From Alphaproteobacteria bacterium (lineage in GTDB: Bacteria > Pseudomonadota > Alphaproteobacteria > Rs-D84): a stretch of DNA of 64,000 bases. The stretch is taken from positions 58,516 to 122,515 of the forward strand of contig JAFZXK010000022.1 in the NCBI GenBank assembly GCA_017616785.1, given 5' to 3'. Below the pieces are notes generated by a model. The model saw only the letters and a list, made by a program, of their open reading frames with translations, did not search any database and was not told the origin of the DNA. Shown here in pieces: positions 1-64,000 of the stretch. The position numbers and the translations under genes were made by a program. Numbering within the stretch: position 1 is the stretch's first letter; every line of letters starts with the position of its first letter.

Positions 1-414
1 GTTGTAACCGGTGGTGGTGTTATAACCGTGGATAGTGATGGCGTGGTCCATGTTGTGAACGATATAACCCCGGGCCAAGATACAATGATTGTTTCCGGCA
101 ATTCGGAAATTTCGGTCGATTTGTCGGCGGATGCGGAACCGTCGGTCGCATTACAAGACCAGGTTCGTTCTTGGGTCGTGGCAAATGGTCAGACACTGCG
201 TGAAGTGTTGCAATCGTGGTGCGACAAAGAAGGTTGGGATTTGGTTTGGACAACTTCGCGTGAATATCCGATAGAGGCAAGTGCCGTGTTCAAAGGTCGC
301 TTTGTTGATGTTGCGTCCGCGGTGGTGCGTAACTTTGGTCGCGCAATACCGGTGCCATATGCCAAGTTTTACAAGGGGAATCGTGTTTTGGTAATATCCA
401 CAACCGAAGATTAA
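1..414 (+). CDS. TcpQ/PilL-like pilus assembly protein, C-terminal part (frame open to window edge; true start probably upstream)
   Basis: No stop in frame 1 from nt 1. WVVANGQTLREVLQSWCDKEGWDLVW...AVFKGRF resembles the TcpQ/PilL domain as remembered. Lies 24 nt upstream of a secretin gene, as in tcpQ-tcpC and pilL-pilN pairs. Confidence 0.5.
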   Translation, partial: VVTGGGVITVDSDGVVHVVNDITPGQDTMIVSGNSEISVDLSADAEPSVALQDQVRSWVVANGQTLREVLQSWCDKEGWDLVWTTSREYPIEASAVFKGRFVDVASAVVRNFGRAIPVPYAKFYKGNRVLVISTTED

Positions 415-438
415 ATATAAATTGTAGGGAGATACACA

Positions 439-2064
439 ATGTTAAAGGCGTTTAAATTTTTTGTTGCACTTTTGATTTTTGTCGTCGTGGCGGGTTGCGC
501 AATGCAAAATTCGGCAAAGGTCGCATCGACCGTGGACAAGGATTTTGTAAATGTTTACGACGCCTTTGAAATGGCGAAAAATCCGCGCGCCAAGGTTACA
601 AGTGGCGATACCGTTTCCATGTCCGAAGGGGTATGGCTTGGCGGAAAATCAACATTGGTGGAACATAAGAACGATTTGCCGAAACAGTTTGAAACCGATA
701 CGGGTGTTACAATTTTGCTGAACGAACCCGTAACGTTACAGGTCTTGGCGAACAATATAAATTCTATTACGCGTATCCCGGTAAAGATTGATAGTCAGAT
801 TGCGTCTGATAAGTTGAAAAGAACGATGAATGTTGCGTATACCGGAAAATTGTCGGGCTTGCTGTCCCAGGTTGCGACCGATTTAGATTTGCTTTGGTAT
901 TACGACAAGACCGCGATTGTTTTCTATGAAACGGAAACCAAGACATTTACATTGTATGCATTGGGGACCGATGTGTCGTATCAATCTTCGGTTCAAACGG
1001 ATGACGGAAATCAGGTTTACTTGGAAACAACATTAAAAGAATGGGACGAAGTTGAAAGTACAATATCATCTATTATTGGCAAAGCGGAAAACGCGAACTT
1101 TACCGTATCGCGCAGTTTGGGAACGATAACCGTTACCGCGCCGCCGTCGGTGCTGTCGCGTGTTGGTGATTATATCGCGCGGCAAAATAGACGCCTGTCG
1201 CAATTGGTTACGATTGATGTAAAGGTGTTGCAAGTTTCGATTTCGAATGATTCCGCGTTCGGGTTGAATTTGGCGGCGGCGATAAATTCGGCAACGGGCC
1301 TTAACATTGTCGCAAATCCAAAGAATAATCTTGCGGTCCCAGAGGCCAGTGCGATAAACATTGCGGTTTTGTCTAATGAATTGTCGGGTATGACGGGCGC
1401 AACGCATTTGGAAAATGGTTCGACCGTTTCGGGTGCATATACCAATGACCAAATAAATAATGGTTCACTTGCCGGAATCGCGGGCAGTACGGCATTGATT
1501 CAGGCACTTGCAAAGCAGGGTAAAGTGTCGTTGGTTACCAATGTTGGTGTAACGACCCGTAATAACCGTGTTGCGCCGGTGAATAATACCAAGAGTACCG
1601 GTTATATTAAACGATTCGAATCGCGTAACTTTACAACCGTTGAATCAAGTACCGTTGACCAAGACAGTTTGGAAACCGGATTTTCAATGCAGTTGTTACC
1701 GAACATTTTGGAAAATGGGAAAATCTTGCTCTTGTTCCGTATGTCTGTTCGCGAATTGTTAAAGATGTCAAGCCAAACGATTGGTGAGGTTACATTGCAA
1801 TTGCCAGAGGTTGAAGAACGCAGTTTTATGCAAGAAGTTATTATGGAATCTGGGCAGATGTTGGTTGTGTCCGGCTTTGAAAAACAGGCGAACAATGACA
1901 CGCGTTATGGTTTGGGTGACCCGGACTTTATGCTGCTGTCGGGGTCGCGTGAAACCGCATCAACGCGTGATGTGTTGGTTGTGATTTTGACACCGCAAGT
2001 TTTGGTTAGCCCGATGGATGCGGAACGCACGATACAGCAACACTGGGGTGCACCATTGAATTAA
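439..2064 (+). CDS. Secretin-family outer-membrane lipoprotein (PilN/TcpC-like, type IVb pilus type)
   Basis: Lipobox VVAGC with Cys20. C-terminal secretin-like block LVVSGFEKQANNDTRYGLGD...RDVLVVILTPQVL. RBS AGGGAG upstream. Confidence 0.6.
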   Translation: MLKAFKFFVALLIFVVVAGCAMQNSAKVASTVDKDFVNVYDAFEMAKNPRAKVTSGDTVSMSEGVWLGGKSTLVEHKNDLPKQFETDTGVTILLNEPVTLQVLANNINSITRIPVKIDSQIASDKLKRTMNVAYTGKLSGLLSQVATDLDLLWYYDKTAIVFYETETKTFTLYALGTDVSYQSSVQTDDGNQVYLETTLKEWDEVESTISSIIGKAENANFTVSRSLGTITVTAPPSVLSRVGDYIARQNRRLSQLVTIDVKVLQVSISNDSAFGLNLAAAINSATGLNIVANPKNNLAVPEASAINIAVLSNELSGMTGATHLENGSTVSGAYTNDQINNGSLAGIAGSTALIQALAKQGKVSLVTNVGVTTRNNRVAPVNNTKSTGYIKRFESRNFTTVESSTVDQDSLETGFSMQLLPNILENGKILLLFRMSVRELLKMSSQTIGEVTLQLPEVEERSFMQEVIMESGQMLVVSGFEKQANNDTRYGLGDPDFMLLSGSRETASTRDVLVVILTPQVLVSPMDAERTIQQHWGAPLN

Positions 2065-2118
2065 AAGTAAACAGACCACCGATTGGGGGTCTTTTCATAT
2101 GATTAAAGGAGAGTGTAA

Positions 2119-3270
2119 ATGAAAAAAGTATGCCTTTTGGCTTTGTTTGTCACATTTGGTGCATGGGCGATTGGTAATAATGTGATTTCTAAGTTGGCAC
2201 CCTATGCGGATTATTCTTGGTTGAAAAACGAAGAATTATCATTTTCAGAAAAAGAACAAGAGTTAGATATAAGGTCTATGGATTGTACGAATAAAGATTT
2301 ATCAAAATATACAGCGGAACAAATATCTTTTGACAATGGAACAGTGTTTCCGAAGAATGCTTCAAAATTACCTGCTGATTTTAATGCAAATGCTATAATG
2401 GAAAAACATAAAAACCCTGGTTTAAACTTGCATAAATTACACGAACAAGGAATTGATGGAAGTGGTGTATCTATGGCTATTATAGACCAACCACTATCAC
2501 CACATAATGAATACAATGACAATCTGGCTCATTATGAAGAGTTTTTAGTTTATAAAGGACAATCCGGTTCAATGCATGGGGCCGCTGTTTCTTCAATAGC
2601 GGTTGGGAAAACTGTAGGTGTTGCACCAAAAGCAAAGTTATATTATTTTGCTGCTGATATCACAGATGGACAATTTCAAAATGATGAAATAAAACGAAAA
2701 ATATCTAAATATTATGCGGCTGCGTTGGATAAGATTGTGGAAATAAATGAAACATTACCAGATAATGAAAAGATTGTTGCTGTATCTGTATCTGCATCCC
2801 CGGCTTTATCTCGTGACCCGGAAATATGGGAAAAAGCACTAGAAAAAGCGAAACAAGCAGGAATTTTTGTGACAACAACACATATTGAAAAAGAATACGG
2901 ATTTCGTGATAATGGTGTTTACAGATTTGTTTCGCAAGAACCTGATGATTTTGAATCTTATAGACAGACAAATTGGCAAATTGGTTATGATATGCCTGTT
3001 GATATTCAAAAAAATACATTATGTTTCCCGATGGACCACAGAACGACTGCGGCGCCAAATGGTATTAACGATTATGTTCATTATGCAAATGGTGGTTTTT
3101 CTTGGATGAAACCGTTTGAGGCGAGTGTATATGTATTAGCAAAACAAGTAAAACGAGATATTACACCAGAAGAGTTTTTCAAAGTCGGTTTAGAAACAGG
3201 GGATTACAGTGAAAAAGCAAAATGTGTTATTGTGAATCCTGTTGCATTGATTGATTATCTTCGTAAATAG
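2119..3270 (+). CDS. Secreted subtilisin-like (S8) serine peptidase
   Basis: Signal peptide. Asp box GSGVSMAIIDQ, His box GSMHGAAVSSIAVG, candidate Ser box GGFSWMKP. A/T-ending codon usage differs from neighbours. Confidence 0.55.
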   Translation: MKKVCLLALFVTFGAWAIGNNVISKLAPYADYSWLKNEELSFSEKEQELDIRSMDCTNKDLSKYTAEQISFDNGTVFPKNASKLPADFNANAIMEKHKNPGLNLHKLHEQGIDGSGVSMAIIDQPLSPHNEYNDNLAHYEEFLVYKGQSGSMHGAAVSSIAVGKTVGVAPKAKLYYFAADITDGQFQNDEIKRKISKYYAAALDKIVEINETLPDNEKIVAVSVSASPALSRDPEIWEKALEKAKQAGIFVTTTHIEKEYGFRDNGVYRFVSQEPDDFESYRQTNWQIGYDMPVDIQKNTLCFPMDHRTTAAPNGINDYVHYANGGFSWMKPFEASVYVLAKQVKRDITPEEFFKVGLETGDYSEKAKCVIVNPVALIDYLRK

Positions 3271-3322
3271 TTTAACGGTTTTTATTGCGAACAAACGGCG
3301 TGCAGAATTGCACGCCTGAAAC

Positions 3323-3368
3323 TACCCCGTCTGGCTTCGCCATCCACCCCTTCACACGGTGAAGGGGA
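3323..3368. repeat. Solo C-type hairpin module (TACCCCG-hairpin-CCCCTTCACACGGTGAAGGGGA)
   Basis: Same architecture as the C modules at 26.8, 30.5, 38, 41.6 and 42.3 kb. Abuts the rpsT stop codon. Confidence 0.6.
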
Positions 3369-3629
3369 CTATGACAGTTTTGCGGCGGCACGTGTAAGGC
3401 GTGAAACCTTGCGCGATGCGCGTTTTTTAGGCATTGTTTTGCCCGCGGCCTTCATCATTTTGCTTTCGGCACTGCGCACCGCGGCGACCGCGGCGGCTTT
3501 GTCCCCGGCGGCAATCGCCGCGACGGCCTTTTTATTTTCGGTTTTAACGGCACTGCGGCGCGCGGTATTTACCGCGTTTTTCTTTGCAGTAACCAGGACT
3601 CTTTTTTTAGATGATTTGTGGTTTGCCAC
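3369..3629 (-). CDS. rpsT: 30S ribosomal protein S20
   Basis: MANHKSSKKRVLVTAKKNAVN..., an 86-aa basic Ala/Lys-rich protein typical of S20. Confidence 0.9.
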   Translation of the reverse strand: MANHKSSKKRVLVTAKKNAVNTARRSAVKTENKKAVAAIAAGDKAAAVAAVRSAESKMMKAAGKTMPKKRASRKVSRLTRAAAKLS

Positions 3630-3705
3630 TTTATTTTCCTTTTATTTATTTCGGTTTTCTGGTATATTTTATAGAAAACAAAGATAAAATCAAGGAAAAA
3701 TAACA

Positions 3706-4293
3706 ATGTTATATATTATTGGAATTTTGGTCGCCTATGCATTGGGCAGTATTCCGTGTGGATTGGTCCTGTCGCGGATTTTTGGGTATGGCGATTTGCG
3801 CAAGATTGGCAGTGGTAACACCGGTGCCACAAATGCGTTGCGGGCGGGCGGGTTGCGCCTTGCCATCTTGGTTTGGATATTTGATATGGCCAAAGCGGTG
3901 GCGGCGGTTTTAATTGGAAATTGGATTGGCGGCGCGGCGTTTGGTGCGTGGTGCGGGTTTGCCGCTATGGTTGGGCATTGTTTTCCGGTATGGCTTCGTT
4001 TCCATGGGGGCAAGGGGGTTTCGTGCCTGTTTGGAATTTTGATTGCGGTCAATCCGATATTGTTTGTGATTTGCGGAATTGAATGGTTGATTGTCGCGTT
4101 GGGGTTCGGCTATTCATCGTTGGGCGCGGTGGTTGTATTTTGCCTTGCGCCGGTGTTGGGGTTTGCGATTTCGTCGGGTGTTGGATTGGCGTTTTTGGCG
4201 ATGGGGTTGCTCTGTTTATATCGGCATTTGGAAAATATTGGGCGCCTGGTCGGTGGAACAGAATCAAAAATTGTTTGGCGTTGGAAGAAATAA
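3706..4293 (+). CDS. plsY: Glycerol-3-phosphate acyltransferase PlsY
   Basis: GSIPCGLVLSRIFG...GSGNTGATNALRAGG motif; multi-TM protein of 195 aa. Confidence 0.9.
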   Translation: MLYIIGILVAYALGSIPCGLVLSRIFGYGDLRKIGSGNTGATNALRAGGLRLAILVWIFDMAKAVAAVLIGNWIGGAAFGAWCGFAAMVGHCFPVWLRFHGGKGVSCLFGILIAVNPILFVICGIEWLIVALGFGYSSLGAVVVFCLAPVLGFAISSGVGLAFLAMGLLCLYRHLENIGRLVGGTESKIVWRWKK

Positions 4294-4325
4294 AACTATT
4301 TGCGCTTTATTTTTGACCGTTTTTG

Positions 4326-4334
4326 TGGTATAAT
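4326..4334 (+). promoter_or_regulatory. Extended -10 element TGgTATAAT
   Basis: TTTTGTGGTATAAT lies 31 nt upstream of the ATG at 4365. A near-identical TTTTGTGGTAAAAT precedes the 8095 gene. Confidence 0.45.
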
Positions 4335-4364
4335 ACCCTATAGTAAAAGAGGGAGATTTTGCAA

Positions 4365-5207
4365 ATGAAGAATTTGTTCATTGTGTCGCTTTTGGCGTTG
4401 CCGACACTGGCAATGGCGGATTTGCGCGATCCGCGTGTGGGTGCAACCAGTATGGTGGCAAGTCGTCTTGCCCCCGCGCAGGGGCGTGCGATTGTCGCAA
4501 GCAAAAATCAGATTACTATGCCAGATGTTTCGATTAGTACCGACCGTTCGCCGAGTATCAAGGATGACGATATAAAACCTTCTTTCCCACCGGCGGACGC
4601 GGAAAAGGACAATCGCGATGCCGAACGTGCCGCGTGTTTGAACAATAATATCGGAATCGGAAATACTTTTGTTTGGGCGTCGAAGTATAGCAACACGAAC
4701 AGTTATGCATCAATGCAGGAAGATGTCGAAAATCCTGAAAATAATGTGTGCTTTGTAAAGGTCGATTTGAAGTCGGCGGATGGGCGCGTGGATATGTCTG
4801 GGTTCCCAAGCAAATATTTTCAATGGGGATATAATATAAACTGTGGTTCGTGGGTCGACGAAGAATTATTGCAACAACGCATTTTGGATGCGAAAAAGAC
4901 CGGGCGGACTTTGGCGACCGTTGGTGGTGCGGTTGGTGGTGCCGCGGTTGGTGTAGGTGCGATGGAACTGTTTGGAAATAAACTTATTGGCGGTAAAGTC
5001 GAAGGACAGAAGAATAAAAAGTTATCCCAGACGCAATTGCTCCGGTCGCAGTTGCTGACGCTTAAAGATAAGAAAGATTCGCGGTATGAATCTTTTATGA
5101 CCGAATTGCGCAATTTCAAAAAGGTGTGCGACGAATATAAATCGAAAACCAATAGTACGTATAGCAAGTGCGATGAATTTGACTATGACCAATTGCTTGC
5201 AATATAG
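4365..5207 (+). CDS. Secreted/anchored hypothetical protein with glycine-zipper hydrophobic segment
   Basis: Signal peptide MKNLFIVSLLALPTLAMA; RBS GAGGGAG. LATVGGAVGGAAVGVGAM segment followed by a K-rich coiled region. No family recognised. Confidence 0.6.
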   Translation: MKNLFIVSLLALPTLAMADLRDPRVGATSMVASRLAPAQGRAIVASKNQITMPDVSISTDRSPSIKDDDIKPSFPPADAEKDNRDAERAACLNNNIGIGNTFVWASKYSNTNSYASMQEDVENPENNVCFVKVDLKSADGRVDMSGFPSKYFQWGYNINCGSWVDEELLQQRILDAKKTGRTLATVGGAVGGAAVGVGAMELFGNKLIGGKVEGQKNKKLSQTQLLRSQLLTLKDKKDSRYESFMTELRNFKKVCDEYKSKTNSTYSKCDEFDYDQLLAI

Positions 5208-5294
5208 CGTTGCGTGTCATATATACGTGTCATATATAAATGTATAAAACATCCAATCGGGTGTTTTTTCTTTTGATTTGTGACAAAATGTTTT

Positions 5295-5300
5295 TATAGT
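5295..5300 (+). promoter_or_regulatory. Candidate -10 TATAGT (with -35 TTGATT at 5273-5278, 16-nt spacer) for dprA
   Basis: The hexamers are seen directly. The -10 ends 7 nt before the dprA ATG, so the transcript may be leaderless. Confidence 0.35.
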
Positions 5301-5307
5301 ATGGGCA

Positions 5308-6321
5308 ATGGAAAACTTATTCGAACATCTTTTAATTCTGCGGTCGCCGGGAATCGGGCCGGTGGCGTATGAAAAATTATTGCGCCGATTCGGGTCGGTG
5401 GGGGCGGTCGTTGAATCTTTGAATCCGTCGGATGATTTGCGCGATTCGGTTATGCGCGAAATTGATGCGGCGGTGCGTATGGATATAAAGTTCGTCTTTG
5501 ACACGGATGAATATTATCCGGTGGGATTGCGGCGTGTAAAAAATCATCCGCCAATTTTGACGGTGCGCGGAAATGTGGAAACTTTGCGGCGCGAATCGGT
5601 TGCGATGGTTGGAACGCGGCATGCGACCGCAACAGGGATGGAATTTGTTGCGAATATGGCGACGGCGTTTGCGGAGAATAATATATGTGTAACATCCGGT
5701 ATGGCAATTGGAACCGATTCGGCCGCGCATATTGGGGCGCTGCGTGCGGTTGGGAATATGAATACTGTGGCGGTGTTGGCCGGTGGGGTCGATTATATTT
5801 GGCCACTTGAAAATGAATCGTTGTATTACGAGATTTTGGAACGTGGTGCGGTGATAAGTGATATGCCAATTGGATTTGTCCCAAAGGGAACAAATTTTGT
5901 GCAGCGAAATAGGATTATTGCCGGAATTGGTGAAAAACTTATATTGTCAGAGGCCGATTTGAAATCTGGCAGTATGAAAACCGCGGAATTTGCACTTGAA
6001 TATGGGCGAACAGTTTATGCGGTGCCGTCCCATCCGGCGGATTCACGGGCCACCGGGCCAAATTCACTGATTCGGTCGGGACACGCAATTTTATGCCAAG
6101 GGGTATCAGATTTCTTTGGCGATGATAAGGCAGAGGAAAAAAATATCAAAAAACCCGAATCGGAAAATGCGATTTTGGATAAAATTGGAACCGTTCCGCT
6201 ATCGGAATCTGTATTGGCAGAAATTGTCGGAAAAAGTATTTCGGAAATTAAACGAGGGTTGGTAATTTTGGAATTGCAAGGTCTGATTGAAAAACAAGAT
6301 AATGGCTATGTTCGGTTATAA
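5308..6321 (+). CDS. dprA: DNA-processing protein DprA (Smf)
   Basis: GTRHATATGMEFVANMATAFAENNICVTSGMAIGTDSAAH Rossmann-like DprA core; 337 aa. Confidence 0.85.
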   Translation: MENLFEHLLILRSPGIGPVAYEKLLRRFGSVGAVVESLNPSDDLRDSVMREIDAAVRMDIKFVFDTDEYYPVGLRRVKNHPPILTVRGNVETLRRESVAMVGTRHATATGMEFVANMATAFAENNICVTSGMAIGTDSAAHIGALRAVGNMNTVAVLAGGVDYIWPLENESLYYEILERGAVISDMPIGFVPKGTNFVQRNRIIAGIGEKLILSEADLKSGSMKTAEFALEYGRTVYAVPSHPADSRATGPNSLIRSGHAILCQGVSDFFGDDKAEEKNIKKPESENAILDKIGTVPLSESVLAEIVGKSISEIKRGLVILELQGLIEKQDNGYVRL

Positions 6322-6636
6322 GAAATGTTGTGTCTATACAGTGTATATACAAAGCGCGGAAAACAGGCAAAAAAACGAATCGTGTCAAAAAATAAATTTG
6401 AAAAAATTTGGTAAGATTTGGTTGCAAACAGAAATCAATCTTATACATTATCAGCCATAGAAAGGTTGGTTTAGGTTTTTAGTTAACAGCATAGAGAGAG
6501 TGAGTGTAGGTAACATAAGGAAACGTTGAATTCAAATTGGTTGATGGAATTTGACGTTTTTATGCGGGTGGCTTTTGCATACTTCGCGCGGGACTTTGCA
6601 GGAAACTCTTTTGAAAGGAAGGAAAGGAGAAACGGC

Positions 6637-7911
6637 ATGCAGGTGGCAATCTTGGACAAACAGGTTTCTTTGGATGCAATAAAAAATGATATTGCGACCA
6701 AAATGGATGCGGCCTGTTTTACTGCTTGGATTGCGCCACTTAGTATAACTGTGTCGGATTCTGAATTGGTGTTTAATGCGCCTAATCAATTTACTGCGGA
6801 TTTTGTTGGTGCGACATATTCAAATATATTAAATGCGGTTGCGGACGCATATGGTTTAACTGTGCGCATTTCGGTTAAATCGATTGCACCGCGCATGGTT
6901 AAAACCGCAAATGATAATAATTCACAGACATATACCGCGCCGGCCGTTGCAAAAGATGCCGGCGATTTTGATTCATTTGTTTCATCCGAAGAAAATTCGT
7001 TTGTTGTGTCGGCATGTAAAAAAATGGCGGCGGGGACGGCAACGTTTTCACCGCTGTTTATTTACGGGCCGGCGGGTTGTGGCAAAAGTTTACTTGCGCG
7101 GTGCATAAATTCGGCGGCGCATGGAAAGACGGTTATGATGTCTGGGGCACAGTTTGTTTCTGAATTTGCGCGCGCGTTGCATGACCGGACAATTTTTGCG
7201 TTCAAAGATTATTGTCGTAATTGTGATACATTTATTTTGGATGATGTTCAGGTTTTATCCGGCAAGCGTGCGACATGTGACGAATTCTTGCAATTGGTTG
7301 TTGACCTGCGTAATGCCGGAAAAAATATCGTTTTGGTTGCGGATGCGGCGCCAAGTAATTTGACCGGGTTTGACCATCGTGCACAATCACTTTTGGCGTC
7401 GGGTTTGGTTGCGGATGTTGCGGCGCCAACGCGCGCGGTGCGGTGTAAAATGTTTGAACGTGCCGGGGTGGGTGCAACGGTCGCAAATATGATTGCGGGT
7501 CGCATTTTGTCGGACGGTCATGTGATTGCGGGCGTGCTGAATAAAATAAACGCTTATCGTGAAATTATGGGTCAATCGATTGATGAAAATGTTGCGGAAA
7601 GGTTGCTTGCCGATACACTTAAAAAATCGCGTTCGCCAATTGCAATTGTGAAATCGATGTGTGAAAAGTTGGGCGTGTCGTATGACGCGGTTTGCGGAAC
7701 GGGTCGTGCGCGTGCGTTGGTTTTGGCGCGGCAAATGATGATGGTCGTGCTTAAAAACGCAACGGGGTTATCACTTGCGGAAATCGGGCAATACGTCGGC
7801 GGTCGCGACCATGCAACGGTTATGTACGGAATTGATAGAATCGAAAAGTTGAAATTAAATGATTTGGTTTTGTCCGCGCAACTTACACAAATGATTGATG
7901 AGTATAAGTAA
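6637..7911 (+). CDS. dnaA: Chromosomal replication initiator DnaA
   Basis: AAA+ Walker A GPAGCGKSLL and C-terminal DNA-binding helix block LSLAEIGQYVGGRDHATVMYGIDRIEK. ATG at 6637 with RBS GGAAAGGAG chosen over the ORF-track start 6526. Confidence 0.93.
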   Translation: MQVAILDKQVSLDAIKNDIATKMDAACFTAWIAPLSITVSDSELVFNAPNQFTADFVGATYSNILNAVADAYGLTVRISVKSIAPRMVKTANDNNSQTYTAPAVAKDAGDFDSFVSSEENSFVVSACKKMAAGTATFSPLFIYGPAGCGKSLLARCINSAAHGKTVMMSGAQFVSEFARALHDRTIFAFKDYCRNCDTFILDDVQVLSGKRATCDEFLQLVVDLRNAGKNIVLVADAAPSNLTGFDHRAQSLLASGLVADVAAPTRAVRCKMFERAGVGATVANMIAGRILSDGHVIAGVLNKINAYREIMGQSIDENVAERLLADTLKKSRSPIAIVKSMCEKLGVSYDAVCGTGRARALVLARQMMMVVLKNATGLSLAEIGQYVGGRDHATVMYGIDRIEKLKLNDLVLSAQLTQMIDEYK

Positions 7912-7921
7912 TTTTGAATGG

Positions 7922-8020
7922 GCGACACCCCGCCCGCTTTCGCTAGCTATCACCCACAAATTTTTTCAAATTTTGTGGGGCCTGATGCTACAGCGAGGCA
8001 CCCCTCTAGCCAGAGGGGAA
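7922..8020. repeat. A-type half element (GCGACACCCCG...CACCCCTCTAGCCAGAGGGGAA) with extra internal hairpin
   Basis: Same termini as the copies at 19904, 26150, 39645, 45271 and 53246. The internal CCCACAAA..TTTGTGGG hairpin is an insertion. Confidence 0.7.
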
Positions 8021-8061
8021 TTAGGGGATTAAAATAATCATTTTGTCTTTCGGGATTTTTG

Positions 8062-8070
8062 TGGTAAAAT
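8062..8070 (+). promoter_or_regulatory. Extended -10 element TGgTAAAAT
   Basis: TTTTGTGGTAAAAT lies 25 nt upstream of the ATG at 8095. Confidence 0.4.
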
Positions 8071-8094
8071 ATAGGGAAAATAGGAGCGAGAGAT

Positions 8095-9147
8095 ATGAAA
8101 AAACTTCTTGTGTTTTTTATGGTTTTATTTGGAATAAGTTTGGGCGCGATGGCAACGCCAAAGGATTATAAGGCGGCTGATGGTTTTATTTGTGCCAAGG
8201 TTGATAGTGAGGTAAAATCTGACGGGACTCCAGTAAATGCGTTGAAAGGGCAAAATGCAAAGATTCAGTTGTTTTTTGATACAGGTAGTAAAACCAGTAT
8301 AGGTTTGCATGATGGTTGCGAAGCGTTGTATAAAGAGATATATGCCGATGTGCAGAAAGTAGCGGATGATATAGAGGAGTTGGTTTATGTTGGTTCCGCA
8401 GATCAACAAAATAGAAGTGGAAACTCTGATCTTAATCGTGATTTGGCGAAACGTCGCGCAAATTATGCGTATAAAGTGCTTGGTGGCGGAATTGGTTGGA
8501 GAATACATGTCGCTGGTGATGAAGATGCCAAAACGTATTCACCGACGGTTGATAATCAGGTTTTTCGTTCAGTGAGTGTTTATGTTATTTGGCGGTTGGC
8601 ACAGTGTCCGGAAAAGTTTGTTGAAAAATTGTCTGCGTATGAAAAAGAATTGACGGATGCGTTGAGTAAATATCCAAAGGACAAAAATAAAATAGAAAAT
8701 GCACTTGCGGGTGTTAAGAAAGCAAAGGAACTTTGTGCACCGGGTAAGACATTGACGGCGGGTGAAGTTGAACAATTGTTGGATGAAGTATATGGAATGT
8801 TAATAATTGCCGGTGATGTTGTAACATCCGTTCAGGTTATAAATACAGAAATTGGCATCGATGTTTCATACCAAGAAAATTCGATTGATTTGCAATATTC
8901 AAAACTTGATAGTTTACGGCGTGGGCTTGGCCTTTCGGTTTGGCGGGATGAAGAGGGCAAGTTTAATACTGCGCGTTTGATTTCCGATTCGGTTGCTGGT
9001 GTTGTGTTGGGAACGGTTGGCGGAATTGTTACAAGTAAATTAGTAAAGAAAAATCAATTGAAAAAAGGTTTCGAAGATTTGTATTGCGCCATCGGTGGTC
9101 AGACGGTCGCAGAATACGGTGACGATTTTACGGTTGGATTAAGATAA
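8095..9147 (+). CDS. Secreted OmpA-like-domain protein with C-terminal glycine-zipper segment
   Basis: Signal peptide. IQLFFDTGS...VYVGSADQQNRSGNSDLNRDLAKRRANYAYKVL...FRSVSVYV resembles an OmpA_C peptidoglycan-binding domain. VAGVVLGTVGGIV hydrophobic segment near the C-terminus. Confidence 0.5.
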   Translation: MKKLLVFFMVLFGISLGAMATPKDYKAADGFICAKVDSEVKSDGTPVNALKGQNAKIQLFFDTGSKTSIGLHDGCEALYKEIYADVQKVADDIEELVYVGSADQQNRSGNSDLNRDLAKRRANYAYKVLGGGIGWRIHVAGDEDAKTYSPTVDNQVFRSVSVYVIWRLAQCPEKFVEKLSAYEKELTDALSKYPKDKNKIENALAGVKKAKELCAPGKTLTAGEVEQLLDEVYGMLIIAGDVVTSVQVINTEIGIDVSYQENSIDLQYSKLDSLRRGLGLSVWRDEEGKFNTARLISDSVAGVVLGTVGGIVTSKLVKKNQLKKGFEDLYCAIGGQTVAEYGDDFTVGLR

Positions 9148-9154
9148 AAAAAAT

Positions 9155-9179
9155 GGTCGCATTTGCGACCGTTTTTTTT
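9155..9179. terminator. Bidirectional intrinsic terminator
   Basis: GGTCGC-ATTT-GCGACC hairpin flanked by an A8 run upstream and a T8 run downstream, between convergent genes. Confidence 0.75.
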
Positions 9180-9591
9180 ATTTAGAATTCCTTACCTTTT
9201 GCATCCATGTGTTCCGCAATTTTAACTGTTGCTGTAAATCTGCGTATGTGGCGGCGTTCATGTCAGAGTCCAGTTTTTCAGAACATGTGCAAATGCGGCC
9301 AGTTGGATACAACCATGCCACCGGTCTTTCATTTTCGCTGTCCCAATATTCAAGAACCATATTTGCAAATTTTTTATCTTTTACCACATTGGAAAGTTCC
9401 GAATAATGTGCAACCAGACCGTTTATTCCGCGTCCAGGGAACATGTGAAAAGTTGGTTGTTTTGATGAATTGCTTACATCCACAATCGGTAACATATCGC
9501 CGGCAAGTTTGAAATGAAACAGAGTTTGTGGCGTTACGAGTTCCATATTTATGGAATATTCTTTTCTAAAAATTTGCCCGGCTTCGGCCAT
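9178..9591 (-). CDS. Hypothetical protein (137 aa)
   Basis: ATG at 9591 preceded by RBS AGGGGG. No family recognised. Confidence 0.5.
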   Translation of the reverse strand: MAEAGQIFRKEYSINMELVTPQTLFHFKLAGDMLPIVDVSNSSKQPTFHMFPGRGINGLVAHYSELSNVVKDKKFANMVLEYWDSENERPVAWLYPTGRICTCSEKLDSDMNAATYADLQQQLKLRNTWMQKVRNSK

Positions 9592-9661
9592 GTTTATCCC
9601 CCTTTGGTTTTTATTCGCAAACGTGTGAAAGTATAATGCAAAAAAATCCGGTGTCAACAGG

Positions 9662-11641
9662 TTACACAAATAAATCTTTTACAAATTGGGCGTGTTCGGT
9701 TATAAAGCGGAAACGAAATTCCGGTTTTTTGCCCATAAGTTCCGAAACAATCGTGCGGGTTTTTTCCGTGTCTTCGGCGCCTTCGTCCGTGCGCGGGGGC
9801 AAATCAACCCGAACAAGACGGCGCGTTTTCGGCGACATTGTTGTTTCCTTTAACTGGTTCGGCATCATTTCGCCAAGTCCCTTGAATCGTGATATTTCGA
9901 CCTTTTTATTTTTGTACTTGCCGGATGTCAATTTTTCAAGTTCTTCGTCAGAATCAATATAGAACGATTCGGTTCCGCATGTGAATTTATAAAGCGGCGG
10001 GCAAGATAAATACAAATGCCCCCCGTATATCAATTGTGGCATAAATTGATAGAAAAAGGTCATCAGCAATGATGCAATATGACTTCCGTCGACATCGGCA
10101 TCGGTCATGATGATTATTTTTTCATAACGCAGTTTTGAATCGTCCCAATTCTTTGCGGTGCCGGCGCCGATGATATCGATTAAATCGTTAAGTTCGCGGT
10201 TGTTGCCGAATTTTTCGTCCGAATTTGATACGACATTTAACACCTTGCCGCGCAGGGGCATAATTGCCTGGGTCGCGCGGTCGCGTGCCTGTTTTGCGGT
10301 GCCGCCGGCGGATTCCCCCTCTACAATAAACAATTCTGTTCCGGCGACGCCATGTTTGGAGCAATCGGCAAGTTTCGCCGGCATGCGAATTCGTTTGGTT
10401 GGGGTTTTGCGTGCAACCTCTTTGACCTGTTTCACGCGGATGCGCGCGTTGGCAAGGTTTATGACAAATTCCAGCAACGCGTTTGCCGTTTTTGGGTCGG
10501 ACGCCAAAAACATTTCCCACGGGTCGCGCAACGCGTTTTCAGTATATTTTGCAATTTCAGGGTTCGAAAGTTTTTCCTTGGTCTGACCCAAAAATTGTGG
10601 CGTTTTATAGAACACAGATACAATTGCCGCGACCGAATCGAACACATCTTCGCCGATTATGTTTGCGGCCGATTTATTATTTACCTTTTCCCCGTACGCC
10701 TTTATCCCGCGGGTTATCGCAGATTTGAAACCGGTTTCATGTGTGCCACCGTCAATTGTCGCAATTGTGTTACAATAAGACGCAAAAAATCCATCATCCG
10801 AGGCGGCGCCGTTTTCATCGGTTAAAAAGGTTAGCGCCCATTCCACGCGACCGGAATCGTCCGGAAAGTCAATCGCACCGGAAAAAAGTTTCGGTAAAAT
10901 TTTCGGTTTGTCGCGTGTCTTTTCATCCAAGAAATCCGCAACACCGTTCGGATAGTAAAACGTTGTGTCCGCTGGAATTTCCATATCGGCGGTTAGCAGT
11001 TCGGGCGCACAGTGCCAATCGATTTTAACGCCACGCGAAAGAAACGCCTTGGCCCGTGCCATACGATATATTTTAATAGGTTTGAATACCGCTGCCGCGC
11101 CAAAAATTTCGTCATCAATCGTAAAGCGGATACATGTACCATGCGCCTTGGACTGGTTGCCACGTGTCATTTTTGTTGTTGGTTTGCCCCGCGAAAACGA
11201 CTGATGCCATTCGTAACCGTCGCGGTAAATTGTTACAATCATTTCGGACGAAAGGGCGTTGACAACCGCACTGCCCACGCCGTGCAGACCGCCACTGGTC
11301 TTATAAACATTATTATTGAATTTACCCCCAGAATGCAGGGTGGTAAGAATAACCTCTAATGCCGATTTACCGGGATATTTCGGGTGTTCATCGACCGGAA
11401 TTCCGCGGCCGTCATCAGTAATTTCAATCGTTTTTGAATCTATCAAGCGCACAGTAATTTTCTTGGCAAAACCGGCGACCGCTTCGTCAATCGAATTGTC
11501 CATAATTTCAATCGGCAAATGGTGCCACGCCTTTTCATCCGTGCCACCGATATACATTCCGGGCCGCAAGCGGACCGGTTCCAGGCCCTCTAGTACCTGG
11601 ATATCTGATGCGTCATAAGAGTGCAAATTCTGTTCTGCCAT
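9662..11641 (-). CDS. parE: DNA topoisomerase IV subunit B
   Basis: GHKL ATPase and TOPRIM motifs. The N-terminus RPGMYIGGTDEKAWHHL...MDNSIDEAVAG and the ~660-aa length fit ParE rather than the ~800-aa proteobacterial GyrB. Confidence 0.8.
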   Translation of the reverse strand: MAEQNLHSYDASDIQVLEGLEPVRLRPGMYIGGTDEKAWHHLPIEIMDNSIDEAVAGFAKKITVRLIDSKTIEITDDGRGIPVDEHPKYPGKSALEVILTTLHSGGKFNNNVYKTSGGLHGVGSAVVNALSSEMIVTIYRDGYEWHQSFSRGKPTTKMTRGNQSKAHGTCIRFTIDDEIFGAAAVFKPIKIYRMARAKAFLSRGVKIDWHCAPELLTADMEIPADTTFYYPNGVADFLDEKTRDKPKILPKLFSGAIDFPDDSGRVEWALTFLTDENGAASDDGFFASYCNTIATIDGGTHETGFKSAITRGIKAYGEKVNNKSAANIIGEDVFDSVAAIVSVFYKTPQFLGQTKEKLSNPEIAKYTENALRDPWEMFLASDPKTANALLEFVINLANARIRVKQVKEVARKTPTKRIRMPAKLADCSKHGVAGTELFIVEGESAGGTAKQARDRATQAIMPLRGKVLNVVSNSDEKFGNNRELNDLIDIIGAGTAKNWDDSKLRYEKIIIMTDADVDGSHIASLLMTFFYQFMPQLIYGGHLYLSCPPLYKFTCGTESFYIDSDEELEKLTSGKYKNKKVEISRFKGLGEMMPNQLKETTMSPKTRRLVRVDLPPRTDEGAEDTEKTRTIVSELMGKKPEFRFRFITEHAQFVKDLFV

Positions 11642-11758
11642 ATCCTTATTATTATAACATAATTTCGCCGGGCGCAAGCCCATAATAAGAATTTTAGGGG
11701 CTTGATTTTGTTAAAAGGTGGACTATATTTTGTGTAAATAAAAGTACGGACCGTAAAA

Positions 11759-12886
11759 ATGAATAAAAATCCTTATGAAGTTTTGGGTGTCGCGCGCGAT
11801 GCGTCGGATGCCGATATTAAAAAGGCATATCATAAATTGGTGCTGAAATACCACCCTGATAAAAATCCGGGGGATAAATCGGCCGAGGAAAAATTCAAAG
11901 AAGTCAATAATGCGTTTGATATACTGCGCGACCCGCAAAAGCGTGCCGCGTATGACCGCTTTGGTGATGCGGCGTTCGCGGGCGGAAATGGTGCGTCGGC
12001 GGGCATGGGTGGAAATCCGTTCGGTAATGGTGCGTTTCACTTTGATATGGGTGGTGGCGCGGGTATGGAAGATATCTTGCGCGAAGCGATGCGCGGATTT
12101 GGTTTCGGTGGCTTTGACGCCGGTGGACGTGGCGGTCAAAGCGCACAGAGTCGCGGACGTGATTTGTTGGACGAGGTTGTAATTAGTTTGCGTGACGCGT
12201 ATTTCGGAAAAACGCATACTGTGAAATTTGCAAGTAATGTAAAATGTGAAAAGTGTAATGGGTATGGAACGGCGGATGGCAAGCCGGCACCGACCTGTCC
12301 ACGGTGTCATGGAACGGGATATGTAAACATGCAACGCGGTTTTTTTGCAATGCAAACGCCATGCCCGGAATGTAATGGGTTGGGACATAAAATCGATAAA
12401 AAATGTTCTGAATGCGATGGCACGGGTGCGGTTCATAAAAATCGAACAATTGATGTAAAAATTCCGGCGGGAATCGAAGACGGCGCGCGCCTGCGCCTGA
12501 GCGGCCAGGGTGAGGCTGGTTCAAATGGTGGCCCGGCGGGCGATTTCTATTTGGATGTGCGTGTAAAGCCGGATGCGCGGTTTGAACGTGATGGTGCAAA
12601 TCTGATAATGCATGTTGATTTGCCGTTTACGACATTGGCGTTGGGCGATGAAATTGAAATTGAAACAATTGATGATAAAAAATTGTCGGTAAAGGTTCCG
12701 GCGGGAACACAGGTTGGTGAAAAACTGCGTGTGCGGGGACATGGTATGCCAACGGGCCGCGGTTCGTCTTTTGGTGATTTGTATATTAGTATTGGTGTTG
12801 TGATTCCAACAAAACTTACCGAAAAGCAAAAGAAAATTTTGACTGAATTTGCCGAAACAAAAGGCGCAAAGAAAGGTTGGTTCTAA
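11759..12886 (+). CDS. dnaJ: Chaperone DnaJ
   Basis: J domain with HPD (KYHPDKNPG), G/F-rich linker and four CxxCxGxG zinc motifs. Confidence 0.95.
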
Positions 12887-12892
12887 AAACGC

Positions 12893-12954
12893 CTATACGC
12901 CGGATTCCGGCGTATAGATAAAAAACGGGCGCCGAAAAATCGGCGCCGTTTTTT
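12893..12954. terminator. Two hairpins between convergent dnaJ and pgsA
   Basis: 11-bp stem CTATACGCCGG/CCGGCGTATAG (12893-12917), then GGCGCCG-AAAAAT-CGGCGCC followed by a T run (12928-12954). Confidence 0.7.
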
Positions 12955-12964
12955 GCACAGTTTT

Positions 12965-13564
12965 TTACTTTATCTTTTTTAACTTTTGGACAAAGTCGCG
13001 GGTGTATGAAACCGCCGACCAAATACTTGCCGCCAATGCAAACCATAACGCAAATATCCCGATGTTTGGCAATGCATAAATTGCGTAAACCAATGCCGTG
13101 CCGTCCGATGCGCCGGTTACCGACGCGCCCAATGCGAACAGTGCCAAAAATGCGGTTATTGAAATCATTTGCATTGCGGTTTTAATCTTGCCCATTGAAA
13201 AACGTGCGTGTGGAACCGGCATAGGAATTTTCTGTGTGCCCAAAAATTCGCGCAGGCCACTGATATATAATTCGCGCGCAATCATTATGATAATTGGAAT
13301 TACCGTGAACCAAATTGGCATCATAATACACAATAATACAAATGTGTTCACGACTAATAATTTATCGCCGATGTGGTCCATAACGCCGCCAAGTTTCGTA
13401 CATACATCATATTTCCGGGCAAGGTATCCATCAAAAAAATCCGTTAGTGCCGCGATTAAGAATAATATAAGTGTTGTTATATACATTCCGGACATCAATG
13501 TTCCAATAATTGCGAATGATGCAAAAATTCGAAAGCCCGATAAAAAGTTTACGAAAAATTTCAT
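12965..13564 (-). CDS. pgsA: CDP-diacylglycerol--glycerol-3-phosphate 3-phosphatidyltransferase
   Basis: CDP-alcohol phosphatidyltransferase motif DFFDGYLARK...GGVMDHIGDKLL. Confidence 0.85.
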   Translation of the reverse strand: MKFFVNFLSGFRIFASFAIIGTLMSGMYITTLILFLIAALTDFFDGYLARKYDVCTKLGGVMDHIGDKLLVVNTFVLLCIMMPIWFTVIPIIIMIARELYISGLREFLGTQKIPMPVPHARFSMGKIKTAMQMISITAFLALFALGASVTGASDGTALVYAIYALPNIGIFALWFALAASIWSAVSYTRDFVQKLKKIK

Positions 13565-13606
13565 TTTATTCTCCCTTGGTTTTTTCGTGTTTTATTATAA
13601 CATATC

Positions 13607-15025
13607 TTAATGGAAATGTTCGTATATTTTTTTTGCCGCCGAATCGCCAAGGCCTGGAACGCGTTTTAATGTCTGTATATCCGCGTCCATAATTGCGCGA
13701 ACCGAACCAAAGTGATGAAGTAATAATTTTTTTCGCGCCGGCCCAATTCCATCAATTTCATCAAGACATGAACCCGTCATTGTCTTGGCACGTGTGGTGC
13801 GGTGATATGTTATCACAAACCGGTGCGCTTCGTCACGAACGCGTCGAAGAAGCAAAAATAATTTTGAATCCTTGGCCATGTCGCGATATTCGGTGCCGTC
13901 CGGCATTATAAAATGTTCGTCACCGTTGCGGACCGCGCCTTTGGTTACGCCAAGTACGGGAATATTTGGTGCGGTTTTATGCGCGATGTTCCATTGCGCG
14001 CGACCACCATCAACAATGATTAAATCAATTTCGGGGCTGTTTTGTACGGCGCGTTCGACAAATTCCGCCATCATTGCAATGTCGTTTCCGGCGCGTGCGC
14101 GGTCGCGTAATTTGAAATGTCGGTAGCCGGATTTTATAAATCCATCGTGTCCAAATGTTATCATTGCGCCAACCGGATTTGTTCCAAACAAATGTGAATT
14201 ATCAAATACACCGGCATAGGTTATTTTTTTCCCAATCCATTTTTCCATTTCATTTATTGTTGTGTTCCAATCGTTTTCTTTAATTTCGCTATACGCCGGA
14301 TACGTGCGTATACCGTGAATTGATGTTTTTGTCATCGCGGCAATTTTATCACGCAAAATTGCGGCATTTTCAAAGTCCATTGTCACCGAACATCTTTTCA
14401 TTTGTTCGGATAATTCGTTTATGATTGGTTCACTGTCGCCGGTTAAAATTCGGCGTGCAAGTTTTACATTTTCGTCGTAATCTGGAACATCTTGGACGCA
14501 TGGTGCGCTGCATCGGCCGATTTGATAAAGCAGGCATGGACGTGCGCGATTTTTCATAAATGTATCGGTACATGTGCGCAGGCGACATACCTTTTGAATC
14601 ATTTTTATTGTTTCGTTTAACGCGTGAACCGACGGATATGGACCGTATACATCGCGTCGCTGGGAAATTTTTCCACGGAATTTTAACAGACGCGGATATT
14701 TATGATTGGTCAATGCCAACATAGGATACATTTTCCCATCGGTCAGCATGATGTTATATTTCGGCTTTTCCGTTTTGATAATTTTTTCTTCGAGTATAAG
14801 TGCATCTGATTCCGTAGGTGTGATTTCCCATTCAACGCGTGCGACCATTGTGCGCATAACTTGCTTATGCATTTCAAGTTTCGAAATATCCACATATTGA
14901 TGCAATCGATTCGATAAATTTTTTGCTTTGCCAACATAAAGCAAGTTCCCATCCGCGTCATACATGCGGTAAATGCCGGGTGAGCCCGGTGCGTTTTCAA
15001 TTAAATCACAGAATTGAATCTTCAT
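13607..15025 (-). CDS. uvrC: Excinuclease ABC subunit C (short form, ~472 aa)
   Basis: GIY-YIG (GIYRMYDADGNLLYVGKAKNL), UVR-like helix (FENAAILRDKIAAM), endonuclease block and C-terminal (HhH)2 LDEIDGIGPARKK...VPGLG. Confidence 0.85.
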   Translation of the reverse strand: MKIQFCDLIENAPGSPGIYRMYDADGNLLYVGKAKNLSNRLHQYVDISKLEMHKQVMRTMVARVEWEITPTESDALILEEKIIKTEKPKYNIMLTDGKMYPMLALTNHKYPRLLKFRGKISQRRDVYGPYPSVHALNETIKMIQKVCRLRTCTDTFMKNRARPCLLYQIGRCSAPCVQDVPDYDENVKLARRILTGDSEPIINELSEQMKRCSVTMDFENAAILRDKIAAMTKTSIHGIRTYPAYSEIKENDWNTTINEMEKWIGKKITYAGVFDNSHLFGTNPVGAMITFGHDGFIKSGYRHFKLRDRARAGNDIAMMAEFVERAVQNSPEIDLIIVDGGRAQWNIAHKTAPNIPVLGVTKGAVRNGDEHFIMPDGTEYRDMAKDSKLFLLLRRVRDEAHRFVITYHRTTRAKTMTGSCLDEIDGIGPARKKLLLHHFGSVRAIMDADIQTLKRVPGLGDSAAKKIYEHFH

Positions 15026-15076
15026 ATTTTTTATGATAAAATAAAAGAAATTAAATAGCAAATAAAGGATTAAAAA

Positions 15077-15541
15077 ATGAAAATGGAATCTGGACGTTCA
15101 ATGATAGAAATGCTTGGTGTGCTTGCCATTATGGGTGTGTTGACCGTTGGTGCAATCGGTCTTATATCGACGGCGATGCGGACGCAAAAGCGCAACACGG
15201 TGAACGAAGAAGTGCTGCAAATGGTAACCGGGGTGCGGCAATTGCTTGGCGAATATGACGATTTTTCGCACATAGATAACACGACTATATTCGGTGCAAT
15301 TGGAATGTCGGCGAAAAATCCGTATGGTGGAACATATGAATTGGCTGTTGACCCGGCAAACAGTCGGCAATTTATTGTAACGATAAATGGGCTTTCACAG
15401 GGCGATTGCGAATATTTTATAACCAAGGCGTGGTCTGATTCGGTTGGGTATTTGGCGTCTGATGGCAAGCAGAGCGGTGCAAGCGGAAATTGTCGTTTAG
15501 AAGACGGTAAAAATGTTATCAAAATAACTTATGGCGAATAG
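15077..15541 (+). CDS. Type IV pilin-like protein (prepilin leader MKMESG / RSMIEMLGVLAIMGVL)
   Basis: Short leader ending in Gly, Glu at +5, hydrophobic N-terminal helix and a C-terminal Cys pair (GDCEYF...GASGNC) like a pilin D-region. RBS AAGGA. Confidence 0.65.
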   Translation: MKMESGRSMIEMLGVLAIMGVLTVGAIGLISTAMRTQKRNTVNEEVLQMVTGVRQLLGEYDDFSHIDNTTIFGAIGMSAKNPYGGTYELAVDPANSRQFIVTINGLSQGDCEYFITKAWSDSVGYLASDGKQSGASGNCRLEDGKNVIKITYGE

Positions 15542-16511
15542 TTGTATGGCGGATTCCGTAACTGTTTCGGCGGTCGAAGATGGAACAAGGATTCTGCGGT
15601 GGTTTGGTCGAAACTTTCCATCTATGCCGCATCGCGAATTTTATCGACTTTGTCGTGGTGGGCAAATACGTGTGAATTCATCGCGCTGTCGCGGAACAGA
15701 AGTGTTGCATGCGGGTGATGTCATACGCATTCCACCAACAATTCGTGAATTTGCCGAAGTGCCCAAAAAGACGGAATCAGGCGAACAATTTTCTTTATCA
15801 GATTTGGAAAAATTGCGGCATACGATAATCTATAACGATGACGATATTGTTGTTTTTAACAAGCCCGCAGGCCTTGCAGTGCAGGGTGGAAGCGGCATAA
15901 GAAAATCAATTGATAAAATGGCGGCCGCGCTTTTCCCGTACTATAAAATTTCGCTTGTTCATCGTTTGGATAGGGAAACAAGTGGTTTGTTGGTCGTTGC
16001 AAAAAATCAAAAGGCGGCGCAGGTTTTATCGCGGGCTTTTCAAAGTAAAACCGCAAAAAAAGAATATGTCGCGTTGCTAAACGGTGATGTGAAAAATTCG
16101 CGTGGCGTCATAGATGATTATTTGTTAAAGGGGCGCGTGTTCGATTCGCCGGAACGGGAAAACGGAACGGGCGCGCGTCCGGCGCATGCGATTACGGAAT
16201 ATCGTGTTTTGTCCCGCGTGCCGGGTGCGCTTTCTTGGGTTGCTTTTTCGCCAAGGACGGGGCGTACGCATCAATTGCGTTTACATAGTGCGTATGTGTT
16301 AAATGCGCCGATTGTTGGTGATGATTTATATGGCCGTAATAAGAAAATTGCCGACGGATTGAAATCTATGTTTGCCACAAACAATTTGTTTTTGTTTGCG
16401 TATAAACTTACATTTCAACATCCATCGACGGGGTGTATGGTAACTTTTCGTGCGCCGGTGCCGGATTTTATGGCGGCGGTGATGAAGTTGTTGGAATTTG
16501 AATTACCATAA
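15531..16511 (+). CDS. RluA-family (RluC/RluD-like) rRNA pseudouridine synthase
   Basis: S4-like N-terminus and catalytic HRLDRETSGLLVVAK motif. The start is ambiguous (15531 or 15546) and overlaps the pilin gene end. Confidence 0.8.
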   Translation: MANSCMADSVTVSAVEDGTRILRWFGRNFPSMPHREFYRLCRGGQIRVNSSRCRGTEVLHAGDVIRIPPTIREFAEVPKKTESGEQFSLSDLEKLRHTIIYNDDDIVVFNKPAGLAVQGGSGIRKSIDKMAAALFPYYKISLVHRLDRETSGLLVVAKNQKAAQVLSRAFQSKTAKKEYVALLNGDVKNSRGVIDDYLLKGRVFDSPERENGTGARPAHAITEYRVLSRVPGALSWVAFSPRTGRTHQLRLHSAYVLNAPIVGDDLYGRNKKIADGLKSMFATNNLFLFAYKLTFQHPSTGCMVTFRAPVPDFMAAVMKLLEFELP

Positions 16512-16527
16512 GGGCAAGATTAAAAAT

Positions 16528-18621
16528 ATGACAAAGAGAAAAAGAAAATTTTTTGTATTCGCACGCGCAATATTTTTATTCTTTGCGGTGTTGGTTGTCG
16601 CGATTGTTGCCGCGCTGTCAAAGATGGATATGAATGTTTTGCGGAAAAATTTACTTGATGTGTTGCGTGCGTCAACGGGGTTGCAAATTGAAATTATGGG
16701 TGATGTTTCGTGGAAACTTTCGTTGCGGCCGCGTGTAACGATGCGTCAAGTTACCGTTCCAAATGCGGCCGGTGCGAAACATAAAAATTTATTAGAGGCC
16801 GAAACAATAGAAGTTAGTTTGGATTTAATTTCTTTGTTTTCAAGCCGACCAACAATTCAACGTGTTCGTGTAAATGATGCGAAAGTATATATTGATAAAA
16901 ATGCCAAAGGCGAATTGATTTTGCCGGATATAAAAAATGATGATGAATTGACCTATACGGAGGAATCCGGCGTAGAGGAAGAAAAAGAGATTCCAGAATA
17001 TCCGTTTGTTGACCCGGGTCTTGGTGGATTAAATGTGAACGGATTGGATGTGAATATTGGTGGTGAAAAATATAATGTCCCGGGTATAAATATACGTTAT
17101 GTGACCGGGCCCGATACGCGTGAATATCGCGGTTGGATAAAGTTAGATGAATCTAATTTGGTACCATTTATTATTTCACTTGATAAATATAATGCAGAAC
17201 GAAAAGTGTATCCGGTTCAATTTGCGTTTTCGTCCGATGGCGATGCGTTGACGGCAAATGTTGCATTGGAGGGAACAAGCAAGATACCGATAGATTTTGT
17301 GGTCAAAGGCGATATACCCGATATTCGGCCGATTGGAAAATTGCTGAACCTGGATTTCCCGAATATGCCCGCAATACAGGTAAATATATCGGGTGGATTA
17401 GATCGACAAAAGTTCACTTTGCATAAATCTTCGGTTTCGGTTCGTGGCAGTGATATACAGTTGTCCGGTTCGATAGATTGGGGCAAAAAAAAGCCGGATA
17501 TAAATGTAAATTTGTCATCAAAGAAAATAGTTCTAAAAGAATTGTTCCCGGAACTTTATGGTGGTGTGCGTCCAACAAATCGTGAACTAAATGTGTTTCA
17601 TGATATGCCGCTGTTTGGAAAGTATCTGTATGACAATCGATTGTCGATAAATGTTGATTTGGGAAAGTTTGTTGTTTATCGCAATTTGTCACTTGATAAT
17701 TTCAAAGTGAAATTTACTTCGCGTGATGGCGTGTTGCGTGCGGATGCGAATACAAAGTTTGCGGCCGGTGATATTAGGGCCGCGATAGATGGAACGGTTG
17801 ATGCGGATGGTCATTTGTACTTGCAAATGGGTGGCATAGGCAAGGGCATTACCGTTGGTCAAATATTAAAGCAAGTAAATGTGAATAATTTTATATCTGA
17901 TTTACCACTTGATTTTGAAACACATGTTCGTGCCGATGGATTTGATATGTCGGGTATAATGCGGACTATAACCGGACCGGTGCGTGTTTATTCTGTGGGC
18001 AAAGGGTATGCGCATTCTGAATTGGTTTCGTATATGTATGGTTCTGATTTCCTTACCACTTTGCGGCACAGTATCCAAGATATGTTCACATCTGATAAAA
18101 AATATAACCAAATGACGATAAGTGGCGCAGTTGCGAATTTGAAATTGCGTGATGGTGTGGCGGAAATAAAAAATGGTGTGGCGATTGAAACAAATGCGAT
18201 AAATATTCGTCTTGGTGGCGATTTGAATTTAGGTGAAGAAACATTGAACCTTTCACTTACGACTGTGCCAGTGCGCGGAATAAAGTTGTCGATAACCGGC
18301 AGTGTTGTGAACACCATAACCATAACCGGAAATTTGGCCGAACCAGATATTCAAATAAGTGGCGCGGCCGTCGCGGGCAAGGCACTTTCGGCGACGGGAA
18401 TCGGACTTTTGCTTGCGCCGCTTACGGGTGGTATTGGTTTGGTCGCGGGTGCGGGTGTTGGATTGCTGGCCGGGGATTTGCTTGAAAATTGGTTGGCGGA
18501 TGACCATCCGTGCGAAACCGCACTTGAAAAGGGTGCGCCATCACGCAGGCACGACCCTGAATGGATGAACGAATCGGCCGAAGATTTGGCGAATAGTGTT
18601 TTGAATAAATCGGTCAAATAA
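16528..18621 (+). CDS. AsmA-family envelope protein
   Basis: N-terminal TM anchor followed by a long beta-rich periplasmic region of ~700 aa. Call rests on general architecture only. Confidence 0.5.
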   Translation: MTKRKRKFFVFARAIFLFFAVLVVAIVAALSKMDMNVLRKNLLDVLRASTGLQIEIMGDVSWKLSLRPRVTMRQVTVPNAAGAKHKNLLEAETIEVSLDLISLFSSRPTIQRVRVNDAKVYIDKNAKGELILPDIKNDDELTYTEESGVEEEKEIPEYPFVDPGLGGLNVNGLDVNIGGEKYNVPGINIRYVTGPDTREYRGWIKLDESNLVPFIISLDKYNAERKVYPVQFAFSSDGDALTANVALEGTSKIPIDFVVKGDIPDIRPIGKLLNLDFPNMPAIQVNISGGLDRQKFTLHKSSVSVRGSDIQLSGSIDWGKKKPDINVNLSSKKIVLKELFPELYGGVRPTNRELNVFHDMPLFGKYLYDNRLSINVDLGKFVVYRNLSLDNFKVKFTSRDGVLRADANTKFAAGDIRAAIDGTVDADGHLYLQMGGIGKGITVGQILKQVNVNNFISDLPLDFETHVRADGFDMSGIMRTITGPVRVYSVGKGYAHSELVSYMYGSDFLTTLRHSIQDMFTSDKKYNQMTISGAVANLKLRDGVAEIKNGVAIETNAINIRLGGDLNLGEETLNLSLTTVPVRGIKLSITGSVVNTITITGNLAEPDIQISGAAVAGKALSATGIGLLLAPLTGGIGLVAGAGVGLLAGDLLENWLADDHPCETALEKGAPSRRHDPEWMNESAEDLANSVLNKSVK

Positions 18622-18733
18622 GTATTTTTGTCAAATGGCCCGCTCGCTTCTTTTGGTCTTGCACCGAATCGGCATTTTTTGATACAATTACCCCCAGGAA
18701 TGTAGAAACAGGAATAACAAACAGGAGTGTGAA

Positions 18734-19852
18734 ATGGAATTTTCTGTGTTTCGTCAGGTTTTAATTCGTGCACTGGGACACATGCAATCGATTGTTGAAA
18801 AGCGCGCGACTTTGCCGATTTTGATGAATGTAAAGTTGGATGTTTCGGATGATTTGGTGTTGTCTGCGACAAATGTTGATTTGGAATTGATTGAACATGT
18901 TGCGGCCGATGTAACATTGGGTGGCAAAATAACTGTGCCGGTTCAGATGTTATATGATATCGTGCGTAAATTGCCGGACGATGCCGAAATTTCGTTCAAG
19001 CAATCGGGTGATTCATTGGTGGTGTCCAGTGGTCGCGCGGTGTTTCATTTGCCGACTTTGCCGGCGGAAAATTTCCCGGCCATGGCGGGCAGTAATTTAA
19101 CAACCAAGTTTCAAATGACAACGGGTGATTTGGCACACCTTATTAATCAAACAAAATTCGCAATTCCAACCGATGATGTGCGTTATCATTTGGGCGGTAT
19201 TTATTTCCATATTGCAAATGACGACGGTTCGAACAAATTGACCGCGGTCGCGACGGATGCTCAGCGTATGGCACTTTGCGCGATGCCGGCGCCGGCGGGT
19301 TCGGCGGAAATGCCGTCTGTGATATTGCCGCGGCGCGTGATTGGAGAATTGTCAAAGTTATTAGAAGACGCGACCGTTGACGATGTTAATGTTGAATTGT
19401 CTGATACCAAGGCGCGCTTTACGATTGGTGCGGCGATTTTGACAAGTAAACTTGTCGATGCGCAATATCCGAACTATCGCGTCGTTATTCCAAAGGGTAA
19501 TGATAAAATCGCGATTATGGACAGAAAGCAATTCCTTAATGCGGTTGACTTGGTTTCGGTGGCAAGTGTTGATAAAACCAAGTCCGTTCAGTTGACTTTT
19601 TCAATGAATAAATTGGTTGTGAACGCGTCAAGTCCGGATGCCGGAACCGCGACCCAGGAATTGGATGTCGAATATAATGGCGATGCATCATTTACGGTTA
19701 CGTTTAATGTAAAGTTCCTTATGGATGTCGCCGGTCAGGTCGAAGGTGAAAAATTTCAGATGGAAATGCAGGACCCACTTTCGCCGACGATTATACAATC
19801 AACCAACAAAGATACCGATGCACTGTTCATCCTTATGCCAATGCGGATGTAA
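18734..19852 (+). CDS. dnaN: DNA polymerase III beta sliding clamp
   Basis: 372 aa; N-terminus MEFSVFRQVLIRALGHMQSIVEKRATLPIL and C-terminus LFILMPMRM are typical of DnaN. Confidence 0.93.
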   Translation: MEFSVFRQVLIRALGHMQSIVEKRATLPILMNVKLDVSDDLVLSATNVDLELIEHVAADVTLGGKITVPVQMLYDIVRKLPDDAEISFKQSGDSLVVSSGRAVFHLPTLPAENFPAMAGSNLTTKFQMTTGDLAHLINQTKFAIPTDDVRYHLGGIYFHIANDDGSNKLTAVATDAQRMALCAMPAPAGSAEMPSVILPRRVIGELSKLLEDATVDDVNVELSDTKARFTIGAAILTSKLVDAQYPNYRVVIPKGNDKIAIMDRKQFLNAVDLVSVASVDKTKSVQLTFSMNKLVVNASSPDAGTATQELDVEYNGDASFTVTFNVKFLMDVAGQVEGEKFQMEMQDPLSPTIIQSTNKDTDALFILMPMRM

Positions 19853-19880
19853 GATAGTGTAAGTGATTAGTTGTAGGTGT

Positions 19881-19903
19881 GGGCGCGAAAGCGCCCGTTT
19901 TTT
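19881..19903 (+). terminator. Intrinsic terminator after dnaN
   Basis: GGGCGCGAAAGCGCCC hairpin followed by G-T6. Confidence 0.8.
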
Positions 19904-20020
19904 GCGACACCCCGCCCTGCGGGCACCCCTCTAGCCAGAGGGGAATTTTTTTATGTTCTGTTGCGGGCCAAAATTCCCCTCTGGCTAGAGGGGTGGCGGG
20001 TGGAACCCGCCGGGGTGTCG
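19904..20020. repeat. Full-length A-type MITE-like palindromic element (117 bp)
   Basis: Left arm GCGACACCCCGCCCTGCGGGCACCCCTCTAGCCAGAGGGGAA, centre GTTCTGTTGCGG, right arm the inverted copy ending CCGGGGTGTCG. Confidence 0.8.
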
Positions 20021-20034
20021 ATAAAACTTTTATC

Positions 20035-20063
20035 TTGCACAGAGTATGTTTTTATGATACAAT
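20035..20063 (+). promoter_or_regulatory. Sigma70-type promoter of cassette 1 (-35 TTGCAC, 17 nt, TGa-TACAAT)
   Basis: The hexamers are seen directly. An almost identical promoter sits at 53383-53411 upstream of the twin cassette. Confidence 0.65.
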
Positions 20064-20250
20064 ACTTATGCTGGTGGGAATTCCATTGGCGGGGTGTAAC
20101 GACCCTTAGATTCCGAGTGTCCGTGGGGACAAAAAACACCTCCAACCCAAGGTGGTTGGAGGGCGGTGAATATATCGAATAAACCCACTATTTTTCTCGG
20201 AACATAGTCGTTAACCTCCAACCACATGAAAGCAATTTCGGTGGTTTTTT
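20064..20250 (+). ncRNA. Conserved structured 5' leader of cassette 1 (candidate cis-regulatory RNA)
   Basis: Hairpins 20118-20131 and 20139-20162, the box GAATATATCGAATAA (20168-20182), a second CCTCCAACC copy at 20215 and a weak hairpin with T6 at 20220-20250. A homologous arrangement occurs at 53412-53618. Confidence 0.4.
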
Positions 20251-20418
20251 AGTTAGTGGTTAGTGTTAGTGCAAGTGGTTAGTGGGGGAAAATAATTGTC
20301 ATTGCGGCCCCCGAGCCGCAATAGGGAAGGCATGAAAGCCCTATGGCGGACCAAGCCCGCCATGACAAAAAAGAAATAATTGTCATTCTGAACTTGTTTC
20401 AGAACCGCCATGACAAAA
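20251..20418. repeat. TAGTG-rich spacer plus two TTGTCAT...ATGACAA mini-palindromic elements
   Basis: TTAGTGGTTAGTGTTAGTGCAAGTGGTTAGTG followed by two units, each starting AATAATTGTCATT and ending CGCCATGACAAAAA. Absent from the homologous leader at 53.4 kb. Confidence 0.6.
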
Positions 20419-20431
20419 AGTTTGGGAAAAA

Positions 20432-20749
20432 ATGAAGCGATATCTTTTATTATTTTTAATCCTTTTTATTCCGCAAATTGTGCATGCGGATGATGTTGGT
20501 GTTGCCGATACCGATGATATGCAACGCGCGATGCAGATTTCAAAATTGAAACGTGAAATATCCGAACTTGAAATTCAATTATCGGAATGCCAAAGAAAAA
20601 ATAAAAATTGGAAAACGGCGACCTGGATAGGTGCGGCGGGAACGGTGGCGACCGGCGCCGCGGCAATAGTGCAGGGCGTGAAACTAAATAACCTTAAAAA
20701 AGAAAAATCAAATAACAAACCAACCGGGGGGACAAAAGATGAAAAGTAA
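20432..20749 (+). CDS. Cassette protein A1: signal peptide, coiled coil, glycine-zipper segment, K-rich tail
   Basis: Very similar to the 53619-53933 product over its whole length. Signal peptide MKRYLLLFLILFIPQIVHA. 11-nt overlap with the next gene. Confidence 0.7.
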   Translation: MKRYLLLFLILFIPQIVHADDVGVADTDDMQRAMQISKLKREISELEIQLSECQRKNKNWKTATWIGAAGTVATGAAAIVQGVKLNNLKKEKSNNKPTGGTKDEK

Positions 20750-21167
20750 AATAATACTTTTGGTTGGAATGTTTGCATGCGTTTCCGCGTACGGTGAAAC
20801 GGACTATATTGATATGCAAATACATGAATTAGAACAACGTCGCGATGAATTAAAGAAGCAAATTGCGGAGTGTGAACAAAACACGCGCGGTTACAAAATT
20901 GCGGGCATTGCAACACTTGGGGCGACCGGTGTCGGTGTGGTTGGAAATATCGCACTGCATAATGAAATCAAAAAAATTGAACAATCAAAAAACGGTGGTG
21001 GGTACAGTGGGCGTGGTTCGGTCAGTAATACTGTAACTGAAGATACATGCGCATCTGACCCGATTTGTTCGTGGGAACGGCAGTGTGAAATGACGAACTA
21101 TAAAGTAAAAAATTGTGATCATGATACAGATTGTTGTGCCGCGGACGGTTGCCCATGCGAAAAGTAA
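20739..21167 (+). CDS. Cassette protein B1: A-like N-terminal part plus unique Cys-rich tail
   Basis: The first ~93 aa are near-identical to B2 (53923-54309). The last 39 aa contain 8 Cys and are unrelated to the B2 tail. Confidence 0.7.
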   Translation: MKSKIILLVGMFACVSAYGETDYIDMQIHELEQRRDELKKQIAECEQNTRGYKIAGIATLGATGVGVVGNIALHNEIKKIEQSKNGGGYSGRGSVSNTVTEDTCASDPICSWERQCEMTNYKVKNCDHDTDCCAADGCPCEK

Positions 21168-21206
21168 AGTGTTTCTATAAAAACAACAAAACCAAAAGGA
21201 GAAAAA

Positions 21207-21833
21207 ATGAAAAAAACTTTGTTGTCAGTTGTCGCCGGTTTGGCGGTTATAGGGAGTTCGTTTGCTGTTCCAAGTTTGGACAGACAACGTGAAGATTGTG
21301 AGGAAAACCCGAATTTTGTGTGGGTGGAGATGACCAAAACTTGTGTTCCTGTAAATCCGTGTAATTCAGATAATATGGAAATAAAACGTGCTTATTGTGA
21401 TGAGGTAACTTTTGCCGACATTAGTCTTAGTTATATACCTGCGTTGATGGTTATTTCAGCAAAAGAGTATGTAAGAGTTGGATTTGGTGGTGTTGATATG
21501 AAATCAGATTGGGTTTCTGAACCGAATTACATAGGTTTTTCTGATACCAACTTGGGTTCGTATATGGTTTACAAATTTGCCGATGCTAATCTTAGTAGAT
21601 CTTCTGCAACTGAATATTTAAAAGCGTATTGCAGAGCATTTGGTGGTAACGGTGAAAAATATTATAACGATAAAGGTTTTGCGGCGATTGATTGTGAAAA
21701 TCCTGTGGTTCCATATGAAGTTTTAAAAGAACTGACGATATTGGGGACGGATAAGAAGTCAGAAAATATTGTTACATTCTATTTTAGATCAAAGATGGAT
21801 TGTTATTCATATGATGATTGTATGAAAGAATAA
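21207..21833 (+). CDS. Cassette protein C1: secreted protein with Cys-rich N-terminal motif
   Basis: Signal peptide MKKTLLSVVAGLAV identical to C2. Conserved C..NP..VWVE.T..C.P.NPC.SD...I..AYC block; the remainder is strongly diverged from C2. Confidence 0.7.
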   Translation: MKKTLLSVVAGLAVIGSSFAVPSLDRQREDCEENPNFVWVEMTKTCVPVNPCNSDNMEIKRAYCDEVTFADISLSYIPALMVISAKEYVRVGFGGVDMKSDWVSEPNYIGFSDTNLGSYMVYKFADANLSRSSATEYLKAYCRAFGGNGEKYYNDKGFAAIDCENPVVPYEVLKELTILGTDKKSENIVTFYFRSKMDCYSYDDCMKE

Positions 21834-21856
21834 ATGTTATCCGTGCGTTGTTTTTA

Positions 21857-21879
21857 CCCCACCTAATCGGGTGGGGTTT
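21857..21879 (+). terminator. Terminator hairpin CCCCACC-TAATCG-GGTGGGG plus TTT
   Basis: A near-identical hairpin ends the twin cassette at 54990-55009. Confidence 0.65.
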
Positions 21880-21891
21880 GATTATGTGATT

Positions 21892-21920
21892 GAAACAAAA
21901 CCGGGCGCGAATGCGCCCGG
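21892..21920 (-). terminator. Intrinsic terminator for the 21949-23451 gene
   Basis: CCGGGCGCGAATGCGCCCGG hairpin followed on the minus strand by TTTTGTTT. A TAGTG-rich spacer lies between the stop codon and the hairpin. Confidence 0.7.
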
Positions 21921-21948
21921 TACTAATCACTAACACTTATCACTAAAA

Positions 21949-23451
21949 CTACGGGCAGGTGGCAAGTTGGTCCAAAACATTTTTCACATCGTCGTTGATT
22001 GCAACGGTTACTTCGCGTTGCAGGCCGTCGATGTATGTCCAATAAAATGGTGAACTTTCAAATTCCGGACTTGCGTTCCACAAATCTACAAACGGTGCAA
22101 GCATTGCATTAAACCACTGACGCCCGCGGCACAGGCAACCATTACGCACGTCCGCGATTGTCATTGCGGTTGCGGTGCCGGAATATTTTTCGTCTATTTC
22201 CGCGTCCGACATCATTAGGCAACGGCCACCAATGTTATAGAAATTCGCATCGTCCGCCAAGAATTTATAAATCAATTCGTTTGACGCGCCCGCTTGTTTT
22301 AATGAATACTTCATGCCTTCGGTGCAACATGCCGACGCCGAACGCATAAGCATTTTATACCGGTCCAGCAGCGGTGCCGCCGCCACAGAATTCGCATCTA
22401 AATTTCCGGTTTGGTTAAATGTGAACAAAATTTCCGTCATGTTTATGCCGCGAATTTTTGGACTGCGTGGTGAAACAGTTTCGCGAATAATTGGTTTACG
22501 ACGCCAAATGTTACATTCTGTTTCGGTATCAAATGGACAACCATCATCAATGCCAATGACACCGGCGCCGAATGCGGTTTGAACTGGAATCGTTAAATCT
22601 TGGGCCGTATAGCGTTCATCGCAAGGCGTTTTGAATGTTGTCGTCATTGTGATGTCTGGGTCGCGGTCGCAAGTTTTAATGTCCGGTGTGGTTATTTCCT
22701 GTTTATTGCCAAGTAATTCTTCGATGCGCGCGTTGGTCGCGGCGGCTTCGGCCATTGTTTGGGCGTACAGGTCCACCAATTCCGTATCGTTCGAATCACG
22801 GATATAAAGTTCCGGCAAACGCATCAACATCCAATCGCGAAAATCCTTGGTCCGGTAATCAGAAATCGAATCGTCCCAAATCGGAACGCCGTTGCGCCAA
22901 TCCACAGTTTTCACATACGATTCGGGTTTATAGTTTCCATCTGTGCCGTCCCAAACCGGTGGCAAATTGTCGGCCTGAACCGGTTTTATAGAAAACAGTT
23001 TCACATTGCGCATCGGAACCAGATTCGACGAAGAATAATCCGCCGCCGCGCGGCCAGTTTTTGCCGTGCGGCCATTGGTCGTGCCACGTGAACCAACCGT
23101 TGCCGTTACAGGGGCGTGATTTATCTGAACACTTTGTTGACCGCCCTGGTTATTCGCAATAATTCTGTTGCCGGGGGTGTGACTGATTTCCACAGATTGA
23201 TAATCTTGGCCATACTGTTCCGCGGTGTCGACCGTTTCAGATTGCTGGGATACCGATATGTCGGTGTAACCGGAATCCGGATAATCAATGTAAACGGATG
23301 TTTGTTCATCACGATAAACTTCGGTCCCGGCGGTGTCCGCGATGGGGTCATATGATATTGTCGCATCGTCCCATTCACTGTCCGATGCAAATGCGCCGCC
23401 CGCGCCAACCGCGCACAACAGCGATGATAAAATAAATATTCTTGTTTTCAT
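21949..23451 (-). CDS. Large secreted Cys-rich hypothetical protein (500 aa)
   Basis: Signal peptide MKTRIFILSSLLCAVGAGGAFA and many Cys in the C-terminal half. No family recognised. Confidence 0.6.
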   Translation of the reverse strand: MKTRIFILSSLLCAVGAGGAFASDSEWDDATISYDPIADTAGTEVYRDEQTSVYIDYPDSGYTDISVSQQSETVDTAEQYGQDYQSVEISHTPGNRIIANNQGGQQSVQINHAPVTATVGSRGTTNGRTAKTGRAAADYSSSNLVPMRNVKLFSIKPVQADNLPPVWDGTDGNYKPESYVKTVDWRNGVPIWDDSISDYRTKDFRDWMLMRLPELYIRDSNDTELVDLYAQTMAEAAATNARIEELLGNKQEITTPDIKTCDRDPDITMTTTFKTPCDERYTAQDLTIPVQTAFGAGVIGIDDGCPFDTETECNIWRRKPIIRETVSPRSPKIRGINMTEILFTFNQTGNLDANSVAAAPLLDRYKMLMRSASACCTEGMKYSLKQAGASNELIYKFLADDANFYNIGGRCLMMSDAEIDEKYSGTATAMTIADVRNGCLCRGRQWFNAMLAPFVDLWNASPEFESSPFYWTYIDGLQREVTVAINDDVKNVLDQLATCP

Positions 23452-23537
23452 GTTTTGAATTATATCATAAATTACACCTGAAAAAAAGATGAAAGTATAA
23501 TTCTTGGTTGATATTTTTTCTGTTTTATTTTAGTTTT

Positions 23538-24347
23538 ATGTTGAAAGGATTTTTTTCGTTGGGAAAGGTTTTGAAATTTTGTTCTGTTTTGTGTTTTTTT
23601 CCGACGGTTGCGGGGGCGTATCCGACAGGGACACAGTTTGGTGTCGGGGTGTCTGCGACCACGGGTATGAACGCCTTTACGGGGTATGTGAACAAAGATG
23701 CCGAATCTTTTTGGGGCAAACGTTTTGGGTATAGAATTGATTTCGCCGGGACGAAAATTGTGCGCTCTGGGATTAATTCGGCGGCTAATCATATAATCGG
23801 CGATCGCGATGTGGAAGTCGGCGATTCCCTCAGTGTTAAGGAGTTTGAGATAGAGGCAAAACATTTCGGCGGTATGGTGGATTTTTACCCGTTTGGGAAT
23901 ACTTGGTTTTTGGGTGCATGGCGCATAAGTGGTGGGTACTATGGTGGGCAATTTGACGCGACGGCGCGTGTTGTTGGCGGCGATGAAAAGGGTGAATTTT
24001 GCCTGGGGCGCAATAGATATAAATATATGGACGGACCGAATCAGGCAAGTGCGACCGCAAATTGGAAATATGATGGGCCGTATGTTGGAACGGGTTTTGA
24101 TTTGGGCGTCTTTGCCGGATTCAAAATTTATTTTGATGCGGGTGTTGTCTTTACGCGCAAGGTTGCAAAGTTAAGTTTGGACGTGCCATCGGATGACCTG
24201 TATAAATGGAACGGTGCGGATTGGGCTTTGGTTGACCCGGACGAATTGGCGGCCGATGTCGAAGATACGCGGCATGACGCACAAAGTGAATTGGATAAAG
24301 TAAAATACTTTCCGATTGTAAAGTTGGGGTTGATGTATCGTTTCTAA
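23538..24347 (+). CDS. Outer-membrane beta-barrel protein (candidate)
   Basis: Signal peptide, alternating-hydrophobicity strands and C-terminal KLGLMYRF ending in Phe. Start uncertain (ORF-track TTG at 23508 or ATG at 23538). Confidence 0.55.
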   Translation: MLKGFFSLGKVLKFCSVLCFFPTVAGAYPTGTQFGVGVSATTGMNAFTGYVNKDAESFWGKRFGYRIDFAGTKIVRSGINSAANHIIGDRDVEVGDSLSVKEFEIEAKHFGGMVDFYPFGNTWFLGAWRISGGYYGGQFDATARVVGGDEKGEFCLGRNRYKYMDGPNQASATANWKYDGPYVGTGFDLGVFAGFKIYFDAGVVFTRKVAKLSLDVPSDDLYKWNGADWALVDPDELAADVEDTRHDAQSELDKVKYFPIVKLGLMYRF

Positions 24348-24417
24348 TCAAAAAACTTGCGTTTTATATATAATGTCTGTAAAATTCTTTGCGTTAAATT
24401 AAACAAAGAGGTTAAAA

Positions 24418-24987
24418 ATGGCATCTGTGACAGCAAATGATATGCGGGTCGGTTGGGTTATTTCGCACAACGGGCGGCGTTATACGGTAACATCTATTAC
24501 CAAAGTAAAACCGGGCAAGGGTGGTGCGTTTGTTCAGGCGGACCTGCGCGATATTGATACGGGAAACAAGGGCGGCGATCGTTGGCGTGCCGAAGACAAG
24601 GTTGAAAAACTTATGGTCGAAGATGTGGAATGCCAATATTTGTATTCTGATGGAACAGATGCGTATTTCATGAACCTTAATGATTATGAACAATTTACGA
24701 TGCCGCTTGATGCGCTTGGGGAACAGGTTAAATTCCTTGCGCCGGAAATGACGGTGAAAACAAATTTTGTCGAAGGTCAACCGGTGTCTATGTCTTTGCC
24801 GAAAACCGTCATCGCGACCGTCGAAGAAACTGAACCGGCGTTAAAGGGCCAAACCGCAACCGGCAGTGGTGGCAAACCGGCAATTTTGGATAACGGTGTT
24901 CGTGTTCAGGTTCCTGTGTTCATTGAACAGGGCGAAAAGATAGTTGTGAATACTGAAACACTTGAATATGTCGAACGGGCGAAATAA
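24418..24987 (+). CDS. efp: Elongation factor P
   Basis: 189 aa; ...KVKPGKGGAFVQADLRDIDTGNK... is typical of EF-P. Confidence 0.93.
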   Translation: MASVTANDMRVGWVISHNGRRYTVTSITKVKPGKGGAFVQADLRDIDTGNKGGDRWRAEDKVEKLMVEDVECQYLYSDGTDAYFMNLNDYEQFTMPLDALGEQVKFLAPEMTVKTNFVEGQPVSMSLPKTVIATVEETEPALKGQTATGSGGKPAILDNGVRVQVPVFIEQGEKIVVNTETLEYVERAK

Positions 24988-24998
24988 ATTATAACAAC

Positions 24999-25068
24999 AC
25001 ATCTGCGGGTTTTAACAATGGCTCATGTAGGTTGACTACACTTCGCCGTTGTTAAAACCCGCATCTGT
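24999..25068. terminator. Long imperfect hairpin (~24-bp stem) between convergent efp and fba
   Basis: ACATCTGCGGGTTTTAACAATGGC pairs with GCCGTTGTTAAAACCCGCATCTGT. The 22-nt loop contains a second TGTAG/CTACA stem. Confidence 0.55.
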
Positions 25069-25112
25069 ATTATTCTAATTTATTTCGGTGAATGGGTAAT
25101 TTGACACTTCCA

Positions 25113-26060
25113 CTAATGCAATCTATTTGCGGAATTCATAATATTGGTGATTTCATCTATGGCGTTTTCATAAACCGCACTGGTCCCCAGCCCCAGGTAT
25201 TCGCGTGGGTTGAACCCGCATGGATTTTCGGACATTTCCAATCGCACACCCGCCGTGAACGCAAGGCGCGAATCGCTGTCCACATTGATTTTACAAATTC
25301 CCATCAAAACGGCCTGACGTAATTGGTCGGTTGGAATTCCGCGTGCCGCAGATATGTCGCCGCCGTTCTGATTTATGGTTTTGACAAGTATTTCTGGGAT
25401 GCTGGACGCGCCATGCAAAACAAGTGGAAATCTTGGTAATATGTGTGCGATTTCGCCCAGGATATCAAATCGTAACTGTTCCGAATCGGACCGGCGTTTG
25501 TATGCGCCATGCGAAGTTCCGATTGCGATGGCAAGTGAATCTATGTTTGTTTGTGCAACGAATTCATATACATCGTTTGGGTCGGTGAAAACTTTTCGTG
25601 ATGATGTTGTGTTTTCGTCTTCGTGTCCATCGATTGCGCCAAGTTCGGCCTCTACGGCGACACCGCGGGTGTGTGCGTATTTTGCGACGCGGGCGGAAAG
25701 CGCGATGTTTTCGCGAAAGGATAGGGCACTTGCGTCAATCATGACACTTGAAAATCCAATGTCGATTGCATGGGTGCACGATTCAAACGAATGTCCGTGG
25801 TCCAAGTGCAGTGCGATTTGTTCATTTGGTGATAACCGCAGGCCGGCAATCATGGACATCAGCATATCATCGCCCATATACTGTAACGCCGATTCGGAAA
25901 CCGCCAATATAACCGGCGAATTTGTTTCGCGTGCCGCCGATGTGACCGCGATAAGTGTTTCCATATTATAGAAATTGAATGCGCCGATGGCATATCTATG
26001 CGCAATGGCATCGGCGAACATATCGCGTGTATTCACAAGACCGAATTTTTCGTAAAGCAT
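25113..26060 (-). CDS. fba: Class II fructose-bisphosphate aldolase family protein
   Basis: AIGAFNFYNMETL..., ILAVSESA and HLDHGHSF motifs. ATG at 26060 chosen. Confidence 0.85.
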   Translation of the reverse strand: MLYEKFGLVNTRDMFADAIAHRYAIGAFNFYNMETLIAVTSAARETNSPVILAVSESALQYMGDDMLMSMIAGLRLSPNEQIALHLDHGHSFESCTHAIDIGFSSVMIDASALSFRENIALSARVAKYAHTRGVAVEAELGAIDGHEDENTTSSRKVFTDPNDVYEFVAQTNIDSLAIAIGTSHGAYKRRSDSEQLRFDILGEIAHILPRFPLVLHGASSIPEILVKTINQNGGDISAARGIPTDQLRQAVLMGICKINVDSDSRLAFTAGVRLEMSENPCGFNPREYLGLGTSAVYENAIDEITNIMNSANRLH

Positions 26061-26115
26061 AAAATTTCCCTCAGATGCACGATAGAGCATATTTATTTTT
26101 GGTGCAATATGTTTT

Positions 26116-26248
26116 TTAGTGATTAGTGCTAGTGTAAGTGGTTAGGGGGGCGACACCCCGCCCGCTTTCGCTGCGCTACAGCGAGGCCACCCCTCTAGCC
26201 AGAGGGGAACTTGCCCCCACTTACACTGTCCACTAACACTTGCACTAA
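26116..26248. repeat. A-type half element (26150-26209) nested between inverted TAGTG-rich arms
   Basis: TTAGTGATTAGTGCTAGTGTAAGTGGTTAG ... CCACTTACACTGTCCACTAACACTTGCACTAA flank GCGACACCCCG...CCAGAGGGGAA. Confidence 0.7.
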
Positions 26249-26342
26249 TTATAAACAAAATCGTTGACATGGCGGTCATTTATGCGACAATACAGTCGAA
26301 CGAATCGGGGGCCGGAGAGGTTTAACAAACAAAGGAAAAAAA

Positions 26343-26744
26343 ATGCAGAAAATTTTGTCTTTTATGATTGTCGCCGGCGTGATTACTGGTTGTTCTTACT
26401 ATGATTATTACAAGGGCGGCGTGCGCTATGTTCAGCGCGGTGATAATTGCGTGTATTATTCGGAAGAATCTTCGGAAGAACAATTCTCGGACAAGGTTGA
26501 AGAATTTGATGACGAAAACCGCATCGTTTACAAAAATACACGTTGCGAAGATTTGTTTACTCGTGATAATGCGGGTCGTATGGACCGTAACAGCCGTCAT
26601 GTCTTGGTTCCGGCGACGGTTGCAAATCGTAAACTAAAACCGGTCGCGGCGCCAAAGCCGGTTGCGGTGGAAAAACCCTGCTGTGATTGCAAGGCGGAAT
26701 TGGTTCCGGTTTCGCGTCAATTCTATGCCTTGACGGACAAATAA
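26343..26744 (+). CDS. Hypothetical lipoprotein
   Basis: Lipobox VITGC; 133 aa; AACAAACAAAGGA leader. Confidence 0.6.
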   Translation: MQKILSFMIVAGVITGCSYYDYYKGGVRYVQRGDNCVYYSEESSEEQFSDKVEEFDDENRIVYKNTRCEDLFTRDNAGRMDRNSRHVLVPATVANRKLKPVAAPKPVAVEKPCCDCKAELVPVSRQFYALTDK

Positions 26745-26806
26745 GATTTTGTTTGTTGTTGGTTGTAACGCCGTCCACACGGGCGGTGTTTTTTGTGTTG
26801 GTGGGT

Positions 26807-26908
26807 CCCCTTCTTTTCAAGAAGGGGTGCCGGGTGGAACCCGGTGGGGTAGTTTTTTACCCATACCCCGGTGCCGTTCGGCACCACCCCTTTCCGCAGG
26901 AAAGGGGA
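26807..26908. repeat. B+C composite nested-hairpin element (102 bp)
   Basis: CCCCTTCTTTTCAAGAAGGGG, hairpin, GGGGTAG, spacer, CCCATACCCCG, hairpin, CCCCTTTCCGCAGGAAAGGGG. Confidence 0.8.
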
Positions 26909-26977
26909 TTACGCCCCATTTTTCATTTGAAACATGGTTTGTTTTGTGATAGAATTGTGGAGAAAAGGAGATTTAAG

Positions 26978-27322
26978 ATGAAAAAGATTTCAAAGTATTT
27001 TTTGATTGCGACAACATTTATTATGGCGAATTTACCGGCATTTGCAGTGGAAAATCAAGGCGCATGCAAATTGATTGAGAGTTTGCGCCCGGTGATTCAA
27101 ACGTTGCGGACACTTGCGTTTATTGGTGCGGCGTTTGTTTTGATGGATTGGGCATGGGGTTGGATTAAGGATGGGAAGGTGGAGAAAGACAAGTTAAAGG
27201 ACCAAGGAATTGGGATGTTTGTTGGTTTCTTTGTTTTATTTGGTGTCGGTATGATTTTACAATTTGTTGGGTCCAGTGCCGGACAGGATTATTTTGGTTG
27301 TGTTGTAACCGCGTTGAAATAA
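26978..27322 (+). CDS. TrbC/VirB2-like type IV secretion pilin (candidate)
   Basis: 114 aa with a signal peptide ending AFA and two hydrophobic helices separated by a charged loop (WIKDGKVEKDKLKDQG). Architecture is like VirB2; no other T4SS genes in the window. Confidence 0.4.
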   Translation: MKKISKYFLIATTFIMANLPAFAVENQGACKLIESLRPVIQTLRTLAFIGAAFVLMDWAWGWIKDGKVEKDKLKDQGIGMFVGFFVLFGVGMILQFVGSSAGQDYFGCVVTALK

Positions 27323-27341
27323 AAACCACAAATAAAATTCA

Positions 27342-27365
27342 ACGGCGCGGTTCGCGCCGTTTTTT
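27342..27365. terminator. Terminator hairpin ACGGCGCG-GTT-CGCGCCGT plus T5
   Basis: Lies between the convergent 26978 and 27368 genes. Confidence 0.75.
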
Positions 27366-27367
27366 CT

Positions 27368-28282
27368 TTATCTGACTTTTTCATAAATATATTTATTCAC
27401 AAATGTCTGTTCGCGTTTTTTGCGGTCGGCAATAACACCGTCAACCGAAGTTGTGCAGATATTTAATTCCGGGGCATCGTTTTCCTTGATAAATGGTTGG
27501 CGTGCCGCGGTCATTTCTTGTTGGGCGATTTGATAAAGGTTATCATATGTCTTTTTTGTTTGTGGCAAATTATCGAATTTTTCTACGATGTTTTTTAATG
27601 CGTTTGCAAATGCGGTAATCAGTTCGTCGTTCATATAATCTGCAAGTGGTTTGTTTTCAGAAATGTGATAATGGCGTTGTATATTTTTTATTGTTGTGTT
27701 TGGGAATAGCCATCCTGATAATTGTTTGTGAAAATCTGCAAAGTATTGTTGTTGCTTGGTTAAATGACCCAAAATTCCGTTCAGTTGTTTTTGATATTTT
27801 GAAACAGTGTCGCGTGTGGCGATGCGCGCAATTTGACGGGTATGTGCAAAAATTTGCCCAGGGTTTGGATTTGGTGTCAAAAAGTATTCTTGTTGGAATG
27901 TTGTATTATATTTTTTACCAATTTCTTTCATAATCGCCCATGCAGCATAGCGAGATATTTCCGCGTTCATGCTTTTGTCGGTAATTTCGATTACGTGCAT
28001 ATGATTATGCAAAAGTTCGAATTTTTGCGCGGGTAGCATATCGGTCGGGGCATATTTACGCAAAATATTTCCGATGGTGGAACTGCTTTGATATGTTTTG
28101 ATATCTAAATTTTTTATGGTGCCAAGGACAGTCGTCAACGACCAAAATTCGTGGGTGGTGGCGGTTATTTTTGTCCCTGGGATATCTGGCCATAAAGACA
28201 TTGCGATATAGTCACGTTTATTTTGACGCGCTGAATTTAGTGTTTCAAATATGTCTTGGTTTGGGATGATTGTGTTTTGCAT
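27368..28282 (-). CDS. DinD-like (DNA-damage-inducible protein D family) protein, low confidence
   Basis: Blocks AEISRYAAWAIMKEIG and DYMNDELITAFANALKNIVEKF parallel E. coli DinD LSRYACYLVVQNG and DHMGSTELAANLFRATQTEEKL as remembered. A/T-rich codon usage. Confidence 0.4.
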   Translation of the reverse strand: MQNTIIPNQDIFETLNSARQNKRDYIAMSLWPDIPGTKITATTHEFWSLTTVLGTIKNLDIKTYQSSSTIGNILRKYAPTDMLPAQKFELLHNHMHVIEITDKSMNAEISRYAAWAIMKEIGKKYNTTFQQEYFLTPNPNPGQIFAHTRQIARIATRDTVSKYQKQLNGILGHLTKQQQYFADFHKQLSGWLFPNTTIKNIQRHYHISENKPLADYMNDELITAFANALKNIVEKFDNLPQTKKTYDNLYQIAQQEMTAARQPFIKENDAPELNICTTSVDGVIADRKKREQTFVNKYIYEKVR

Positions 28283-28299
28283 TTGTTTTTTTCCTTGGG

Positions 28300-28524
28300 T
28301 TAAGGTTTATCGTCTTCGTGTGCGATGGAAAATAATACGGACGAAATAAGTGATTGGTATGGAACATGCTGGGCGGCGGCAAGTTCTTTTAGGCGGTCCA
28401 AAACCGGACGTGGAATTCGCATATTTATAACCGCATCTGATTTATTAAATGCGCGATACGCCGCATATTCCCGCAGCAGGGATTCTATGTTCATAACGAA
28501 AAGTTGCTGCATAACATTTGGCAT
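28300..28524 (-). CDS. Ribbon-helix-helix antitoxin-like protein (BrnA/CopG-like)
   Basis: 74 aa. INMRIPRPVLDRLKELAAAQHVPYQSLISSVL matches the RHH/BrnA pattern (IRLP..L..lK..A...g..YQtLI). RBS GAGGGA. Confidence 0.5.
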   Translation of the reverse strand: MPNVMQQLFVMNIESLLREYAAYRAFNKSDAVINMRIPRPVLDRLKELAAAQHVPYQSLISSVLFSIAHEDDKP

Positions 28525-28539
28525 GGGTTTGTCCCTCTA

Positions 28540-28602
28540 TACAATGTTCAATACTTTTGTATCTACGGGTCACTATACCAATGTATTTACAATTGTCAAT
28601 AC
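28540..28602. promoter_or_regulatory. Operator-like repeats TACAATGTTCAATAC / TACAATTGTCAATAC with nested GTAT/ATAC inverted repeats
   Basis: Two 15-mers 48 bp apart. The second overlaps the -35 of the minus-strand promoter. AATACAAA..TTTGTATT inverted repeat at 28598-28623. Confidence 0.45.
28572..28599 (-). promoter_or_regulatory. Promoter of the RHH/DinD-like operon (-35 TTGACA, 16 nt, -10 TATAGT)
   Basis: The reverse complement of 28572-28602 reads GTATTGACAATTGTAAATACATTGGTATAGTG. Confidence 0.6.
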
Positions 28603-28680
28603 AAATGTCTGGGCCTTTGTATTTGCAGGCGTGTTGGCGGTTGTGGGGGCGGGTGTATTTTTTTTTTGCGTTTTGTCTGC

Positions 28681-28709
28681 TTGCACTTTTTTTATTTGTA
28701 ATCTAGAAT
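28681..28709 (+). promoter_or_regulatory. Candidate tolB promoter (-35 TTGCAC, 17 nt, -10 TAGAAT)
   Basis: The hexamers are seen directly, 35 nt upstream of the tolB ATG. Confidence 0.5.
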
Positions 28710-28743
28710 GCGGACGAAGGTAATTTCATCAAAGGAAGGAAAA

Positions 28744-30063
28744 ATGTTAAAACGAATTCTCTGTTTGGCGTTTGCCATATTATCATATATAAATATCGCG
28801 CATGCGGAACTAAAAGTTGATATCGTTGCGGGCGGAATGGAACCGACATCGATTGCGGTGCAGAAATTTGAACTTGCCGGTGGTGCGTCGTCGTCTGATG
28901 CGGCAACAATTCGCGAAGTGGTAGAGGCCGACCTTAAACGCACCGGATTTTTTCATATTGTAAATCACAATGCGTTTCCGGAATTTGTAAAGTTGGACCA
29001 AATGCCGTCGTTCAAATCTTGGGCGGCGATAAAGACGCAAATTTTGGTGACCGCGAAACTTAGCAAGGAAAAAGACAACAAATATAAACTTGAATTCTTT
29101 GTGTGGGATATCGCGTCCCAAGAACAAATAGAAGCGCAAAGTTTGGTCGCGTCTAAAAAGTCCGTGCGGCGTTTGGGGCATATTATGGCGGATGCGATTT
29201 ATGAACGCCTGACCGGTGAGGTCGGATATTTCGATACGCAAATTGTCTTTATCGCTGAAACGGGGCCGGTGGACAATCGGACCAAGCGTATGGCGATTAT
29301 GGACCAAGACGGTTATGGATTGCGCTATCTTTCGGATACGAAAACGTTTGTTATGTCGCCGCATTTTTCGCCCAATATGCAATCGGTGGTATTTTTATCG
29401 TATTATAATGATGACCCGATGGTCTGGATTTTGGATTTGAACACCGGGGCGCAAAGGCGGCTTGGGAAATTTGGGGGGATGAATTTTGCGCCGCGCTTTT
29501 CGCCGGACGGGTCGCATGTGGCGTTGTCTTTGGTCAAAAACGGAATCACGCACATATATGAATATGATATAGAAAATAATTTGTTGCGCCAATTGACCGA
29601 CGGTAATTCGATAAATACCAGCCCCAGTTATTCACCTGATGGACGCAAGATTGCATTTAATTCTGACCGCAGTGGTTCACAGCAAATTCATGTGTTGGAC
29701 CTGAATACACTCGCCGAAGAACGCATCACATATGGGGCGGGGCGGTACGCGACGCCGGCGTGGTCGCCGGACGGGCAATTCATCGCCTTTACCAAGATGG
29801 CGGATGATACATTCTATGTCGGTGTGATGGACCCGCGTGGGAAAAATGAAAAGATTCTTGCCGGCGGTTGGTTTATGGAGGCACCATCATGGGCGCCTGG
29901 GTCGCGGCGATTGGTTTACTATGAAACCGAACGCACGGACAACGATATGGAACGCGTAAGCCATATTCGCAGTGTCGATATCACCGGGCAGAATTTGTAT
30001 GACATTGATTTGCCCGATGGTGTGAACGGTTTGGAACCAACTTGGTCGCCAAGGTTGCCGTAA
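28744..30063 (+). CDS. tolB: Tol-Pal system beta-propeller protein TolB
   Basis: Signal peptide and repeated SPDG propeller motifs (FSPDGSHVA, YSPDGRKIAF, WSPDGQFIAF). Confidence 0.9.
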   Translation: MLKRILCLAFAILSYINIAHAELKVDIVAGGMEPTSIAVQKFELAGGASSSDAATIREVVEADLKRTGFFHIVNHNAFPEFVKLDQMPSFKSWAAIKTQILVTAKLSKEKDNKYKLEFFVWDIASQEQIEAQSLVASKKSVRRLGHIMADAIYERLTGEVGYFDTQIVFIAETGPVDNRTKRMAIMDQDGYGLRYLSDTKTFVMSPHFSPNMQSVVFLSYYNDDPMVWILDLNTGAQRRLGKFGGMNFAPRFSPDGSHVALSLVKNGITHIYEYDIENNLLRQLTDGNSINTSPSYSPDGRKIAFNSDRSGSQQIHVLDLNTLAEERITYGAGRYATPAWSPDGQFIAFTKMADDTFYVGVMDPRGKNEKILAGGWFMEAPSWAPGSRRLVYYETERTDNDMERVSHIRSVDITGQNLYDIDLPDGVNGLEPTWSPRLP

Positions 30064-30473
30064 TGAATAGATTTTGTGTCGCCGTTTTGATGTGCGCTTG
30101 GTCGGTTGCGGCGTTTGCGGTGCCGGCGCGGGTAGGGCACATTTTGGACGGCGATACTTTTTCCGCGGCGGTTAGTTTGGATGCGGATACAACCGTTTCG
30201 GTGCGTGTTCGTTTGCGTAATGTTGATACCCCGGAAATGAACGGCGATTGTGAATACGAACGCGCGCGTGCGGTTGCGGCGCGCGACCGACTTGCCGAAA
30301 TTATTCCGGTGGGTTCAACGGTTGAACTTAGTAATGTCAAAGATGATAAATACCTTGGTCGAATCGATGCCAATGTGAAAAACGCGGCGGGCGATGATGT
30401 CGGTGAAGTTTTAATTCGTGAAAAATTCGGCCGCAAATATAACGGCGGCCGCCGCAAGCCATGGTGTAAATAG
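30063..30473 (+). CDS. Secreted staphylococcal-nuclease-like (thermonuclease family) protein
   Basis: GDTF...VRVRLRNVDTPE...YLGRI pattern of SNase. The start overlaps the tolB stop (TAATG). Confidence 0.65.
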   Translation: MNRFCVAVLMCAWSVAAFAVPARVGHILDGDTFSAAVSLDADTTVSVRVRLRNVDTPEMNGDCEYERARAVAARDRLAEIIPVGSTVELSNVKDDKYLGRIDANVKNAAGDDVGEVLIREKFGRKYNGGRRKPWCK

Positions 30474-30474
30474 T

Positions 30475-30574
30475 CCCCTTCTTTTCAAGAAGGGGGGAAC
30501 CGCGGGACGCGGTGGGGTAGTTCAACCCATACCCCGTCCGCGTTCGCGTCCACCCCTTTCCAACGGAAAGGGGA
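30475..30574. repeat. B+C composite nested-hairpin element (100 bp)
   Basis: Same module order as 26807-26908, with different inner hairpins. Confidence 0.8.
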
Positions 30575-30581
30575 TTTAAAA

Positions 30582-30606
30582 CGGGCGCAATTGCGCCCGG
30601 TTTGTT
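30582..30606. terminator. Bidirectional terminator CGGGCGCAATTGCGCCCG
   Basis: Perfect 18-nt palindrome with an A run upstream and a T-rich run downstream, between convergent genes. Confidence 0.75.
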
Positions 30607-30622
30607 TGGTATATACTGGTTT

Positions 30623-32266
30623 TTACTCTCCGCTATTTTTTGTAGCATATATATAATCCACTGTTGCCCTATACCGATACAGACCTATACCAGCAAAGTA
30701 ACTATCCCTTCTAAAACCGGATACTTGGCATTCATCTGCGCTGCGATCACCACAGGCGGCTGCATGGAATTCGTCTTCTGTATCATATTCGAATGATTCA
30801 AGATATTTTCTGAACACAATACTGCCATCAGGATTTGCAAAAACTTCTGGATCTTGGTACGCTTTGTATCCCGTATAAACTTTTTTTACTTTGACCCACC
30901 AAAAACCGGCTCCGTTATCATAAAAAGCACCCGGATCATCAGTTGGGTTGAATAGCCCGCAAACCAAGATTTCACCTGGGGACATTGTGTTCCAGCGATT
31001 ACATGTGTTTTGTACCCAGTTCCTAATCTTTTCCAATGATTGTTCAGTATTTGGTAAGGATGCACTGTAAATTAATATGTCATGTAACGGATTTTGCTGT
31101 ATTGTATTAAGTTGAAACATTGACATACTAATTAATGTTCCGTTTGGATCGGTCCAGGTCATTCTGTCACCACCTTCATTGACGGTTGGAATTTCGGCGG
31201 CGGTTAATCCTTCCCTTAACCTGCGTTCCATGGTTGCAAGATAACGTATGCCAAGGCCGTCGTCATAGCCCTCTGAAAAATCATAAACGTCGCACCAATC
31301 AGAGGGTGTTTCACCACAAACCGCGGTCTTTAATGCCGCAAGGGTATTATATTCATAGGTTCGTATACGGTTTCTATATATCACTTGACCGTTTTGATGT
31401 ATAATTTGTGGATATGCATCTTCTTCTGCCCAACCTTTAAAATGATTTACCACTATAAATGTGTAACCCGTTCCGAATTCGGGATCATTTATAACGACTC
31501 TAATCTGTCTAGCACCACATGCAAAACTTTCTTGTGGACTAACGTCCCAATTGTTACATTTGTTTCGTGCAAATGCTATAATTTTTTCCACGGATTGTTG
31601 GTTGCTTGGTAAAGAGACAAAGTAATATAATTCTGCAGTTACAGGGTACCAAGAAGGGCCCGCTGTGAGTTGCCAAATGGACTGATTTATCAAATTCCCG
31701 TTTGGATCGGTCCACGTCATTCTATCGCCATTGTCATCAAATGTAGGCAATTTTCTTTTGATTTCGTTTAGCAAATTGTCTATGTCCGTTTTGCTGTATG
31801 TTTCCGTTGATGTTGTGCCAAGGGCGGTAAGTTTTTCATCAATTTTTGCGTCGATGTTTGATTCAGTAAGGACTGTTGCTTGGGCCGATTCTGCGGCATC
31901 AAGTTTGCTTTGCAATTCTTCGATACGATTATTCAAAGAATTCAATTCATTGGTCGCCGCGGTGGTATCCTTTACTTTACCTGAATTCAAATTTTTGATT
32001 CCTTTTAGGAAGGATAAACGTGCATCGGTTGTTTCCGTCGCAATTGGTTCAGAAATGGATGCGGTTGTCGTTGGTGTCGCGTTTGATGTCGACATTGATG
32101 TTTTCATTGTTTGCGCACGCATTGTTCCCGCACGTGCCGTTGTTGCCGGTGCGGTTGCTGGCGTTGCGGTTGCGGCGCCACCAAGTTGTGGTGCGCGCAG
32201 TGACGCCGCACCAAACGCCGTCGTCGTTATAACTGCAAGTGTTGTTGCACATAAAACCTTTTTCAT
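30623..32266 (-). CDS. Secreted protein with N-terminal RxLGG/RAGxxR/RLS region, coiled coil and two ~170-aa Cys-containing repeats
   Basis: Signal peptide. Internal duplication (aa ~175-345 and ~360-535), each copy starting GDRMTWTDPNG. The N-terminus resembles that of the 36662 gene product. Confidence 0.7.
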   Translation of the reverse strand: MKKVLCATTLAVITTTAFGAASLRAPQLGGAATATPATAPATTARAGTMRAQTMKTSMSTSNATPTTTASISEPIATETTDARLSFLKGIKNLNSGKVKDTTAATNELNSLNNRIEELQSKLDAAESAQATVLTESNIDAKIDEKLTALGTTSTETYSKTDIDNLLNEIKRKLPTFDDNGDRMTWTDPNGNLINQSIWQLTAGPSWYPVTAELYYFVSLPSNQQSVEKIIAFARNKCNNWDVSPQESFACGARQIRVVINDPEFGTGYTFIVVNHFKGWAEEDAYPQIIHQNGQVIYRNRIRTYEYNTLAALKTAVCGETPSDWCDVYDFSEGYDDGLGIRYLATMERRLREGLTAAEIPTVNEGGDRMTWTDPNGTLISMSMFQLNTIQQNPLHDILIYSASLPNTEQSLEKIRNWVQNTCNRWNTMSPGEILVCGLFNPTDDPGAFYDNGAGFWWVKVKKVYTGYKAYQDPEVFANPDGSIVFRKYLESFEYDTEDEFHAAACGDRSADECQVSGFRRDSYFAGIGLYRYRATVDYIYATKNSGE

Positions 32267-32335
32267 CTCTCTTCCCTTTTTGTTTGTTGTTACATAAAAA
32301 ACTGTGGAATTCCCCCACTCCCATTCTTGGTCTGA

Positions 32336-32364
32336 ATTGTATCATATTTTTTCTTATGTTGCAA
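32336..32364 (-). promoter_or_regulatory. Promoter (-35 TTGCAA, 17 nt, TGa-TACAAT) for the 30623-32266 gene
   Basis: The reverse complement reads TTGCAACATAAGAAAAAATATGATACAAT. Confidence 0.6.
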
Positions 32365-32369
32365 ATTTT

Positions 32370-33077
32370 TTATGCGCTGTGGCGGTTGATTGCAGCGTGG
32401 ATTTCGTCCAGTGTTGCGGTGGATGGCAATATGTCTTCGAAATAGATTTTCGCGGTGCCGGGTGTCATTTTGCCACGCTTTGGCCAATAAAGTCCGGTGT
32501 CAATGCCGACCGGCGTAATTGGTAACTTTAATTGTTCGGCCAAAAACAACAGACCGCGTTTTAATGGTATGCGCTGGCCCGGTCGGACCCGTGTGCCTTC
32601 GGGAAAGATAATAAGTGTTTGGCCGTTCATTATGCGTGATGCGACCGTCGCAGAAAGTTTTTTCATGTTGGTTGCGCCACGCGTCCTGTCCACCGGTTGC
32701 AGTCCCATACGCCAAAATGACCAACCATAAATTGGCAACCAAAATAATTCGCGCTTTACAATAAAAAACGGATTTTGGATATTGGTTACAAGTATTGCAA
32801 CCTCCATTATCGACATGTGTTTTGATGCGATGATTGCCTTGCCATCGGTTCGGATGTTGTCGTTTGGTTGGACCGGAATTCCGTTTTCTTCGGTTGGTGG
32901 GTAAAAAATGTGATACTTTATTCCGCATATTACCCGTGCAAGCCACAATACGCCACGCGCATCCGCGACAATCGCGCGCAGTGTCATTTTTTGCGATGGT
33001 AATACGACCAATAATATCGGCGCCCATAAAACGAAATATATGCCAAGTATAATTTTGAAAATAATCGTTCTAAACAT
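32370..33077 (-). CDS. plsC: 1-acyl-sn-glycerol-3-phosphate acyltransferase
   Basis: Acyltransferase blocks KHMSIMEV (HX4D-like) and IFPEGTRV. Confidence 0.8.
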   Translation of the reverse strand: MFRTIIFKIILGIYFVLWAPILLVVLPSQKMTLRAIVADARGVLWLARVICGIKYHIFYPPTEENGIPVQPNDNIRTDGKAIIASKHMSIMEVAILVTNIQNPFFIVKRELFWLPIYGWSFWRMGLQPVDRTRGATNMKKLSATVASRIMNGQTLIIFPEGTRVRPGQRIPLKRGLLFLAEQLKLPITPVGIDTGLYWPKRGKMTPGTAKIYFEDILPSTATLDEIHAAINRHSA

Positions 33078-33088
33078 TTTTTACCTTT

Positions 33089-33616
33089 TCATTTATATGA
33101 TGATTCCGGGCCTTCCTTTATCCCGACCATTGTTACCAAAAATTTTACATATTCCACCAACCAACGTTCCAATCGGCGTGCGGGCTTCATTTCATGTAAT
33201 GTTACCGGGCATGCAACAATTTGTGTTTCCGGTAATTCCGATTTTACAAGAAAACTTGCGCGTTGAATGTGGTCTTCGGTTGTGATAATAACGATTCTAT
33301 CAAGACCGGATTTTTCGACGATTCCCTTTATGGCAAGTGCGTTTTGATATGTAGATTTCGATTCCGATTCGATTATTGCACGTTCGATGTTTTGGTATTG
33401 CGGATTAAGTCCCGCACCAATTATATATAAATCCGCATCGGGGTATTTATCAATTTGACGCATCGCAAATGGAACGCGACGAAAATCACCCGTAAGGACG
33501 AAAATACTGTCGTTATCCAGAATAAAATCGCAATCGTTTGGTGATGTCAATTTGAAAACGATTCCGCCAAGGACGAATATGCCAAGTAATAAAAATGACG
33601 GGCGTAAAAGTTTCAT
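33089..33616 (-). CDS. DUF218 (YdcF/ElyC/SanA-like) protein
   Basis: N-terminal anchor; IVIITTEDHIQRASFL resembles the DUF218 motif. 4-nt overlap with ftsX. Confidence 0.6.
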   Translation of the reverse strand: MKLLRPSFLLLGIFVLGGIVFKLTSPNDCDFILDNDSIFVLTGDFRRVPFAMRQIDKYPDADLYIIGAGLNPQYQNIERAIIESESKSTYQNALAIKGIVEKSGLDRIVIITTEDHIQRASFLVKSELPETQIVACPVTLHEMKPARRLERWLVEYVKFLVTMVGIKEGPESSYK

Positions 33617-34455
33617 GATTCACTGTTTAATATCTTTAATGTTGTTCGTTTTGTTACCATTATCGCAAACAGCACAATTACAAACGGAACAAGTAAAAGT
33701 GCAATCCACCCGGCACCCGATATTTCAAGCATCGCCATCAATCCAACGCGTGCAGAACGCGCAATGCCCAATATCGCAAATAATATTGGGGTTGCGACAA
33801 TAAAACCGATGCCGCATGCAACGGTGCAGATTCGGGCCACAATCATTTGCATTTGTTTTGTGACGAAACGGTCACTTGCGCCGACCTGGTTCAAAATTTC
33901 AAGTTCACGTCGATGCAAAATTGCCGTGTTGCGCGCGATAAATGATATGCATGTGCCGATTGTCACAATGATAAGACCAAGTAACAACACAAGCACCGTT
34001 ACCATTTTCCACCCCGCGGATATTGATGGCTTTAACGCGTCATAGTGTGGGATAAAGCGCGCGTTGTTGCCGATTAGATTTCCAACCGTGTTCATATCGG
34101 CTTTTGACTTGAATTTAATTTCGAACATAGTTGGCAAATATTTCTTCAAAACGCCGTTTCCGCCACCCAGCCATGGCTTCATCAGTTTTGACATTTCATC
34201 GTCATCAATTTGGCGCATGCCTTCGATTTTATCCTGGTTCGTTTCAAAGATTTTCTTTACAGAATCTATTTTTTCTGTATTTGTAACCTGAACCGTTGCG
34301 TGGACATCCCATTGACGATTCCAATTTATAATTCCGGTGCCAATCGCCAAAGACAACCCCAGTGACAGTACCGCCAAAAATGTCATTATGCCCATTATTG
34401 CCGTCATGAATACGGATTGACTTGCCATTAGTGAAAATACAATCGGTTTTTTCAT
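33613..34455 (-). CDS. ftsX: Cell-division permease-like protein FtsX
   Basis: Four TM segments with a large first periplasmic loop, immediately downstream of ftsE. Confidence 0.75.
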   Translation of the reverse strand: MKKPIVFSLMASQSVFMTAIMGIMTFLAVLSLGLSLAIGTGIINWNRQWDVHATVQVTNTEKIDSVKKIFETNQDKIEGMRQIDDDEMSKLMKPWLGGGNGVLKKYLPTMFEIKFKSKADMNTVGNLIGNNARFIPHYDALKPSISAGWKMVTVLVLLLGLIIVTIGTCISFIARNTAILHRRELEILNQVGASDRFVTKQMQMIVARICTVACGIGFIVATPILFAILGIARSARVGLMAMLEISGAGWIALLLVPFVIVLFAIMVTKRTTLKILNSES

Positions 34456-34457
34456 AC

Positions 34458-35246
34458 TTAGTTATTTCCAATTTTGTTAAATTGTTTTGATAATTCCGCA
34501 AAATATCCCGCGTCATGAATTTCGGGCGCCGCCTTTTTAGTTGTGGTATGTGCGCGCGCCGGTCCCATAAAGGTAAGTTTATGATTTTCGACATGCATAA
34601 TCGGAAATTTGTAAGTTTCCATTAATTTTGAATTATGTGTCGCAAGGATAATTGTTGTTCCAAACATTTTATTCATCTGAATAAAAAGTTCCATTAAACG
34701 CGATGCGTTTTCATCGTCAAGATTTCCCGTCGGTTCGTCCGCAAGCATTATTGACGGCTGTACAATAATGGCGCGTGCGACAGAAACGCGTTGCTGTTGG
34801 CCGCCACTTAAACTTTTTGGATTCGCATTTGCGTACTTGGCAAGGCCGACCCATTCCAATGTTTTCGTTACAAGTTTTTTTATTTTCCCTTCGTCCATGC
34901 CACGCACGCGCAGGGGCAGGGCAACATTATCAAACACAGATATATGCGACAGCAACGAATATTCTTGGAACACGATTGCCATTTTGTGGCGCATTTCGGT
35001 TATTTCATCACGCGACATAGAATTTGTTGGAGCGCCAAAAATCCTTATCGTTCCGCGACATGGTTTGTGTAAATGATATATCAACCGTAAAAGCGTTGTT
35101 TTGCCCGCGCCCGATGCGCCCGACAGAAAGTAAAAAGAGCCCGCACTAATGTTAAATGAAACATCAGTCAATATGTCCGGATCGTTGTCATAACGGGCAC
35201 CAACACCGGCAAAAGAAATGATAGTATTGTCTTCCATACTTTGCAT
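34458..35246 (-). CDS. ftsE: Cell-division ATP-binding protein FtsE
   Basis: Walker [10 protein letters not shown], signature LSGGQQQR, Walker [10 protein letters not shown]. Start uncertain (35246, 35237 or TTG at 35273). Confidence 0.85.
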
Positions 35247-35377
35247 GTTAGTAAAAAAAATTTTTTTGGTCAAGAAGGTTAAAACATAATAAAAAAATTA
35301 AAACTATATTTTTTGTCTTTTATAAAATTTTCAAATATGTTATAGTTTTGTGTGAAAGGTATATTAGGAGATTTCTT

Positions 35378-36412
35378 ATGAAACGTTTTTTTGGCGGATT
35401 TACGGCGTTTTTTGTCGGTCTGTATTGTGTTGGTGATGTCGCGTGTTATGGTGGCGCACCACGTGTTGCCGGCACGCCCCAGGTTGTTTCGAATACCTTT
35501 ACTTTGGGCGGTGGTTGTTCTTCGAATACTTGTTCGGGGTCGCGGTATGTGACCGGAACGCCGGTTTCTACGCGCTATAACGGCCAGGGTTATGTTCAGG
35601 CCGGATATGTTTCTCCACAAAATTATGGGCAAACGACGACGTATCAGCAGCAAAATTATAGGCAGCCAACAACTTACCAACGTGTGAATTATGCGGGGAC
35701 ACCACGTTACGCCGATGGTACGAACGGTAATACCCGAACGATGACATATCAGCAATCGCGTGATGGTGGACGCGGTGCCGTTTCCGGGTCATATACGTAT
35801 AACAAAAGCGGTTCTGGATATGTTGGTATGAATTTGGATGTAAATTTGCTGAATTGGACCAACAAGTATAAGGCGACACCCGAAGGGGCGGTGGTCAATA
35901 TGATGGCGGACCATGATGATTATAAATTCAAACCGCTGATTGGTGGGCATTTTGTTGCGGGCTATCGGTTTAATCCGGATTGGCGTGCCGATGCGGAATT
36001 TGGGTTCACATCGGAATACGAAGATTCTGATAATGGTATAACGTTTAAGATGTCGGTTCCATATGTGACTGCGAACATTTATCATGATTTTGTGAATGGA
36101 CTTTATCTTGGAATTGGTGGTGGTGCGGCGTTTCCGACGATTTCGATGGAATGGGAAAACTTTAGGGCGAACGATTCAAGTAAAACCGGGGTGGCGCCGA
36201 TGGGTGCGGCGATGCTTGGCTATTCGTATTATTTGTCCGAAAGTTTGATTTTCGATGTTCGTTATCGCTTTGCGGGATTGTTCGGTAACACAAAGATTAA
36301 GCGCCATACCGTTTTCCAGGCGCCACAGCATGCACCGTTGGAATCGCTTGAAACCAAGGTTGGTTTTATTATGGACAATTCGATTTCGATTGGACTTAAA
36401 TACGAATTTTAA
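35378..36412 (+). CDS. Outer-membrane beta-barrel protein (candidate)
   Basis: Signal peptide, Q/Y/T-rich linker and C-terminal SIGLKYEF ending in Phe. RBS TAGGAG. Confidence 0.55.
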   Translation: MKRFFGGFTAFFVGLYCVGDVACYGGAPRVAGTPQVVSNTFTLGGGCSSNTCSGSRYVTGTPVSTRYNGQGYVQAGYVSPQNYGQTTTYQQQNYRQPTTYQRVNYAGTPRYADGTNGNTRTMTYQQSRDGGRGAVSGSYTYNKSGSGYVGMNLDVNLLNWTNKYKATPEGAVVNMMADHDDYKFKPLIGGHFVAGYRFNPDWRADAEFGFTSEYEDSDNGITFKMSVPYVTANIYHDFVNGLYLGIGGGAAFPTISMEWENFRANDSSKTGVAPMGAAMLGYSYYLSESLIFDVRYRFAGLFGNTKIKRHTVFQAPQHAPLESLETKVGFIMDNSISIGLKYEF

Positions 36413-36468
36413 TACATCATTTTTTGACATCAAATGCCCATGATTTTTCGTGGGTGTTTTTTTGCCTG

Positions 36469-36560
36469 AAACGATTCGTTTTCCGCGGAAAATCGATTCG
36501 TTTTAGGAATAAAAAGCGAATCGCAAACTTTGACAAAAAAATGTGAAAATCGATTCGGTT
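36469..36560. promoter_or_regulatory. Cluster of four operator-like palindromes, consensus AAACGAWTCGTTT
   Basis: Sites at 36469-36481 (perfect), 36491-36503, 36514-36526 and 36548-36560, upstream of the 36662 gene promoter. Confidence 0.5.
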
Positions 36561-36614
36561 TATCACGCGCATCCCGCAAAATGCGCGGCACAGAAAAAAT
36601 TTGACAGACAAATT

Positions 36615-36642
36615 TTGTGAACGGTCAAACGCGTGATATAAT
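36615..36642 (+). promoter_or_regulatory. Candidate promoter (-35 TTGTGA, 16 nt, TGa-TATAAT)
   Basis: The hexamers are seen directly, 20 nt upstream of the ATG at 36662. Confidence 0.5.
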
Positions 36643-36661
36643 ATGTCATGAAGGAAGAGAG

Positions 36662-37954
36662 ATGAAGTTCGATTTACAAACATCTTTATTAGCATTGATT
36701 TTTGCGGTTGGGGCGTCGGATGCAATTGCGGCGCCGGCGGTTCGTTCTTTGGGCGGTTTTGTACCTGCGTCTGATGCGTCGTCGAATGTTACATCGGGAA
36801 CGTCTGGGGCTGGTTCGGTGGCTGTACCAAATGGGATGGCTTCGCGTGCGGGGTCATTGCGGTCGGCGCCAAGGGCAACTGTTTCAAGTATGCCAAAGCC
36901 GGCCGGTGATAGTACAGGTGCAACGGGTAGCAGTGTTTCGCGTGCGGCATCTACATCCGCGGCGCAACGTTTATCAATCGGTAGTTATATTGGTGCACCG
37001 AAACAGATTAGCACAAGTGGCACCAACACCGAAGAGATTACAAACATCAATAATGATATAAAAAATATCACAAACATAGTTGAAGGATTGGAAACGGATA
37101 TTTCCGGTAAGGTTGATAAAGAGCAAGGTATTGCTGCTGCGGGTCAAGGTTTGGTCGTTGATTCCACTGGTTTTGTTACGACGGCCGATATTGTGACCCC
37201 CGAAGAGTTAAATGTTGACCTTTCGACCAAGGTTGATAAAGACCAAGGAATTGTGAATAAAGGTAAAGCATTGCTTGTTGATGATGCGGGATACGTTATT
37301 CCGGGCGATGTTTTGAAACCGGGTGACATTGACCTTTCGACCAAGGTTGATAAATTGCAAGGTCGTGAATATAAAAACAAAGCGTTGGTTGTTGGTGCCG
37401 ATGGTATTGTGCGGCCGACTGGTGATTTTATGGCGGCGGGTGAGGTTGACCTTTCTGGCAAAGTTGACAAGTTACAGGGTGCAAATTACGAAGGTAAAAC
37501 AATGGTTGTTGACCAGTGGGGATATTTGCAACCGACGGGTGATTTTGTGGAAACCGATCAAGGCACCGAGAACGAAGGTAAAGCACTTCTTATCAATGCC
37601 CAGGGTAAAGTTGTCCCGGGTGACGTTGACTTTACGGGTTTGGAAACCAATATTTCCGGCAAGGTTGATAAGTTCCAAGGTCCGGATAATGTCGACAAGG
37701 TTTTGGTCGTGGATGAAGAAGGTTATGTCGCGGATGAAAAGTTAAGGAATGTCCATGTCGCGGACGATGCGGCATTGGAACGCAAAAAGATGGCGACAGA
37801 CATAACGGACACGCTTGATTGGGTAGATACGTGGAAGAATCAAGCCGAAGATTCAGAGACAGGGGATTATAAACTGGATCCGAATTCGCGTTATGTTATG
37901 GCTGTGGACGAGTTTGGCGAAAAGGCATGGTTCCGCGTCGTCGTGGACGAATAA
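36662..37954 (+). CDS. Secreted repeat protein (six ~33-40-aa D[LI]S[GT]KVDKxQG...LVVD..G.V repeats)
   Basis: Signal peptide. N-terminal RSLGG / RAGSLR / RLSIGSYI region shared with the 30623 gene product. Tandem repeats span nt 37097-37735. Confidence 0.7.
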   Translation: MKFDLQTSLLALIFAVGASDAIAAPAVRSLGGFVPASDASSNVTSGTSGAGSVAVPNGMASRAGSLRSAPRATVSSMPKPAGDSTGATGSSVSRAASTSAAQRLSIGSYIGAPKQISTSGTNTEEITNINNDIKNITNIVEGLETDISGKVDKEQGIAAAGQGLVVDSTGFVTTADIVTPEELNVDLSTKVDKDQGIVNKGKALLVDDAGYVIPGDVLKPGDIDLSTKVDKLQGREYKNKALVVGADGIVRPTGDFMAAGEVDLSGKVDKLQGANYEGKTMVVDQWGYLQPTGDFVETDQGTENEGKALLINAQGKVVPGDVDFTGLETNISGKVDKFQGPDNVDKVLVVDEEGYVADEKLRNVHVADDAALERKKMATDITDTLDWVDTWKNQAEDSETGDYKLDPNSRYVMAVDEFGEKAWFRVVVDE

Positions 37955-37957
37955 AGT

Positions 37958-38058
37958 TCCCCTTTCCGTGGGAAAGGGGTCCGGCGGGATCGCCGGGGGG
38001 TATGGGTAAAATTACCCCACCGCGTTCCGCGGTCCCCCCCTTCTTGGAAAGAAGGGGA
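37958..38058. repeat. C+B composite element, inverted orientation
   Basis: TCCCCTTTCCGTGGGAAAGGGG...GGGGGGTATGGG, then TACCCCACCGCGTTCCGCGGTCCCCCCCTTCTTGGAAAGAAGGGGA. Confidence 0.8.
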
Positions 38059-38076
38059 ACAAAAAAGAAAAGAGTT

Positions 38077-38115
38077 TCGAACAACAACGAACAAACAAAA
38101 AGGATGAAAAAGTAA
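38077..38115 (+). pseudogene. Vestigial gene start (AC-rich leader, RBS, ATG AAA AAG TAA)
   Basis: CGAACAACAACGAACAAACAAAAAGGATGAAAAAGTAA mimics the leader and start of the 38428 and 40067 genes but stops after 3 codons. Confidence 0.4.
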
Positions 38116-38159
38116 AGAAAACAGAGGGGAAATCAAGATTTTAGAATTGTCGGATGGCA

Positions 38160-38278
38160 TCCCCTTTCTGGGGAAAGGGGTGGCGCCGAACGGCGACGGG
38201 GTATGGGTTAGTTTCCCGTTGCTGGGGGGAATTACCCCACCGCGTTCCGCGGTCCCCCCCTTCTTGGGAAGAAGGGGA
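38160..38278. repeat. C+B composite element, second tandem copy
   Basis: Same module order and orientation as 37958-38058. Confidence 0.8.
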
Positions 38279-38427
38279 TGGGGGTGGCTTTGCCGACAAA
38301 CATAGCAGCTTTGGTAGTAAAAAGGGGCACAATAAACCTTTGAATACCACAGAAAGCGCACCAATCCAGGTGTTTTAGTTAACACCGGGCTGGGGCAGAA
38401 CAACAACAAACGAAAAAGAGGGAAAAA

Positions 38428-39471
38428 ATGAAACTTAAGATAAAGGGACTTGTATTTGTGGGCTTTGCCGCGGCGGTGTTCGCGCAGAGTGCATCAGCAG
38501 ATCCGGTGACTATTAGGTCAGGCGCGACTCAGGAGGACGATGAAAAGACGGTGACATCAAGATGGTATGTCGACGGCAAATTCGCTGGTACCACCGGGCA
38601 AGTTATCGCCCAAGGTCCTAACCGAGGTGATACGACGTATAAAGACGTTGGTAACGACAGTAGTTATGTTGATACCACTGTAGGTAATAATGTGTTGGTT
38701 ACCGGTAAAGCCGTTGCCGAAGCAATTAATGGTTTGGATGCCAGTTTGAATATTGATGGTGATGTAACAAAGCACACACAAAAGATTGCCGTATATGATT
38801 CAAATGATTCGAGTGTTATCACTGGTTGGAAGATAATCGTTCCGGATTCGGTGGTCGCCGAAAGTGCCTCGGACATTGCCGGAACCAATGACACTGGACC
38901 GGATTCCGGTGAAGGGTCCGATCTTACAACTGCCCAGGCCGTGTATGATTTTGTGACGGGATATGCGGGTGATACATATCAACCAAAAACGCACGTTGAT
39001 ACCGGCCAAACTAACGAAACTCTAAAGGTTGGTACTGGTGAAGGTCAGTGGAGTGTTATCCAGGCGTATGATGAAAATGCGACTGGTAATCAGGGTACTA
39101 CCGGGTATATCACAATTAGTCATTCTACTTCACGTGGGGTTTATGAAATTAACCTTGATGGTAACCAAATTGCTCGGCATGGTGTTACAGATGGTACGAA
39201 CACCAATGAAATTGTGACTAGTTCGAATAAGTTGCCAACTGCGAACGCCGTGTATGAATATGCGGTGAAACAGCACTGGGATTCCACTACACAGGCCAAT
39301 AAGACCCTTGTTACGGATTCGAATGGTGTTGTGACGGTCAGTACTGTTCCGACATTACCGGGATTTGGTGACCAAGATCCGTGCAAGGTTGCCGGAGTTC
39401 ATTGTGCGTTGGTCACAAATTACGATACTACTAACGGTATTTCGTTTGAATGGACCGTCATGGCGCAATAG
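38428..39471 (+). CDS. Surface/secreted protein, family member 1 (347 aa)
   Basis: The signal peptide MKLKIKGLVFVGFAAAVFAQSASA and the C-terminus C...CALV...FEWTVMAQ are shared with the 40067 gene. Repeated xPTxxAVYxY/FV and YQPK motifs. Confidence 0.75.
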   Translation: MKLKIKGLVFVGFAAAVFAQSASADPVTIRSGATQEDDEKTVTSRWYVDGKFAGTTGQVIAQGPNRGDTTYKDVGNDSSYVDTTVGNNVLVTGKAVAEAINGLDASLNIDGDVTKHTQKIAVYDSNDSSVITGWKIIVPDSVVAESASDIAGTNDTGPDSGEGSDLTTAQAVYDFVTGYAGDTYQPKTHVDTGQTNETLKVGTGEGQWSVIQAYDENATGNQGTTGYITISHSTSRGVYEINLDGNQIARHGVTDGTNTNEIVTSSNKLPTANAVYEYAVKQHWDSTTQANKTLVTDSNGVVTVSTVPTLPGFGDQDPCKVAGVHCALVTNYDTTNGISFEWTVMAQ

Positions 39472-39557
39472 TTACAGGTTAGTTAACAGAGTGGTATAGA
39501 AAAAACCATAGGAGTGAAAAAGAAAGAAAAAAGTTGTTTTACATTGTGTCCTTAATT

Positions 39558-39592
39558 GATGGTGGGCTTCCTCTCCCGCCATCATTTTTTTT
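39558..39592 (+). terminator. Intrinsic terminator
   Basis: GATGGTGGG / CCCGCCATC 9-bp stem followed by A-T8. Confidence 0.75.
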
Positions 39593-39594
39593 AA

Positions 39595-39807
39595 TCCCCT
39601 TCGCGGGCGAAGGGGGGGACCGCGGGACGCGGTGGGGTAGTGGTGGCGACACCCCGTCCGCTTCGCGTTCACCCCTCTAGCCAGAGGGGAATTTGCGACA
39701 CCCCGCCCTGCGGGCACCCCTCTAGCCAGAGGGGAATTTAGGCCGCAACAGAACGCAATAAAGTTCTCCTCTGGCCAGAGGAGTACGGCGAAGCCGGGAG
39801 GTGTCGC
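39595..39807. repeat. Composite repeat cluster: B module, A half, then a full A-type element
   Basis: B at 39595-39643, A at 39645-39693, and A plus centre plus inverted arm (CTCCTCTGGCCAGAGGAG...GGAGGTGTCGC) at 39694-39807. Confidence 0.8.
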
Positions 39808-39897
39808 AATCAGCAATGGCGGGGTGGTGCGTTTTCTTGTCATTGCGGGAGTCGGTAGAAAGGGGATAAAAAAATTTTCTTTTTCATAAAAAAACAC

Positions 39898-39927
39898 TTG
39901 TGGGCGATTCGCAGTTTATGTTATAAT
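39898..39927 (+). promoter_or_regulatory. Candidate promoter (-35 TTGTGG, 18 nt, TGt-TATAAT) with GCGATTCGC palindrome in the spacer
   Basis: The hexamers are seen directly. The GCGATTCGC core at 39904-39912 matches the operator-like sites at 36.5 kb. Confidence 0.5.
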
Positions 39928-40066
39928 AATTCCGTGAAGGACACAAAAGGACCCATGTTCAAAATCGGCGAAACCGGCGGAAAATGTGGGGAGAGATGCG
40001 TTATGAATTCATACCCAATTGGTATCTGTTCGTGCGCAAAACAACAACAAACAAAGAGGAAAAAAA

Positions 40067-41482
40067 ATGAAAGTACAAGTGAAAGGCCTGGTCTTTGTTG
40101 GATTCGCCGCGGCTGTTTTTGCGCAAAGCGCCATGGCAGAGGGGGAGAACAAGATCGTTACATCAAAACAATATGTTGATTCCAAGATAGTCGGTACGAG
40201 TAGCAATGCTACAACTATTGACTCTGAATCATCTGATACCGATGCACCATCTATGTTAAATGTATATAAATTCGTGACTGGTCAGGTTGGTTCTGTTGAA
40301 GTTATCGGTGATAATACTTATACTACAACTACTGTTGATACTACGGGTGCCGATGCAGGAAAATTCAAGGTAAAATTGAAACAAGACCCGGCAAGTGCGA
40401 GGGCGGCGTTGACTGGTGAACTTAATAGTACAACCCATCTTCTTGGAACTCTTGACACTACTGCAGGGCAGAAACTTGTTAGTGCCTCGGCGGTCAAAGA
40501 TTTACTCGATGCGGAAACAGCTACGAACACCACGACGATAAGTTCGACATCTGAAAATGACAAGGTGCCAACATCAAAGAATGTTTATGATTTCGTGACC
40601 AATACGGTTGGTAGTTATCAACCAAAGGCGCCAACGACCGATACCACAAGTTTGTATCTTGGACATAATGGTTCGGGTAATGTCGCAGAGTGGAACAAGT
40701 TAGAGGCGGTAACTACAAATGCCCAAGCATCGACAGATTATGTTACGTTGAAATGGAATTCGACCGACAGTGCGTATGACGTTAACCTTGATAGTGGACA
40801 TATTGCGGCGACGTCTGCGCTTACTGGTACAACGGCTACTAATGATACTGGCTTGGTCACCGCGGGCAGTATCCGTTCAACAATATTACAGGCGGGTGAT
40901 ACAGCCGGTGGAACGATTAATGCGACCACTGGTGCCGTTGATACAACTGTTCCAACAACCAGGAATGTGTATGAATTCGTGACGAATTATGCCCAAGATA
41001 ATTATCAACCGAAAATCCTTGATAGTGATGCGGGTAAGGTCATGATTGGTTATAATACACAAAGTGGTACAGCGGGTAATTACACATATTCGTCTAATTG
41101 GAGCGAGTTGGTTGGTGATTATACAGTTGATGGAAATAATCAGTATATTGGTGGTTACATTGAAGTCGCTCCGAACCCAGAGAATAGCCGCGCAGAGGTT
41201 AGGTTGTTAAATGTTGGCCATACTGCTAGTGCGATTAGTTCTGCTACATCTAGTGATGCCACAAATAATAAAGACAAAATCGCATCGGCATATGCGGTTC
41301 AGCAATATGTTACTGGGCTATTGGGTGGTTTGTCGATTCCGCAACCAAGTGCGGAATGTTCCGGTACAAATCTTGATAGCGATGATGATGGTGGTTGTGC
41401 TTTGGTTATGGCGTGGGACAGCACGGCTGGTACCAATGGTAGCGGTGCGGTTACCCTTAAATGGACCAAGATGGCACAATAA
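40067..41482 (+). CDS. Surface/secreted protein, family member 2 (471 aa)
   Basis: ATG at 40067 after RBS AGAGGA. The signal peptide MKVQVKGLVFVGFAAAVFAQSAMA, VPTSKNVYDFVT / VPTTRNVYEFVT / YQPK motifs and the C-terminal C...CALV...LKWTKMAQ are shared with the 38428 gene. Confidence 0.75.
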   Translation: MKVQVKGLVFVGFAAAVFAQSAMAEGENKIVTSKQYVDSKIVGTSSNATTIDSESSDTDAPSMLNVYKFVTGQVGSVEVIGDNTYTTTTVDTTGADAGKFKVKLKQDPASARAALTGELNSTTHLLGTLDTTAGQKLVSASAVKDLLDAETATNTTTISSTSENDKVPTSKNVYDFVTNTVGSYQPKAPTTDTTSLYLGHNGSGNVAEWNKLEAVTTNAQASTDYVTLKWNSTDSAYDVNLDSGHIAATSALTGTTATNDTGLVTAGSIRSTILQAGDTAGGTINATTGAVDTTVPTTRNVYEFVTNYAQDNYQPKILDSDAGKVMIGYNTQSGTAGNYTYSSNWSELVGDYTVDGNNQYIGGYIEVAPNPENSRAEVRLLNVGHTASAISSATSSDATNNKDKIASAYAVQQYVTGLLGGLSIPQPSAECSGTNLDSDDDGGCALVMAWDSTAGTNGSGAVTLKWTKMAQ

Positions 41483-41509
41483 GTCAGATTTGTTGTTGAA
41501 TTACGCAAG

Positions 41510-41540
41510 ACAATGGCGGGTCCCCCGCCATTGTTTTTTT
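41510..41540 (+). terminator. Intrinsic terminator
   Basis: ACAATGGCGG / CCGCCATTGT stem followed by T7. Confidence 0.8.
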
Positions 41541-41545
41541 GTAGA

Positions 41546-41826
41546 TCCCCTACTTCCTAAGAAGGGGTGGCGCCGAACGGCGACGGGGTAGTTTCGCCCA
41601 TACCCCGTCTGTAATGGACCCATACCCCACCGTTTTCAACGGTCCCCCCCTTTCCACAGGAAAGGGGAATGCCCATACCCCACCGTTTTCAACGGTCCCC
41701 CCCTTTCCACAGGAAAGGGGATTGCCCATACCCCCCGGCGGTTCCGCCGGACCCCTTTCCGGGGGAAAGGGGATTAATCCCCTTCGCGGGCGAAGGGGGG
41801 GACCGCGGGACGCGGTGGGGTAGTGG
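41546..41826. repeat. Repeat array: B module, partial C, three tandem C modules, B module
   Basis: C modules at 41619-41669, 41672-41722 and 41725-41773. B modules at 41546-41593 and 41778-41826. Confidence 0.8.
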
Positions 41827-41872
41827 TAAAAAACGATTGAAAAATATTTTTTGTCTTATATGATTTCGCCAA

Positions 41873-42256
41873 ATGAAATTACCACAAAACATTTCTTTGA
41901 AACAACGGGCGCGCGAATTGCGCAAAAATTCAACTTTGGCCGAAGTCCTGTTTTGGTGCGTTGTTAAAAATCGGCAATTTTTTGGCCTCGATTTCAACCG
42001 GCAAAAAATTATCGGTAATTACATAGTCGATTTTTATTGCCCGCAATTACACCTTGTTATTGAAATCGACGGTTCATCCCACGCAAACCGTCAAGATTAT
42101 GACAGGGCGCGCGATTGGTACTTGCGATCTTTGGGGTTGCATGTGTTGCGCGTGTATGATGCAGATGTCAAAGAAAATGTCAATGATGTTTTGCGCATGG
42201 TTGTGGGATATTGCAAAGAAATAATACGTGATGTTCCGTTACCGGATGGAATGTGA
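41873..42256 (+). CDS. DUF559 (Vsr-like restriction-endonuclease fold) domain protein
   Basis: RELRKNSTLAEVLFW...GNYIVDFYCPQLHLVIEIDGSSH...D..R..YL...G..VLR is typical of DUF559 as remembered. Candidate promoter TTGAAA-16-TATGAT upstream. Confidence 0.65.
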   Translation: MKLPQNISLKQRARELRKNSTLAEVLFWCVVKNRQFFGLDFNRQKIIGNYIVDFYCPQLHLVIEIDGSSHANRQDYDRARDWYLRSLGLHVLRVYDADVKENVNDVLRMVVGYCKEIIRDVPLPDGM

Positions 42257-42258
42257 AA

Positions 42259-42363
42259 CCCATACCCCGTCGCCGTTCGGCGCCACCCCTTTCCACAGGA
42301 AAAGGGGATTGCCCATACCCCCCGGCGGTTCCGCCGGACCCCTTTCCGGGGGAAAGGGGATTA
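42259..42363. repeat. Two tandem C modules; the last 60 nt are identical to 41717-41776
   Basis: GGGGATTGCCCATACCCCCCGGCGGTTCCGCCGGACCCCTTTCCGGGGGAAAGGGGATTA occurs on both sides of the DUF559 gene. Its end overlaps the clpB stop codon. Confidence 0.85.
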
Positions 42364-44418
42364 TTTCACCATCAAATCTTTTCCGTGGGTTGTGATATGG
42401 ACGGTGTTGCCTTCGGTAATTGCGTCCGAAAGTATAAGGTCCGCAATTTTATCTTCGACCATTGATGTTATCAATCTTTTCAATGGGCGCGCGCCGAACA
42501 CCGGATCATATCCATGTTCACCAAGCCACTTTATCGCCGTGTCCGACACATCCAAATCTATGCGGCGCGCCGCAAGCCGTGCACGCAATCCGCGCAATTG
42601 AATCTTTACGATGTCCGCCATCACGTCTTTGCCCAGTTGGTTAAAGAATATGATTTCATCAATCCGGTTGATGAATTCCGGTCGGAACTGTTTGCGAACC
42701 GCGTTCATGTCGGGCAGGTTACTGGTCATAATTATTATCGTGTTCGTAAAGTTCACAACATGGCCTTGGCCGTCCGTTAAACGTCCGTCGTCCAATATTT
42801 GCAAGAACACATTGAACACGTCCGGGTTCGCCTTTTCGATTTCGTCGAACAATAAAACTTGGTACGGGCGACGACGCACAGATTCCGTCAGCACGCCGCC
42901 TTGGTCATAGCCCACATATCCCGGGGGTGCGCCGATTAAACGCGCGACCGAATGCGGTTCCATATATTCACTCATGTCAATTCGCGTCATTGCGGTGTCG
43001 TCGTTAAACAGGTATTCCGCCAATGCCTTGGCGACCTCGGTCTTACCCACGCCGGTGGGGCCCAGGAACATGAAACTGCCCGACGGCCGGCGCGGGTCCG
43101 ACAGACCCGCACGCGAACGACGGATTGCACGCGACACGACCGAAAGCGCTTCGTCTTGGCCGACAACGCGTTTGCGCAATTCGTCTTCGATATTCAAGAG
43201 TTTCGATTGTTCTGCGACCGAAAGCCGTTCCGCCGGGACGCCGGTCCATTTGCTGACCACCGCCGCGATGTGTTCTGGTAAAACCGTTTTGTATTCGCGC
43301 GATTCGGTGTTCATCTTTTTGATTTTTTCTTCCAATTCAGGAATTTTCCCGTATTGCAGTGCGGATGCCTTTTCATAGTCGCCGTTGCGCATTGCGGATG
43401 CAACCTCGGCCTTGGCCGCGTCAAGTGCCGCCATCGCGTCCGAAAGCCCGCGCATTTTTTCCTGTTCCGCGCGCCACTTTGCCGTCATTTCTTCGGATTT
43501 TTTCGTCGTTTCCGCAATAAGTTTTTCAAGGTCGGCAAGGCGTTTTTTGGATTCTTCGTCTTTTTCTTTCTTTAACGCCTGTTGCTCTATTTTAAGTTGC
43601 ATTAAATGCCGGTCAACTTCGTCCAGTTCTTCGGGTTTCGACGCAACCTCTATACGGACACGCGCCGCCGCTTCGTCAATAAGGTCGATGGCCTTGTCCG
43701 GCAAAAACCGGTCCGTGATATAACGATTCGATAACCGCACCGCCGCAACAAGCGCACTGTCCGAAATGCGAACACCATGGTGGCCTTCGTATTTTTCTTT
43801 TAGTCCGCGCAGAATCGAAATCGTGTCGTCAACCGTCGGTTCGTCGATATAGACCGGTTGAAAACGCCGCGCAAGCGCCGGGTCTTTTTCAATGTATTGC
43901 CGGTATTCGTCGAGTGTCGTCGCGCCCAAGCAATGCAATTCGCCCCGCGCAAGCATTGGCTTTATCAGGTTTCCGGCGTCCATACTGCCTTCGCCTTTGC
44001 CCGCACCGACCAGTGTGTGCAATTCATCGATGAACAAAATTATGTCGCCGTTGGAATCTTTGACCGCCTTTAGTATCGCCTTGAACCGCGCTTCGAATTG
44101 GCCGCGGAACATCGCGCCCGCCATTAATGCGCCCATGTCGAGTGACAATAGTTTCTTGTTCTGTAAATTTTCCGGAATGTCGCGCGAAATGATGCGTTCC
44201 GCCAATCCTTCGACAATCGCCGTTTTACCAACGCCGGGATTACCAATCAAAACCGGGTTATTTTTCGTGCGGCGCGAAAGAACCTGAATCGTGCGGCGAA
44301 TTTCTTCGTCGCGGCCGATTACCGGGTCAAGTTTCCCGTCCGCCGCGAGTTTCGTAAAATCAGTCGTATATTTCGCAATCGCCTGGGCCGGGGTTTCTTG
44401 CATTTCTTCTGGATTCAT
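42361..44418 (-). CDS. clpB: ClpB-type AAA+ disaggregase lacking the N-terminal domain
   Basis: Two AAA+ modules ([15 protein letters not shown]; [15 protein letters not shown]) with a middle coiled coil. Begins at the equivalent of E. coli ClpB residue ~150. Confidence 0.88.
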
Positions 44419-44505
44419 TTATGACTCCTTTGTTTATTGTTGCCGTATATATAATTATCAGATGGCTTTTTTCAAGCATATCGGAATAAAAGCATAAAAG
44501 ATTAC

Positions 44506-44534
44506 TTGACTTTGCGCGTTTTTTGTTATACATT
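44506..44534 (+). promoter_or_regulatory. Candidate rpmB promoter (-35 TTGACT, 17 nt, -10 TACATT)
   Basis: The hexamers are seen directly. Confidence 0.45.
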
Positions 44535-44561
44535 ATGCCGACATTTATAAAGGATTTAGAT

Positions 44562-44933
44562 ATGCCACGTGTATGTAAAGTTACAGGTAAAAAAACAGAA
44601 GTCGGTATGAATGTTTCGCATTCTGAACGTCATACAAAGCGCACGTTCTTGCCGAATCTGCACGTTTTGAAGTTCCACAGTGATATACTTGGACGCGATT
44701 TTTCGTTGCGCCTTTCGGCGGCGGGTTTGCGGACACTCACGAAACATGGCGGGTTGGATGCCTATGTCATGGCAAAGCCGATTTCGCGCCTGACACCGGA
44801 AATGGCGGAAATTAAACGCGCGATTATCAAGAAAAATGGCGCACCGGCGAAACCTGCAAAAAAACCGGCGCACAAGGCGAACCGCAGCGCGCGTTTGGTA
44901 AAAAAGGTCGAATCGAAAAAGACCGCAAAATAA
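44562..44933 (+). CDS. rpmB: 50S ribosomal protein L28 with K/A-rich C-terminal extension
   Basis: MPRVCKVTGKKTEVGMNVSHSERHTKRTFLPNLH. ATG at 44562 after RBS AAAGGA. Confidence 0.9.
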   Translation: MPRVCKVTGKKTEVGMNVSHSERHTKRTFLPNLHVLKFHSDILGRDFSLRLSAAGLRTLTKHGGLDAYVMAKPISRLTPEMAEIKRAIIKKNGAPAKPAKKPAHKANRSARLVKKVESKKTAK

Positions 44934-44945
44934 TAAAAGTCGTCT

Positions 44946-45030
44946 GGCCCTGTGGTGGAATTGGTAGACGCGCTTGACTCAAAATCAAGTTCCGCAAGGA
45001 GTGTCGGTTCAAGTCCGACCAGGGCCACCA
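44946..45030 (+). tRNA. tRNA-Leu (anticodon CAA), CCA encoded
   Basis: 7-bp acceptor stem GGCCCTG/CAGGGCC, anticodon loop CTCAAAA, long variable arm and T arm GTCGG-TTCAAGT-CCGAC. Confidence 0.9.
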
Positions 45031-45040
45031 AATATAAAAA

Positions 45041-45065
45041 ACGCACCCGAAAGGGTGTGTTTTTT
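45041..45065 (+). terminator. Intrinsic terminator after tRNA-Leu
   Basis: ACGCACCC-GAAA-GGGTGTGT followed by T5. Confidence 0.75.
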
Positions 45066-45158
45066 ATATTTGCCGGTCGGACGGATTTTTACAAACGAAG
45101 TGCAGTAAAAATAAATTGCATTTATGCGATTTGCCGTCATTCCGGATTTAGTCCGGAA

Positions 45159-45174
45159 CCGACCAGGGCCACCA
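45159..45174 (+). repeat. Direct repeat of the tRNA-Leu 3' end (CCGACCAGGGCCACCA)
   Basis: 16/16 identity with 45015-45030, located 129 nt downstream of the tRNA. Looks like an att-site scar. Confidence 0.6.
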
Positions 45175-45270
45175 CCAAATTTTGTTAGCCTGCGCCAAAA
45201 GCGCAGGCTTAAAAAATTTGAGTGTCGCGACGGAACGAAGTGTAGACGGGCGAAATCTCGGAAAATATTA

Positions 45271-45390
45271 CGACACCCCGTCCGCTTCGCGGCCACCCCT
45301 CTAGCCAGAGGGGAACTTTGTTGCGTTCTGTTGCAGGAGAAAATTCTCCTCTGGCCAGAGGAGTACGGTGTGAAACACCGGGAGGTGTCG
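45271..45390. repeat. Full-length A-type MITE-like element (120 bp)
   Basis: CGACACCCCG...CCCCTCTAGCCAGAGGGGAA, centre GTTCTGTTGCAGG, then CTCCTCTGGCCAGAGGAG...GGAGGTGTCG. Confidence 0.85.
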
Positions 45391-45498
45391 CCACTCTTTC
45401 TGACAGATGGTGAACTTTTGTGTCGTGGTGGAGTGCGTTTTCTATTGTTCGGTATCGTGATTCTGTGATATAATTCTGTGGTAAAAAAAGGAGAAAAT

Positions 45499-45852
45499 AT
45501 GAAAAAATTACTTTTGTTGCCGGTTGTATTGTTATTGATATCTTGCGCGAACAATGAATCAAGATATCAAGAAACAGGTTTATTGTGTGAAGATGCGGAA
45601 CATAATTCCGGTGAAGCGCAGGTTACTTTGGATGTTGATGCGAACAAAGAAGTTGCCAATGTTGTAGTGAATGGCGAAAAAGTCGTGTTGAGTGCCCAGG
45701 AACAAGGTGAAAATTCTATTTCATATTATGGTACAAATGCCGCGGGCGAGCAGGTTAAATTGGATATAGTTTTTATAAATGATGGGAAAGATGTTCACTA
45801 TATGCTTGGTATAAATTCTGAAGAAAGCACATACGGGTGTTTCAAGAAATAG
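45499..45852 (+). CDS. Hypothetical lipoprotein (117 aa)
   Basis: Lipobox LLISC; RBS AAGGAG. Confidence 0.6.
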   Translation: MKKLLLLPVVLLLISCANNESRYQETGLLCEDAEHNSGEAQVTLDVDANKEVANVVVNGEKVVLSAQEQGENSISYYGTNAAGEQVKLDIVFINDGKDVHYMLGINSEESTYGCFKK

Positions 45853-45864
45853 TAAAGGAATATC

Positions 45865-46182
45865 ATGAAAAAATCTGTAAAAAAACAAAATGCGTCGAAT
45901 GTGTGGCGGTATATTGCTTTGTTGCCTGCGATTTGCGCAGTTTGGGTGGTTGTGTTTTTTGTTGGGGCATATATAGAAAGTTTTTTCTATACTCATGGAT
46001 TGTGGGTGCGTTCGGGAATGTTTTTTATAATTGTTGATTTCTTTATTTTGCCGGGTAGTGCCATTTTTTTCACAACAAGATGGATTGCGCCAAAATATAA
46101 AAATATAACAGCTATTATTGCGACAATTTTGTGCGTTTTGTGGGGAATATTATTGCTTTACGGTTTGGCACATCCATACTAG
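45865..46182 (+). CDS. Small 3-TM membrane protein (IAPKYK family, paralog of 57005-57289)
   Basis: Shares WIAPKYKN and overall topology with the 57005 product. Confidence 0.6.
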   Translation: MKKSVKKQNASNVWRYIALLPAICAVWVVVFFVGAYIESFFYTHGLWVRSGMFFIIVDFFILPGSAIFFTTRWIAPKYKNITAIIATILCVLWGILLLYGLAHPY

Positions 46183-46751
46183 ATTGCGAACATAAGGAAT
46201 ATTCCGATTCCGGCGAGGATAATTGCGCCGATGGTGAGTGGCCAAAAGAATTTTTTTACTATCGCGTTTGCGCGTTCTTGGAATCGCCAGAGCAGGTAGC
46301 CCACAATTGCAAATCGGCCCGTGCGCAATATTGCGGACAATCCCAAAAACAAAACCGCCGGAAAACCCATAAAGCCCGCGCATATTGCCATAAGTTTATA
46401 TGGAACCGGTGTTACCGCCGTCAAAAAGATTATTAAAACACCGTGGCGGATGAACAAACTTTGCGCAAGTTCGAATTTTTCCATGCTTGCAAAATTATTG
46501 ATAAGCCATACGCCCACCGAATCGAAAAGCCACGCGCCAATGCAATATGCAATAATGCCACCGACAATTGACCCCAGCGACGCCGCGAGCACGACCGGAA
46601 TCGCACGCTTTTTGCTTGCAATTATTGGTGGGGTCATAAAAACCTCTGGCGGAATAAACAGAAATATCGATTCGCATACCGTAAGGATGAATACAATCCA
46701 TGTATACGCTTTGCTTTCGGCACGCGATAGCAGGTATTCTGAAACTTTCAT
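46179..46751 (-). CDS. DedA/YqaA-family membrane protein
   Basis: Multi-TM protein of 190 aa with a FLTAVTPVPYKL-type motif. Confidence 0.6.
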   Translation of the reverse strand: MKVSEYLLSRAESKAYTWIVFILTVCESIFLFIPPEVFMTPPIIASKKRAIPVVLAASLGSIVGGIIAYCIGAWLFDSVGVWLINNFASMEKFELAQSLFIRHGVLIIFLTAVTPVPYKLMAICAGFMGFPAVLFLGLSAILRTGRFAIVGYLLWRFQERANAIVKKFFWPLTIGAIILAGIGIFLMFAI

Positions 46752-46837
46752 AATTTTGCCTTTTATAAAAAAATTTTTCTTGATTATAGTTGAATATCTT
46801 ATACCTTACAATACAATTATGGCAGTGAGTTCGTCAA

Positions 46838-47191
46838 ATGAGAAAAAAGCAAACAGATTCAAATCGTAATGAACGCATTGCGGCAAAAGTGCAAACTATT
46901 GTCGCGGAAATTTTGCGCAAAAATTATGCCGATGACCCCGTGATTTCCAAAGTGTCACTTGTTGGCGCCGAAGCGCACGGCGGTTTGCAGTTCGTGCGGT
47001 TGTTCTTTCATTGCCCGGTTGATGATATTGATGTGGCAAAGCGCGCGCTGGACATAGAAACGCGGACGATTCGTTTTCAGATGGGGCAACAAATTGACCA
47101 AAAATATGTGCCACAAATAAGATTCACATATGATGATACTTTGGAGCGTGCGGCAAGGATAGAGGAACTTTTGGAGAGTGTAGGCGAATAA
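46838..47191 (+). CDS. rbfA: Ribosome-binding factor A
   Basis: [18 protein letters not shown]... and typical length. Confidence 0.85.
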
Positions 47192-47193
47192 AT

Positions 47194-48981
47194 ATGAAGC
47201 AAGAAAACATACGAAATTTTTCAATTGTTGCACATATCGATCATGGAAAATCGACGCTGTCGGACCGGCTTATTGAAATGACGGGGGGATTGGAATCGCG
47301 CGAAATGAAGGCCCAGGTCTTGGATTCTATGGACATTGAACGCGAACGCGGAATTACGATAAAGGCGCAAACTGTGCGGTTGAACTATCGTGCGCGCGAT
47401 GGCCAAGTGTATCAGTTAAATTTGATGGATACGCCGGGGCATGTTGATTTTTCGTATGAAGTGTCGCGCAGTTTGGCCGCGTGCGAAGGTGCGCTGGTTT
47501 TGGTTGATGCGACCCAAGGCGTTCAGGCGCAGACACTGGCCAACGCGTATTTGGCGCTGGACAATGATTTGGAAATGTTGCCGGTTTTGAACAAGATTGA
47601 TTTGCCGTCCAGTGATGTTGATGCCGTACGTGCCCAGATTTCCGATGTTATCGGACTGGATGCGGCGGACGCGATTGCGGTTTCGGGTAAAACTGGGGCC
47701 GGGGTTGCGGAACTGTTGGAAGAAATTGTGCATAAATTACCGGCGCCACATGGTGATGAAAATGCGCCGACACGGGCGTTGTTGGTTGATTCTTGGTATG
47801 ATTCTTACCTTGGGGTTGTGGTGTTGGTGCGCGTGGTGGATGGGACTTTGCGTTTGGGGCAAAAGATAAAATTTATCGCGACCGGCGCGGAATATACGGT
47901 TGAAAAAATCGGTTACTTTACGCCGAAAATGGTAAATGTCGATTCGCTTTCCACCGGTGAAATTGGATTTATTATTACGGGGATGAAAACGATTCACGAT
48001 TGCAAGGTTGGCGATACAATTGCCGATGCGCGTGCGACCGTCGATGTGTTGCCGGGATTCAAACCGTCGGTACCGGTTGTGTTTTCTTCGTTCTTTCCGG
48101 TGGAATCCGATGATTATCCGACACTGCGCGAAAGTGCGGAAAAGTTGGCGTTGAATGATGCGTCGTTTGTGTTCACAACCGAAAAGTCATCGGCGTTGGG
48201 TTTTGGATTACGCTGTGGATTTTTGGGTTTGTTGCATATGGAAATCATTAGTGAAAGGTTGAATCGCGAATTTAACCTTAGTTTGATAAACACTGTGCCA
48301 AGTGTGCTGTATAAGGTTCATCTGCGTAATGGCGAAGTTTTGGACTTGGAAAATCCCGCCGATATGCCCGATATTACAAAGATTGAATATATCGAAGAAC
48401 CGTGGGTGCGGGCCACGATTATGATGCCTGATAAATACATGGGTGGAATAATGCAACTTTGTTCCGATAGGCGCGGTATTCAGGAAAATATATCATATGT
48501 CGGGAATCGTGCGGTGTTGACTTATCAATTGCCGTTGGCAGAGATTGTGTTCGATTTCTATGACCGTGTGAAATCGATTTCTTCGGGTTATGCGTCGTTT
48601 GATTATGTGGTTCAGGGATATCAGCAATCTGATTTGGTAAAGGTTTCGATTCTTGTTAACGAAGAAAATGTTGAACCGCTATCATTTATGTGCCACAGAA
48701 GTTCGGCGGAAAAACGGGGGCGGACGATTGTTGAAAAGTTAAAAGACCTTATTCCGCGACATCAATTCAAAATACCGCTTCAGGCGGCAATCGGTGGAAA
48801 AATTATCGCGCGTGAAACTATCGCGGCGTATCGCAAGGATGTTACGGCAAAATGCTATGGCGGCGATATCACGCGTAAAAGAAAACTTTTGGAGAAGCAG
48901 AAAGAGGGAAAAAAACGTATGCGGACATTTGGTAATGTCGAAATACCACAATCCGCATTTATAAATGCACTTAAAGTTTAA
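47194..48981 (+). CDS. lepA: Elongation factor 4 (LepA)
   Basis: [25 protein letters not shown] and C-terminal LepA domain; 595 aa. Confidence 0.95.
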
Positions 48982-48996
48982 CAAAAGGAAAGAGTT

Positions 48997-49233
48997 ATGT
49001 TGATTGATATGAAATATAAATTACTGGAGATAAAAGATGACATCGGTGATTTATGGGTAATGATGGGTTTTTGGCATAGTGCCTGCGTGGATGTTAGAAA
49101 AAAACGTAGCGCCGCAAGAATAGCAAAGGCACATTGTGGCACAGATTATGAAATGGCGATGAAAAGATTAGATATTGCGAAGTCATGGCGACGTTCATAT
49201 TTACGTAGCCTTTTGGGACTAAAAAAGAAATAG
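48997..49233 (+). CDS. Small basic protein S1 (tandem paralog family)
   Basis: 78 aa; AHCGTDY...RRSYLRSLLGLKKK C-terminus. RBS AAGGAAAGAG, 15 nt after lepA. A/T-rich. Confidence 0.55.
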   Translation: MLIDMKYKLLEIKDDIGDLWVMMGFWHSACVDVRKKRSAARIAKAHCGTDYEMAMKRLDIAKSWRRSYLRSLLGLKKK

Positions 49234-49282
49234 GATGTTAGAGAATGTATGAATCAATAATTCTAACAAAAAGGAAAAGAAA

Positions 49283-49690
49283 ATGGCTATGTTTGTAAGC
49301 AAGAATAAAGAATCTAAGTGGCAAGAATTTTTGCGGTTATGTGCGGATATTAAGGAAAAACGTCGTGATATAAGGGCGACACGTCAGAAGATAACCGTGT
49401 TCTGCCAGAAAATGGATTATAATACGGAACGTCCAACGGGATGTTTTGTACGTTATAATACCGTTGCCTTTCCTTGGTGGACAGAATCACATCCGGCCAA
49501 AGATGTAGAATTTGTTTCCGTGTGTCCAAAAATTGGGGAATATGGTCTTTGTCATGGTGATGATGATGAATGTCCAATGTTTGCTGATTATGTGCATTAT
49601 TGTTGGGCTATGTCTGATTTGGAGCACCTAAAAGAAATGCGTCGAGATTCTTTGCGTGATTTGTTCAGAATTCAAAGAAAAGGTCGGTAA
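49283..49690 (+). CDS. Small Cys-containing protein S2 (tandem paralog family)
   Basis: 135 aa; LCHGDDDECPMFADY...RRDSLRDLFRIQRKGR. Confidence 0.55.
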   Translation: MAMFVSKNKESKWQEFLRLCADIKEKRRDIRATRQKITVFCQKMDYNTERPTGCFVRYNTVAFPWWTESHPAKDVEFVSVCPKIGEYGLCHGDDDECPMFADYVHYCWAMSDLEHLKEMRRDSLRDLFRIQRKGR

Positions 49691-49691
49691 T

Positions 49692-50075
49692 ATGTTTGAA
49701 AATTTGAATCAATATTTTTTGATAACTATGCAAATTTGGGTACAACGTCGTTTTGTGCGCAATATACGAAACAAAAAACTTGATAAATTTGAAATGATAG
49801 CGGCGGTACCGGTAAATCGTGATAGAAAAGCGGTGATTGACCAGGAAAAAAGGTCGCATTGTGTAATCATAGATTTGTGTTATGGCAAACCTGATGATAT
49901 ATGTTCAAAATATAAGGAAATGGAACACTGTGGTGATTCTCGGTGTGTGTGCGCGGATGCAAATAAAGCATACATAATGCAAAAACAAAAATTTGCCAAC
50001 GCAGAGAAAGAATATAATAGATTGTTGGAATCCAGGCGCGTTATACGGCGCAAATTGTGGACGCGTAACAAATAA
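49692..50075 (+). CDS. Small Cys-containing protein S3 (tandem paralog family)
   Basis: 127 aa from the ATG one nt after the S2 stop; EHCGDSRCVCADANKAY...RRVIRRKLWTRNK. Confidence 0.55.
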   Translation: MFENLNQYFLITMQIWVQRRFVRNIRNKKLDKFEMIAAVPVNRDRKAVIDQEKRSHCVIIDLCYGKPDDICSKYKEMEHCGDSRCVCADANKAYIMQKQKFANAEKEYNRLLESRRVIRRKLWTRNK

Positions 50076-50094
50076 TAAATAAAAGGCACGAAAG

Positions 50095-50409
50095 ATGTTT
50101 GATAACACATTAGTAGAGTTGCGAAACGCTTGGCGTGATTTGCGTTTGGCACGTCAAAAATATAAGGACGTAAGGCGGTGGGAAAATGCATGTGTCGTTA
50201 GCATGACTGTTGCTGTACCAGACAATTTATGTGGTGGTTGCCATTTGGTTGAAAAGCGCGAACTGTGTTCGTTGTATAACTCTTTCCAGAAGTGTGAAAA
50301 CCAAAAATGTGAAGCGCACGATTGGAATAATGCGTATGTTGAATTGCAGGTTGCCAAACATGCGCGCAATGACGCGATTCGTAATTTGTTTTGTATAAAG
50401 AGAAGATAA
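50095..50409 (+). CDS. Small Cys-containing protein S4 (tandem paralog family)
   Basis: 104 aa; CGGC-x17-CENQKC, then AYVELQVAKHARNDAIRNLFCIKRR. Confidence 0.55.
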   Translation: MFDNTLVELRNAWRDLRLARQKYKDVRRWENACVVSMTVAVPDNLCGGCHLVEKRELCSLYNSFQKCENQKCEAHDWNNAYVELQVAKHARNDAIRNLFCIKRR

Positions 50410-50431
50410 TAAAGGAGCAAAAGGAGCGGAG

Positions 50432-51436
50432 ATGGCGCATCAATTCTTTTTTAATCCGTATATTTTGGATAACCTTAATGCGCCATCGCGGGGCTTTGAT
50501 GTTGTCCAAGATATTTCGGAACCGCGACTTCGTTTGTATATAACAAGTCGTGGCGTTAAAACATTCTTTGTGCGCAAGCGTATAAATGGTCGTGATCGTC
50601 GTATCCTTATTGGCAAATATCCAGACATGGATATTGAAGAAGCACGTAGCGCAGTTGCAAGTGTATTAGATGACGCATCAAAAAAAGTTTCGATAAAGCG
50701 CAAGAAAATTTCGTTTTCTGATTTCGTTCAACTTTATTTGAAAAATCGTGTGCATCGGTCCGTTGGGTCGTATGATAAATTGGTGCGTTCGATAAATATG
50801 CATCTAAGGCCATTGTTTGATAAAAATGTTTCGGATATAACCGTGGATGATATTCGTGAAACAATTGGTGGTATTCGGGGAACGGCGATTGCCGCGCGAA
50901 TGCAAGAACTGTTGCAAAGTATTTTTCGCTATGCGATGGAAACTGGGTATGTGTTATCGAATCCGGTTGCGGCTTTGCCACGGCAAAAACAGAATAGGCG
51001 CGTGCGACCGTTAAACAAATACGGCCTTAATCGATTGATTGAATCGATAAAGAATTATCCAGATGCCACGATGAGTGCGGCGTTTTTAATGCTGATTTAC
51101 GGGTTCGCGACAAAGAATCAGGTCTTTTCTATGCAGTGGGAAGATTTGGACTTTAATCGCGATATGTGGGGTGAACGGCCGCTTTCGGATAGGGCGGTTG
51201 TGTTGTTGCAAGATTTGCCCCAGGATGGATACTGGGTTTTCCCGGGACGTGGGCATGGGCATTTGACCGATCCGCGGGTTGCGTGGGAACGCGTTATTAC
51301 CGATGCCGAAATCCCGGATTTAACAATGGACGATGTTTATAAATTTATCTCGCGGCGGTTGAACTGGGCGGGGGACAAGGAAGATTTGCGCAATAATATG
51401 AACGAATTACTGGATGATTTGTTCGATATTGAATAA
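50432..51436 (+). CDS. Tyrosine-recombinase (P4-type integrase)-like protein, apparently catalytically degenerate
   Basis: N-terminus RLRLYITSRGVKTFFVRKRINGRDRRILIGKYPDMDIEEAR is typical of the integrase arm-binding domain. Expected TGxR, HxxR and C-terminal Tyr positions read GFATK, MDDVYK and absent in my manual alignment. Confidence 0.6.
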   Translation: MAHQFFFNPYILDNLNAPSRGFDVVQDISEPRLRLYITSRGVKTFFVRKRINGRDRRILIGKYPDMDIEEARSAVASVLDDASKKVSIKRKKISFSDFVQLYLKNRVHRSVGSYDKLVRSINMHLRPLFDKNVSDITVDDIRETIGGIRGTAIAARMQELLQSIFRYAMETGYVLSNPVAALPRQKQNRRVRPLNKYGLNRLIESIKNYPDATMSAAFLMLIYGFATKNQVFSMQWEDLDFNRDMWGERPLSDRAVVLLQDLPQDGYWVFPGRGHGHLTDPRVAWERVITDAEIPDLTMDDVYKFISRRLNWAGDKEDLRNNMNELLDDLFDIE

Positions 51437-51552
51437 TGGGCCGTTTTGTTAGGATTTGTTATAATTTCTTGACACAGGGGGCCGAAAGTGATAGTTTTAT
51501 GGCATATGTCGTTTTAGGTGACAAAAGGTTTAACAAAAATAAAGGATGAAAA

Positions 51553-51795
51553 ATGTCAACTTTTGAAAAAGTAAAAAAAATTGTCGCAGATAAATTGGGC
51601 GTGGATGAAGCCAAGGTTACCGAAGCCGCCGCGTTCGTGAACGATTTGGGTGCGGATTCTTTGGACGTTGTCGAATTCGTGATGGAGGTTGAAAAGGAAT
51701 TCGATATCACGATTCCTGATGAAGAAGCGGCAAAGTTGGTTACCGTTGGTGATGCGGTAAAGTATATTGATGCGCATGCCAAAAAGGCCGCATAG
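51553..51795 (+). CDS. acpP: Acyl carrier protein
   Basis: [20 protein letters not shown] phosphopantetheine-attachment motif. Confidence 0.95.
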
Positions 51796-51915
51796 AAAGT
51801 TTTGGTTCTGTGTTTTATCCGTCATGCAAATGCGTGGCGGATTTTTTTCTGTATTTTTTGCGGAAAACGTATTACTATTACGGCGTAATTTAACTTTATC
51901 AAAAGGAATTATGAT

Positions 51916-53166
51916 ATGAAAAGGGTTGTTATTACGGGTATGGGCATTGTGTCGCCGGTTGGTTGCGGTATTGAACATGCGTGGAAAAACATTGTGGCCG
52001 GGCGTTCCGGCGTTCGCAAGATTGAAGATTTCGATGCTTCTGAATTGGCGTGTCAAATTGCGGGCGTGCCGGTGCGTGGGAACGAACCTGGGATGTTTAA
52101 TCCGGACACTGTGGTTGAACCTCGCGACCAACGAAAGATGGATAAATGTATTTTATATGCGGTTGTTGCCGCGGACGAAGCGGTTCGCGACGCGGGCCTG
52201 GATACATATACCGGCGATAAAGACCGCGTCGGCGTTTCGATTGGCAGTGGTATCGGCGGTTTGAACACAATCTATGAAAATTGTATCGAATTGGCGAACA
52301 GTGGACCGCGCCACATCAGTCCGTTCTTTATCCCAAAGTGCATTATCAATATGGCGGCGGGTCATGTTTCGATTAAATACGGTTTGCGTGGCCCGAATGT
52401 TGCGATGGTGACGGCGTGCGCGACCGGTGCGCACAGTATCGGCGAAGGTGCGCGCCTTATTCAACATGGCGATGCGGACATTATGGTTTGTGGCGGGTCC
52501 GAAGGCGCGGTTGGTAAAATCGGTGTTGCGGGATTTTCGGCGATGAAGGCATTAAGTACGCGTAACGATGATCCGGAACATGCGTCGCGTCCGTGGGATA
52601 AAGACAGGGACGGCTTCGTTATGTCCGAAGGCGCGGGTGTTTTGGTTTTGGAAGAATATGAACATGCGGTCGCGCGTGGTGCAAAAATTTATGCCGAGGT
52701 CGCGGGTTACGGCCTGTCCGGGGACGCATATCATATAACTGCGCCGGCCGAAGGTGGCGAAGGTGGCGCGCGTGCTATGATGGCGGCGTTGAATGATGCG
52801 GGGTTAAAGCCGGCGGATGTTGACTATATCAATGCGCATGGAACGTCAACAGGTCTTGGCGATATTGGTGAATTGACGGCGGTAAAGAAATTGTTTGGTG
52901 ATACGGGTGCGTGTATGTCTTCGACCAAGTCCATGACCGGGCACTTACTGGGTGCCGCCGGCGCGGTAGAGGCGATATTCTGTACACTGGCCATTCGCGA
53001 TGGAATTGTGCCGCCGACAATCAATTTGGATAATCCGATTGATGAGGTTGGCGACTTTGATTTGGTGCCGAACAAGGCAAAGAAACGCAAGGTCGATGTC
53101 GCACTGTCCAATTCATTTGGCTTCGGCGGAACAAATGCATCATTGGTGTTAAAGAAAGTGAATTAG
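51916..53166 (+). CDS. fabF: 3-oxoacyl-ACP synthase II
   Basis: KAS II: active-site context ACATGAHSIG, HGTSTGLGD and GHLLGAAG. Confidence 0.93.
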   Translation: MKRVVITGMGIVSPVGCGIEHAWKNIVAGRSGVRKIEDFDASELACQIAGVPVRGNEPGMFNPDTVVEPRDQRKMDKCILYAVVAADEAVRDAGLDTYTGDKDRVGVSIGSGIGGLNTIYENCIELANSGPRHISPFFIPKCIINMAAGHVSIKYGLRGPNVAMVTACATGAHSIGEGARLIQHGDADIMVCGGSEGAVGKIGVAGFSAMKALSTRNDDPEHASRPWDKDRDGFVMSEGAGVLVLEEYEHAVARGAKIYAEVAGYGLSGDAYHITAPAEGGEGGARAMMAALNDAGLKPADVDYINAHGTSTGLGDIGELTAVKKLFGDTGACMSSTKSMTGHLLGAAGAVEAIFCTLAIRDGIVPPTINLDNPIDEVGDFDLVPNKAKKRKVDVALSNSFGFGGTNASLVLKKVN

Positions 53167-53220
53167 TGTAAGTGTTAGTCCCGCCTACGCCAATGGCTAC
53201 GGCGAGGCGGGGGTTAGTGA

Positions 53221-53245
53221 CGGGCGCGAACGCGCCCGTTTTTTT
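53221..53245 (+). terminator. Intrinsic terminator after fabF
   Basis: CGGGCGCGAACGCGCCCG followed by T7, preceded by a TAGTG-rich spacer. Confidence 0.8.
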
Positions 53246-53368
53246 GCGACACCCCGTCCGCTTTCGCTTCGCTACAGCGAGACACCCCTCTAGCCAGATG
53301 GGAACTTGATTCCAGAGTACGAAGTTCTCCTCTGGCCAGAGGAGTACGGCGAAGCCGGGAGGTGTCGC
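53246..53368. repeat. Full-length A-type MITE-like element (123 bp)
   Basis: GCGACACCCCGTCCGC...CCCCTCTAGCCAGATGGGAA ... CTCCTCTGGCCAGAGGAG...GGAGGTGTCGC. Confidence 0.85.
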
Positions 53369-53382
53369 ATAAAACTTTTATT

Positions 53383-53411
53383 TTGCACATAGTGTGATTT
53401 TATGATAAAAT
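53383..53411 (+). promoter_or_regulatory. Sigma70-type promoter of cassette 2 (-35 TTGCAC, 17 nt, TGa-TAAAAT)
   Basis: ATAAAACTTTTATTTTGCACATAGTGTGATTTTATGATAAAAT parallels 20021-20063. Confidence 0.65.
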
Positions 53412-53618
53412 GTGTATCGATATGGCGGGTTGCCATGTCTGGGCATAGAAACCCATTGAGAAGCGTCCTGATTTTTAGGGACGATAAAGAAAACCACCAA
53501 CCAGAGGGTTGGGGTGTTGCGAATATATTGAATAAGCAACGCAATTCTTCTCATTGTTTCTAAGCCCCAATCCACACAGTGGCGTCTGTCATCGTGTGAA
53601 CTTTGAATCGGGGAAAAA
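53412..53618 (+). ncRNA. Conserved structured 5' leader of cassette 2 (candidate cis-regulatory RNA)
   Basis: Hairpins 53464-53483 and 53497-53512 and the box GAATATATTGAATAA (53521-53535), in the same order as in cassette 1. Confidence 0.4.
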
Positions 53619-53933
53619 ATGAAGCGATATATTTTATTATTTTTAATTCTCTTTATTCCGCAAATTGTGTGGGCGGATGATGCCGGTGTTACGGATGCAG
53701 ATATGCAACGCGCAATGCAGATTTCAAAACTAAAACGCGAAATATCGGAATTGGAAATCCAGCTTGCCGAATGCAAAAGAAAAAATAAAAACTGGAAAAC
53801 GGCGACATGGATTGGTGCGGCGGGAACGGTTGCAACCGGAACCGCGGCGATAGTGCAGGGCGTGAAACTAAATAACCTGAAAAAAGAAAAAGCAAATAAC
53901 AAACCAACCGAAGGTGCAAAAGATGAAAAGTAA
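53619..53933 (+). CDS. Cassette protein A2
   Basis: Very similar to A1 over 104 aa. Confidence 0.7.
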   Translation: MKRYILLFLILFIPQIVWADDAGVTDADMQRAMQISKLKREISELEIQLAECKRKNKNWKTATWIGAAGTVATGTAAIVQGVKLNNLKKEKANNKPTEGAKDEK

Positions 53934-54309
53934 AATTCTTTTGTTGGTCGGAATGTTTGCGGCGTTTTCCGCGTATGGCGAAACGGATTATATTGATATG
54001 CAAATTCATGAATTGGAAGTGCGGCGCGATGAATTAAAAAAACAAATTGCGGAATGTGAACAAAACACGCGCGGTTACAAAATTGCGGGAATTGCGACGC
54101 TTGGTGCGACCGGTGTCGGTGTTGTTGGAAATATCGCACTGCATAACGAAATAAAAAAAATCGAACAGTCCAAATCGGGTGGTGGATATAGCGGTGCAGG
54201 AAGTGGTGGTATGAAAGTTGATACACTATCACAAGAACAACGTGATGAATCGTCGTGCAGAGAGTTTGAAAAACTTGGAATTGAATTGCCGGAAGAATGT
54301 AAAAAATAA
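53923..54309 (+). CDS. Cassette protein B2 (conserved N-terminal part, unrelated acidic tail)
   Basis: MKSKILLLVGMFAAFSAYGETDYIDMQIHELE... is near-identical to B1 up to GGGYSG and unrelated afterwards. ATG at 53923 preferred over GTG at 53914. Confidence 0.7.
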   Translation: MKSKILLLVGMFAAFSAYGETDYIDMQIHELEVRRDELKKQIAECEQNTRGYKIAGIATLGATGVGVVGNIALHNEIKKIEQSKSGGGYSGAGSGGMKVDTLSQEQRDESSCREFEKLGIELPEECKK

Positions 54310-54333
54310 AACAACAAACAAAAGGAGTAAAAA

Positions 54334-54966
54334 ATGAAAAAAACTTTGTTGTCCGTGGTGGCTGGTTTGGCCGTGGTAAGTGCCGCGAATGCGGGGATAA
54401 AAGAAACGTGTTTGGAACATCCCGATAAATTGGTATGGGTTGAAAAAACGCAACGGTGTATCCCGATAAATCCGTGTAAATCGGATGACGCAACGATACA
54501 AGATGCTTATTGCAATATAACTTTTGCAAAGGTGCAACTTGGTTCAATAGCACAAGGTCAAAAATTAGTAGAGGCGTATCTTGCTAATAATATGAATGTC
54601 AGCGGATCGTACGTAGGAAATCGGCACAGAGATACCAGTTTATTGGGGCAAGATTTTATACCATACGAACTAAACGATGGTGGTTATGTTGTGTTCGAGT
54701 TTGATGATTTGTCAGATATAACAAAATCGCAGATTGCAGATGGAGCTATGAAAGGTGCGTGTTATGTGTTTGGTGGCTCTTATTGGGGAAATGGTAGTTG
54801 TCACCTTGTGGATAGTGACGCGATTTGTGAAGACGTGGCAGAACTTGCGACATCTGTTAGCGATCAAGTTATGCATTGGTCGTTTGATGAGAAGGAACTC
54901 ACCCTATCGGATTCTAGTGATGAAATATTCACTGTAAAGAGATGTGTGATAAGTGTGGTAGAGTAA
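54334..54966 (+). CDS. Cassette protein C2
   Basis: Same signal peptide and Cys-rich N-terminal block as C1. The remainder aligns only weakly (GGYVVFEFDD...GACYVFGG vs GSYMVYKFAD...AYCRAFGG). Confidence 0.7.
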   Translation: MKKTLLSVVAGLAVVSAANAGIKETCLEHPDKLVWVEKTQRCIPINPCKSDDATIQDAYCNITFAKVQLGSIAQGQKLVEAYLANNMNVSGSYVGNRHRDTSLLGQDFIPYELNDGGYVVFEFDDLSDITKSQIADGAMKGACYVFGGSYWGNGSCHLVDSDAICEDVAELATSVSDQVMHWSFDEKELTLSDSSDEIFTVKRCVISVVE

Positions 54967-54989
54967 CGATATTAAATCTTAGAAATATT

Positions 54990-55009
54990 CCCCACCCAAT
55001 CGGGTGGGG
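54990..55009. terminator. Terminator hairpin CCCCACCC-AATC-GGGTGGGG
   Basis: Twin of 21857-21879, between convergent genes. Confidence 0.65.
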
Positions 55010-55013
55010 TTGT

Positions 55014-56672
55014 TTATTTCTCTTCGTCTTTGCCAAGGCCGATGGTTTTTTTAGCGCTGTCCAGTGTGCGAATAAGGGCGCGGCGGATTTTGCCGGATAT
55101 GGTCATTGGTAAACTGTCTACAAATTCAATTACGCGCGGATATTTGTATGCCGCGGTGCGGTTGCGAACATGGTCTTGCAACTGACGCACAAGGACATCC
55201 GTGCCTTGGAAATATTTGTTCAAAACGATTGTCGCCTTGACCGCCATACCGCGCGATGGGTCCGGAATGCCGGTGACAGCAACCTCCCTTACCGCGGGGT
55301 GTTCAAGCAGGACACTTTCAACCTCAAACGGACTTATGCGGTATCCCGATGATTTAATCAAATCATCATTGCGGCCGACGAACCAATAATATCCATCCGA
55401 ATCGCGATATGCGACATCGCCGGTGTGATAATATCCATCACGAAATGCCGCGGCGGTCAGTTTTTCGTTTTTGTGATATTTTTGGAACATTCCAACCGGG
55501 CGGCCGTTTGCAACCGATATGCAGATTTCACCAACCTTGCCATCCGCGACCGGGCGGCCGTCTTCGTCAATAAGTTTTATATCCCATCCGGCGGCGGGCA
55601 TACCCATACTGCCCGGTTTCGGTTTTATCCATTGATTAGTGAACAATTGAACGGTTGTTTCGGTTTGACCGAATCCTTCGTGCAATTCAATTCCCGTCAT
55701 GTCAAGAAAACGTTCATAAACCTCTGGATTTAATGCTTCGCCCGCGACATCGGCCTTTACCAATTTAGAAAGGTCATATTTTGATGCGTCCGCATGAATC
55801 AGCATTTTATAAACCGTTGGCGGCGCGCAGAAAGATGTTACACCGTTATCCGCCATCGCCGCCCAAAGGTCGTGCGCGTTGAAAATACCACTAACATCAA
55901 AAATGAACACAGTCGCGCCCGCAAGCCATTGACCGTACATTTTCCCCCATGAACATTTTGCCCAACCCGATTCGGAAAGTGTGAAATGAACATCGCCGTC
56001 GGTCAACCTTTGCCAAAACACCGCGGTGTTTATATGTCCCAATGGATAAGCGTAATTGTGTGCGACCATTTTTGGCATGTCGGTTGTGCCACTGGTAAAA
56101 TAAATTACCATTGTGTCGGTGTTTTCGTTTGGAACGCGTTCAAATGTGTCAGGCATAGTATTTATCGAATCGGCAATTTCATCGTTTGATATCAACATAA
56201 CATCCGAATCGCCAATCGCAGATTTTATTTCGGGAATAATGTGTCCATCGTCAAAGGCAATGATTGCTTTGCTTTCCGCCGTATCGATTCGGTATTTAAT
56301 ATCTTCGGCCTTTAACTGATTCGTTGACGGAATAGGGATAATGCCGGTTTTGTGCATTGCCATCATCAAAACCCAGTATTCCCAGCGGCGACGCAAGAAT
56401 AATAAAACAGTGTCGCCCTTTTTAAGTCCGCGCGAAACCAAATAATTCGCAACCGCGTTCGACATGCGTGACAGGTCGGAAAAAGTAAAAAACTTTTTAT
56501 CGCCCGAATCGTCAACCCAAATAATCGCCCGCTTTTCCGGCGTTTCGCGCGCGATGACATCGATAACATCGTATGCAAAGTTAAAGTTTTCCGGGACAAT
56601 TGGTGTTCCGTTTTGCAGATAATCTTCGTAATTTTCAAATTTTTCTTTGGTTAAAAAACGCGTCGCGAACAT
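55014..56672 (-). CDS. AMP-forming acyl-CoA synthetase (medium-chain/acetyl-CoA synthetase-like)
   Basis: AMP-binding motifs YFTSGTTDMPKMV and YHTGDVAYRDSDGYYWFVGRNDDLIK. ATG at 56672 after RBS GAGGAAAC. Confidence 0.8.
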   Translation of the reverse strand: MFATRFLTKEKFENYEDYLQNGTPIVPENFNFAYDVIDVIARETPEKRAIIWVDDSGDKKFFTFSDLSRMSNAVANYLVSRGLKKGDTVLLFLRRRWEYWVLMMAMHKTGIIPIPSTNQLKAEDIKYRIDTAESKAIIAFDDGHIIPEIKSAIGDSDVMLISNDEIADSINTMPDTFERVPNENTDTMVIYFTSGTTDMPKMVAHNYAYPLGHINTAVFWQRLTDGDVHFTLSESGWAKCSWGKMYGQWLAGATVFIFDVSGIFNAHDLWAAMADNGVTSFCAPPTVYKMLIHADASKYDLSKLVKADVAGEALNPEVYERFLDMTGIELHEGFGQTETTVQLFTNQWIKPKPGSMGMPAAGWDIKLIDEDGRPVADGKVGEICISVANGRPVGMFQKYHKNEKLTAAAFRDGYYHTGDVAYRDSDGYYWFVGRNDDLIKSSGYRISPFEVESVLLEHPAVREVAVTGIPDPSRGMAVKATIVLNKYFQGTDVLVRQLQDHVRNRTAAYKYPRVIEFVDSLPMTISGKIRRALIRTLDSAKKTIGLGKDEEK

Positions 56673-56767
56673 TGGTTTCCTCTTTTTATTTTTCTTGCCA
56701 ATAATGCTATATTCTGGGAAAAAAACAAGTATAAATGTGTCGCGCAAATAAAAAAATTAAAAAAAAG

Positions 56768-56795
56768 TTGCAAACGAAAATTTATGCTCTACAAT
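56768..56795 (+). promoter_or_regulatory. Promoter for tRNA-Pro (-35 TTGCAA, 16 nt, -10 TACAAT)
   Basis: The hexamers are seen directly, 47 nt upstream of the tRNA. Confidence 0.55.
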
Positions 56796-56841
56796 CGGCT
56801 TGTTCTTAAAAAAAGAACGTTTGTTTGTTGTTGTGTGTGTT

Positions 56842-56918
<77 letters not shown>

Positions 56919-57004
56919 TAAATTAAAATCGCGTCGTCCCCTCGGCGCGGTTTTTGTTTGTTGCGTTTGTTTTTTTATGGTAGAATGTTTATGTATTTGA
57001 TGAT

Positions 57005-57289
57005 ATGACAAAGGGTAATCAAAATATTATTCGTTGGGCTTTGTTAGTACCAGTGTTGGCGCTGGTTTGGTTTCTGGCGTGTTGTTTATCGTTTCTTTCA
57101 TTATTTTTTATGTATGGTTTTGGAAATGACGGAAATGATGTGTCGTTTTTCGTTATTCTGTTCGGTTTGTATATTGTTGCACCGTTTTTTGCTGCGTGGG
57201 GAATTGCGCCAAAATATAAAAAAACGGTGGGTATTTGTGCCGTGATTGTTATTGCATTTTTTCAATTTTTGGTTATTCATAGCATTTGA
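57005..57289 (+). CDS. Small 3-TM membrane protein (IAPKYK family, paralog of 45865-46182)
   Basis: WGIAPKYKK motif; begins 87 nt after tRNA-Pro. Confidence 0.6.
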   Translation: MTKGNQNIIRWALLVPVLALVWFLACCLSFLSLFFMYGFGNDGNDVSFFVILFGLYIVAPFFAAWGIAPKYKKTVGICAVIVIAFFQFLVIHSI

Positions 57290-57341
57290 AGTGTAATCAT
57301 TATTTGCAAAATTATTTTTATTTGTAATAATTCCCACTGTT

Positions 57342-58361
57342 ATGCGGCGGCGCAAAAAGAAAATCTTTACACGTTATATTTTTGGAATTGCGGGAATTAT
57401 GTTTGCCGTGATTTGTTATGCACTTTGCATTCGTTCGACTGTTCGCGAATCGGTTCAATTTAATATAAATTCTGGGGATACGGTTACGTCGGTCGCAAAA
57501 AGATTAGATTCTAAAAAAATCGTATTTTCAGATATGGCGTTTAAGTTCGCGATTCGCATTCGGGGTGGGCGTGTGCAAAGTGGTGAATATGAAATTCCGG
57601 CGGGTGCGTCGGCTTGGAAAATTGCGGGGATGTTTGCGCGCGGAAAAATTGCGACTGTGAAAATTGTTATTCCCGAAGGCCTTACCATTTTGCAAATCAA
57701 AGATTTGTTGCGTGGGTACAAGGCGCTTTCGGGTGATGTTGATTGTAACGATTGGCGCGTGGTTTGTGATATTGCGGATGGTGATATTTTCCCGGATACT
57801 TATTTTGTTGCGCGTGGGACATCGCGTTTGGCGGTGTTAGATTTGGCGCGTAAAAAAATGGAAGAAACCAAGAACAAATGGTTGCGCACGCGGCGAAATC
57901 CGCCGGCGCCGCTTACCGGATGGAATGATGTAATAACACTTGCGTCGATTGTGCAACGCGAAACGCCGCGCGCAAGTGAAATGAAAATTGTGGCCAGTGT
58001 GTATCTGAATCGGCTGCGGCGCGGTATGCGGCTTCAGGCCGACCCGACGGTTATTTACGCGCTAACCGATGGATACGGCGATATGAAAGGTGCGCCATTG
58101 TTGCGCGGGCATTTGAAAATAGATAGTCCGTATAACACATATCGCAATAATGGTTTGCCACCGACACCCATTGCAAATGTTGGGGCGCATGCGATTCGTG
58201 CGGTCTTGGAACCGGCGGATACCAAGTATCTTTATTTCGTAGCCGATGGTCGTGGTGGACATAAGTTTTCGACCGATTATGATACACACTTAAAGAATCA
58301 TGCTGACTGGCGCGAAATAAAAAAATTGAAGAATCCCGAACTCAACTTTGACAATCAGTAA
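57342..58361 (+). CDS. mltG: Endolytic murein transglycosylase MltG (YceG-like)
   Basis: N-terminal TM anchor. IASIVQRETPRASE, LQADPTVIYA and YNTYRNNGLPPTPIAN motifs. Confidence 0.88.
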   Translation: MRRRKKKIFTRYIFGIAGIMFAVICYALCIRSTVRESVQFNINSGDTVTSVAKRLDSKKIVFSDMAFKFAIRIRGGRVQSGEYEIPAGASAWKIAGMFARGKIATVKIVIPEGLTILQIKDLLRGYKALSGDVDCNDWRVVCDIADGDIFPDTYFVARGTSRLAVLDLARKKMEETKNKWLRTRRNPPAPLTGWNDVITLASIVQRETPRASEMKIVASVYLNRLRRGMRLQADPTVIYALTDGYGDMKGAPLLRGHLKIDSPYNTYRNNGLPPTPIANVGAHAIRAVLEPADTKYLYFVADGRGGHKFSTDYDTHLKNHADWREIKKLKNPELNFDNQ

Positions 58362-58601
58362 AGTTTTTTGCGAATCGTTTTTTGAAAAAATTTTTAATTA
58401 TCGCTAAAAAAGTTTTGAATTTGTGCGTGTTTGCGTGTGTGGTAAAAAATACAAACTTAAACCGGCCGGCATTATATCATATTTGGGGTCGATTATCAAA
58501 AATCTTTTTTCTTGAAAAAAATCTTATCCATGGGAAAATATGCTTAGCTAGATAAGGGAAATTTCTAGTTTCCAATTAACAAACAAAGGAAAGGAATGAA
58601 T

Positions 58602-59390
58602 ATGAAAAAAATTGCTTTGACTTCTTTATTAACTATTGCGATGGCGTCCGCCGCACACGCAAGTGTTAATGTTATGGACGGAAATCCGCTGTATATGCCG
58701 AAAGCTGGACATTTTTACAGTGAAACTTCGTTGGGGTCTAATACCAAGACAACCGAAAATTGGGCGTTGGGCGAAGATTTTGGTTATGGTATCACCGATC
58801 GGTTCGCAATCAATTTGGCGACATCTTTGGCCGAAGGTGAATCGTTTGATATATTTGGGTGGAATGGTTTGTCGCTGGGTGCGACATATCGCGTTTTGAA
58901 AGATGGGCATTGGCGCGCAGATTTGGTTGGGTCATATAATATTGATGGTTGGCTGTATGCGTATGATGAAAATGCCGATGATGGTTACTTTATGGAAAAG
59001 GAATTGTTGGATTACACATGGAAGGCGGGTATCCGTGGTGGTTACACAACCGCACGCTTTACCGTTGCCGGTCATGCGATATTTAGTTATGGTAACACGG
59101 AATCATTTAACTGGAACGAAGATGGTGAACATCGTGTCGCGTTCGGTTTGGATGGCCAATACGTGATTGATCGCAATTGGAATTTGGTTGCTGGTATCGA
59201 ATATTCCGGATCAATTGATAACGGTGTGAAAAACAGCGGTCGCTTGATTGGTGATTTCGGTGTGAACTATAACATCGATTCTACGCATTATGTCGGTGCG
59301 TATGTTGCCGGCGAAATGTCCCATAAAACCGGTGATTGGAAATGGCATGAAGGTATGGGATTCGGTGTGAAATTCGGTGTTGATTTCTAA
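58602..59390 (+). CDS. Outer-membrane beta-barrel protein, tandem paralog 1
   Basis: Signal peptide MKKIALTSLLTIAMASAAHA and C-terminus GFGVKFGVDF. Paralog of the next gene. Confidence 0.65.
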   Translation: MKKIALTSLLTIAMASAAHASVNVMDGNPLYMPKAGHFYSETSLGSNTKTTENWALGEDFGYGITDRFAINLATSLAEGESFDIFGWNGLSLGATYRVLKDGHWRADLVGSYNIDGWLYAYDENADDGYFMEKELLDYTWKAGIRGGYTTARFTVAGHAIFSYGNTESFNWNEDGEHRVAFGLDGQYVIDRNWNLVAGIEYSGSIDNGVKNSGRLIGDFGVNYNIDSTHYVGAYVAGEMSHKTGDWKWHEGMGFGVKFGVDF

Positions 59391-59558
59391 GGTAAAAAAT
59401 ATGGATACGCCCCAAACAAAATTCACGGGGCGTATTCATATGCTAAGAAAAAATTCATTTTTTTCTTGAAAGGGTGTTAGGTTTTAGGATAAAATACGTA
59501 CAACTAGATGGGAATAAATTTCTAGTTTCCAAATTAACAAACAAAGAAAGGAATAAAT

Positions 59559-60464
59559 ATGAAAAAAATTGCTTTGACTTCTTTATTGGCTGTTGCGATG
59601 GCGTCCGCCGCGCACGCAAGTGTAAATGTTATCGATGGTAATCCGTTGTATATGCCGACCAAAGGCCATTTTTACAGTGAAACAGCGCTTAGTTCAAATA
59701 CGAACAATGTCGACGAGTGGGCATTGGGTGAAAACTTTGGTTATGGTATTACAGACCGTTTGGCGGTTTCTGTGAATACTTCGGTTAGTGAAGCATACTG
59801 GTTCAAGGGTGTAAAGGGATACAATGAAGACCCAAGACAAGGTGAACCGTATAGTGGCAATGGAAATGCCTGGAATGAATTGGGTGCTGATATCACATGG
59901 CGCGTTATCAATGACAAGGCATGGAAATTGGATGTGATGGGCGGATTTGAAATGGACCCGATTTGGGGCGATCATATTCCGTTCTTGGATAAAGACGCAA
60001 CAATGTACAAATGGGCCGCGGGTGTTCGTGGTGGTTATGTAACCAATGATTGGACATTGTCCGCGCATGCGAATTTTATCTATATGAATACCGAAGCATT
60101 TAATTGGGGCGATGATGATGCAAAGTATATCAACAAATATGGCGAAGAAGGTGAATATTGGGCAAATCATATTTTGAATCTTGGTGTTGCCGGTCATTGG
60201 ACAATGAGTGATACATGGAGTGCGATTGCGTCCTTGGATTATTATAAGGTTTTGGATCGTTACAATGAAGCCGTTGTTGATTATGAATCTAACAAGGGTT
60301 ATTGGGATTTGACATTGGGTCTGAATATGAATATCGATCCGACAAAGTATGTTGGTGCATATGTGACCAAGACCATGATGCGTGGTGAAAACGGGTACCT
60401 TGATGTTAATGATTGGGCCGGTGAAGGTTATGGTTTTGGTCTTAAATTCGGTATCGATTTCTAA
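59559..60464 (+). CDS. Outer-membrane beta-barrel protein, tandem paralog 2
   Basis: Signal peptide MKKIALTSLLAVAMASAAHA and C-terminus GFGLKFGIDF. Confidence 0.65.
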   Translation: MKKIALTSLLAVAMASAAHASVNVIDGNPLYMPTKGHFYSETALSSNTNNVDEWALGENFGYGITDRLAVSVNTSVSEAYWFKGVKGYNEDPRQGEPYSGNGNAWNELGADITWRVINDKAWKLDVMGGFEMDPIWGDHIPFLDKDATMYKWAAGVRGGYVTNDWTLSAHANFIYMNTEAFNWGDDDAKYINKYGEEGEYWANHILNLGVAGHWTMSDTWSAIASLDYYKVLDRYNEAVVDYESNKGYWDLTLGLNMNIDPTKYVGAYVTKTMMRGENGYLDVNDWAGEGYGFGLKFGIDF

Positions 60465-60485
60465 TCATCTGAATAAACAAAAAAA

Positions 60486-60512
60486 CGCCACCCGATTGGG
60501 TGGTGTTTTTTT
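60486..60512 (+). terminator. Intrinsic terminator
   Basis: CGCCACCC-GATT-GGGTGGTG followed by T7. Confidence 0.8.
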
Positions 60513-60592
60513 GTTTAGTGTTAGTGTAAGTGTTTAGTGTAAGTGGTGTGTTTTTCAAATTTCACTATCCACTAACACTCGCACTAACACTT
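60513..60592. repeat. TAGTG-rich imperfect inverted repeat
   Basis: TTTAGTGTTAGTGTAAGTGTTTAGTGTAAGTGG ... CCACTAACACTCGCACTAACAC. Confidence 0.65.
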
Positions 60593-60606
60593 TTTGCTAA
60601 AATTCC

Positions 60607-60635
60607 TTGACAACCGGCAGGTTCGGGGTTATAGT
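60607..60635 (+). promoter_or_regulatory. Promoter of the rpsL operon (-35 TTGACA, 17 nt, -10 TATAGT)
   Basis: Consensus-like hexamers, ~150 nt upstream of rpsL. Confidence 0.65.
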
Positions 60636-60786
60636 ATTGACGCTTTCCGTGTAACAAAGGAAAGTGAAAATTACAGAAAAACGCCGTATTTTGGCAGATT
60701 TATAATTGCGGTTGCGCCGTTCAAAATAAGTCTGATGCGGGTTTTTGTGTAGAAAAAAGGTTAAAAAAATAACAAAGAGATTTTGA

Positions 60787-61158
60787 ATGCCAACTGTAAA
60801 TCAATTGATTCGGAAACCACGTAAGAAAGTCGTCGTGAAATCTACGGCGCCTGATATGTTGGAAAATCCACAAAAACGTGGTGTTTGCACTCGTGTTTAT
60901 ACGACAACACCAAAAAAACCTAATTCGGCGCAACGTAAGGTCGCCCGTGTTAAACTTGCCAACGGACGCGAAGTTACCGCGTATATCCCTGGCGAAGGTC
61001 ATAATTTACAGGAACACAGTGTCGTCATGATTCGTGGCGGCCGTGTAAAGGACTTGCCCGGTGTGAAATATCACATCATTCGTGGTGTCTTGGATACCAA
61101 GGGCGTGGAGAGCAGAAAGCAAGGTCGTTCTTTGTATGGTGCAAAGAAAGCAAAATAA
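60787..61158 (+). CDS. rpsL: 30S ribosomal protein S12
   Basis: [14 protein letters not shown]...[14 protein letters not shown]... Confidence 0.97.
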
Positions 61159-61226
61159 CAGTAACATGCGGGAAACCGTATGAGTAATCCGGGAATTCGG
61201 GTGAAGAAACAAAAAAGGACAAAAAT

Positions 61227-61700
61227 ATGTCAAGACGTAAAGCCGCAACAAAACGCGAAGTTTTGCCAGATTCTAAATATGGTGATGAAGTTGTTGCAAA
61301 GTTTATAAACTGTCTGATGTGGGATGGCAAGAAGGAAGTTGCCGAAAGCATAGTTTATGGTGCAATGGACGATTTGAAAAAAGTTGCGTCCGATGGTGAT
61401 GAATTAAAGGCGTTTCATGATGCATTGGATGCATTGAAACCGTCGGTCGAAGTTAAAAGTCGTCGTGTTGGTGGTGCAACGTATCAGGTTCCGGTCGAAG
61501 TGCGTGCCGATCGTCAACAAACTTTGTCGATTCGTTGGGCGATTCAATATGCGCGTAAACGTGGCGAGCGCGGTATGAGGGCGCGCGTGTTTGGCGAATT
61601 GCGTGATGCGTTGAACGGAACCGGTGGCGCATTCAAAAAGAAAATTGATACACACAAAATGGCAGAGGCGAATAAAGCGTTTGCGCATTTCCGTTGGTAA
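61227..61700 (+). CDS. rpsG: 30S ribosomal protein S7
   Basis: [20 protein letters not shown]...; 157 aa. Confidence 0.97.
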
Positions 61701-61721
61701 TATAAAAGAAAAGGAAAGAAA

Positions 61722-63803
61722 ATGTCTGTTGGTAAAACCGCACCATTACATATGTATAGAAACATCGGCATTATGGCACACATTGATGCTGGTAAGACGA
61801 CTACATCTGAACGTATTTTGTTCTATACCGGAAAAACATACAAAATCGGCGAAGTGCATGATGGCGCCGCGACTATGGATTGGATGGAACAAGAACAAGA
61901 ACGTGGCATTACGATTACTTCGGCGGCAACAACATGTTTTTGGCGTGACCATCGTATCAATTTGATTGATACACCGGGGCACGTTGACTTTACAATGGAA
62001 GTGGAACGTTCTTTGCGTGTTTTGGACGGCGCTGTTGCGGTTTTTGAATCTGTGTCTGGTGTGCAACCACAAACTGAAACTGTGTGGCGTCAGGCAGACC
62101 GTTATAATGTTCCGCGTATTTGCTTTATCAATAAGATGGACCGTGTTGGTGGAAATTTCTTCCGCTGTGTTGATATGATTCGCGAACGTTTGGGTGCAAA
62201 TCCGTTGGTGTTGAATTTCCCGATTGGTGCCGAAGCCGATTTCAAGGGTGTTGTTGATGTTCTTGAAATGAAAGGTTTGATTTGGGAAGATGAAACAGGT
62301 TCACATCCAATTACTATCGAAATCCCCGAAGAGTTAAAGGCCAAGGCCGAAGAGTTGCACAACAAATTGATTGAAGAGGTTGTGACACTTGATGACGCCA
62401 TTATGGAAGAATACATGGAAGGTAAAATTCCGGACCACGATACTTTGAAAAAGTTGTTGCGCAAGGGTGTTATTGCACAAAATTTTGTTCCGGTGCTTTG
62501 TGGAACGGCGTTTAAGAACAAAGGTGTTCAACCGTTGTTGGATGCGATTGTTGATTACTTGCCGTCACCGTTGGATGTTCCGGCAATTAAGGGAACCAAG
62601 ATGGACAAGGAAACCGTTGCCGAACGTCATCCGGATCCAAAAGAACCATTTAGTGCGCTGGCGTTCAAAGTTGCAAACGATCCGTTCGTTGGAAATTTGA
62701 TGTTTATTCGTATCTATTCGGGTAAATTGACATCGGGTTCGTACATCTATAATTCGAATCGTGATAAACGCGAACGTGTTGGTCGTATGTTGTTGATGCA
62801 TTCGAATCAACGTGAAGAAATCAAAGAGGCCAGTGCAGGGGATATTATCACATTGGTTGGTATGAAGGAAACGATTACCGGTGATACATTGTGCGATGAA
62901 AATAATCCGATTATTTTGGAAAACATCCATGTTCCGGAACCTGTTATTTCCATTGCCGTTGAACCAAAGACCAAGGCGGATATTGAAAAAATGTCGTTGG
63001 GCTTGCAGGCGTTGGCCAAAGAAGACCCGTCGTTCCGCGTTTCGGTTGATGAAGAATCCGGACAAACGATTTTGGCCGGTGTTGGTGAATTGCACCTTGA
63101 AATTTTGGTTGACCGTTTATTGCGCGAATTCAAGGTTGATGTAAATGTTGGTGAACCGCGTATTGCGTATCGTGAAACTTTCCGCAAACCGGTTACCGAA
63201 GAATATACACATAAGAAACAGTCCGGTGGTTCGGGTCAGTATGCCCAGGTTAAAATTGAATTTGAACCGTTGGAACCGGGCAAAGGTTACGAATTTGAAA
63301 ACAAAATTGTCGGTGGTGCGATTCCAAAAGAATACATCCCCGGGGTTGAAAAAGGATTGAAGATAGCACAACAGACCGGTGTTCTGATTGGCTATCCGAC
63401 TGTGGATTTCAAAGCGACATTGGTTGATGGTAAATATCACGAAGTCGATTCTAATGTGCTCTGCTTTGAAATTGCGGCACGTGCCTGTTTCCGCGAAGCA
63501 ATGAAAAAGGCCGCGCCGAAATTGTTGGAACCGATTATGAAACTTTCGGTTAATACGCCGGAAGAATATGTCGGTGACATCATCGGTGACTTGAACAGCC
63601 GTCGTGGACAAATCAATGGTATTGAAACCCAGTTTGGAAATCAGGTGATTTCTGCGTTCGTTCCACTGGCGAATTTGTTCGGCTATGTCAAGACACTGCG
63701 TTCTTTGTCCCAGGGGCGTGCAAATCCGTATATGGAATTGTCGCACTATGACGAAGTTCCGCAAAATGTCGCAGATGAGGTTATAAAAAAGCTGACAAAG
63801 TAA
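61722..63803 (+). CDS. fusA: Elongation factor G
   Basis: [28 protein letters not shown]; 693 aa. Confidence 0.97.
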
Positions 63804-63896
63804 AAAAAGTTTAGACATTTGATTTTTTTGATGTAGTATCAAATCTCGGATGTCATAAAAAAAACAATAAATTAACCAAAGCCCAAGGAGAAAACC

Positions 63897-64000
63897 ATGG
63901 CAAAAGAAAAGTATGTAAGAACAAAACCGCACGTCAATATTGGTACTATTGGCCACGTTGACCACGGTAAAACTACATTGACCGCCGCAATCGTGCACTA
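63897..64000 (+). CDS. tuf: Elongation factor Tu (5' part, truncated by window end)
   Basis: [33 protein letters not shown]; RBS AAGGAG. Confidence 0.95.

Follow-up and report, generated by a model that had tools for sequence, protein, structure and literature searches.

Two three-gene operons, A-B-C, lie at 20432-21833 and 53619-54966 of the window (the whole 64,000-nt stretch of DNA analysed), and belong to a family that, in the searches made, is specific to the Candidatus Enterousia/Rs-D84 lineage. The best explanation, to which about an even chance is given, is that at least four paralogous Rs-D84 operons with homogenised arms and exchanged payloads encode an exported, variable complex under the control of an OFF-type leader RNA. 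As the initial annotation had claimed, both loci have one layout in common, in which a promoter, a leader, coupled A and B genes, C and a terminator follow one another; the open reading frames, promoters and terminators were found as described. The features of locus 1 and then of locus 2 are:

18734-19852, dnaN, upstream neighbour of locus 1
19879-19898, plus strand, dnaN intrinsic terminator (8-bp GC-rich stem, then a T run)
19899-20022, no strand assigned, palindromic MITE-like repeat of locus 1 (GCGACACC...GGTGTCG), a long perfect hairpin
20036-20063, plus strand, sigma-70 type promoter with extended -10, locus 1 (TGCACA-16-TG-TACAAT)
20064-20250, plus strand, leader RNA of locus 1, transcription-terminator variant (nhmmer E 3e-44)
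20251-20431, no strand assigned, repeat insertions between the leader terminator and A1 (TAGTGGTTAGTG repeats and a palindromic element)
20432-20749, plus strand, gene A1, 105 aa (ORF list)
20739-21167, plus strand, gene B1, 142 aa, sharing 11 nt with the 3′ end of A1
21180-21253, plus strand, joint of locus 1 (B-C spacer, RBS and C signal-peptide coding), 86-94% nucleotide identity between loci and genomes
21207-21833, plus strand, gene C1, 208 aa (ORF list)
21856-21877, plus strand, operon terminator of locus 1, ACCCCACCTAATCGGGTGGGGT (CCCCACC..GGTGGGG)
51916-53166, fabF, upstream neighbour of locus 2
53219-53240, plus strand, fabF terminator
53241-53375, no strand assigned, MITE-like palindromic repeat of locus 2
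53382-53411, plus strand, promoter with extended -10, locus 2
53412-53618, plus strand, leader RNA of locus 2, variant 2, with no canonical U tract (nhmmer E 1e-32)
53619-53933, plus strand, gene A2, 104 aa (ORF list)
53923-54309, plus strand, gene B2, from an ATG start (the ORF list gives a GTG start at 53914)
54334-54966, plus strand, gene C2, 210 aa (ORF list)
54990-55009, plus strand, operon terminator of locus 2, CCCCACCCAATCGGGTGGGG (CCCCACC..GGTGGGG)

Conservation between the two copies was found to be mosaic, as had been proposed. A and B codons 1-93 are ~87% identical in nucleotides between the loci (86.9% over 579 nt in blastn, 20424-21001 versus 53611-54185), the B tails have no identity, the B-C spacer and C signal peptide return to 89% (21180-21244 versus 54308-54371), and mature C is weakly alike. 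Shorter blastn matches link the repeats and promoters 5′ of the genes (19881-20063 versus 53222-53411) and the terminators (21857-21885 versus 54990-55017), and a sliding-window identity profile falls sharply at ~21000 and ~21250. Tblastn connected A1 with A2 (E 3e-59), B1 with B2 (E 1e-48) and C1 with C2 (E 3e-21), and detected these two operon copies only in the 64-kb window. Two of the earlier statements hold in part. The B1 and B2 tails share no identity, as claimed, but they are not random: about four discrete tail types occur, each conserved in other genomes, with B1 carrying the 8-Cys type T1 and B2 the 2-Cys type T2. The mature C proteins are weakly alike in nucleotides, but they are true homologs (34% amino acid identity) that retain an invariant 4-Cys N-module.

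The calculation of dN/dS per segment, which had been suggested, gave 0.06-0.12 for A and B(1-93), indicative of strong purifying selection, though synonymous divergence between the window copies is substantial (dS of 0.52 in A, 0.93 in B 1-93, and 1.0-1.6 in C). The likeness of the two copies is thus attributed to purifying selection and older homogenisation rather than to a very recent event.

The source genome is that of a Candidatus Enterousia-like (Rs-D84) alphaproteobacterium of about 0.9 Mb, of which the operon family takes up more than 1%. At least four loci were located in it (J5714_04470, J5714_04665-04675, J5714_00520 and the fabF locus). A metagenome scan with the C N-module gave at least four loci among the matches listed. 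One search pattern counted 28 loci in 18 related MAGs, nearly all of them in the order A>B>C, which bears out the larger genome-wide family that had been predicted. The loci hold syntenic positions, at dnaN, at fabF and at a LysM-M23 gene; downstream of C come a terminator and then genes that are unrelated or on the opposite strand, C is repeated in tandem at some loci, and C-only genomes, in which A and B are absent, also occur. Rs-D84/Enterousia bacteria, which occur widely in the guts of animals and humans, have reduced genomes (0.75-1.0 Mb) without standard transporters, a TCA cycle or respiration, and a partner-dependent lifestyle has been proposed for them (PMC12306168).

Comparison of these loci revealed that the arms and the payloads have separate histories. 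A and B(1-90) group by genome and not by syntenic locus in five lineages, a pattern that implies concerted evolution; their identity among the loci of a single genome is 91-98% (78% in SGB4624, the most divergent one). The J5714 arms are only 73-76% identical to their positional orthologs, while the DnaN proteins are 99.5-99.7% identical, and at the nucleotide level dnaN reaches 91% against 74-76% for the arms. At the LysM-M23 locus of two genomes, identity is 96-100% in the B tail and C, compared with 72-74% in the arms, and at the dnaN locus of the same two genomes the payloads are unrelated. Between L001 and L007, nucleotide identity is 92-100% over the segment that runs from where B(N) ends to the end of C, higher than in the arms (63-78%) or in dnaN (about 91%). 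Moreover, two B N-types are joined to several tail types, and C N-modules are paired with differing C-domains (P0006/P0008/P0002). The exchange joints are all conserved sequences, namely the Gly linker of B, the B-C spacer with the C signal peptide, and the C N-module. Judged from these alignments, the A-B(N) arms have been homogenised among loci within a genome, and payloads of B tail plus C have been swapped between loci and genomes, in keeping with the recombining arm/payload pattern suggested earlier. Orphan 3′ cassettes, for which a search had been suggested, were not seen in promoterless form in flanks of up to 10 kb; the loci examined are all complete and have a promoter of their own.

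It might be argued that these are ordinary housekeeping paralogs of the periplasm or envelope, specific to the lineage, in which unequal constraint created the mosaic without recombination or any role in variation. Purifying selection alone could explain the conserved blocks at the arm dS of 0.5-0.9 and C dS of 1.0-1.6, and the syntenic positions are fixed. This reading is considered very unlikely, as it is opposed by the grouping of arms by genome, the L001/L007 payloads that surpass arms and dnaN, the unrelated dnaN-locus payloads despite 99.5% identical DnaN, and the combinatorial pairing of N-types with tails and of N-modules with C-domains.

The near-identical payloads in diverged genomes would also be expected if the cassettes were cargo of a mobile element or a prophage remnant, MITE-flanked and unconnected to the physiology of the host cell. 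MITE-like repeats do flank and interrupt the loci, and their family, inferred earlier, is real, with relatives in the window at 39646-39809, 45268-45391, 53241-53375, 26150-26213 and 7987-8022. The insertions at 20251-20431 are missing from most orthologous loci, where 10-60 nt separate the end of the leader from A, and the part at 20289-20431 matches repeats in L001 and L013. In L002, an integrase lies ~2 kb upstream of the fabF locus. Nevertheless, the same three chromosomal sites, between housekeeping genes, are filled in many genomes, multiple copies are retained in genomes of ~0.9 Mb, no phage or defence family was matched, and there is no transposase or integrase within any locus, so that a mobile origin of this kind seems extremely improbable. 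The sigma-70 extended -10 promoter type is also found 5′ of the leader at other family loci, and terminators of the ACCCCACCTAATCGGGTGGGGT type are present at 9 of 25 related loci.

The “long leader” of the initial annotation is present, but it was found to be a structured RNA, followed in locus 1 by the inserted repeats. A leader of ~190 nt precedes most operons. Its parts are a hairpin, a pseudoknot of the H type and a multi-branch domain, with antiterminator and terminator pairings that compete, and in total it has six helices, one pseudoknot and two platform types. The elements in the window, all on the plus strand, are:

20070-20077/20083-20090, P1 of the locus 1 leader
20091-20094/20103-20106, P2 of the locus 1 leader
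20097-20103/20207-20213, pseudoknot of the locus 1 leader
20111-20117/20196-20202, P3 of the locus 1 leader
20139-20147/20154-20162, P5 (S1/S2) of the locus 1 leader
20216-20225, S3 (second S1 copy) of the locus 1 leader, overlapping the terminator at 20220-20250
53419-53426/53432-53439, P1 of the locus 2 leader
53440-53443/53452-53455, P2 of the locus 2 leader
53446-53452/53556-53562, pseudoknot of the locus 2 leader
53457-53463/53547-53553, P3 of the locus 2 leader
53497-53502/53507-53512, P5 of the locus 2 leader
53564-53573, S3 of the locus 2 leader

The leaders were collected with nhmmer and aligned by hand, and pairs were counted on naturally aligned helices, MAFFT having misaligned P3. 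Base-pairing was maintained in 98.3% of helix cells, and the covariation score was 0.81, compared to 0.29 for shuffles and at most 0.19 for slid controls. Double-sided changes were observed in 31 of the 38 pairs; P3 is formed by 12 different helices and the pseudoknot by 9 different 7-mers. Strand S2 has two alternative partners, S1 (in P5) and S3, the latter of which overlaps the terminator's 5′ arm, and the three strands covary across variants; the alternative S2:S3 pairing is 90% paired, with compensatory changes in 6 of its 10 pairs. Folding of the two window leaders gave MFE z-scores of -4.5 and -4.3, with the helices and the terminator present in the MFE fold. The leader occurs in the sense orientation only, directly 5′ of A, or of C where A and B are absent; it is missing at L015 and at the C-only genes of RUG12172, and in one genome it precedes an unrelated 75-aa ORF.

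A gathering-threshold scan of the window against Rfam (4227 families) returned two tRNAs and no match to the leader, and E-value scans of both leaders gave spurious hairpin matches only. A leader peptide was considered and rejected: the GUG ORF after S2 has 13 codons in the window and 3 in L023, and is absent in other variants. The covariation makes the leader a well-supported candidate riboswitch or attenuator that is uncatalogued in Rfam, and its exclusive pairings look like an on/off switch. One possible mechanism is that of an OFF-type attenuator or riboswitch, in which formation of the aptamer-like fold (P1, P2 with the pseudoknot, and the P3-enclosed junction with P5) would leave S3 free, allowing the terminator to form, while pairing of S2 with S3 would prevent termination and permit transcription of A-B-C. 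In variant 2, free S3 may occlude the SD instead, which is a weak proposal. The leader could also be a protein- or RNA-controlled attenuator instead of a riboswitch. If there is a ligand, its identity would tell which signal controls deployment of the system.

All three proteins begin with an N-terminal hydrophobic signal sequence, and by their sequence features these signal peptides are of the Sec type (signal peptidase I). In A1 the signal peptide is followed by a coiled coil whose only Cys occupies a heptad d position, a hydrophobic helix of small residues (glycine zipper) and a K/E-rich tail; in B1, by a coiled coil with one Cys, a glycine-zipper helix, a Gly-rich linker and the tail. A and B are 33-34% identical and detect one another by tblastn (E 8e-6 to 3e-4), indicating that they are paralogs, as proposed earlier, built on a common plan of a short coiled coil, a conserved core-d Cys and an almost all-small-residue helix. 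An overlap of 4-14 nt between the two genes is kept throughout the family, and is taken as translational coupling. Exactly one Cys is present in 156 of 162 mature A-type proteins, the number is odd in 64 of 70 B-type proteins (one plus an even number in the tail) and even in 77 of 88 C proteins; this parity fits disulfide bonding, though disulfide formation is not guaranteed in an anaerobe without a respiratory chain. Since the hydrophobicity of the glycine-zipper helices is marginal (best 19-residue Kyte-Doolittle mean of 1.32 in A and 1.59 in B), membrane insertion is uncertain. A monomer model of B (AF2, 32 sequences) had a pLDDT of 48, too poor for a fold search. B was rejected as a lipoprotein, since B2 and many homologs have Ala in place of the Cys of “MFAC”; with regard to the glycine-zipper outer-membrane lipoproteins (SlyB/Pcp, 17-kDa antigen; Pfam glycine-zipper clan), there was no Pfam match, and the Cys near the signal peptide of B, which might have served as a lipobox Cys, is not conserved.

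C1 is composed of a hyper-conserved signal peptide, the 4-Cys N-module (residues ~24-65) and a variable alpha/beta domain. Across the family the C-domains diverge to identities of 18-26%, and a profile of the C-domain alone matched family members only; a single fold seems to be shared by the C proteins. The model of C is of high confidence (pLDDT 85, pTM 0.79) and has no counterpart in PDB and BFVD, where Foldseek gave nothing better than E 7e-3 and TM 0.2. P0068, in which the C N-module seems to be fused to an M23 peptidase, was dismissed as a probable assembly chimera: it lies on a 956-nt contig that, past nt ~320, has no similarity to any Enterousia locus, and that then runs into what we tentatively take, from the N-terminus, to be a Firmicute-type NAD-binding gene. 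That the three proteins are unrecognised, as first reported, was upheld by searches of Pfam, NCBIfam, PADLOC, PHROG and PDB, which gave no relative.

These properties are best accommodated, we infer, by an envelope or surface complex that is exported, disulfide-bonded and gated by the leader, with a conserved A-B anchor and a variable C head. A and B would form a disulfide-stapled parallel heterodimer, which may oligomerise or be anchored in the membrane through its glycine-zipper helices, and C would be the variable component that faces a ligand or partner, so that the family would supply variation at the interface of the cell with a host, partner cell, phage or antibody. No route of export across the outer membrane was identified for A, B or C, and “surface” could therefore read “periplasm”. 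Co-variation of B tail and C as a sign of contact was rejected, as tail and C types are not associated (T1 and T2 each occur with at least three C types); nor does the C N-module track arm type, and there is thus no co-evolution signal for a physical complex of A/B with C. An exported operon family that is half homogenised and half shuffled would be a prime candidate for the machinery of partner, host or phage interaction.

A different function for A and B was also considered, in which they are a Sec-exported, two-component, membrane-active pair (pore-forming, bacteriocin- or cytolysin-like) with C as a variable protein for targeting, carriage or protection, and the leader keeps a self-toxic operon off. 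Such a pair could be encoded by coupled, adjacent small paralogs with small-xxx-small helices, comparable to two-peptide bacteriocins and glycine-zipper channel formers, tight leader control would suit it, and an organism without standard transporters may tap partner cells. A also has a weak match to NF033928 (alpha-xenorhabdolysin XaxA), which is sub-threshold (E 1e-6, 28 bits, cutoff 125) and spans only profile positions 175-241, the coiled-coil/hydrophobic head region. A kinship of A with XaxA was rejected, in that B has no match and a profile search of PDB sequences found none of XaxA, YaxA and ClyA; the resemblance is treated as compositional, arising from a coiled coil plus a hydrophobic segment, and the proteins are ~85 aa long when mature (about 85-120 aa for A and B) compared with ~350 aa for these toxins. 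The toxin-locus likeness noted earlier was not supported, as no toxin or immunity signature was found: A, B and C match no toxin domain in Pfam, NCBIfam or PADLOC, and no locus has secretion genes, a double-glycine leader, an ABC/C39 exporter or a membrane immunity gene. In addition, the arms are homogenised at a dN/dS of 0.06-0.12 with variation confined to the tails and C, and C-only genomes exist. A membrane-active pair is accordingly judged unlikely. A bolder proposal, a long shot, is that A and B constitute a new, small disulfide-stapled channel or fusion apparatus (SNARE- or pore-like in layout) by which the genome-reduced, transporter-poor Rs-D84 bacteria would connect to the cells of a partner or host. 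C would then be an interchangeable subunit for partner recognition, and the leader a new riboswitch class that senses a partner-derived or envelope-related metabolite and so sets the time of deployment.

Compared with known systems, the exported variable complex favoured here has partial parallels. In polymorphic toxin and effector cassettes, such as CDI CdiA-CT, Rhs and MafB, modules are exchanged; C is similar in having a conserved N-module with variable C-terminal domains, modules swapped between strains, and tandem copies, but it is small (about 190 aa when mature), and the loci have no downstream immunity gene or dedicated secretion system. A and B resemble class IIb two-peptide bacteriocins and glycine-zipper channel formers in being small, neighbouring, co-translated paralogs with GxxxG-type small-residue helices; unlike them, they carry Sec signal peptides instead of double-glycine leaders, have no ABC exporter or immunity protein, belong to a diderm host, and contain a coiled coil with an interchain-type Cys. 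A also differs from ClyA/XaxAB (NF033928) in falling below the cutoff and lacking the full-length (~340 aa) architecture.

Variable surface protein families maintained by gene conversion, among them Borrelia vls and vsp-vlp, Neisseria pilE/pilS and opa, Mycoplasma vlp/vsa, and Anaplasma msp2, share with the A-B-C family several paralogous loci per small genome, concerted evolution of paralogs, reshuffling of segments, and conserved 5′ parts, signal peptides and promoter regions next to hypervariable mature regions. The A-B-C loci differ in that all are complete, promoter-bearing operons, with no silent cassettes in flanks of up to 10 kb, C is neither a lipoprotein nor a pilin, the A/B partners are co-encoded, and a leader RNA gates expression. 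Transcription-terminating OFF riboswitches with pseudoknotted aptamers are known with H-type pseudoknots, as in SAM-II and preQ1-II, and with junction-type aptamers. The leader is similar to them in being conserved and covarying, with an H-type pseudoknot, a mutually exclusive antiterminator and terminator, and transcriptional and putative translational platform variants, whereas its genes encode exported proteins rather than metabolic or transport functions, and its switch uses a duplicated 9-nt strand (S1/S3) that competes for S2.

The two operons of the window, each carrying genes A, B and C (numbered by locus), belong to a multi-copy, lineage-restricted family, which encodes three predicted exported, cysteine-bearing proteins and combines homogenised arms (A and B residues 1-90), exchangeable payloads (the B tail and C) and a structured 5′ RNA. 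The three-gene layout proposed in the initial annotation was borne out by open reading frames at both loci:

A1, 20432-20749, locus 1
B1, 20739-21167, locus 1, overlapping A1 by 11 nt
C1, 21207-21833, locus 1
A2, 53619-53933, locus 2
B2, 53923-54309, locus 2
C2, 54334-54966, locus 2

The extended -10 promoters and the CCCCACC..GGTGGGG terminators were also found where they had been described. Blastn of locus 1 against locus 2, together with a sliding-window profile of their global alignment, revealed the alternating high and background identity expected of the proposed mosaic. The stretch from 20421, just 5′ of A, to about 21000 (B codon ~90) is ~87% identical in nucleotides, and the B tail shows no more than background identity. 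A second peak, of 89% at 21180-21244, covers the first ~38 nt of C together with the RBS and the B-C spacer; the C N-module (21300-21410) reaches 55-68%, and sequence beyond it is again at background. Protein matches within the window are far above chance for A1/A2 (E 3e-59), B1/B2 (E 1e-48) and C1/C2 (E 3e-21), and A and B were confirmed as paralogs (E 8e-6 to 3e-4, 33-34% identity). The mature C proteins diverge as claimed, but C1 and C2 are truly homologous and share an invariant four-cysteine N-module; likewise, the B tails show background identity between the loci, but belong to a few discrete conserved types. Synonymous divergence of the arms between the window copies is appreciable (dS of 0.52 for A and 0.93 for B 1-93), with dN/dS values of 0.12 and 0.06, respectively.

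C1 is identical to the hypothetical protein J5714_04675 of a rumen MAG annotated merely as an alphaproteobacterium. The contig of C1 also bears a paralog, J5714_04470, and another contig of this genome carries the B-type gene J5714_00520; with the fabF locus included, the genome holds at least four loci, in support of the larger genome-wide family that had been suggested. A scan with a single N-module pattern, using one genome per species, found 28 loci in 18 MAGs of rumen or gut origin, labeled Candidatus Enterousia, Alphaproteobacteria or proteobacterium. Enterousia is a member of the order Rs-D84; its 0.75-1.0 Mb genomes have no TCA cycle, no respiration and no standard transporters, and it has been proposed to live in dependence on partners (PMC12306168). 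Clustering of the A/B family at 50% identity leaves 177 representatives, of which the 150 listed all measure 68-220 aa; at 90% there are 299 clusters. The C family has 92 clusters. Functional annotation is absent across both families, the few source names shown being "hypothetical protein", and Pfam, NCBIfam, PADLOC, PHROGs and PDB sequences yielded no relative of A, B or C, only weak compositional matches.

The order A, B, C, with a 4-14 nt A/B overlap, is near-universal in 312 kb of fetched loci; tandem C genes occur at four of these. The retained overlap implies a probably equimolar synthesis of A and B. In the RUG12172/RGIG3440 lineage, C genes stand without A/B, which suggests that C can function without them. 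At least six solitary C-type genes, with a plain promoter and no leader, were seen in RUG12172 (C-without-A/B loci are L019, L022, L026 and L028, and L025 of RGIG3440). A (GA)n repeat of about 14-15 units, possibly a phase-variation tract, separates a TATGATATAAT promoter from a C-type gene in RUG12172 (L034 ~3878-3915; L020 ~25-55). P0068, on the 956-nt contig of L040, apparently joins an M23 peptidase domain to the signal peptide and N-module of C, but was set aside as a likely metagenome assembly chimera, because the 3′ two-thirds of the contig are unlike any Enterousia locus.

Three chromosomal positions are conserved:

Position 1, 3′ of dnaN (window locus 1)
Position 2, 3′ of acpP-fabF (window locus 2)
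Position 3, 5′ of a LysM-M23 peptidase gene

The peptidase gene at the third position (L001 1787-3322 and orthologs) is itself fast-evolving, with about 69-71% amino acid identity between lineages and some segments of very low nucleotide identity. Comparison of syntenic loci showed that the arms group by genome and not by locus. B(1-90) is 94-98% identical among three loci of the window's genome (J5714), and all loci of a second group of five MAGs are 89-99% mutually identical irrespective of position, whereas identity between the two groups is 71-77%, positional orthologs included. Adjacent DnaN proteins are 99.5-99.7% identical across these lineages, and dnaN has 91% nucleotide identity versus 74-76% for the arms. 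Since the three positions are common to the lineages, the duplications predate the lineage split, and the within-genome similarity of the arms thus indicates probable concerted evolution by gene conversion. Such synteny contradicts the proposal that the operons are cargo of mobile elements, which we consider highly improbable.

The payloads appear to evolve independently of the arms. At the LysM-M23 locus, the arms of L001 (J5714) and L007 (RGIG2769) are 63-78% identical, whereas identity rises to 92-100% over the final third of B(N), the B tail and C, including 240 nt without a single difference, exceeding both the flanking genes and dnaN (about 91%). At the dnaN locus of the same lineages, the tail types differ (T1 versus T3) and the C proteins are just 22% identical. 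Each of the two B N-types is found with several tail types. C proteins also recombine N-module and C-domain: the C-family proteins P0006 and P0008 are 47.5% identical in the N-module and 95% in the C-domain, whereas P0008 and the C2-like P0002 are 85% and 19% identical, respectively. These cross-genome comparisons contradict an origin of the mosaic in differential constraint only, a quite improbable explanation. Three conserved joints are obvious candidate homology blocks for payload exchange:

The Gly-linker end of the arm
The B-C spacer and C signal peptide, 86-94% nucleotide identity in every locus
The shared terminator, in 9 of 25 loci

The proposed recombining family with conserved arms and variable payloads is thus supported, by arms homogenised per genome and payloads exchanged at joints; orphan promoterless cassettes, also envisaged, were not seen in the available flanks.

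A, B and C each begin with a Sec-type signal peptide with an Ala-X-Ala-like cleavage site, as read from sequence. Mature A and B consist of three to four heptads, with a single conserved cysteine that, as read from their alignment, falls at a d position directly after the last a-position Leu/Ile, followed 7-11 residues later by a helix of about 20 residues (Gly, Ala, Thr, Val) with small-xxx-small spacing on several faces. The best 19-residue Kyte-Doolittle means of this helix, 1.32 (A) and 1.59 (B), make it a borderline candidate membrane span. The tail of A is rich in Lys and Glu; in B, a Gly-rich linker leads to one of about four tail types, which have 2, 4, 8 or 8 cysteines. Exactly one mature cysteine is present in 156 of 162 A-type proteins, an odd count (one plus an even tail) in 64 of 70 B-type proteins, and an even count in 77 of 88 C proteins. 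We infer that the three proteins carry extracytoplasmic disulfides, and that the lone coiled-coil cysteines of A and B would bond the two chains of a parallel dimer to each other. The predicted C1 structure is confident (pLDDT 85.4, pTM 0.79; 73 family members in the alignment), and consists of a small N-module (helix, β hairpin, helix) followed by repeated α-β-β units. No similar fold was retrieved from PDB (best E 0.07) or BFVD (best 0.007), with TM at most 0.2, and a profile of the C-domain alone retrieved family members only. The B monomer model was unusable.

In the reading we favor, A and B would form a disulfide-bonded heterodimer that oligomerises or anchors via its glycine-zipper helices, C would be the variable, outward-facing component, and the module would be deployed under leader control. 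We give about even weight to its being a variable module of the envelope or surface, placed where the cell meets a partner, host, phage or antibody. The main rival would make A/B a membrane-active toxin and C its accessory. It would fit the tight control of the operon and the presence of two coupled helices of small residues, but A/B are under strong purifying selection, exporter and immunity genes are absent, and a XaxA lead failed; we regard it as unlikely.

Leader-related sequence lies 5′ of gene A in most loci, and is missing from some (L015, RUG12172). Window positions 20025-20254 and their orthologous stretch in L018 share 96% identity, above dnaN itself. Comparison of fifteen distinct leaders defined these elements:

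P1, 5′ hairpin of 8 bp, common to the fifteen leaders
P2, 4-bp hairpin whose loop pairs with a 6-7-nt stretch ~100 nt 3′, an H-type pseudoknot
P3, long-range helix of 6-10 bp, enclosing P4, P5 and a short stem
P4, small hairpin inside P3
P5, 9-bp hairpin inside P3, with strands S1 and S2
Short stem inside P3, capped by the conserved loop GAAUAUAUnGAAUAA
S3, second copy of S1, 1-3 nt past the pseudoknot and overlapped by an intrinsic terminator's 5′ arm

In the naturally aligned helices (P1, P2 and the pseudoknot), pairing holds in 98.3% of cells, and both sides change in 14 of 18 pairs; the covariation score was 0.81, compared with 0.29 in shuffles (0/500 reached 0.81) and at most 0.19 with partners slid. 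By hand alignment, nine different pseudoknot 7-mers and 12 different P3 helix sequences are all complementary. P3 was found by a helix search, and its 100% pairing is partly by construction; the real evidence for this predicted helix is its fixed position and sequence diversity. S1, S2 and S3 co-vary as a set in three variants, also in the hand alignment:

S1/S2 CCUCCAACC/GGUUGGAGG
S1/S2 CCUGACC/GGUCAGG, S3 CCUCCUGGCC
S1/S2 CCAACC/GGUUGGGG, S3 CCCCAAUCC

Single-sequence folding recovered P1, the long-range helix, P3, P5 and the terminator, with z-scores of -4.5 and -4.3 for the two window leaders. Rfam contained no family match, and a conserved leader peptide was excluded by the leader comparison. 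Because S2 can pair with either S1 or S3, and S3 and the terminator stem have AACC in common, the simplest reading is a terminator/antiterminator switch, in which a folded, aptamer-like domain would favor termination. The locus 2 leader is a variant without a U tract, and its S3 has partial complementarity to the SD region, a weak hint that it may act by translational control. At L025 (2538-2693), the leader directly precedes a C-type gene, with A/B absent. In SGB_4685 (Enterousia; L039), a leader at 4640-4834, between efp and the FBP aldolase gene, where the window shows no counterpart, precedes a 75-aa ORF without signal peptide (4858-5085; MFGTVITDNPLPQTVIKALY...); the leader regulon thus appears to reach beyond A-B-C.

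The palindromic repeat 5′ of the operons belongs to a family represented in the window by six or more copies or fragments. Palindromic MITE-like repeats occur at:

19899-20022
53241-53375
39646-39809
45268-45391
26150-26213
7987-8022
20289-20431

Two such families are scattered in a genome of only about 0.9 Mb. At locus 1, about 180 nt of repeats are inserted between the leader terminator and A; one MITE-like family has inserted in this gap, and in L001 it has done so directly at the start region of A. Short TAGTGGTTAGTG-like repeats lie in intergenic sequence beside terminators (20251-20290, 21922-21946), and also occur in other Enterousia MAGs (e.g., L011, L015, L017, L024). Downstream of locus 1, 21949-23451 (-) encodes a 500-aa protein that carries a signal peptide and is Cys-rich in its C-terminal half; it has no family match. 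It is kept as a neighbor at the dnaN locus only, and appears to evolve very fast, with 76% amino acid identity between genomes whose DnaN is 99.5-99.7% identical. The ORF at 23508-24347 (+), about 269 aa, has a hydrophobic N-terminus and ends in KLGLMYRF, an aromatic C-terminal signature of the kind typical of outer-membrane β-barrels. Its ortholog has no Pfam family recorded in the L004 gene table. In 2-kb bins across 1-64000, GC skew is positive or near zero throughout (minimum -0.06, up to 0.28), and the cumulative skew rises almost monotonically; no skew inversion marking an origin lies inside the window, despite the presence of dnaN, gyrB and dnaJ.

Variable secreted or surface families shaped by gene conversion and cassette exchange are already known, as is leader-RNA attenuation. 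No relatives have been described for the leader RNA, the C fold or any of the three protein families, and there is a minority chance that A-B-C is a categorically new cell-cell interaction device. Also new is the combination of a conserved coiled-coil/glycine-zipper pair, a variable Cys-rich partner and a pseudoknotted leader in a 0.9-Mb genome.

Follow-up and report, generated by a model that had tools for sequence, protein, structure and literature searches.

In phages P1 and P7 the immI module, arranged a1 b1 – c4 – a2 b2 – icd – ant, encodes the c4 antisense RNA (RF01695), whose output is a block of translation followed by Rho-dependent polarity. Switching between a terminator and an antiterminator is familiar from other platforms, among them the trp and pyrBI leaders and the SAM-I or TPP OFF switches. 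A further family, sRNA-Xcc1 (RF02221), came to light when a stable 88-nt RNA was cloned from Xanthomonas campestris (PMC2996969), and members are found in integron cassettes upstream of symE (bioRxiv 10.1101/2025.06.18.660453), in the APSE phage upstream of an ORF6N gene (bioRxiv 10.1101/2020.03.17.996009), and in Xylella islands (PMC12189769).

The element described here is a candidate leader RNA of about 190 nt. The window, a 64,000-nt stretch corresponding to positions 58516–122515 of contig C11 in an alphaproteobacterial genome of 1.06 Mb (25 contigs, 94% complete), carries two copies: locus 1, with a flagged span of 20064–20250 on the plus strand, and locus 2. The leader is in no RNA catalog and, as far as we have searched, is undescribed in the literature. 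The kind of control that we propose for it, a terminator switch, is already known; the leader is a lineage-wide version built around a relative of sRNA-Xcc1.

Distribution and architecture of the leader family

A preliminary description of the two loci had proposed a structured cis-regulatory leader and had suggested that homologs be collected and a covariance model built; both have been done, and the helices are backed by compensatory changes over 104 copies. An nhmmer search with a two-sequence profile identified 11 copies in the leader's own genome, and a covariance model for which locus 1 was the sole input (model R1) recovers every one of them at full length. The same model finds between 1 and 20 copies in 24 of 25 genomes of the genus. 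With a model rebuilt from 104 copies (R2), the family is detected in 175 of the 201 genomes searched from the order (Candidatus Enterousia and its relatives), spanning 17 of 23 genera, with some genomes having at least 15 copies; among about 199 other alphaproteobacterial genomes, 12 have weaker full-length matches. When named records were scanned for the pattern and the results filtered with R1, the true copies belonged to Candidatus Enterousia and to MAGs of uncultured Alphaproteobacteria from gut and rumen. The isolate KS320-82 (JBKSMY010000021.1) is an Enterousia of the order Rs-D84 (PMC12306168). Inverted repeats arising by chance in unrelated phyla were also picked up by the pattern scan, and the covariance model set the true leaders apart from these.

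The features of both loci are collected in Table 1. Near-identical promoters precede locus 1, locus 2, and a leader copy on contig C15, and the consensus scan predicts a transcription start for locus 1 at about 20069–20071, which is the first base of the P1 hairpin. The element thus starts directly at the predicted transcription start, some 50 nt upstream of H1. The elements named in that account were all read as given: in locus 1, H1 (TGTCC-GTGG-GGACA), H2 (CCTCCAACC-CAAGGT-GGTTGGAGG), the box GAATATATCGAATAA, the second CCTCCAACC, and the pair AACCAC/GTGGTT with its T-run; in locus 2, CGTCC..GGACG, CCAACC-AGAG-GGTTGG, and the box at 53521–53535. The hairpin-hairpin-box anatomy drawn from these real elements is incomplete, however, as P1, P2, P3, the P6 stem, and P7 were absent from it, and the elements belong to a four-way junction closed by two long-range helices.

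Table 1. Positions of the leader features and associated elements within the window.
Feature	Position	Strand	Sequence or pairing	Basis or remark
Locus 1 promoter	20035–20063	+	−35 TTGCAC, extended −10 TGnTACAAT	Consensus scan
P1 hairpin	20070–20090	+	GCUGGUGG / CCAUUGGC, loop GAAUU	Compensatory changes in 8/8 pairs, 104 copies
P2 5′ strand	20091–20103	+	GGGGU base, bulged G, variable upper UAACGAC; partner 20207–20218	RNAalifold
P3 5′ strand	20111–20117	+	UUCCGAG; partner 20196–20202	7/7 pairs covary
H1 hairpin	20118–20131	+	UGUCC-GUGG-GGACA	96% paired in 104 copies
A-rich linker	20132–20138	+	AAAAACA, unpaired	Conserved; column counts
H2	20139–20162	+	First CCUCCAACC, loop, then GGUUGGAGG (20154–20162)	Covariation, 104 copies
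P6 stem and box	20165–20185 (box 20168–20182)	+	GGU/ACC closing box GAAUAUAUCGAAUAA	3/3 pairs covary
P7 helix (fold B)	20188–20207	+	CUAU (20188–20191) with AUAG (20204–20207)	
P2 3′ strand	20207–20218	+	Upper GUCGUUA, base ACCUC	RNAalifold, covariation
Second CCUCCAACC	20215–20223	+	Fold A: CCUC pairs with GGGG at P2 base, AACC starts terminator	
Intrinsic terminator	20220–20250	+	AACCAC..GAAA-GCAA-UUUC..GUGGUU, then U6	Locus 1 minimum-free-energy fold
Three-gene cassette	20432–21833	+	Signal-peptide proteins of 105, 142, and 208 aa	Presumed leader-controlled
Locus 2 promoter	53382–53411	+	TTGCAC, TGnTAAAAT	Consensus scan
Locus 2 leader domain	53419–53575	+		Full-length covariance-model match, single-sequence fold
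Locus 2 P1	53419–53439	+		
Locus 2 P2	53441–53452	+	With 53556–53567	
Locus 2 P3	53457–53463	+	With 53547–53553	
Locus 2 H1	53464–53483	+		
Locus 2 H2	53497–53512	+		
Locus 2 P6 and box	53516–53540	+		
Locus 2 P7	53542–53545	+	With 53553–53556	
Locus 2 second copy	53565–53573	+	CCCCAAUCC; pairs with GGGUUGGGG at 53506–53514	
Locus 2 hairpin	53574–53600	+	CACAC..GUGUG, no U-tract	Degenerate terminator

In what we call fold A, the long-range helices P2 and P3 are modeled as closing a four-way junction from which H1, H2, and the box-bearing P6 project. Because the 104-copy alignment had been fitted to this model and many of its rows are paralogs, its pair counts lean towards fold A; subject to that bias, standard pairs occupy 96.5% of the base-pair cells (37–47% when partners are slid by 1–3 columns), and 40 of the 44 pairs show compensatory changes on both sides (1227 cells versus 329 in shuffles). 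The upper helix of P2 is 99.7% paired with all seven pairs covarying, and P3, a long-range helix of about 7 bp, has a different 5′ strand sequence in every copy and pairs that are among the top mutual-information pairs. The covariation of the H1 closing pair seen between the two loci (T-A against C-G) proves to be family-wide, with CG in 53 and UA in 46 of 104 copies.

Several analyses point to the same architecture. RNAalifold applied to a plain MAFFT alignment found P2 and H2 before the structure-fitted alignment was made, a structure-blind mutual-information scan ranks exactly the fold-A pairs first, and when the 11 copies of the leader's own genome are folded singly with RNAfold, each adopts this architecture (z-score for locus 1 of −4.4 versus shuffles). 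Column counts identify conserved unpaired junction nucleotides as CC after the P2 5′ strand (P2a), the A-rich linker, the box, and AU(A/U) before the P2 3′ strand (P2b); column conservation in the 104-copy alignment gives GNRUU as the family consensus of the P1 loop. Long variants of the box carry an extra helix between GAAUAA and AAAUAA, and the box is therefore a near-symmetric internal loop in these and the loop of P6 in the short form.

Locus 2 is matched at full length, well past what chance would give, by the model built from locus 1 alone (E ~1e-13); its scores are 63 bits (R1) and 102.6 bits (R2). Alignment of the two loci runs from the terminator of the upstream gene through a palindromic repeat and the promoter into the leader. 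Locus 2 had been described as lacking a clear terminator, and indeed no U-tract is present; the same U-less hairpin occurs in a near-identical paralog at 39.7 kb of contig C11. The missing U-tract in locus 2 and this twin counts against the terminator switch proposed below.

An alternative fold and its relationship to sRNA-Xcc1

All nine nucleotides of the second CCUCCAACC can pair with GGUUGGAGG, the H2 3′ strand, which is thus common to H2 and to an alternative helix. This helix is absent from the model that made the 104-copy alignment, in which 96.6% of its cells are nonetheless paired and 6 of its 9 pairs show double changes (34 cells versus 4.8 in shuffles). Three strands vary together across copies, as CCUGGC/GCCAGG/CCUGGC, CCUGC./GGCAG/CCUGCC, or CAUCC/GGAUG/CAUCC, and GGUUGGAGG is matched by the second copy with Watson-Crick pairs throughout, where the first copy allows G.U wobbles. 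P7 joins the junction that follows P6 to the bases immediately preceding P2b; its 4-bp complement is found in 102 of the 104 copies, against 49.5 ± 4.7 for shuffled partners, with pair types CUAU/AUAG, CAAU/AUUG, CUAC/GUAG, and CUAA/UUAG. P7 encloses the P3 3′ strand with 0–2 nt to spare, and from this tight enclosure P3 and P7 are presumably mutually exclusive.

The alternative helix, P6, and P7 together make up fold B, a three-way junction. As the alternative helix uses AACC of the terminator 5′ strand, and as nucleotides are shared between the two folds, we infer that folds A and B are mutually exclusive. Both are under selection, and the terminator is conserved: the hairpin AACC(G/A)C...G(C/U)GGUU with a U-run follows the second copy directly in nearly all of the 104 copies, a count in which 76 were scored by a strict script and the rest judged by inspection, locus 2 and its twin being exceptions. 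The attenuator-type alternative pairing that the preliminary description had suggested for locus 1 therefore stands in its essentials, since it covaries independently and a terminator follows the second copy; its 11-bp form, however, is specific to that locus and only 9 bp are conserved. The two extra pairs of locus 1 occur at chance frequency in the family (52 and 18 of 104 copies versus 47 and 16 in shuffles), and an 11-bp helix was rejected as a family feature.

The energetics of the two folds are unequal. Nearest-neighbor energies favor fold A by about 10–13 kcal/mol even before the terminator 3′ strand is made, and simple equilibrium switching (thermodynamic bistability) was rejected, as fold B lies 10–13 kcal/mol above fold A. 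H2 forms first during transcription. No conserved toehold for invasion of an H2 strand was found in the 104 copies.

Rfam searches of the whole window at gathering thresholds found two tRNAs only, and permissive scans (E ≤ 10) of locus 1 and the nine other copies that lie outside the window gave no relevant family; neither RF02221 nor the C4 antisense RNA family RF01695 matched any of these ten copies at that cutoff, and the best RF02221 match in the leader's own genome (E = 6) is at an unrelated site. The leaders of relatives score 26–51 bits with RF02221 against a gathering score of 53 bits, with none of 25 genomes above it, and many of these sub-threshold matches coincide with the 3′ ~80 nt of a leader copy. 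In full-length alignments of the relatives' copies (model positions 1–87), the closing helix of RF02221 falls on the alternative helix, hairpin 1 on P6 with the box, and hairpin 2 on P7. By these alignments, therefore, fold B is the sRNA-Xcc1 fold. The box, with consensus GAAUAUAUYGAAUAA and AAUA of its second half invariant in 95–97 of 96–97 copies, aligns to AAUACAAUA...GAAUAA of the model. The seven best Xcc1-like matches inspected in relatives all have the 5′ half and the terminator, and some have the variant closing helix GGUCGGGG/CCCCGACC. The earlier statement that the leader resembles no known riboswitch or leader thus holds insofar as no Rfam family is matched at threshold, and needs amending insofar as the 3′ domain is a distant relative of sRNA-Xcc1.

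The likeness extends over a three-way junction with a 9-bp G-rich closing helix (GGUUGGAGG/CCUCCAACC in the leader, GgCcGGggG/CccCCgGcC in Xcc1), a hairpin 1 with AAUA...GAAUAA, a short hairpin 2, a linker, a CC-rich tail, and a position directly upstream of, and co-oriented with, a gene. The leaders differ from sRNA-Xcc1 in scoring below the family threshold, in having a 5′ arm fused to the domain and an extra first CCUCCAACC (in H2) that masks the closing helix, and in having an intrinsic terminator that overlaps the closing helix.

True Xcc1 elements (71–86 bits) were inspected in four temperate phages, Aaphi23, Acinetobacter 4316, Pasteurella Pmp3, and Moraxella Mcat15. Each lies 35–40 nt upstream of a co-oriented gene: two of the phages have the anti-repressor gene ant there, one has a KilA-N-domain gene, and the fourth has a hypothetical gene. 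Every hairpin-2 loop of the four shows 6–8 nt of complementarity to the ribosome-binding region of the next gene, by a different loop/target pair each time (CUGUUUG/CAAACAG, CUUCGU/ACGAAG, UUUUUGG/CCAAAAA, and UUUUCUG/CAGAAAA). All four also have a module 105–130 nt upstream, comprising a complement of the linker, 3–5 nt, a complement of the hairpin-2 loop, and then a hairpin with a U-run. These upstream arms are complementary to the two Xcc1 sites whose counterparts in the Enterousia leader are engaged in P2 and P3, a suggestive parallel in upstream arm and loop target, drawn from the sequences of four phages. The fold-A model gave no match to the Aaphi23 locus.

The phage arrangement recalls the a1b1-c4-a2b2 module of P1. 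Shared with c4/immI are a small structured RNA upstream of an anti-repressor gene with exposed segments complementary to an upstream copy, a specificity that resides in short variable segments and, in phage Xcc1, complementarity also to a downstream copy at the translation start. The Enterousia leader differs in having an upstream partner only and in its predicted output, intrinsic termination. It differs likewise from the phage Xcc1 elements, all four of which have a loop complementary to a ribosome-binding site: between the P7 loop of the leaders and the downstream ribosome-binding region, the mean longest complementary run (6.03, versus 5.97 ± 0.09 shuffled) shows no enrichment. For the linker and the downstream region the value is 6.58 versus 6.29 shuffled, a marginal enrichment that we distrust.

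Downstream genes and proposed modes of action

A Shine-Dalgarno sequence and start codon follow the leaders, the median distance being 59 nt when measured from where the second copy begins; at locus 1 the start codon is 217 nt away because repeat elements have been inserted between. A three-gene cassette of the locus 1 type lies behind 4 of the 11 leaders of the leader's own genome. Among 93 downstream orfs, 53–73 have signal-peptide-like N-termini (by two crude rules), 28 encode at least eight cysteines, and 10 form one XRE-like family of about 60 aa. Pfam assigns only scattered families (Listeria-Bacteroides repeat, HTH_3, ABC, PAP2, and superinfection immunity). These 93 orfs are heterogeneous, no metabolic theme was found among them, and they give no clue to the signal. 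At locus 1, a GUG three bases past the SD-like GGAGG opens an orf of 13 codons; a leader peptide was rejected, and the earlier view that no orf explains the box is upheld, since no more than 43 of the 104 copies have the GUG start, whose middle base covaries with its pairing partner in P6.

We consider it rather probable, from the sequence comparisons, that the ~190-nt promoter-proximal leader is a cis-acting terminator/antiterminator switch that gates downstream secreted-protein genes. Fold A would be the ground state, in which P1 forms and P2 and P3 close the four-way junction with H1, H2, and P6 with its box. P2 would then take CCUC of the second CCUCCAACC, leaving AACCAC free, so that the terminator would form and transcription would stop. 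In fold B, GGUUGGAGG would pair with the whole second CCUCCAACC and P7 would replace P3, depriving the terminator of its 5′ strand and permitting read-through. The 5′ half (P2a, P3a, and the first CCUCCAACC) would accordingly act as a built-in antisense arm that unfolds the Xcc1-like domain and so allows termination. We infer that it is termination that the leader switch controls, and our best reading, by analogy, is that it would derive from a phage c4-like module.

Given the greater stability of fold A, the early formation of H2, and the lack of a toehold, some factor must favor fold B or take away the arm. The phage analogy and the gene content lead us to prefer an RNA–RNA or protein input to a metabolite. 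Searches of the leader's own genome by tblastn (94% complete genome) found neither Hfq nor CsrA; they found one NusG without a paralog, one Csp, and Rho. No second genomic site matching any P2/P3 barcode, and no free-standing arms or domains, were found in that genome. A trans RNA carrying GGUUGGAGG was discarded as a candidate, the sequence having a single, chance-level occurrence outside the leaders there.

The leader might instead be mainly a small-RNA gene, which we regard as unlikely. The ~190-nt transcript would be a masked precursor from which loss of the 5′ arm, perhaps through cleavage within the A-rich linker, frees a ~90-nt Xcc1-like trans RNA, and downstream expression would be incidental read-through. 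It would fit the correspondence of fold B with the fold of sRNA-Xcc1, which is a stable 88-nt RNA in Xanthomonas (PMC2996969), the conservation of the single-stranded linker, and the large stability of fold A, because of which fold B might need removal of the arm. Yet a Shine-Dalgarno sequence and an orf always follow the leaders within about 60 nt, Hfq and CsrA were not found in the leader's own genome, the variable loop and linker have no complementary genomic site other than their own arm, and pairing with the downstream ribosome-binding region is not enriched, so that no trans target is visible.

That the fold-A junction is the aptamer of a metabolite or ion riboswitch, with a ligand locking P2 and H2 to form the terminator as an OFF switch, seems to us improbable. 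In its favor, many junction nucleotides are conserved and unpaired, and the helix closing the junction competes with the antiterminator as in classical OFF riboswitches. Riboswitch and attenuator platforms do share with the leader a promoter-proximal position, a terminator 5′ strand that can enter an antiterminator helix, and an upstream domain whose closing helix competes with that antiterminator. Unlike trp/pyrBI-type attenuators and riboswitches, however, the leader has no leader peptide, known aptamer (no Rfam aptamer is matched), or association with metabolic genes, occurs at 5 to 15 or more copies per 1-Mb genome, and has its antiterminator partner pre-sequestered in the local hairpin H2. 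Instead of a metabolic theme there are signal-peptide and Cys-rich proteins, small XRE-like regulators, and superinfection immunity proteins. Moreover, fold A is the ground state even without a ligand, and the core is common to phage anti-repressor control RNAs that would work by loop-target complementarity.

There may also be no switch, only a constitutive, portable promoter-leader providing a fixed partial terminator, an insulator, or an mRNA-stabilizing 5′ structure, with the second fold reflecting shared ancestry with Xcc1 and no present function. The strong preference for fold A, the failure to find a trigger, and the duplication of the cassette and its promoter before unrelated genes all speak for this possibility. 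We rate its chances as low, as the alternative helix and P7 still covary within the lineage, in three strands at once, which argues for present selection on fold B, and as the second copy remains a perfect match to GGUUGGAGG where the first tolerates wobbles.

A DNA-level or minus-strand signal, either H2 with a T-run as an antisense terminator or a repeat without RNA function, is very improbable: a scan does give H2 with TGTTTTTT as a terminator-like site on the minus strand, and the genome is rich in palindromic repeats, but G.U cells outnumber A.C cells on the plus strand (398 versus 54 in the 104-copy alignment), marking the mRNA-sense strand as the functional one, the long-range helices covary though their sequences differ in each copy, which a DNA repeat does not explain, and no convergent gene lies downstream on the minus strand.

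A further reading, which we regard as a long shot, makes every leader an RNA feedback switch that addresses itself and that was domesticated from an immunity RNA of phages. An Xcc1-like product, whether processed or in fold B, could then find its complement only in the 5′ arm of transcripts being made at its own locus, its P2/P3 barcode being unique in the genome. Such pairing of the arm would block fold A and open the terminator.

The leader in the biology of the Rs-D84 lineage

By analogy, the Enterousia leader looks like a phage Xcc1 module that has been rewired to control an intrinsic terminator. If the feedback version is true, each secreted-protein locus would be an independent, heritable ON/OFF switch, resembling phase variation, without any change in DNA, and sRNA-Xcc1, whose function has been unexplained since 2010, would acquire a c4-like mechanism. 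The leader ties this widespread and mechanistically unexplained family to a concrete, testable mechanism. A single RNA design, at 5 to 15 or more copies per ~1-Mb genome, stands before much of the secreted and surface repertoire of Candidatus Enterousia and of Rs-D84 gut Alphaproteobacteria more broadly; in these organisms, which have few protein regulators, the leader probably provides a principal level of gene control.

Repeats and further signals around the two leaders

The two leaders, folded RNAs of about 190 nt ahead of secreted-protein genes, lie among several kinds of repeat (see table). A small repeat, AATAATTGTCATT...CCATGACAAAAA, is inserted in tandem at locus 1, where it makes the 5' UTR ~135 nt longer, and it is also carried by contigs C2, C7, C13, C15 and C18 of the source genome. 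Runs of a GTTAGTG-like heptamer are found beside terminators and ahead of ribosome-binding sites, with similar runs on many contigs of the same genome. The palindromic unit CACCCCTCTAGCCAGAGGGGAAT likewise recurs throughout the genome; at both loci it forms an inverted pair between the terminator of the upstream gene and the leader promoter.

Two further signals are seen within the locus 1 leader. On the minus strand, hairpin H2 followed by the complement of the A-rich linker (window 20139-20162) scores as an intrinsic terminator, a site that could halt antisense transcription running into the leader. On the leader strand there is a 13-codon GUG open reading frame, the start codon of which is kept in only 43 of the 104 aligned leader copies.

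Features of the leaders, their surroundings and related elements (L-numbers denote other sequences compared)
Feature	Position	Remarks
13-codon GUG ORF	window 20166-20207	starts 3 nt past SD-like GGAGG of H2; ends at UAG of P7, a 4-bp alternative-fold helix
AATAATTGTCATT...CCATGACAAAAA repeat, two tandem copies	window 20290-20425	between locus 1 terminator and start codon
GTTAGTG-like heptamer runs, e.g. TAGTTAGTGGTTAGTGTTAGTGCAAGTGGTTAGTGGGGG	window 20251-20289; 19860-19880; 53160-53222	
CACCCCTCTAGCCAGAGGGGAAT inverted pair	window 19905-20022; 53250-53372	
~60-aa MKIGxQIEQIR... family	behind leaders L016, L037, L050, L054, L057, L071, L072, L084, L097, L100	
Phage sRNA-Xcc1 regions	L246:1086-1321; L250:355-610; L251:350-612; L252:360-610	

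Leader copies and their neighbours in other genomes

In different genomes, proteins of one ~60-aa family recur behind leaders. They resemble minimal XRE-type HTH regulators and may belong to the same circuit. Full-length leader copies also occur on contigs in bins labelled Bacteroides fragilis and Muribaculaceae (L147, L124, L139 and L192), which are probably mis-binned alphaproteobacterial contigs rather than evidence of transfer. Relatives additionally contain a variant leader class (L239-L241 and L243) with a longer 5' half, in which the triple element is GGUCGGGG/CCCCGACC. These variants score up to 51 bits with the sRNA-Xcc1 model RF02221 (gathering score 53 bits), and are not picked up by the covariance model built from locus 1 alone.

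sRNA-Xcc1 elements in temperate phages

In four temperate phages (Aaphi23, Acinetobacter 4316, Pasteurella Pmp3 and Moraxella Mcat15) a co-oriented gene starts 35-40 nt downstream of a true sRNA-Xcc1 element; it is ant in two, a KilA-N gene in one and hypothetical in the other, and in all four its ribosome-binding region is complementary to the hairpin-2 loop. Upstream of each element is a module in which stretches complementary to the Xcc1 linker and to the hairpin-2 loop precede a hairpin and its U-run. The placement of the phage elements, together with these loop and linker complementarities, suggests that the Xcc1 family acts in a c4-like manner.

Follow-up and report, generated by a model that had tools for sequence, protein, structure and literature searches.

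Introduction

Among the closest described systems are REPtrons and REPINs, in which a RAYT tyrosine transposase is flanked by inverted REP hairpins (PMC3116915, PMC3337134). CGTC-tagged REPs, which include RPE-4 and RPE-6 of Rickettsia and dRS3 of Neisseria, are palindromic repeats found mainly in Alphaproteobacteria, that combine an unpaired CGTC tag, a stem of 8-9 bp with A-T first pairs, a loop of 4-5 nt and a CCA tail (Di Nocera et al. 2013, PMC3733652). They occur mostly as head-to-head dimers, sometimes inside genes, and have no known dedicated transposase (PMC3733652). Vsr-like EDxHD homing endonucleases such as I-Bth0305I are multidomain proteins that reside in phage introns or split-intein loci (PMC3239194, PMC2677866). 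The solved structure 3HRL and the domain DUF559 have been assigned to the same clade of PD-(D/E)xK enzymes as Vsr (1CW0) and 3R3P (PMC3424549).

Here we describe a locus from an alphaproteobacterium of the lineage Rs-D84 in which a DUF559 gene sits exactly between inverted double hairpins. The whole stretch of DNA that we analysed, hereafter the window, spans 64,000 nt (positions 58,516 to 122,515 of contig JAFZXK010000022.1, assembly GCA_017616785.1). We propose that positions 41777-42311 of the window are probably a selfish mobile nuclease cassette with miniature non-autonomous derivatives. The literature that we searched, comprising open-access papers and preprints, held no description of a hairpin-bounded DUF559 cassette.

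Results

A nuclease gene between inverted double hairpins downstream of clpB

The array lies between a gene for a variable secreted or surface protein (40019-41482, forward strand), which has its own terminator at about 41508-41540 and no match in a Pfam search, and the host gene clpB (42361-44418, reverse strand), whose 3' end adjoins the array and shows no canonical terminator there. The left edge is formed by B1 (41546-41596, reverse strand), a double hairpin in the ...GGGGTAGT orientation. It is followed on the forward strand by a truncated C module (41597-41618, CCCATACCCCGTCTGTAATGGA), by two tandem C modules (41619-41724) of 53 nt each that are 98% identical (41619-41671 and 41672-41724), and by a module that we call C* (41725-41776), which folds as two hairpins with a DNA dG of -16.9 kcal/mol. 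Next comes B2 (41777-41830, reverse strand), with the sequence AATCCCCTTCGC..GCGAAGGGG - hairpin 1 - GGGGTAGTGGT; read from left to right, it consists of hairpin 2, hairpin 1 and GGGGTAGTGGT. Sigma-70-like hexamers (TTGAAA-16-TATGAT, 41837-41864, forward strand), a consensus match only at 10 of 12 positions, end 9 nt before the ATG of the intact 127-aa DUF559 gene (41873-42256, forward strand). Two nucleotides past its stop codon begins C' (42259-42311, forward strand), composed of CCCATACCCC, hairpin 1, hairpin 2 and ATT. A second C* (42312-42363, forward strand) closes the array, and its last 3 nt (42361-42363) are the stop codon of clpB on the opposite strand. Modules join head to head as GGGGTAGT-TTTT-ACCCATACCCC and tail to tail as GGGGATTAATCCCC, and their motifs match 8 and 10 times in the window, against 0.00 and 0.06 matches expected from shuffles.

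An initial annotation of this DNA had read the same order of units (B1, partial C, C, C, C*, B2, promoter, ORF, C', C*) and had reported a perfect 60-nt direct repeat (41717-41776 and 42304-42363). Both readings hold; the identity in fact covers 63 nt (41714-41776 and 42301-42363), with similarity extending further upstream across one indel, and the repeat corresponds to a C* module duplicated exactly outside the cassette ends, as its left and right copies. The extent of the unit required correction. Rather than one B module plus the gene, it comprises B2, the gene and C' (41777-42311, 535 bp, promoter-like hexamers included), bounded by inverted double hairpins of about 52 nt each that are conserved across phyla. 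Two features had escaped the annotation: the overlap of the right C* with the clpB stop codon, and a perfect 29-nt inverted repeat (41562-41590 and 42263-42291), by which the first hairpin of B1 is the perfect complement of the first hairpin of C'.

The nuclease

The annotation's assignment of a DUF559 nuclease fold is borne out by Pfam (PF04480, E 7.3e-33, profile positions 3-105 of 109), with 113.1 bits against a gathering cut-off of 20.6. The closest solved structure is 3HRL (E 1.6e-18), the only match at E <= 0.01; 3R3P was not matched at that threshold. An alignment of 81 sequences shows the expected catalytic residues in place, with D53, E64, D66 and H70 each conserved in 98-100% of them, and the motif reads E64-I-D66-G-S-S-H70 (E-x-D-x3-H). 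There are no stop codons, and Pfam reveals no extra domain beyond the 127-aa DUF559 core. Its sequence indicates an intact nuclease under purifying selection, and the conserved acidic and histidine core, together with the 3HRL match, would place it in the Vsr-like PD-(D/E)xK clade. An exact-protein look-up returned the identical protein on seven metagenome contigs; because the context is the same in all seven, nothing points to present-day movement at the clpB locus. One scan across species-representative genomes yielded more than 588 confirmed DUF559 loci.

The same unit in relatives and in other phyla

The unit of gene plus ends recurs around DUF559 homologues in many phyla: the B..gene..C layout flanks homologues in relatives within Candidatus Enterousia and in over 15 further phyla. 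In what follows, G000 is the source genome of the window, and other G and L codes denote relatives' genomes and DUF559 loci, respectively. In the closest Enterousia homologues (G012, G019, L023, L040 and L067), the same ends directly adjoin the start and stop codons, and the same end as B2 lies upstream of DUF559 in L005, L023, L040 and L067. A promoter-like tract similar to that of the source locus occurs in G012 and is absent from L040, L067 and G019, whose ATG directly adjoins the B module.

Measured against controls of the same geometry, the inverted repeats beside the gene lie above the 99th percentile at 49 of the 79 loci. The B..gene..C layout dominates among these loci, in which the gene is normally followed by AC(C/T)ACCCC, hairpin 1 and hairpin 2, and GGGGT[A/G/T]G lies within about 200 nt upstream of the gene in 66 of 80 loci. 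The cross-phylum consensus is AATTCCCCTCC..GGAGGGG - hairpin 1 - GGGGTGGT, the gene, then ACCACCCC - hairpin 1 - CCCCTCC..GGAGGGGAATT. Since an alignment with MAFFT and RNAalifold mis-registered the variable hairpin 1 and recovered hairpin 2 only, we judged hairpin 1 by folding each unit; its stem is kept across 45 different sequences (mean dG -5.0 kcal/mol, against -1.3 when shuffled). End type clusters on the protein tree, with 5 changes against 13 in shuffles (0 of 500 shuffles were as low), and the tree holds host-incongruent groupings. A search of Rfam gave no credible family for the modules; the best hit, Corio-PBP, scored 24 bits where the gathering score is 63.5. The source genome carries another DUF559 copy, inside queA, and this too is hairpin-flanked, which answers a check that the annotation had proposed. 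The modules around queA belong to a second family, which our nhmmer model of C modules did not detect and which relaxed patterns recovered.

Gene-less modules

The source genome holds 58-80 modules, mostly gene-less head-to-head pairs just past stop codons and typically ahead of the terminator, which share their B- and C-type modules with the cassette ends. An identical copy of B2 lies at 39592-39643 of the window; identical C modules seldom occur elsewhere in the genome. As genome-wide gene-less inverted dimers (22 head-to-head pairs, with 11 single modules), they conform to REPINs, and as in MITEs the inverted terminal modules match a gene-bearing element in the same genome. The short target-site duplications of MITEs were not seen: a flanking direct repeat was found in only 1 of 35 clusters, and at the palindromic AAT/ATT module ends duplications of 2-4 nt could not be told apart. 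Long flanking duplications are essentially absent around gene-less pairs (the same 1 of 35 clusters), so these may spread in a manner unlike that of the gene-bearing cassette. The pair at 30471-30577 of the window occupies a site that is empty in 27 of 30 species, and gene-less modules have been acquired independently. The data did not support an origin of the gene-less B2-hp3-C pairs by simple internal deletion from the cassette, which lacks their central GGCGCGAAAGCGCC hairpin.

Within the genus, the cassette co-occurs with gene-less modules. At least two modules are present in 10 of 12 DUF559-positive genomes versus 3 of 13 DUF559-negative genomes (p = 0.005), and all seven modules of G019 are at its DUF559 gene. 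The number of modules follows the presence of a matching gene only loosely: G012 and G019 have the gene and only 5-9 modules, and G020 and G015 have 9-16 modules without it.

Insertion sites and flanking duplications

The DUF559 gene has a patchy distribution within the genus (12 of 25 genomes), and cassettes stand at differing sites in related genomes, beside orthologous sites that are empty. At their edges lie host duplications of 38-54 nt, perfect or near-perfect, whose sites are empty in the source genome. In L040, 54 nt of host sequence are perfectly duplicated, exactly outside both cassette ends (orthologous site on G000:C5 empty), and L067, L029 and L042 have a common duplication of 38-49 nt (orthologous site on G000:C11 empty). 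L023 carries its cassette at a site that holds a gene-less pair in G000.

The last case invites a different account, in which the modules are host REP-like elements (terminators, mRNA stabilisers or nucleoid sites) that spread by other means, and DUF559 is a free-standing homing-type gene inserting or being retained between B-C pairs; the modules would then be its targets and not its own ends. Gene-less pairs are indeed far more numerous than genes, persist where DUF559 is lacking, as in G020 and G015, and have a terminator-like placement, and hairpin 2 of C* scores as terminator-like. Yet the L040 and L067 cassettes, ends included, occupy what in G000 is plain host sequence with no pre-existing pair, every G019 module is at the gene, and in unrelated phyla the gene comes with these same end sequences, end type following the protein tree. 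We consider it unlikely that the modules are merely targets, and we retain the reading in which they are the ends of the cassette.

The C* duplication at clpB appears to parallel the host duplications at the edges of other cassettes. We found no true empty site for the clpB locus in relatives, because the region downstream of clpB is non-syntenic there: clpB of G045 is followed by a plain terminator and then grpE, and in G015 B2-type modules lie downstream of clpB without the gene. The C* duplication could also be a local segmental duplication or the product of gene conversion within the array, and not an insertion footprint. Local duplication around modules is common: in G019 a unit of B module and first 30 codons is repeated in tandem, and in L023 the host 3' end is duplicated along with B2.

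These duplications, the tandem C-C-C* units with their 53-nt period adjoining the gene and a locus fixed in all seven metagenome contigs are what one would see if DUF559 were a long-standing resident downstream of clpB, and if the C modules and the 63-nt repeat had arisen by slippage, unequal crossing-over or gene conversion, in which case the repeat would be uninformative on insertion. The annotation had left the choice between such an expansion around the gene and an insertion of the gene together with, or into, the repeats. We favour insertion together with repeats and find expansion improbable: the duplicated unit lies exactly against B2 and C' on their outer sides, as do duplications of non-module host sequence in L040 and L067, identical C modules are rare elsewhere in the genome, and expansion leaves the cross-phylum B..gene..C layout unexplained.

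Discussion

Because the cassette is present in many phyla and is accompanied here by about 60-80 gene-less copies, it looks like an undescribed selfish mobile element. At clpB, the cassette would have entered a pre-existing module array just past the stop codon, leaving the 52-nt C* module duplicated on both sides. This could occur through staggered breaks about 50 nt apart followed by fill-in. Alternatively, a circular or incoming copy of the cassette could recombine with a resident identical module in a RecA-type single crossover. The nuclease may recognise and nick the structured ends or their junctions. Host repair or recombination would have to do most of the work, since the 127-aa core has no obvious strand-transfer or ligation function. 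The 58-80 gene-less modules would be REPIN- or MITE-like non-autonomous derivatives, mobilised in trans now or formerly. The link between nuclease and hairpins, raised as a possibility in the initial annotation, is much strengthened by G019, by co-occurrence within the genus, by the agreement of end type with the protein tree and by the conserved catalytic residues; that the enzyme acts on the hairpins is our reading of these sequence patterns.

That DUF559 is instead a housekeeping or defence enzyme, a Vsr-type mismatch-repair or restriction-like nuclease whose inverted repeats are regulatory (translational hairpins, a programmed inversion switch or insulators) and share no mobility with it, would suit its place in the Vsr clade of PD-(D/E)xK enzymes (PMC3424549) and the reading of hairpins upstream of Vsr-like endonuclease genes as translational regulators (PMC2677866), but is very improbable in view of the patchy distribution, the differing sites per species with empty orthologues and flanking duplications, the host-incongruent groupings in the tree, the dozens of gene-less copies and the lack of an evident cytosine methyltransferase gene among the ORFs beside the cassette (the scanned neighbours being the Pfam-negative surface protein and clpB), and the inverted repeats of a cassette would by themselves yield enrichment among predicted inversions.

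A selfish cassette of this kind resembles REPtrons and REPINs: a low-copy nuclease gene lies between inverted hairpin repeats, the same hairpins also form many gene-less head-to-head dimers scattered in intergenic DNA, and the stems vary while pairing is kept. It differs in its enzyme, which is a PD-(D/E)xK protein (DUF559) and not an HUH/Y1 transposase, in its ends, each a double hairpin with C4/G4 clamps, and in its spread across phyla, whereas REPtrons are mostly vertically inherited. The source genome has no match to the Y1 RAYT family (PF01797), which control genomes do match, and no rve transposase. A REP-like GTAG polarity was considered and rejected: GTAG lies 3' of the hairpin here, opposite to REPs.

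Hairpin-1 units of the form CCCC-GTC..stem..CCA-CCCC make up about a quarter to a third of the modules (14 of 63 in G000, 48 of 151 across loci). Compared with CGTC-tagged REPs, the modules have stems of 3-7 bp and not 8-9 bp, lack the A-T first pairs of the CGTC families and are always coupled to a second conserved hairpin. A tie between the two, set against the published description only, is a lead and nothing more. With EDxHD endonucleases the cassette shares a Vsr-like nuclease fold and the habit of small selfish genes, free-standing or embedded, that invade host loci. Those enzymes, however, are multidomain, bear the EDxHD motif and come with neither terminal hairpin repeats nor gene-less derivatives. 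Our protein consists of a DUF559 core whose motif is E-x-D-x3-H, its locus is intergenic, and it falls outside that class.

Short G+C-rich double hairpins, the DHEs of Allomyces and the GC clusters of fungal mitochondria, proliferate in A+T-richer genomes. They adjoin mobile endonuclease ORFs, and their insertion can bring a replacement 3' end for the host gene. In this juxtaposition of short double hairpins and mobile endonuclease ORFs they are like our cassette; they are unlike it in being organellar, with other sequences and another endonuclease family, and we know of no fixed 'hairpin - gene - hairpin' cassette among them. The gene for 3HRL, an endonuclease-like protein of Neisseria gonorrhoeae, has flanking repeats of about 110 nt with C/G-clamped hairpins, but these are direct repeats of another sequence family. 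Integron gene cassettes carry a single 3' attC, with IntI and attI nearby. In its anatomy the unit here is unlike them, with inverted hairpins on both sides and a position alone between the surface-protein gene and clpB.

As a broader and tentative proposal, DUF559 cassettes might form an unrecognised, phylum-spanning class of bacterial mobile elements, in which a minimal nuclease of the Vsr-like PD-(D/E)xK type, unaided by any DDE, HUH or recombinase protein, acts on its own double-hairpin ends and leaves unusually long target duplications of about 40-60 nt; they might then also supply the autonomous partner that the orphan CGTC-tagged and RPE-like repeats of Alphaproteobacteria lack. If so, the origin of a class of palindromic repeats without a known mobilising enzyme, the RPE-like repeats of Rickettsia and those of CGTC type, would be explained, as would the appearance of DUF559 genes in programmed-inversion screens, and a very small structure-recognising nuclease would join the toolbox. 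DUF559 is a very common domain of 'unknown function', and were it the engine of such cassettes, thousands of annotations would gain a function. The modules also suggest that a burst of repeat proliferation is still possible in the reduced 1-Mb genome of a gut bacterium. Cultured carriers of the cassette exist, and include Azospirillum brasilense, Pseudanabaena, Nitrosomonas mobilis and Weeksella, so that the idea is directly testable.

A DUF559 cassette within an array of hairpin modules

An array of G+C-rich, double-hairpin units of ~52 nt surrounds a 127-codon ORF in the window. The array's neighbours are a gene for a secreted protein (40019-41482) on one side and, on the other, minus-strand clpB (42361-44418), whose 3' end faces it. 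The unit order given in the initial annotation was recovered over 41546-42363: B1 (41546-41596), a truncated C (41597-41618), two C units (41619-41671 and 41672-41724), C* (41725-41776), B2 (41777-41830), a promoter-like TTGAAA-16-TATGAT (41837-41864), the ORF (41873-42256), C' (42259-42311) and a second C* (42312-42363), whose last bases are the clpB stop codon. The ORF encodes a DUF559 protein, as proposed (Pfam, E 7e-33), and the perfect 60-nt direct repeat described around it is identical over 63 nt (41714-41776 and 42301-42363). The window contains 8-10 matches to the module motifs, compared with ~0 expected from shuffles. The gene lies exactly between B2 and C units in inverted orientation, the position held by the spacer in a gene-less pair. 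The view that the gene arrived with the repeats is partly supported and can be made more precise: the gene probably brought two hairpin ends of its own, and the 60-nt repeat represents a target module duplicated outside those ends. This 535-bp cassette is the free-standing, promoter-bearing member of an apparently undescribed family: full-text searches of open-access papers and preprints gave no description, and no Rfam family matches.

Absence of catalytic residues had been named as a ground for rejecting the proposal. Across 81 aligned sequences, all free of stop codons, residues D53, E64, D66 and H70 and the block N49-C56 show 98-100% conservation, so this objection does not arise. The window protein has a solved homologue, PDB 3HRL from Neisseria gonorrhoeae; DUF559, Vsr (1CW0), 3HRL and I-Bth0305I (3R3P) fall in one PD-(D/E)xK clade (PMC3424549).

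In the source genome (G000), a canonical intrinsic terminator is absent downstream of clpB, where there are only two C modules (42259-42363); these may replace it. The relative G045 has a plain hairpin and T-run terminator there (locus L104, 2160-2190), with convergent grpE. The secreted-protein gene has a paralogue (38428-39471) with a common signal peptide (KGLVFVGFAAAVFAQSA) and C-terminal ...W(T)xMAQ; neither protein matched Pfam. Module clusters follow both genes, and many further window modules sit among variable secreted-protein genes.

The same layout surrounds DUF559 homologues

The B2-gene-C arrangement recurs at the closest homologues in the genus, Candidatus Enterousia (genome G012 and loci L023, L040 and L067), and in G019 it reads ...CGAAGGGG-hairpin 1-GGGGTAGTGGTAA-ATG...TAA-CCACTACCCC-hairpin 1-CCCCTTCGC... 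The initial annotation suggested checking other DUF559 copies for modules; the other copy in G000, the queA copy, is in frame within a 594-codon ORF and is bracketed likewise by a second module family.

When one genome was scanned for each species, at least 588 relatives emerged; the 80 best loci, which span more than 15 phyla, were kept. Among these, the layout "hairpin 2 - hairpin 1 - gene - hairpin 1 - hairpin 2" predominates by a wide margin, and the arms follow one consensus, AATTCCCCTCC..GGAGGGG - hairpin 1 - GGGGTGGT | gene | ACCACCCC - hairpin 1 - CCCCTCC..GGAGGGGAATT. GGGGT[A/G/T]G lies within ~200 nt upstream in 66 of the 80. Measured against control positions of the same geometry, an inverted repeat shared by the two flanks exceeds the 99th percentile at 49 of 79 loci; a direct repeat does so at 22 of 79. 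Two end types, GGGGTGG/CCCCTCC and GGGGTAG/CCCCTTC, cluster on the protein tree (5 changes versus 13 in shuffles, with a value as low in 0/500 shuffles). The window protein belongs to a clade from gut Alphaproteobacteria (support 89/80); in other parts of the tree, phyla are intermixed on short branches.

The 3HRL gene (L169, NZ_CP119142.1 48978-50516) is flanked by direct repeats of ~110 nt that contain C/G-clamped CCCTCTCCC..GGGAGAGAG hairpins, and a DUF559 copy of Azospirillum brasilense has C/G-clamped hairpin repeats upstream. DNA-uptake-sequence-like motifs also flank the 3HRL gene, and NZ_CP119142.1, a 2.17-Mb replicon, is listed as a plasmid in PLSDB.

Insertion sites and the flanking duplication

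Just 12 of the 25 genomes of the genus carry DUF559, and genes flanking alphaproteobacterial cassettes map to differing places in G000. At L040, B2-gene-C directly follows a host-gene stop codon, with a perfect 54-nt duplication of host sequence exactly outside both ends; the G000 orthologue (contig C5, ~12060) has the stop codon and terminator without the cassette. Loci L067, L029 and L042 share one site, at which 38-49 nt of the host-gene 3' end are duplicated; the duplicates are increasingly diverged (1, 4 and ~6 differences), and the orthologous site in G000 is empty (contig C11, ~8970-9590). At L067 (2930-2960), cassette insertion has extended the host ORF by four codons that lie within B2, and a TAA of the hairpin-2 loop (CGCTAAGCG) is its new stop; beyond the cassette come the displaced terminator and 3' end of the original gene. 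The host gene at L023 is orthologous to G000:C9:31459-32811; the cassette immediately follows its stop codon, and a gene-less pair occupies the same nucleotide in G000. Gene-less units were gained independently too. The window pair at 30471-30577 lies 4 nt past a stop codon and ahead of the terminator. This site is empty in 27 of 30 species, and in G046 the stop codon is directly followed by a single, different unit.

The duplicated C* adjoins the outer ends of B2 and C' exactly, host duplications at L040 and L067 are placed alike, and identical C units are rare elsewhere in G000. We therefore read 41725-41776 and 42312-42363 as an insertion duplication: the cassette (41777-42311) would have inserted next to the clpB stop codon, into modules already arrayed there, duplicating C*. 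This could have involved staggered breaks ~50 nt apart followed by fill-in. Alternatively, a circular or incoming copy could have been captured by a single homologous crossover with an identical resident module, a route that would also permit precise excision.

Whole C-spacer-B units are repeated on either side of the gene in L041, L058 and L085. In G019, tandem 148-nt copies, each comprising a B2 module and the initial ~30 DUF559 codons, lie upstream of the intact gene (L005, G019:C2:1-1000; L022, end of G019:C31), with a downstream array of 72-nt period comprising hairpin 2 plus spacer; this arrangement may partly be an assembly effect at contig ends. The repeated units and tandem copies together indicate that end-flanking duplication is a recurring by-product.

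Module families across the genome

The window corresponds to C11:58516-122515 of G000 (1.06 Mb, 43% G+C, 94% complete), a member of Candidatus Enterousia, which are gut Alphaproteobacteria. Genome-wide, 63 units share a single architecture, xTACCCC - [hairpin 1, variable] - CCCCTT - [hairpin 2] - AAGGGG - A(T/A)T, and form three subtypes: C (CCCATACCCC ... CCCCTTTCCnnnGGAAAGGGG), B1 (AAACTACCCC ... CCCCTTCTTgaaaAAGAAGGGG) and B2 (CCACTACCCC ... CCCCTTCGCnnnGCGAAGGGG), with compensatory changes in hairpin 2 among them. Hairpin 1 takes 45 distinct sequences, and folding is kept in 44 (mean DNA folding energy -5.0 kcal/mol, versus -1.3 when shuffled). Most units lie in head-to-head pairs of 105-139 nt (...GGGGTAGT-TTTT-ACCCATACCCC...); G000 has 22 pairs and 11 singles. 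Counting the second, related family, with ends GGGGTGTCG / CGACACCCC and hairpin 2 CCCCTCTrGCCAGAGGGG, brings the total to ~80. The family of the window cassette expanded most in G000 (58 strict matches versus at most 7 in relatives). G007, of the same genus, is a second, independent expansion, with 27 generic GGGGTGG/CCCCTCC-type modules and two DUF559 copies.

Other singles and pairs in the window lie at 3319-3371, 19909-20016, 26803-26911, 30471-30577, 37955-38061, 38157-38281 and 45275-45313. At 39592-39734 (C11:98107-98249), queA-type units (GGGGTGTCG/CCCCTCTAGCCAGAGGGG) stand head-to-head with a B2 module whose sequence is that of the cassette's left end, and the two families thus form hybrid clusters. 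Copies at C2:20154-20260, C18:50482-50591 and C24:6944-6995 have identical flanks (GAATTCATTTGACGATTGAAAAATTTGAAAAGTGTTGTCATT) and were therefore copied within a larger repeated segment, perhaps a multicopy secreted-protein operon or leader.

Association of the nuclease with the hairpins

A functional link, in which the nuclease would act on the hairpins as proposed, is inferred from genomic association, which supports it well. Neither Y1/RAYT nor rve transposases were found in G000, all seven modules of G019 are located at the DUF559 gene, and end type tracks the protein tree. Within the genus, at least two modules occur in 10 of 12 DUF559-positive and 3 of 13 DUF559-negative genomes (p = 0.005 by Fisher's test, kinship ignored), a co-occurrence that is partly trivial because every cassette supplies two modules. 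Against the link, gene-less pairs are without long duplications, G020 and G015 retain 9-16 modules with no DUF559 gene, modules are few in G012 and G019 although both carry the gene, and the locus is identical in all seven metagenome contigs with an identical protein.

Relation to known systems

The cassette resembles REPtrons and REPINs in logic, with a nuclease gene between inverted hairpins and many gene-less dimers (PMC3116915). It departs from those systems in its PD-(D/E)xK enzyme, its double-hairpin ends and the reversed polarity of the GTAG. Vsr-like EDxHD homing endonucleases are related by fold (PMC3239194, PMC2677866), but the window protein differs in motif, size and genomic setting. 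A CGTC tag and CCA tail occur in about 1/4-1/3 of the hairpin-1 units; both are marks of the alphaproteobacterial CGTC-tagged REPs, including Rickettsia RPE-4/6 and Neisseria dRS3; possible membership in this group is a lead. According to the authors who described them, CGTC-tagged REPs have no dedicated transposase (PMC3733652). In a systematic screen, DUF559 proteins were 14-fold enriched among predicted programmed inversions (PMC9881135), an enrichment for which the inverted repeats of the cassette would account.
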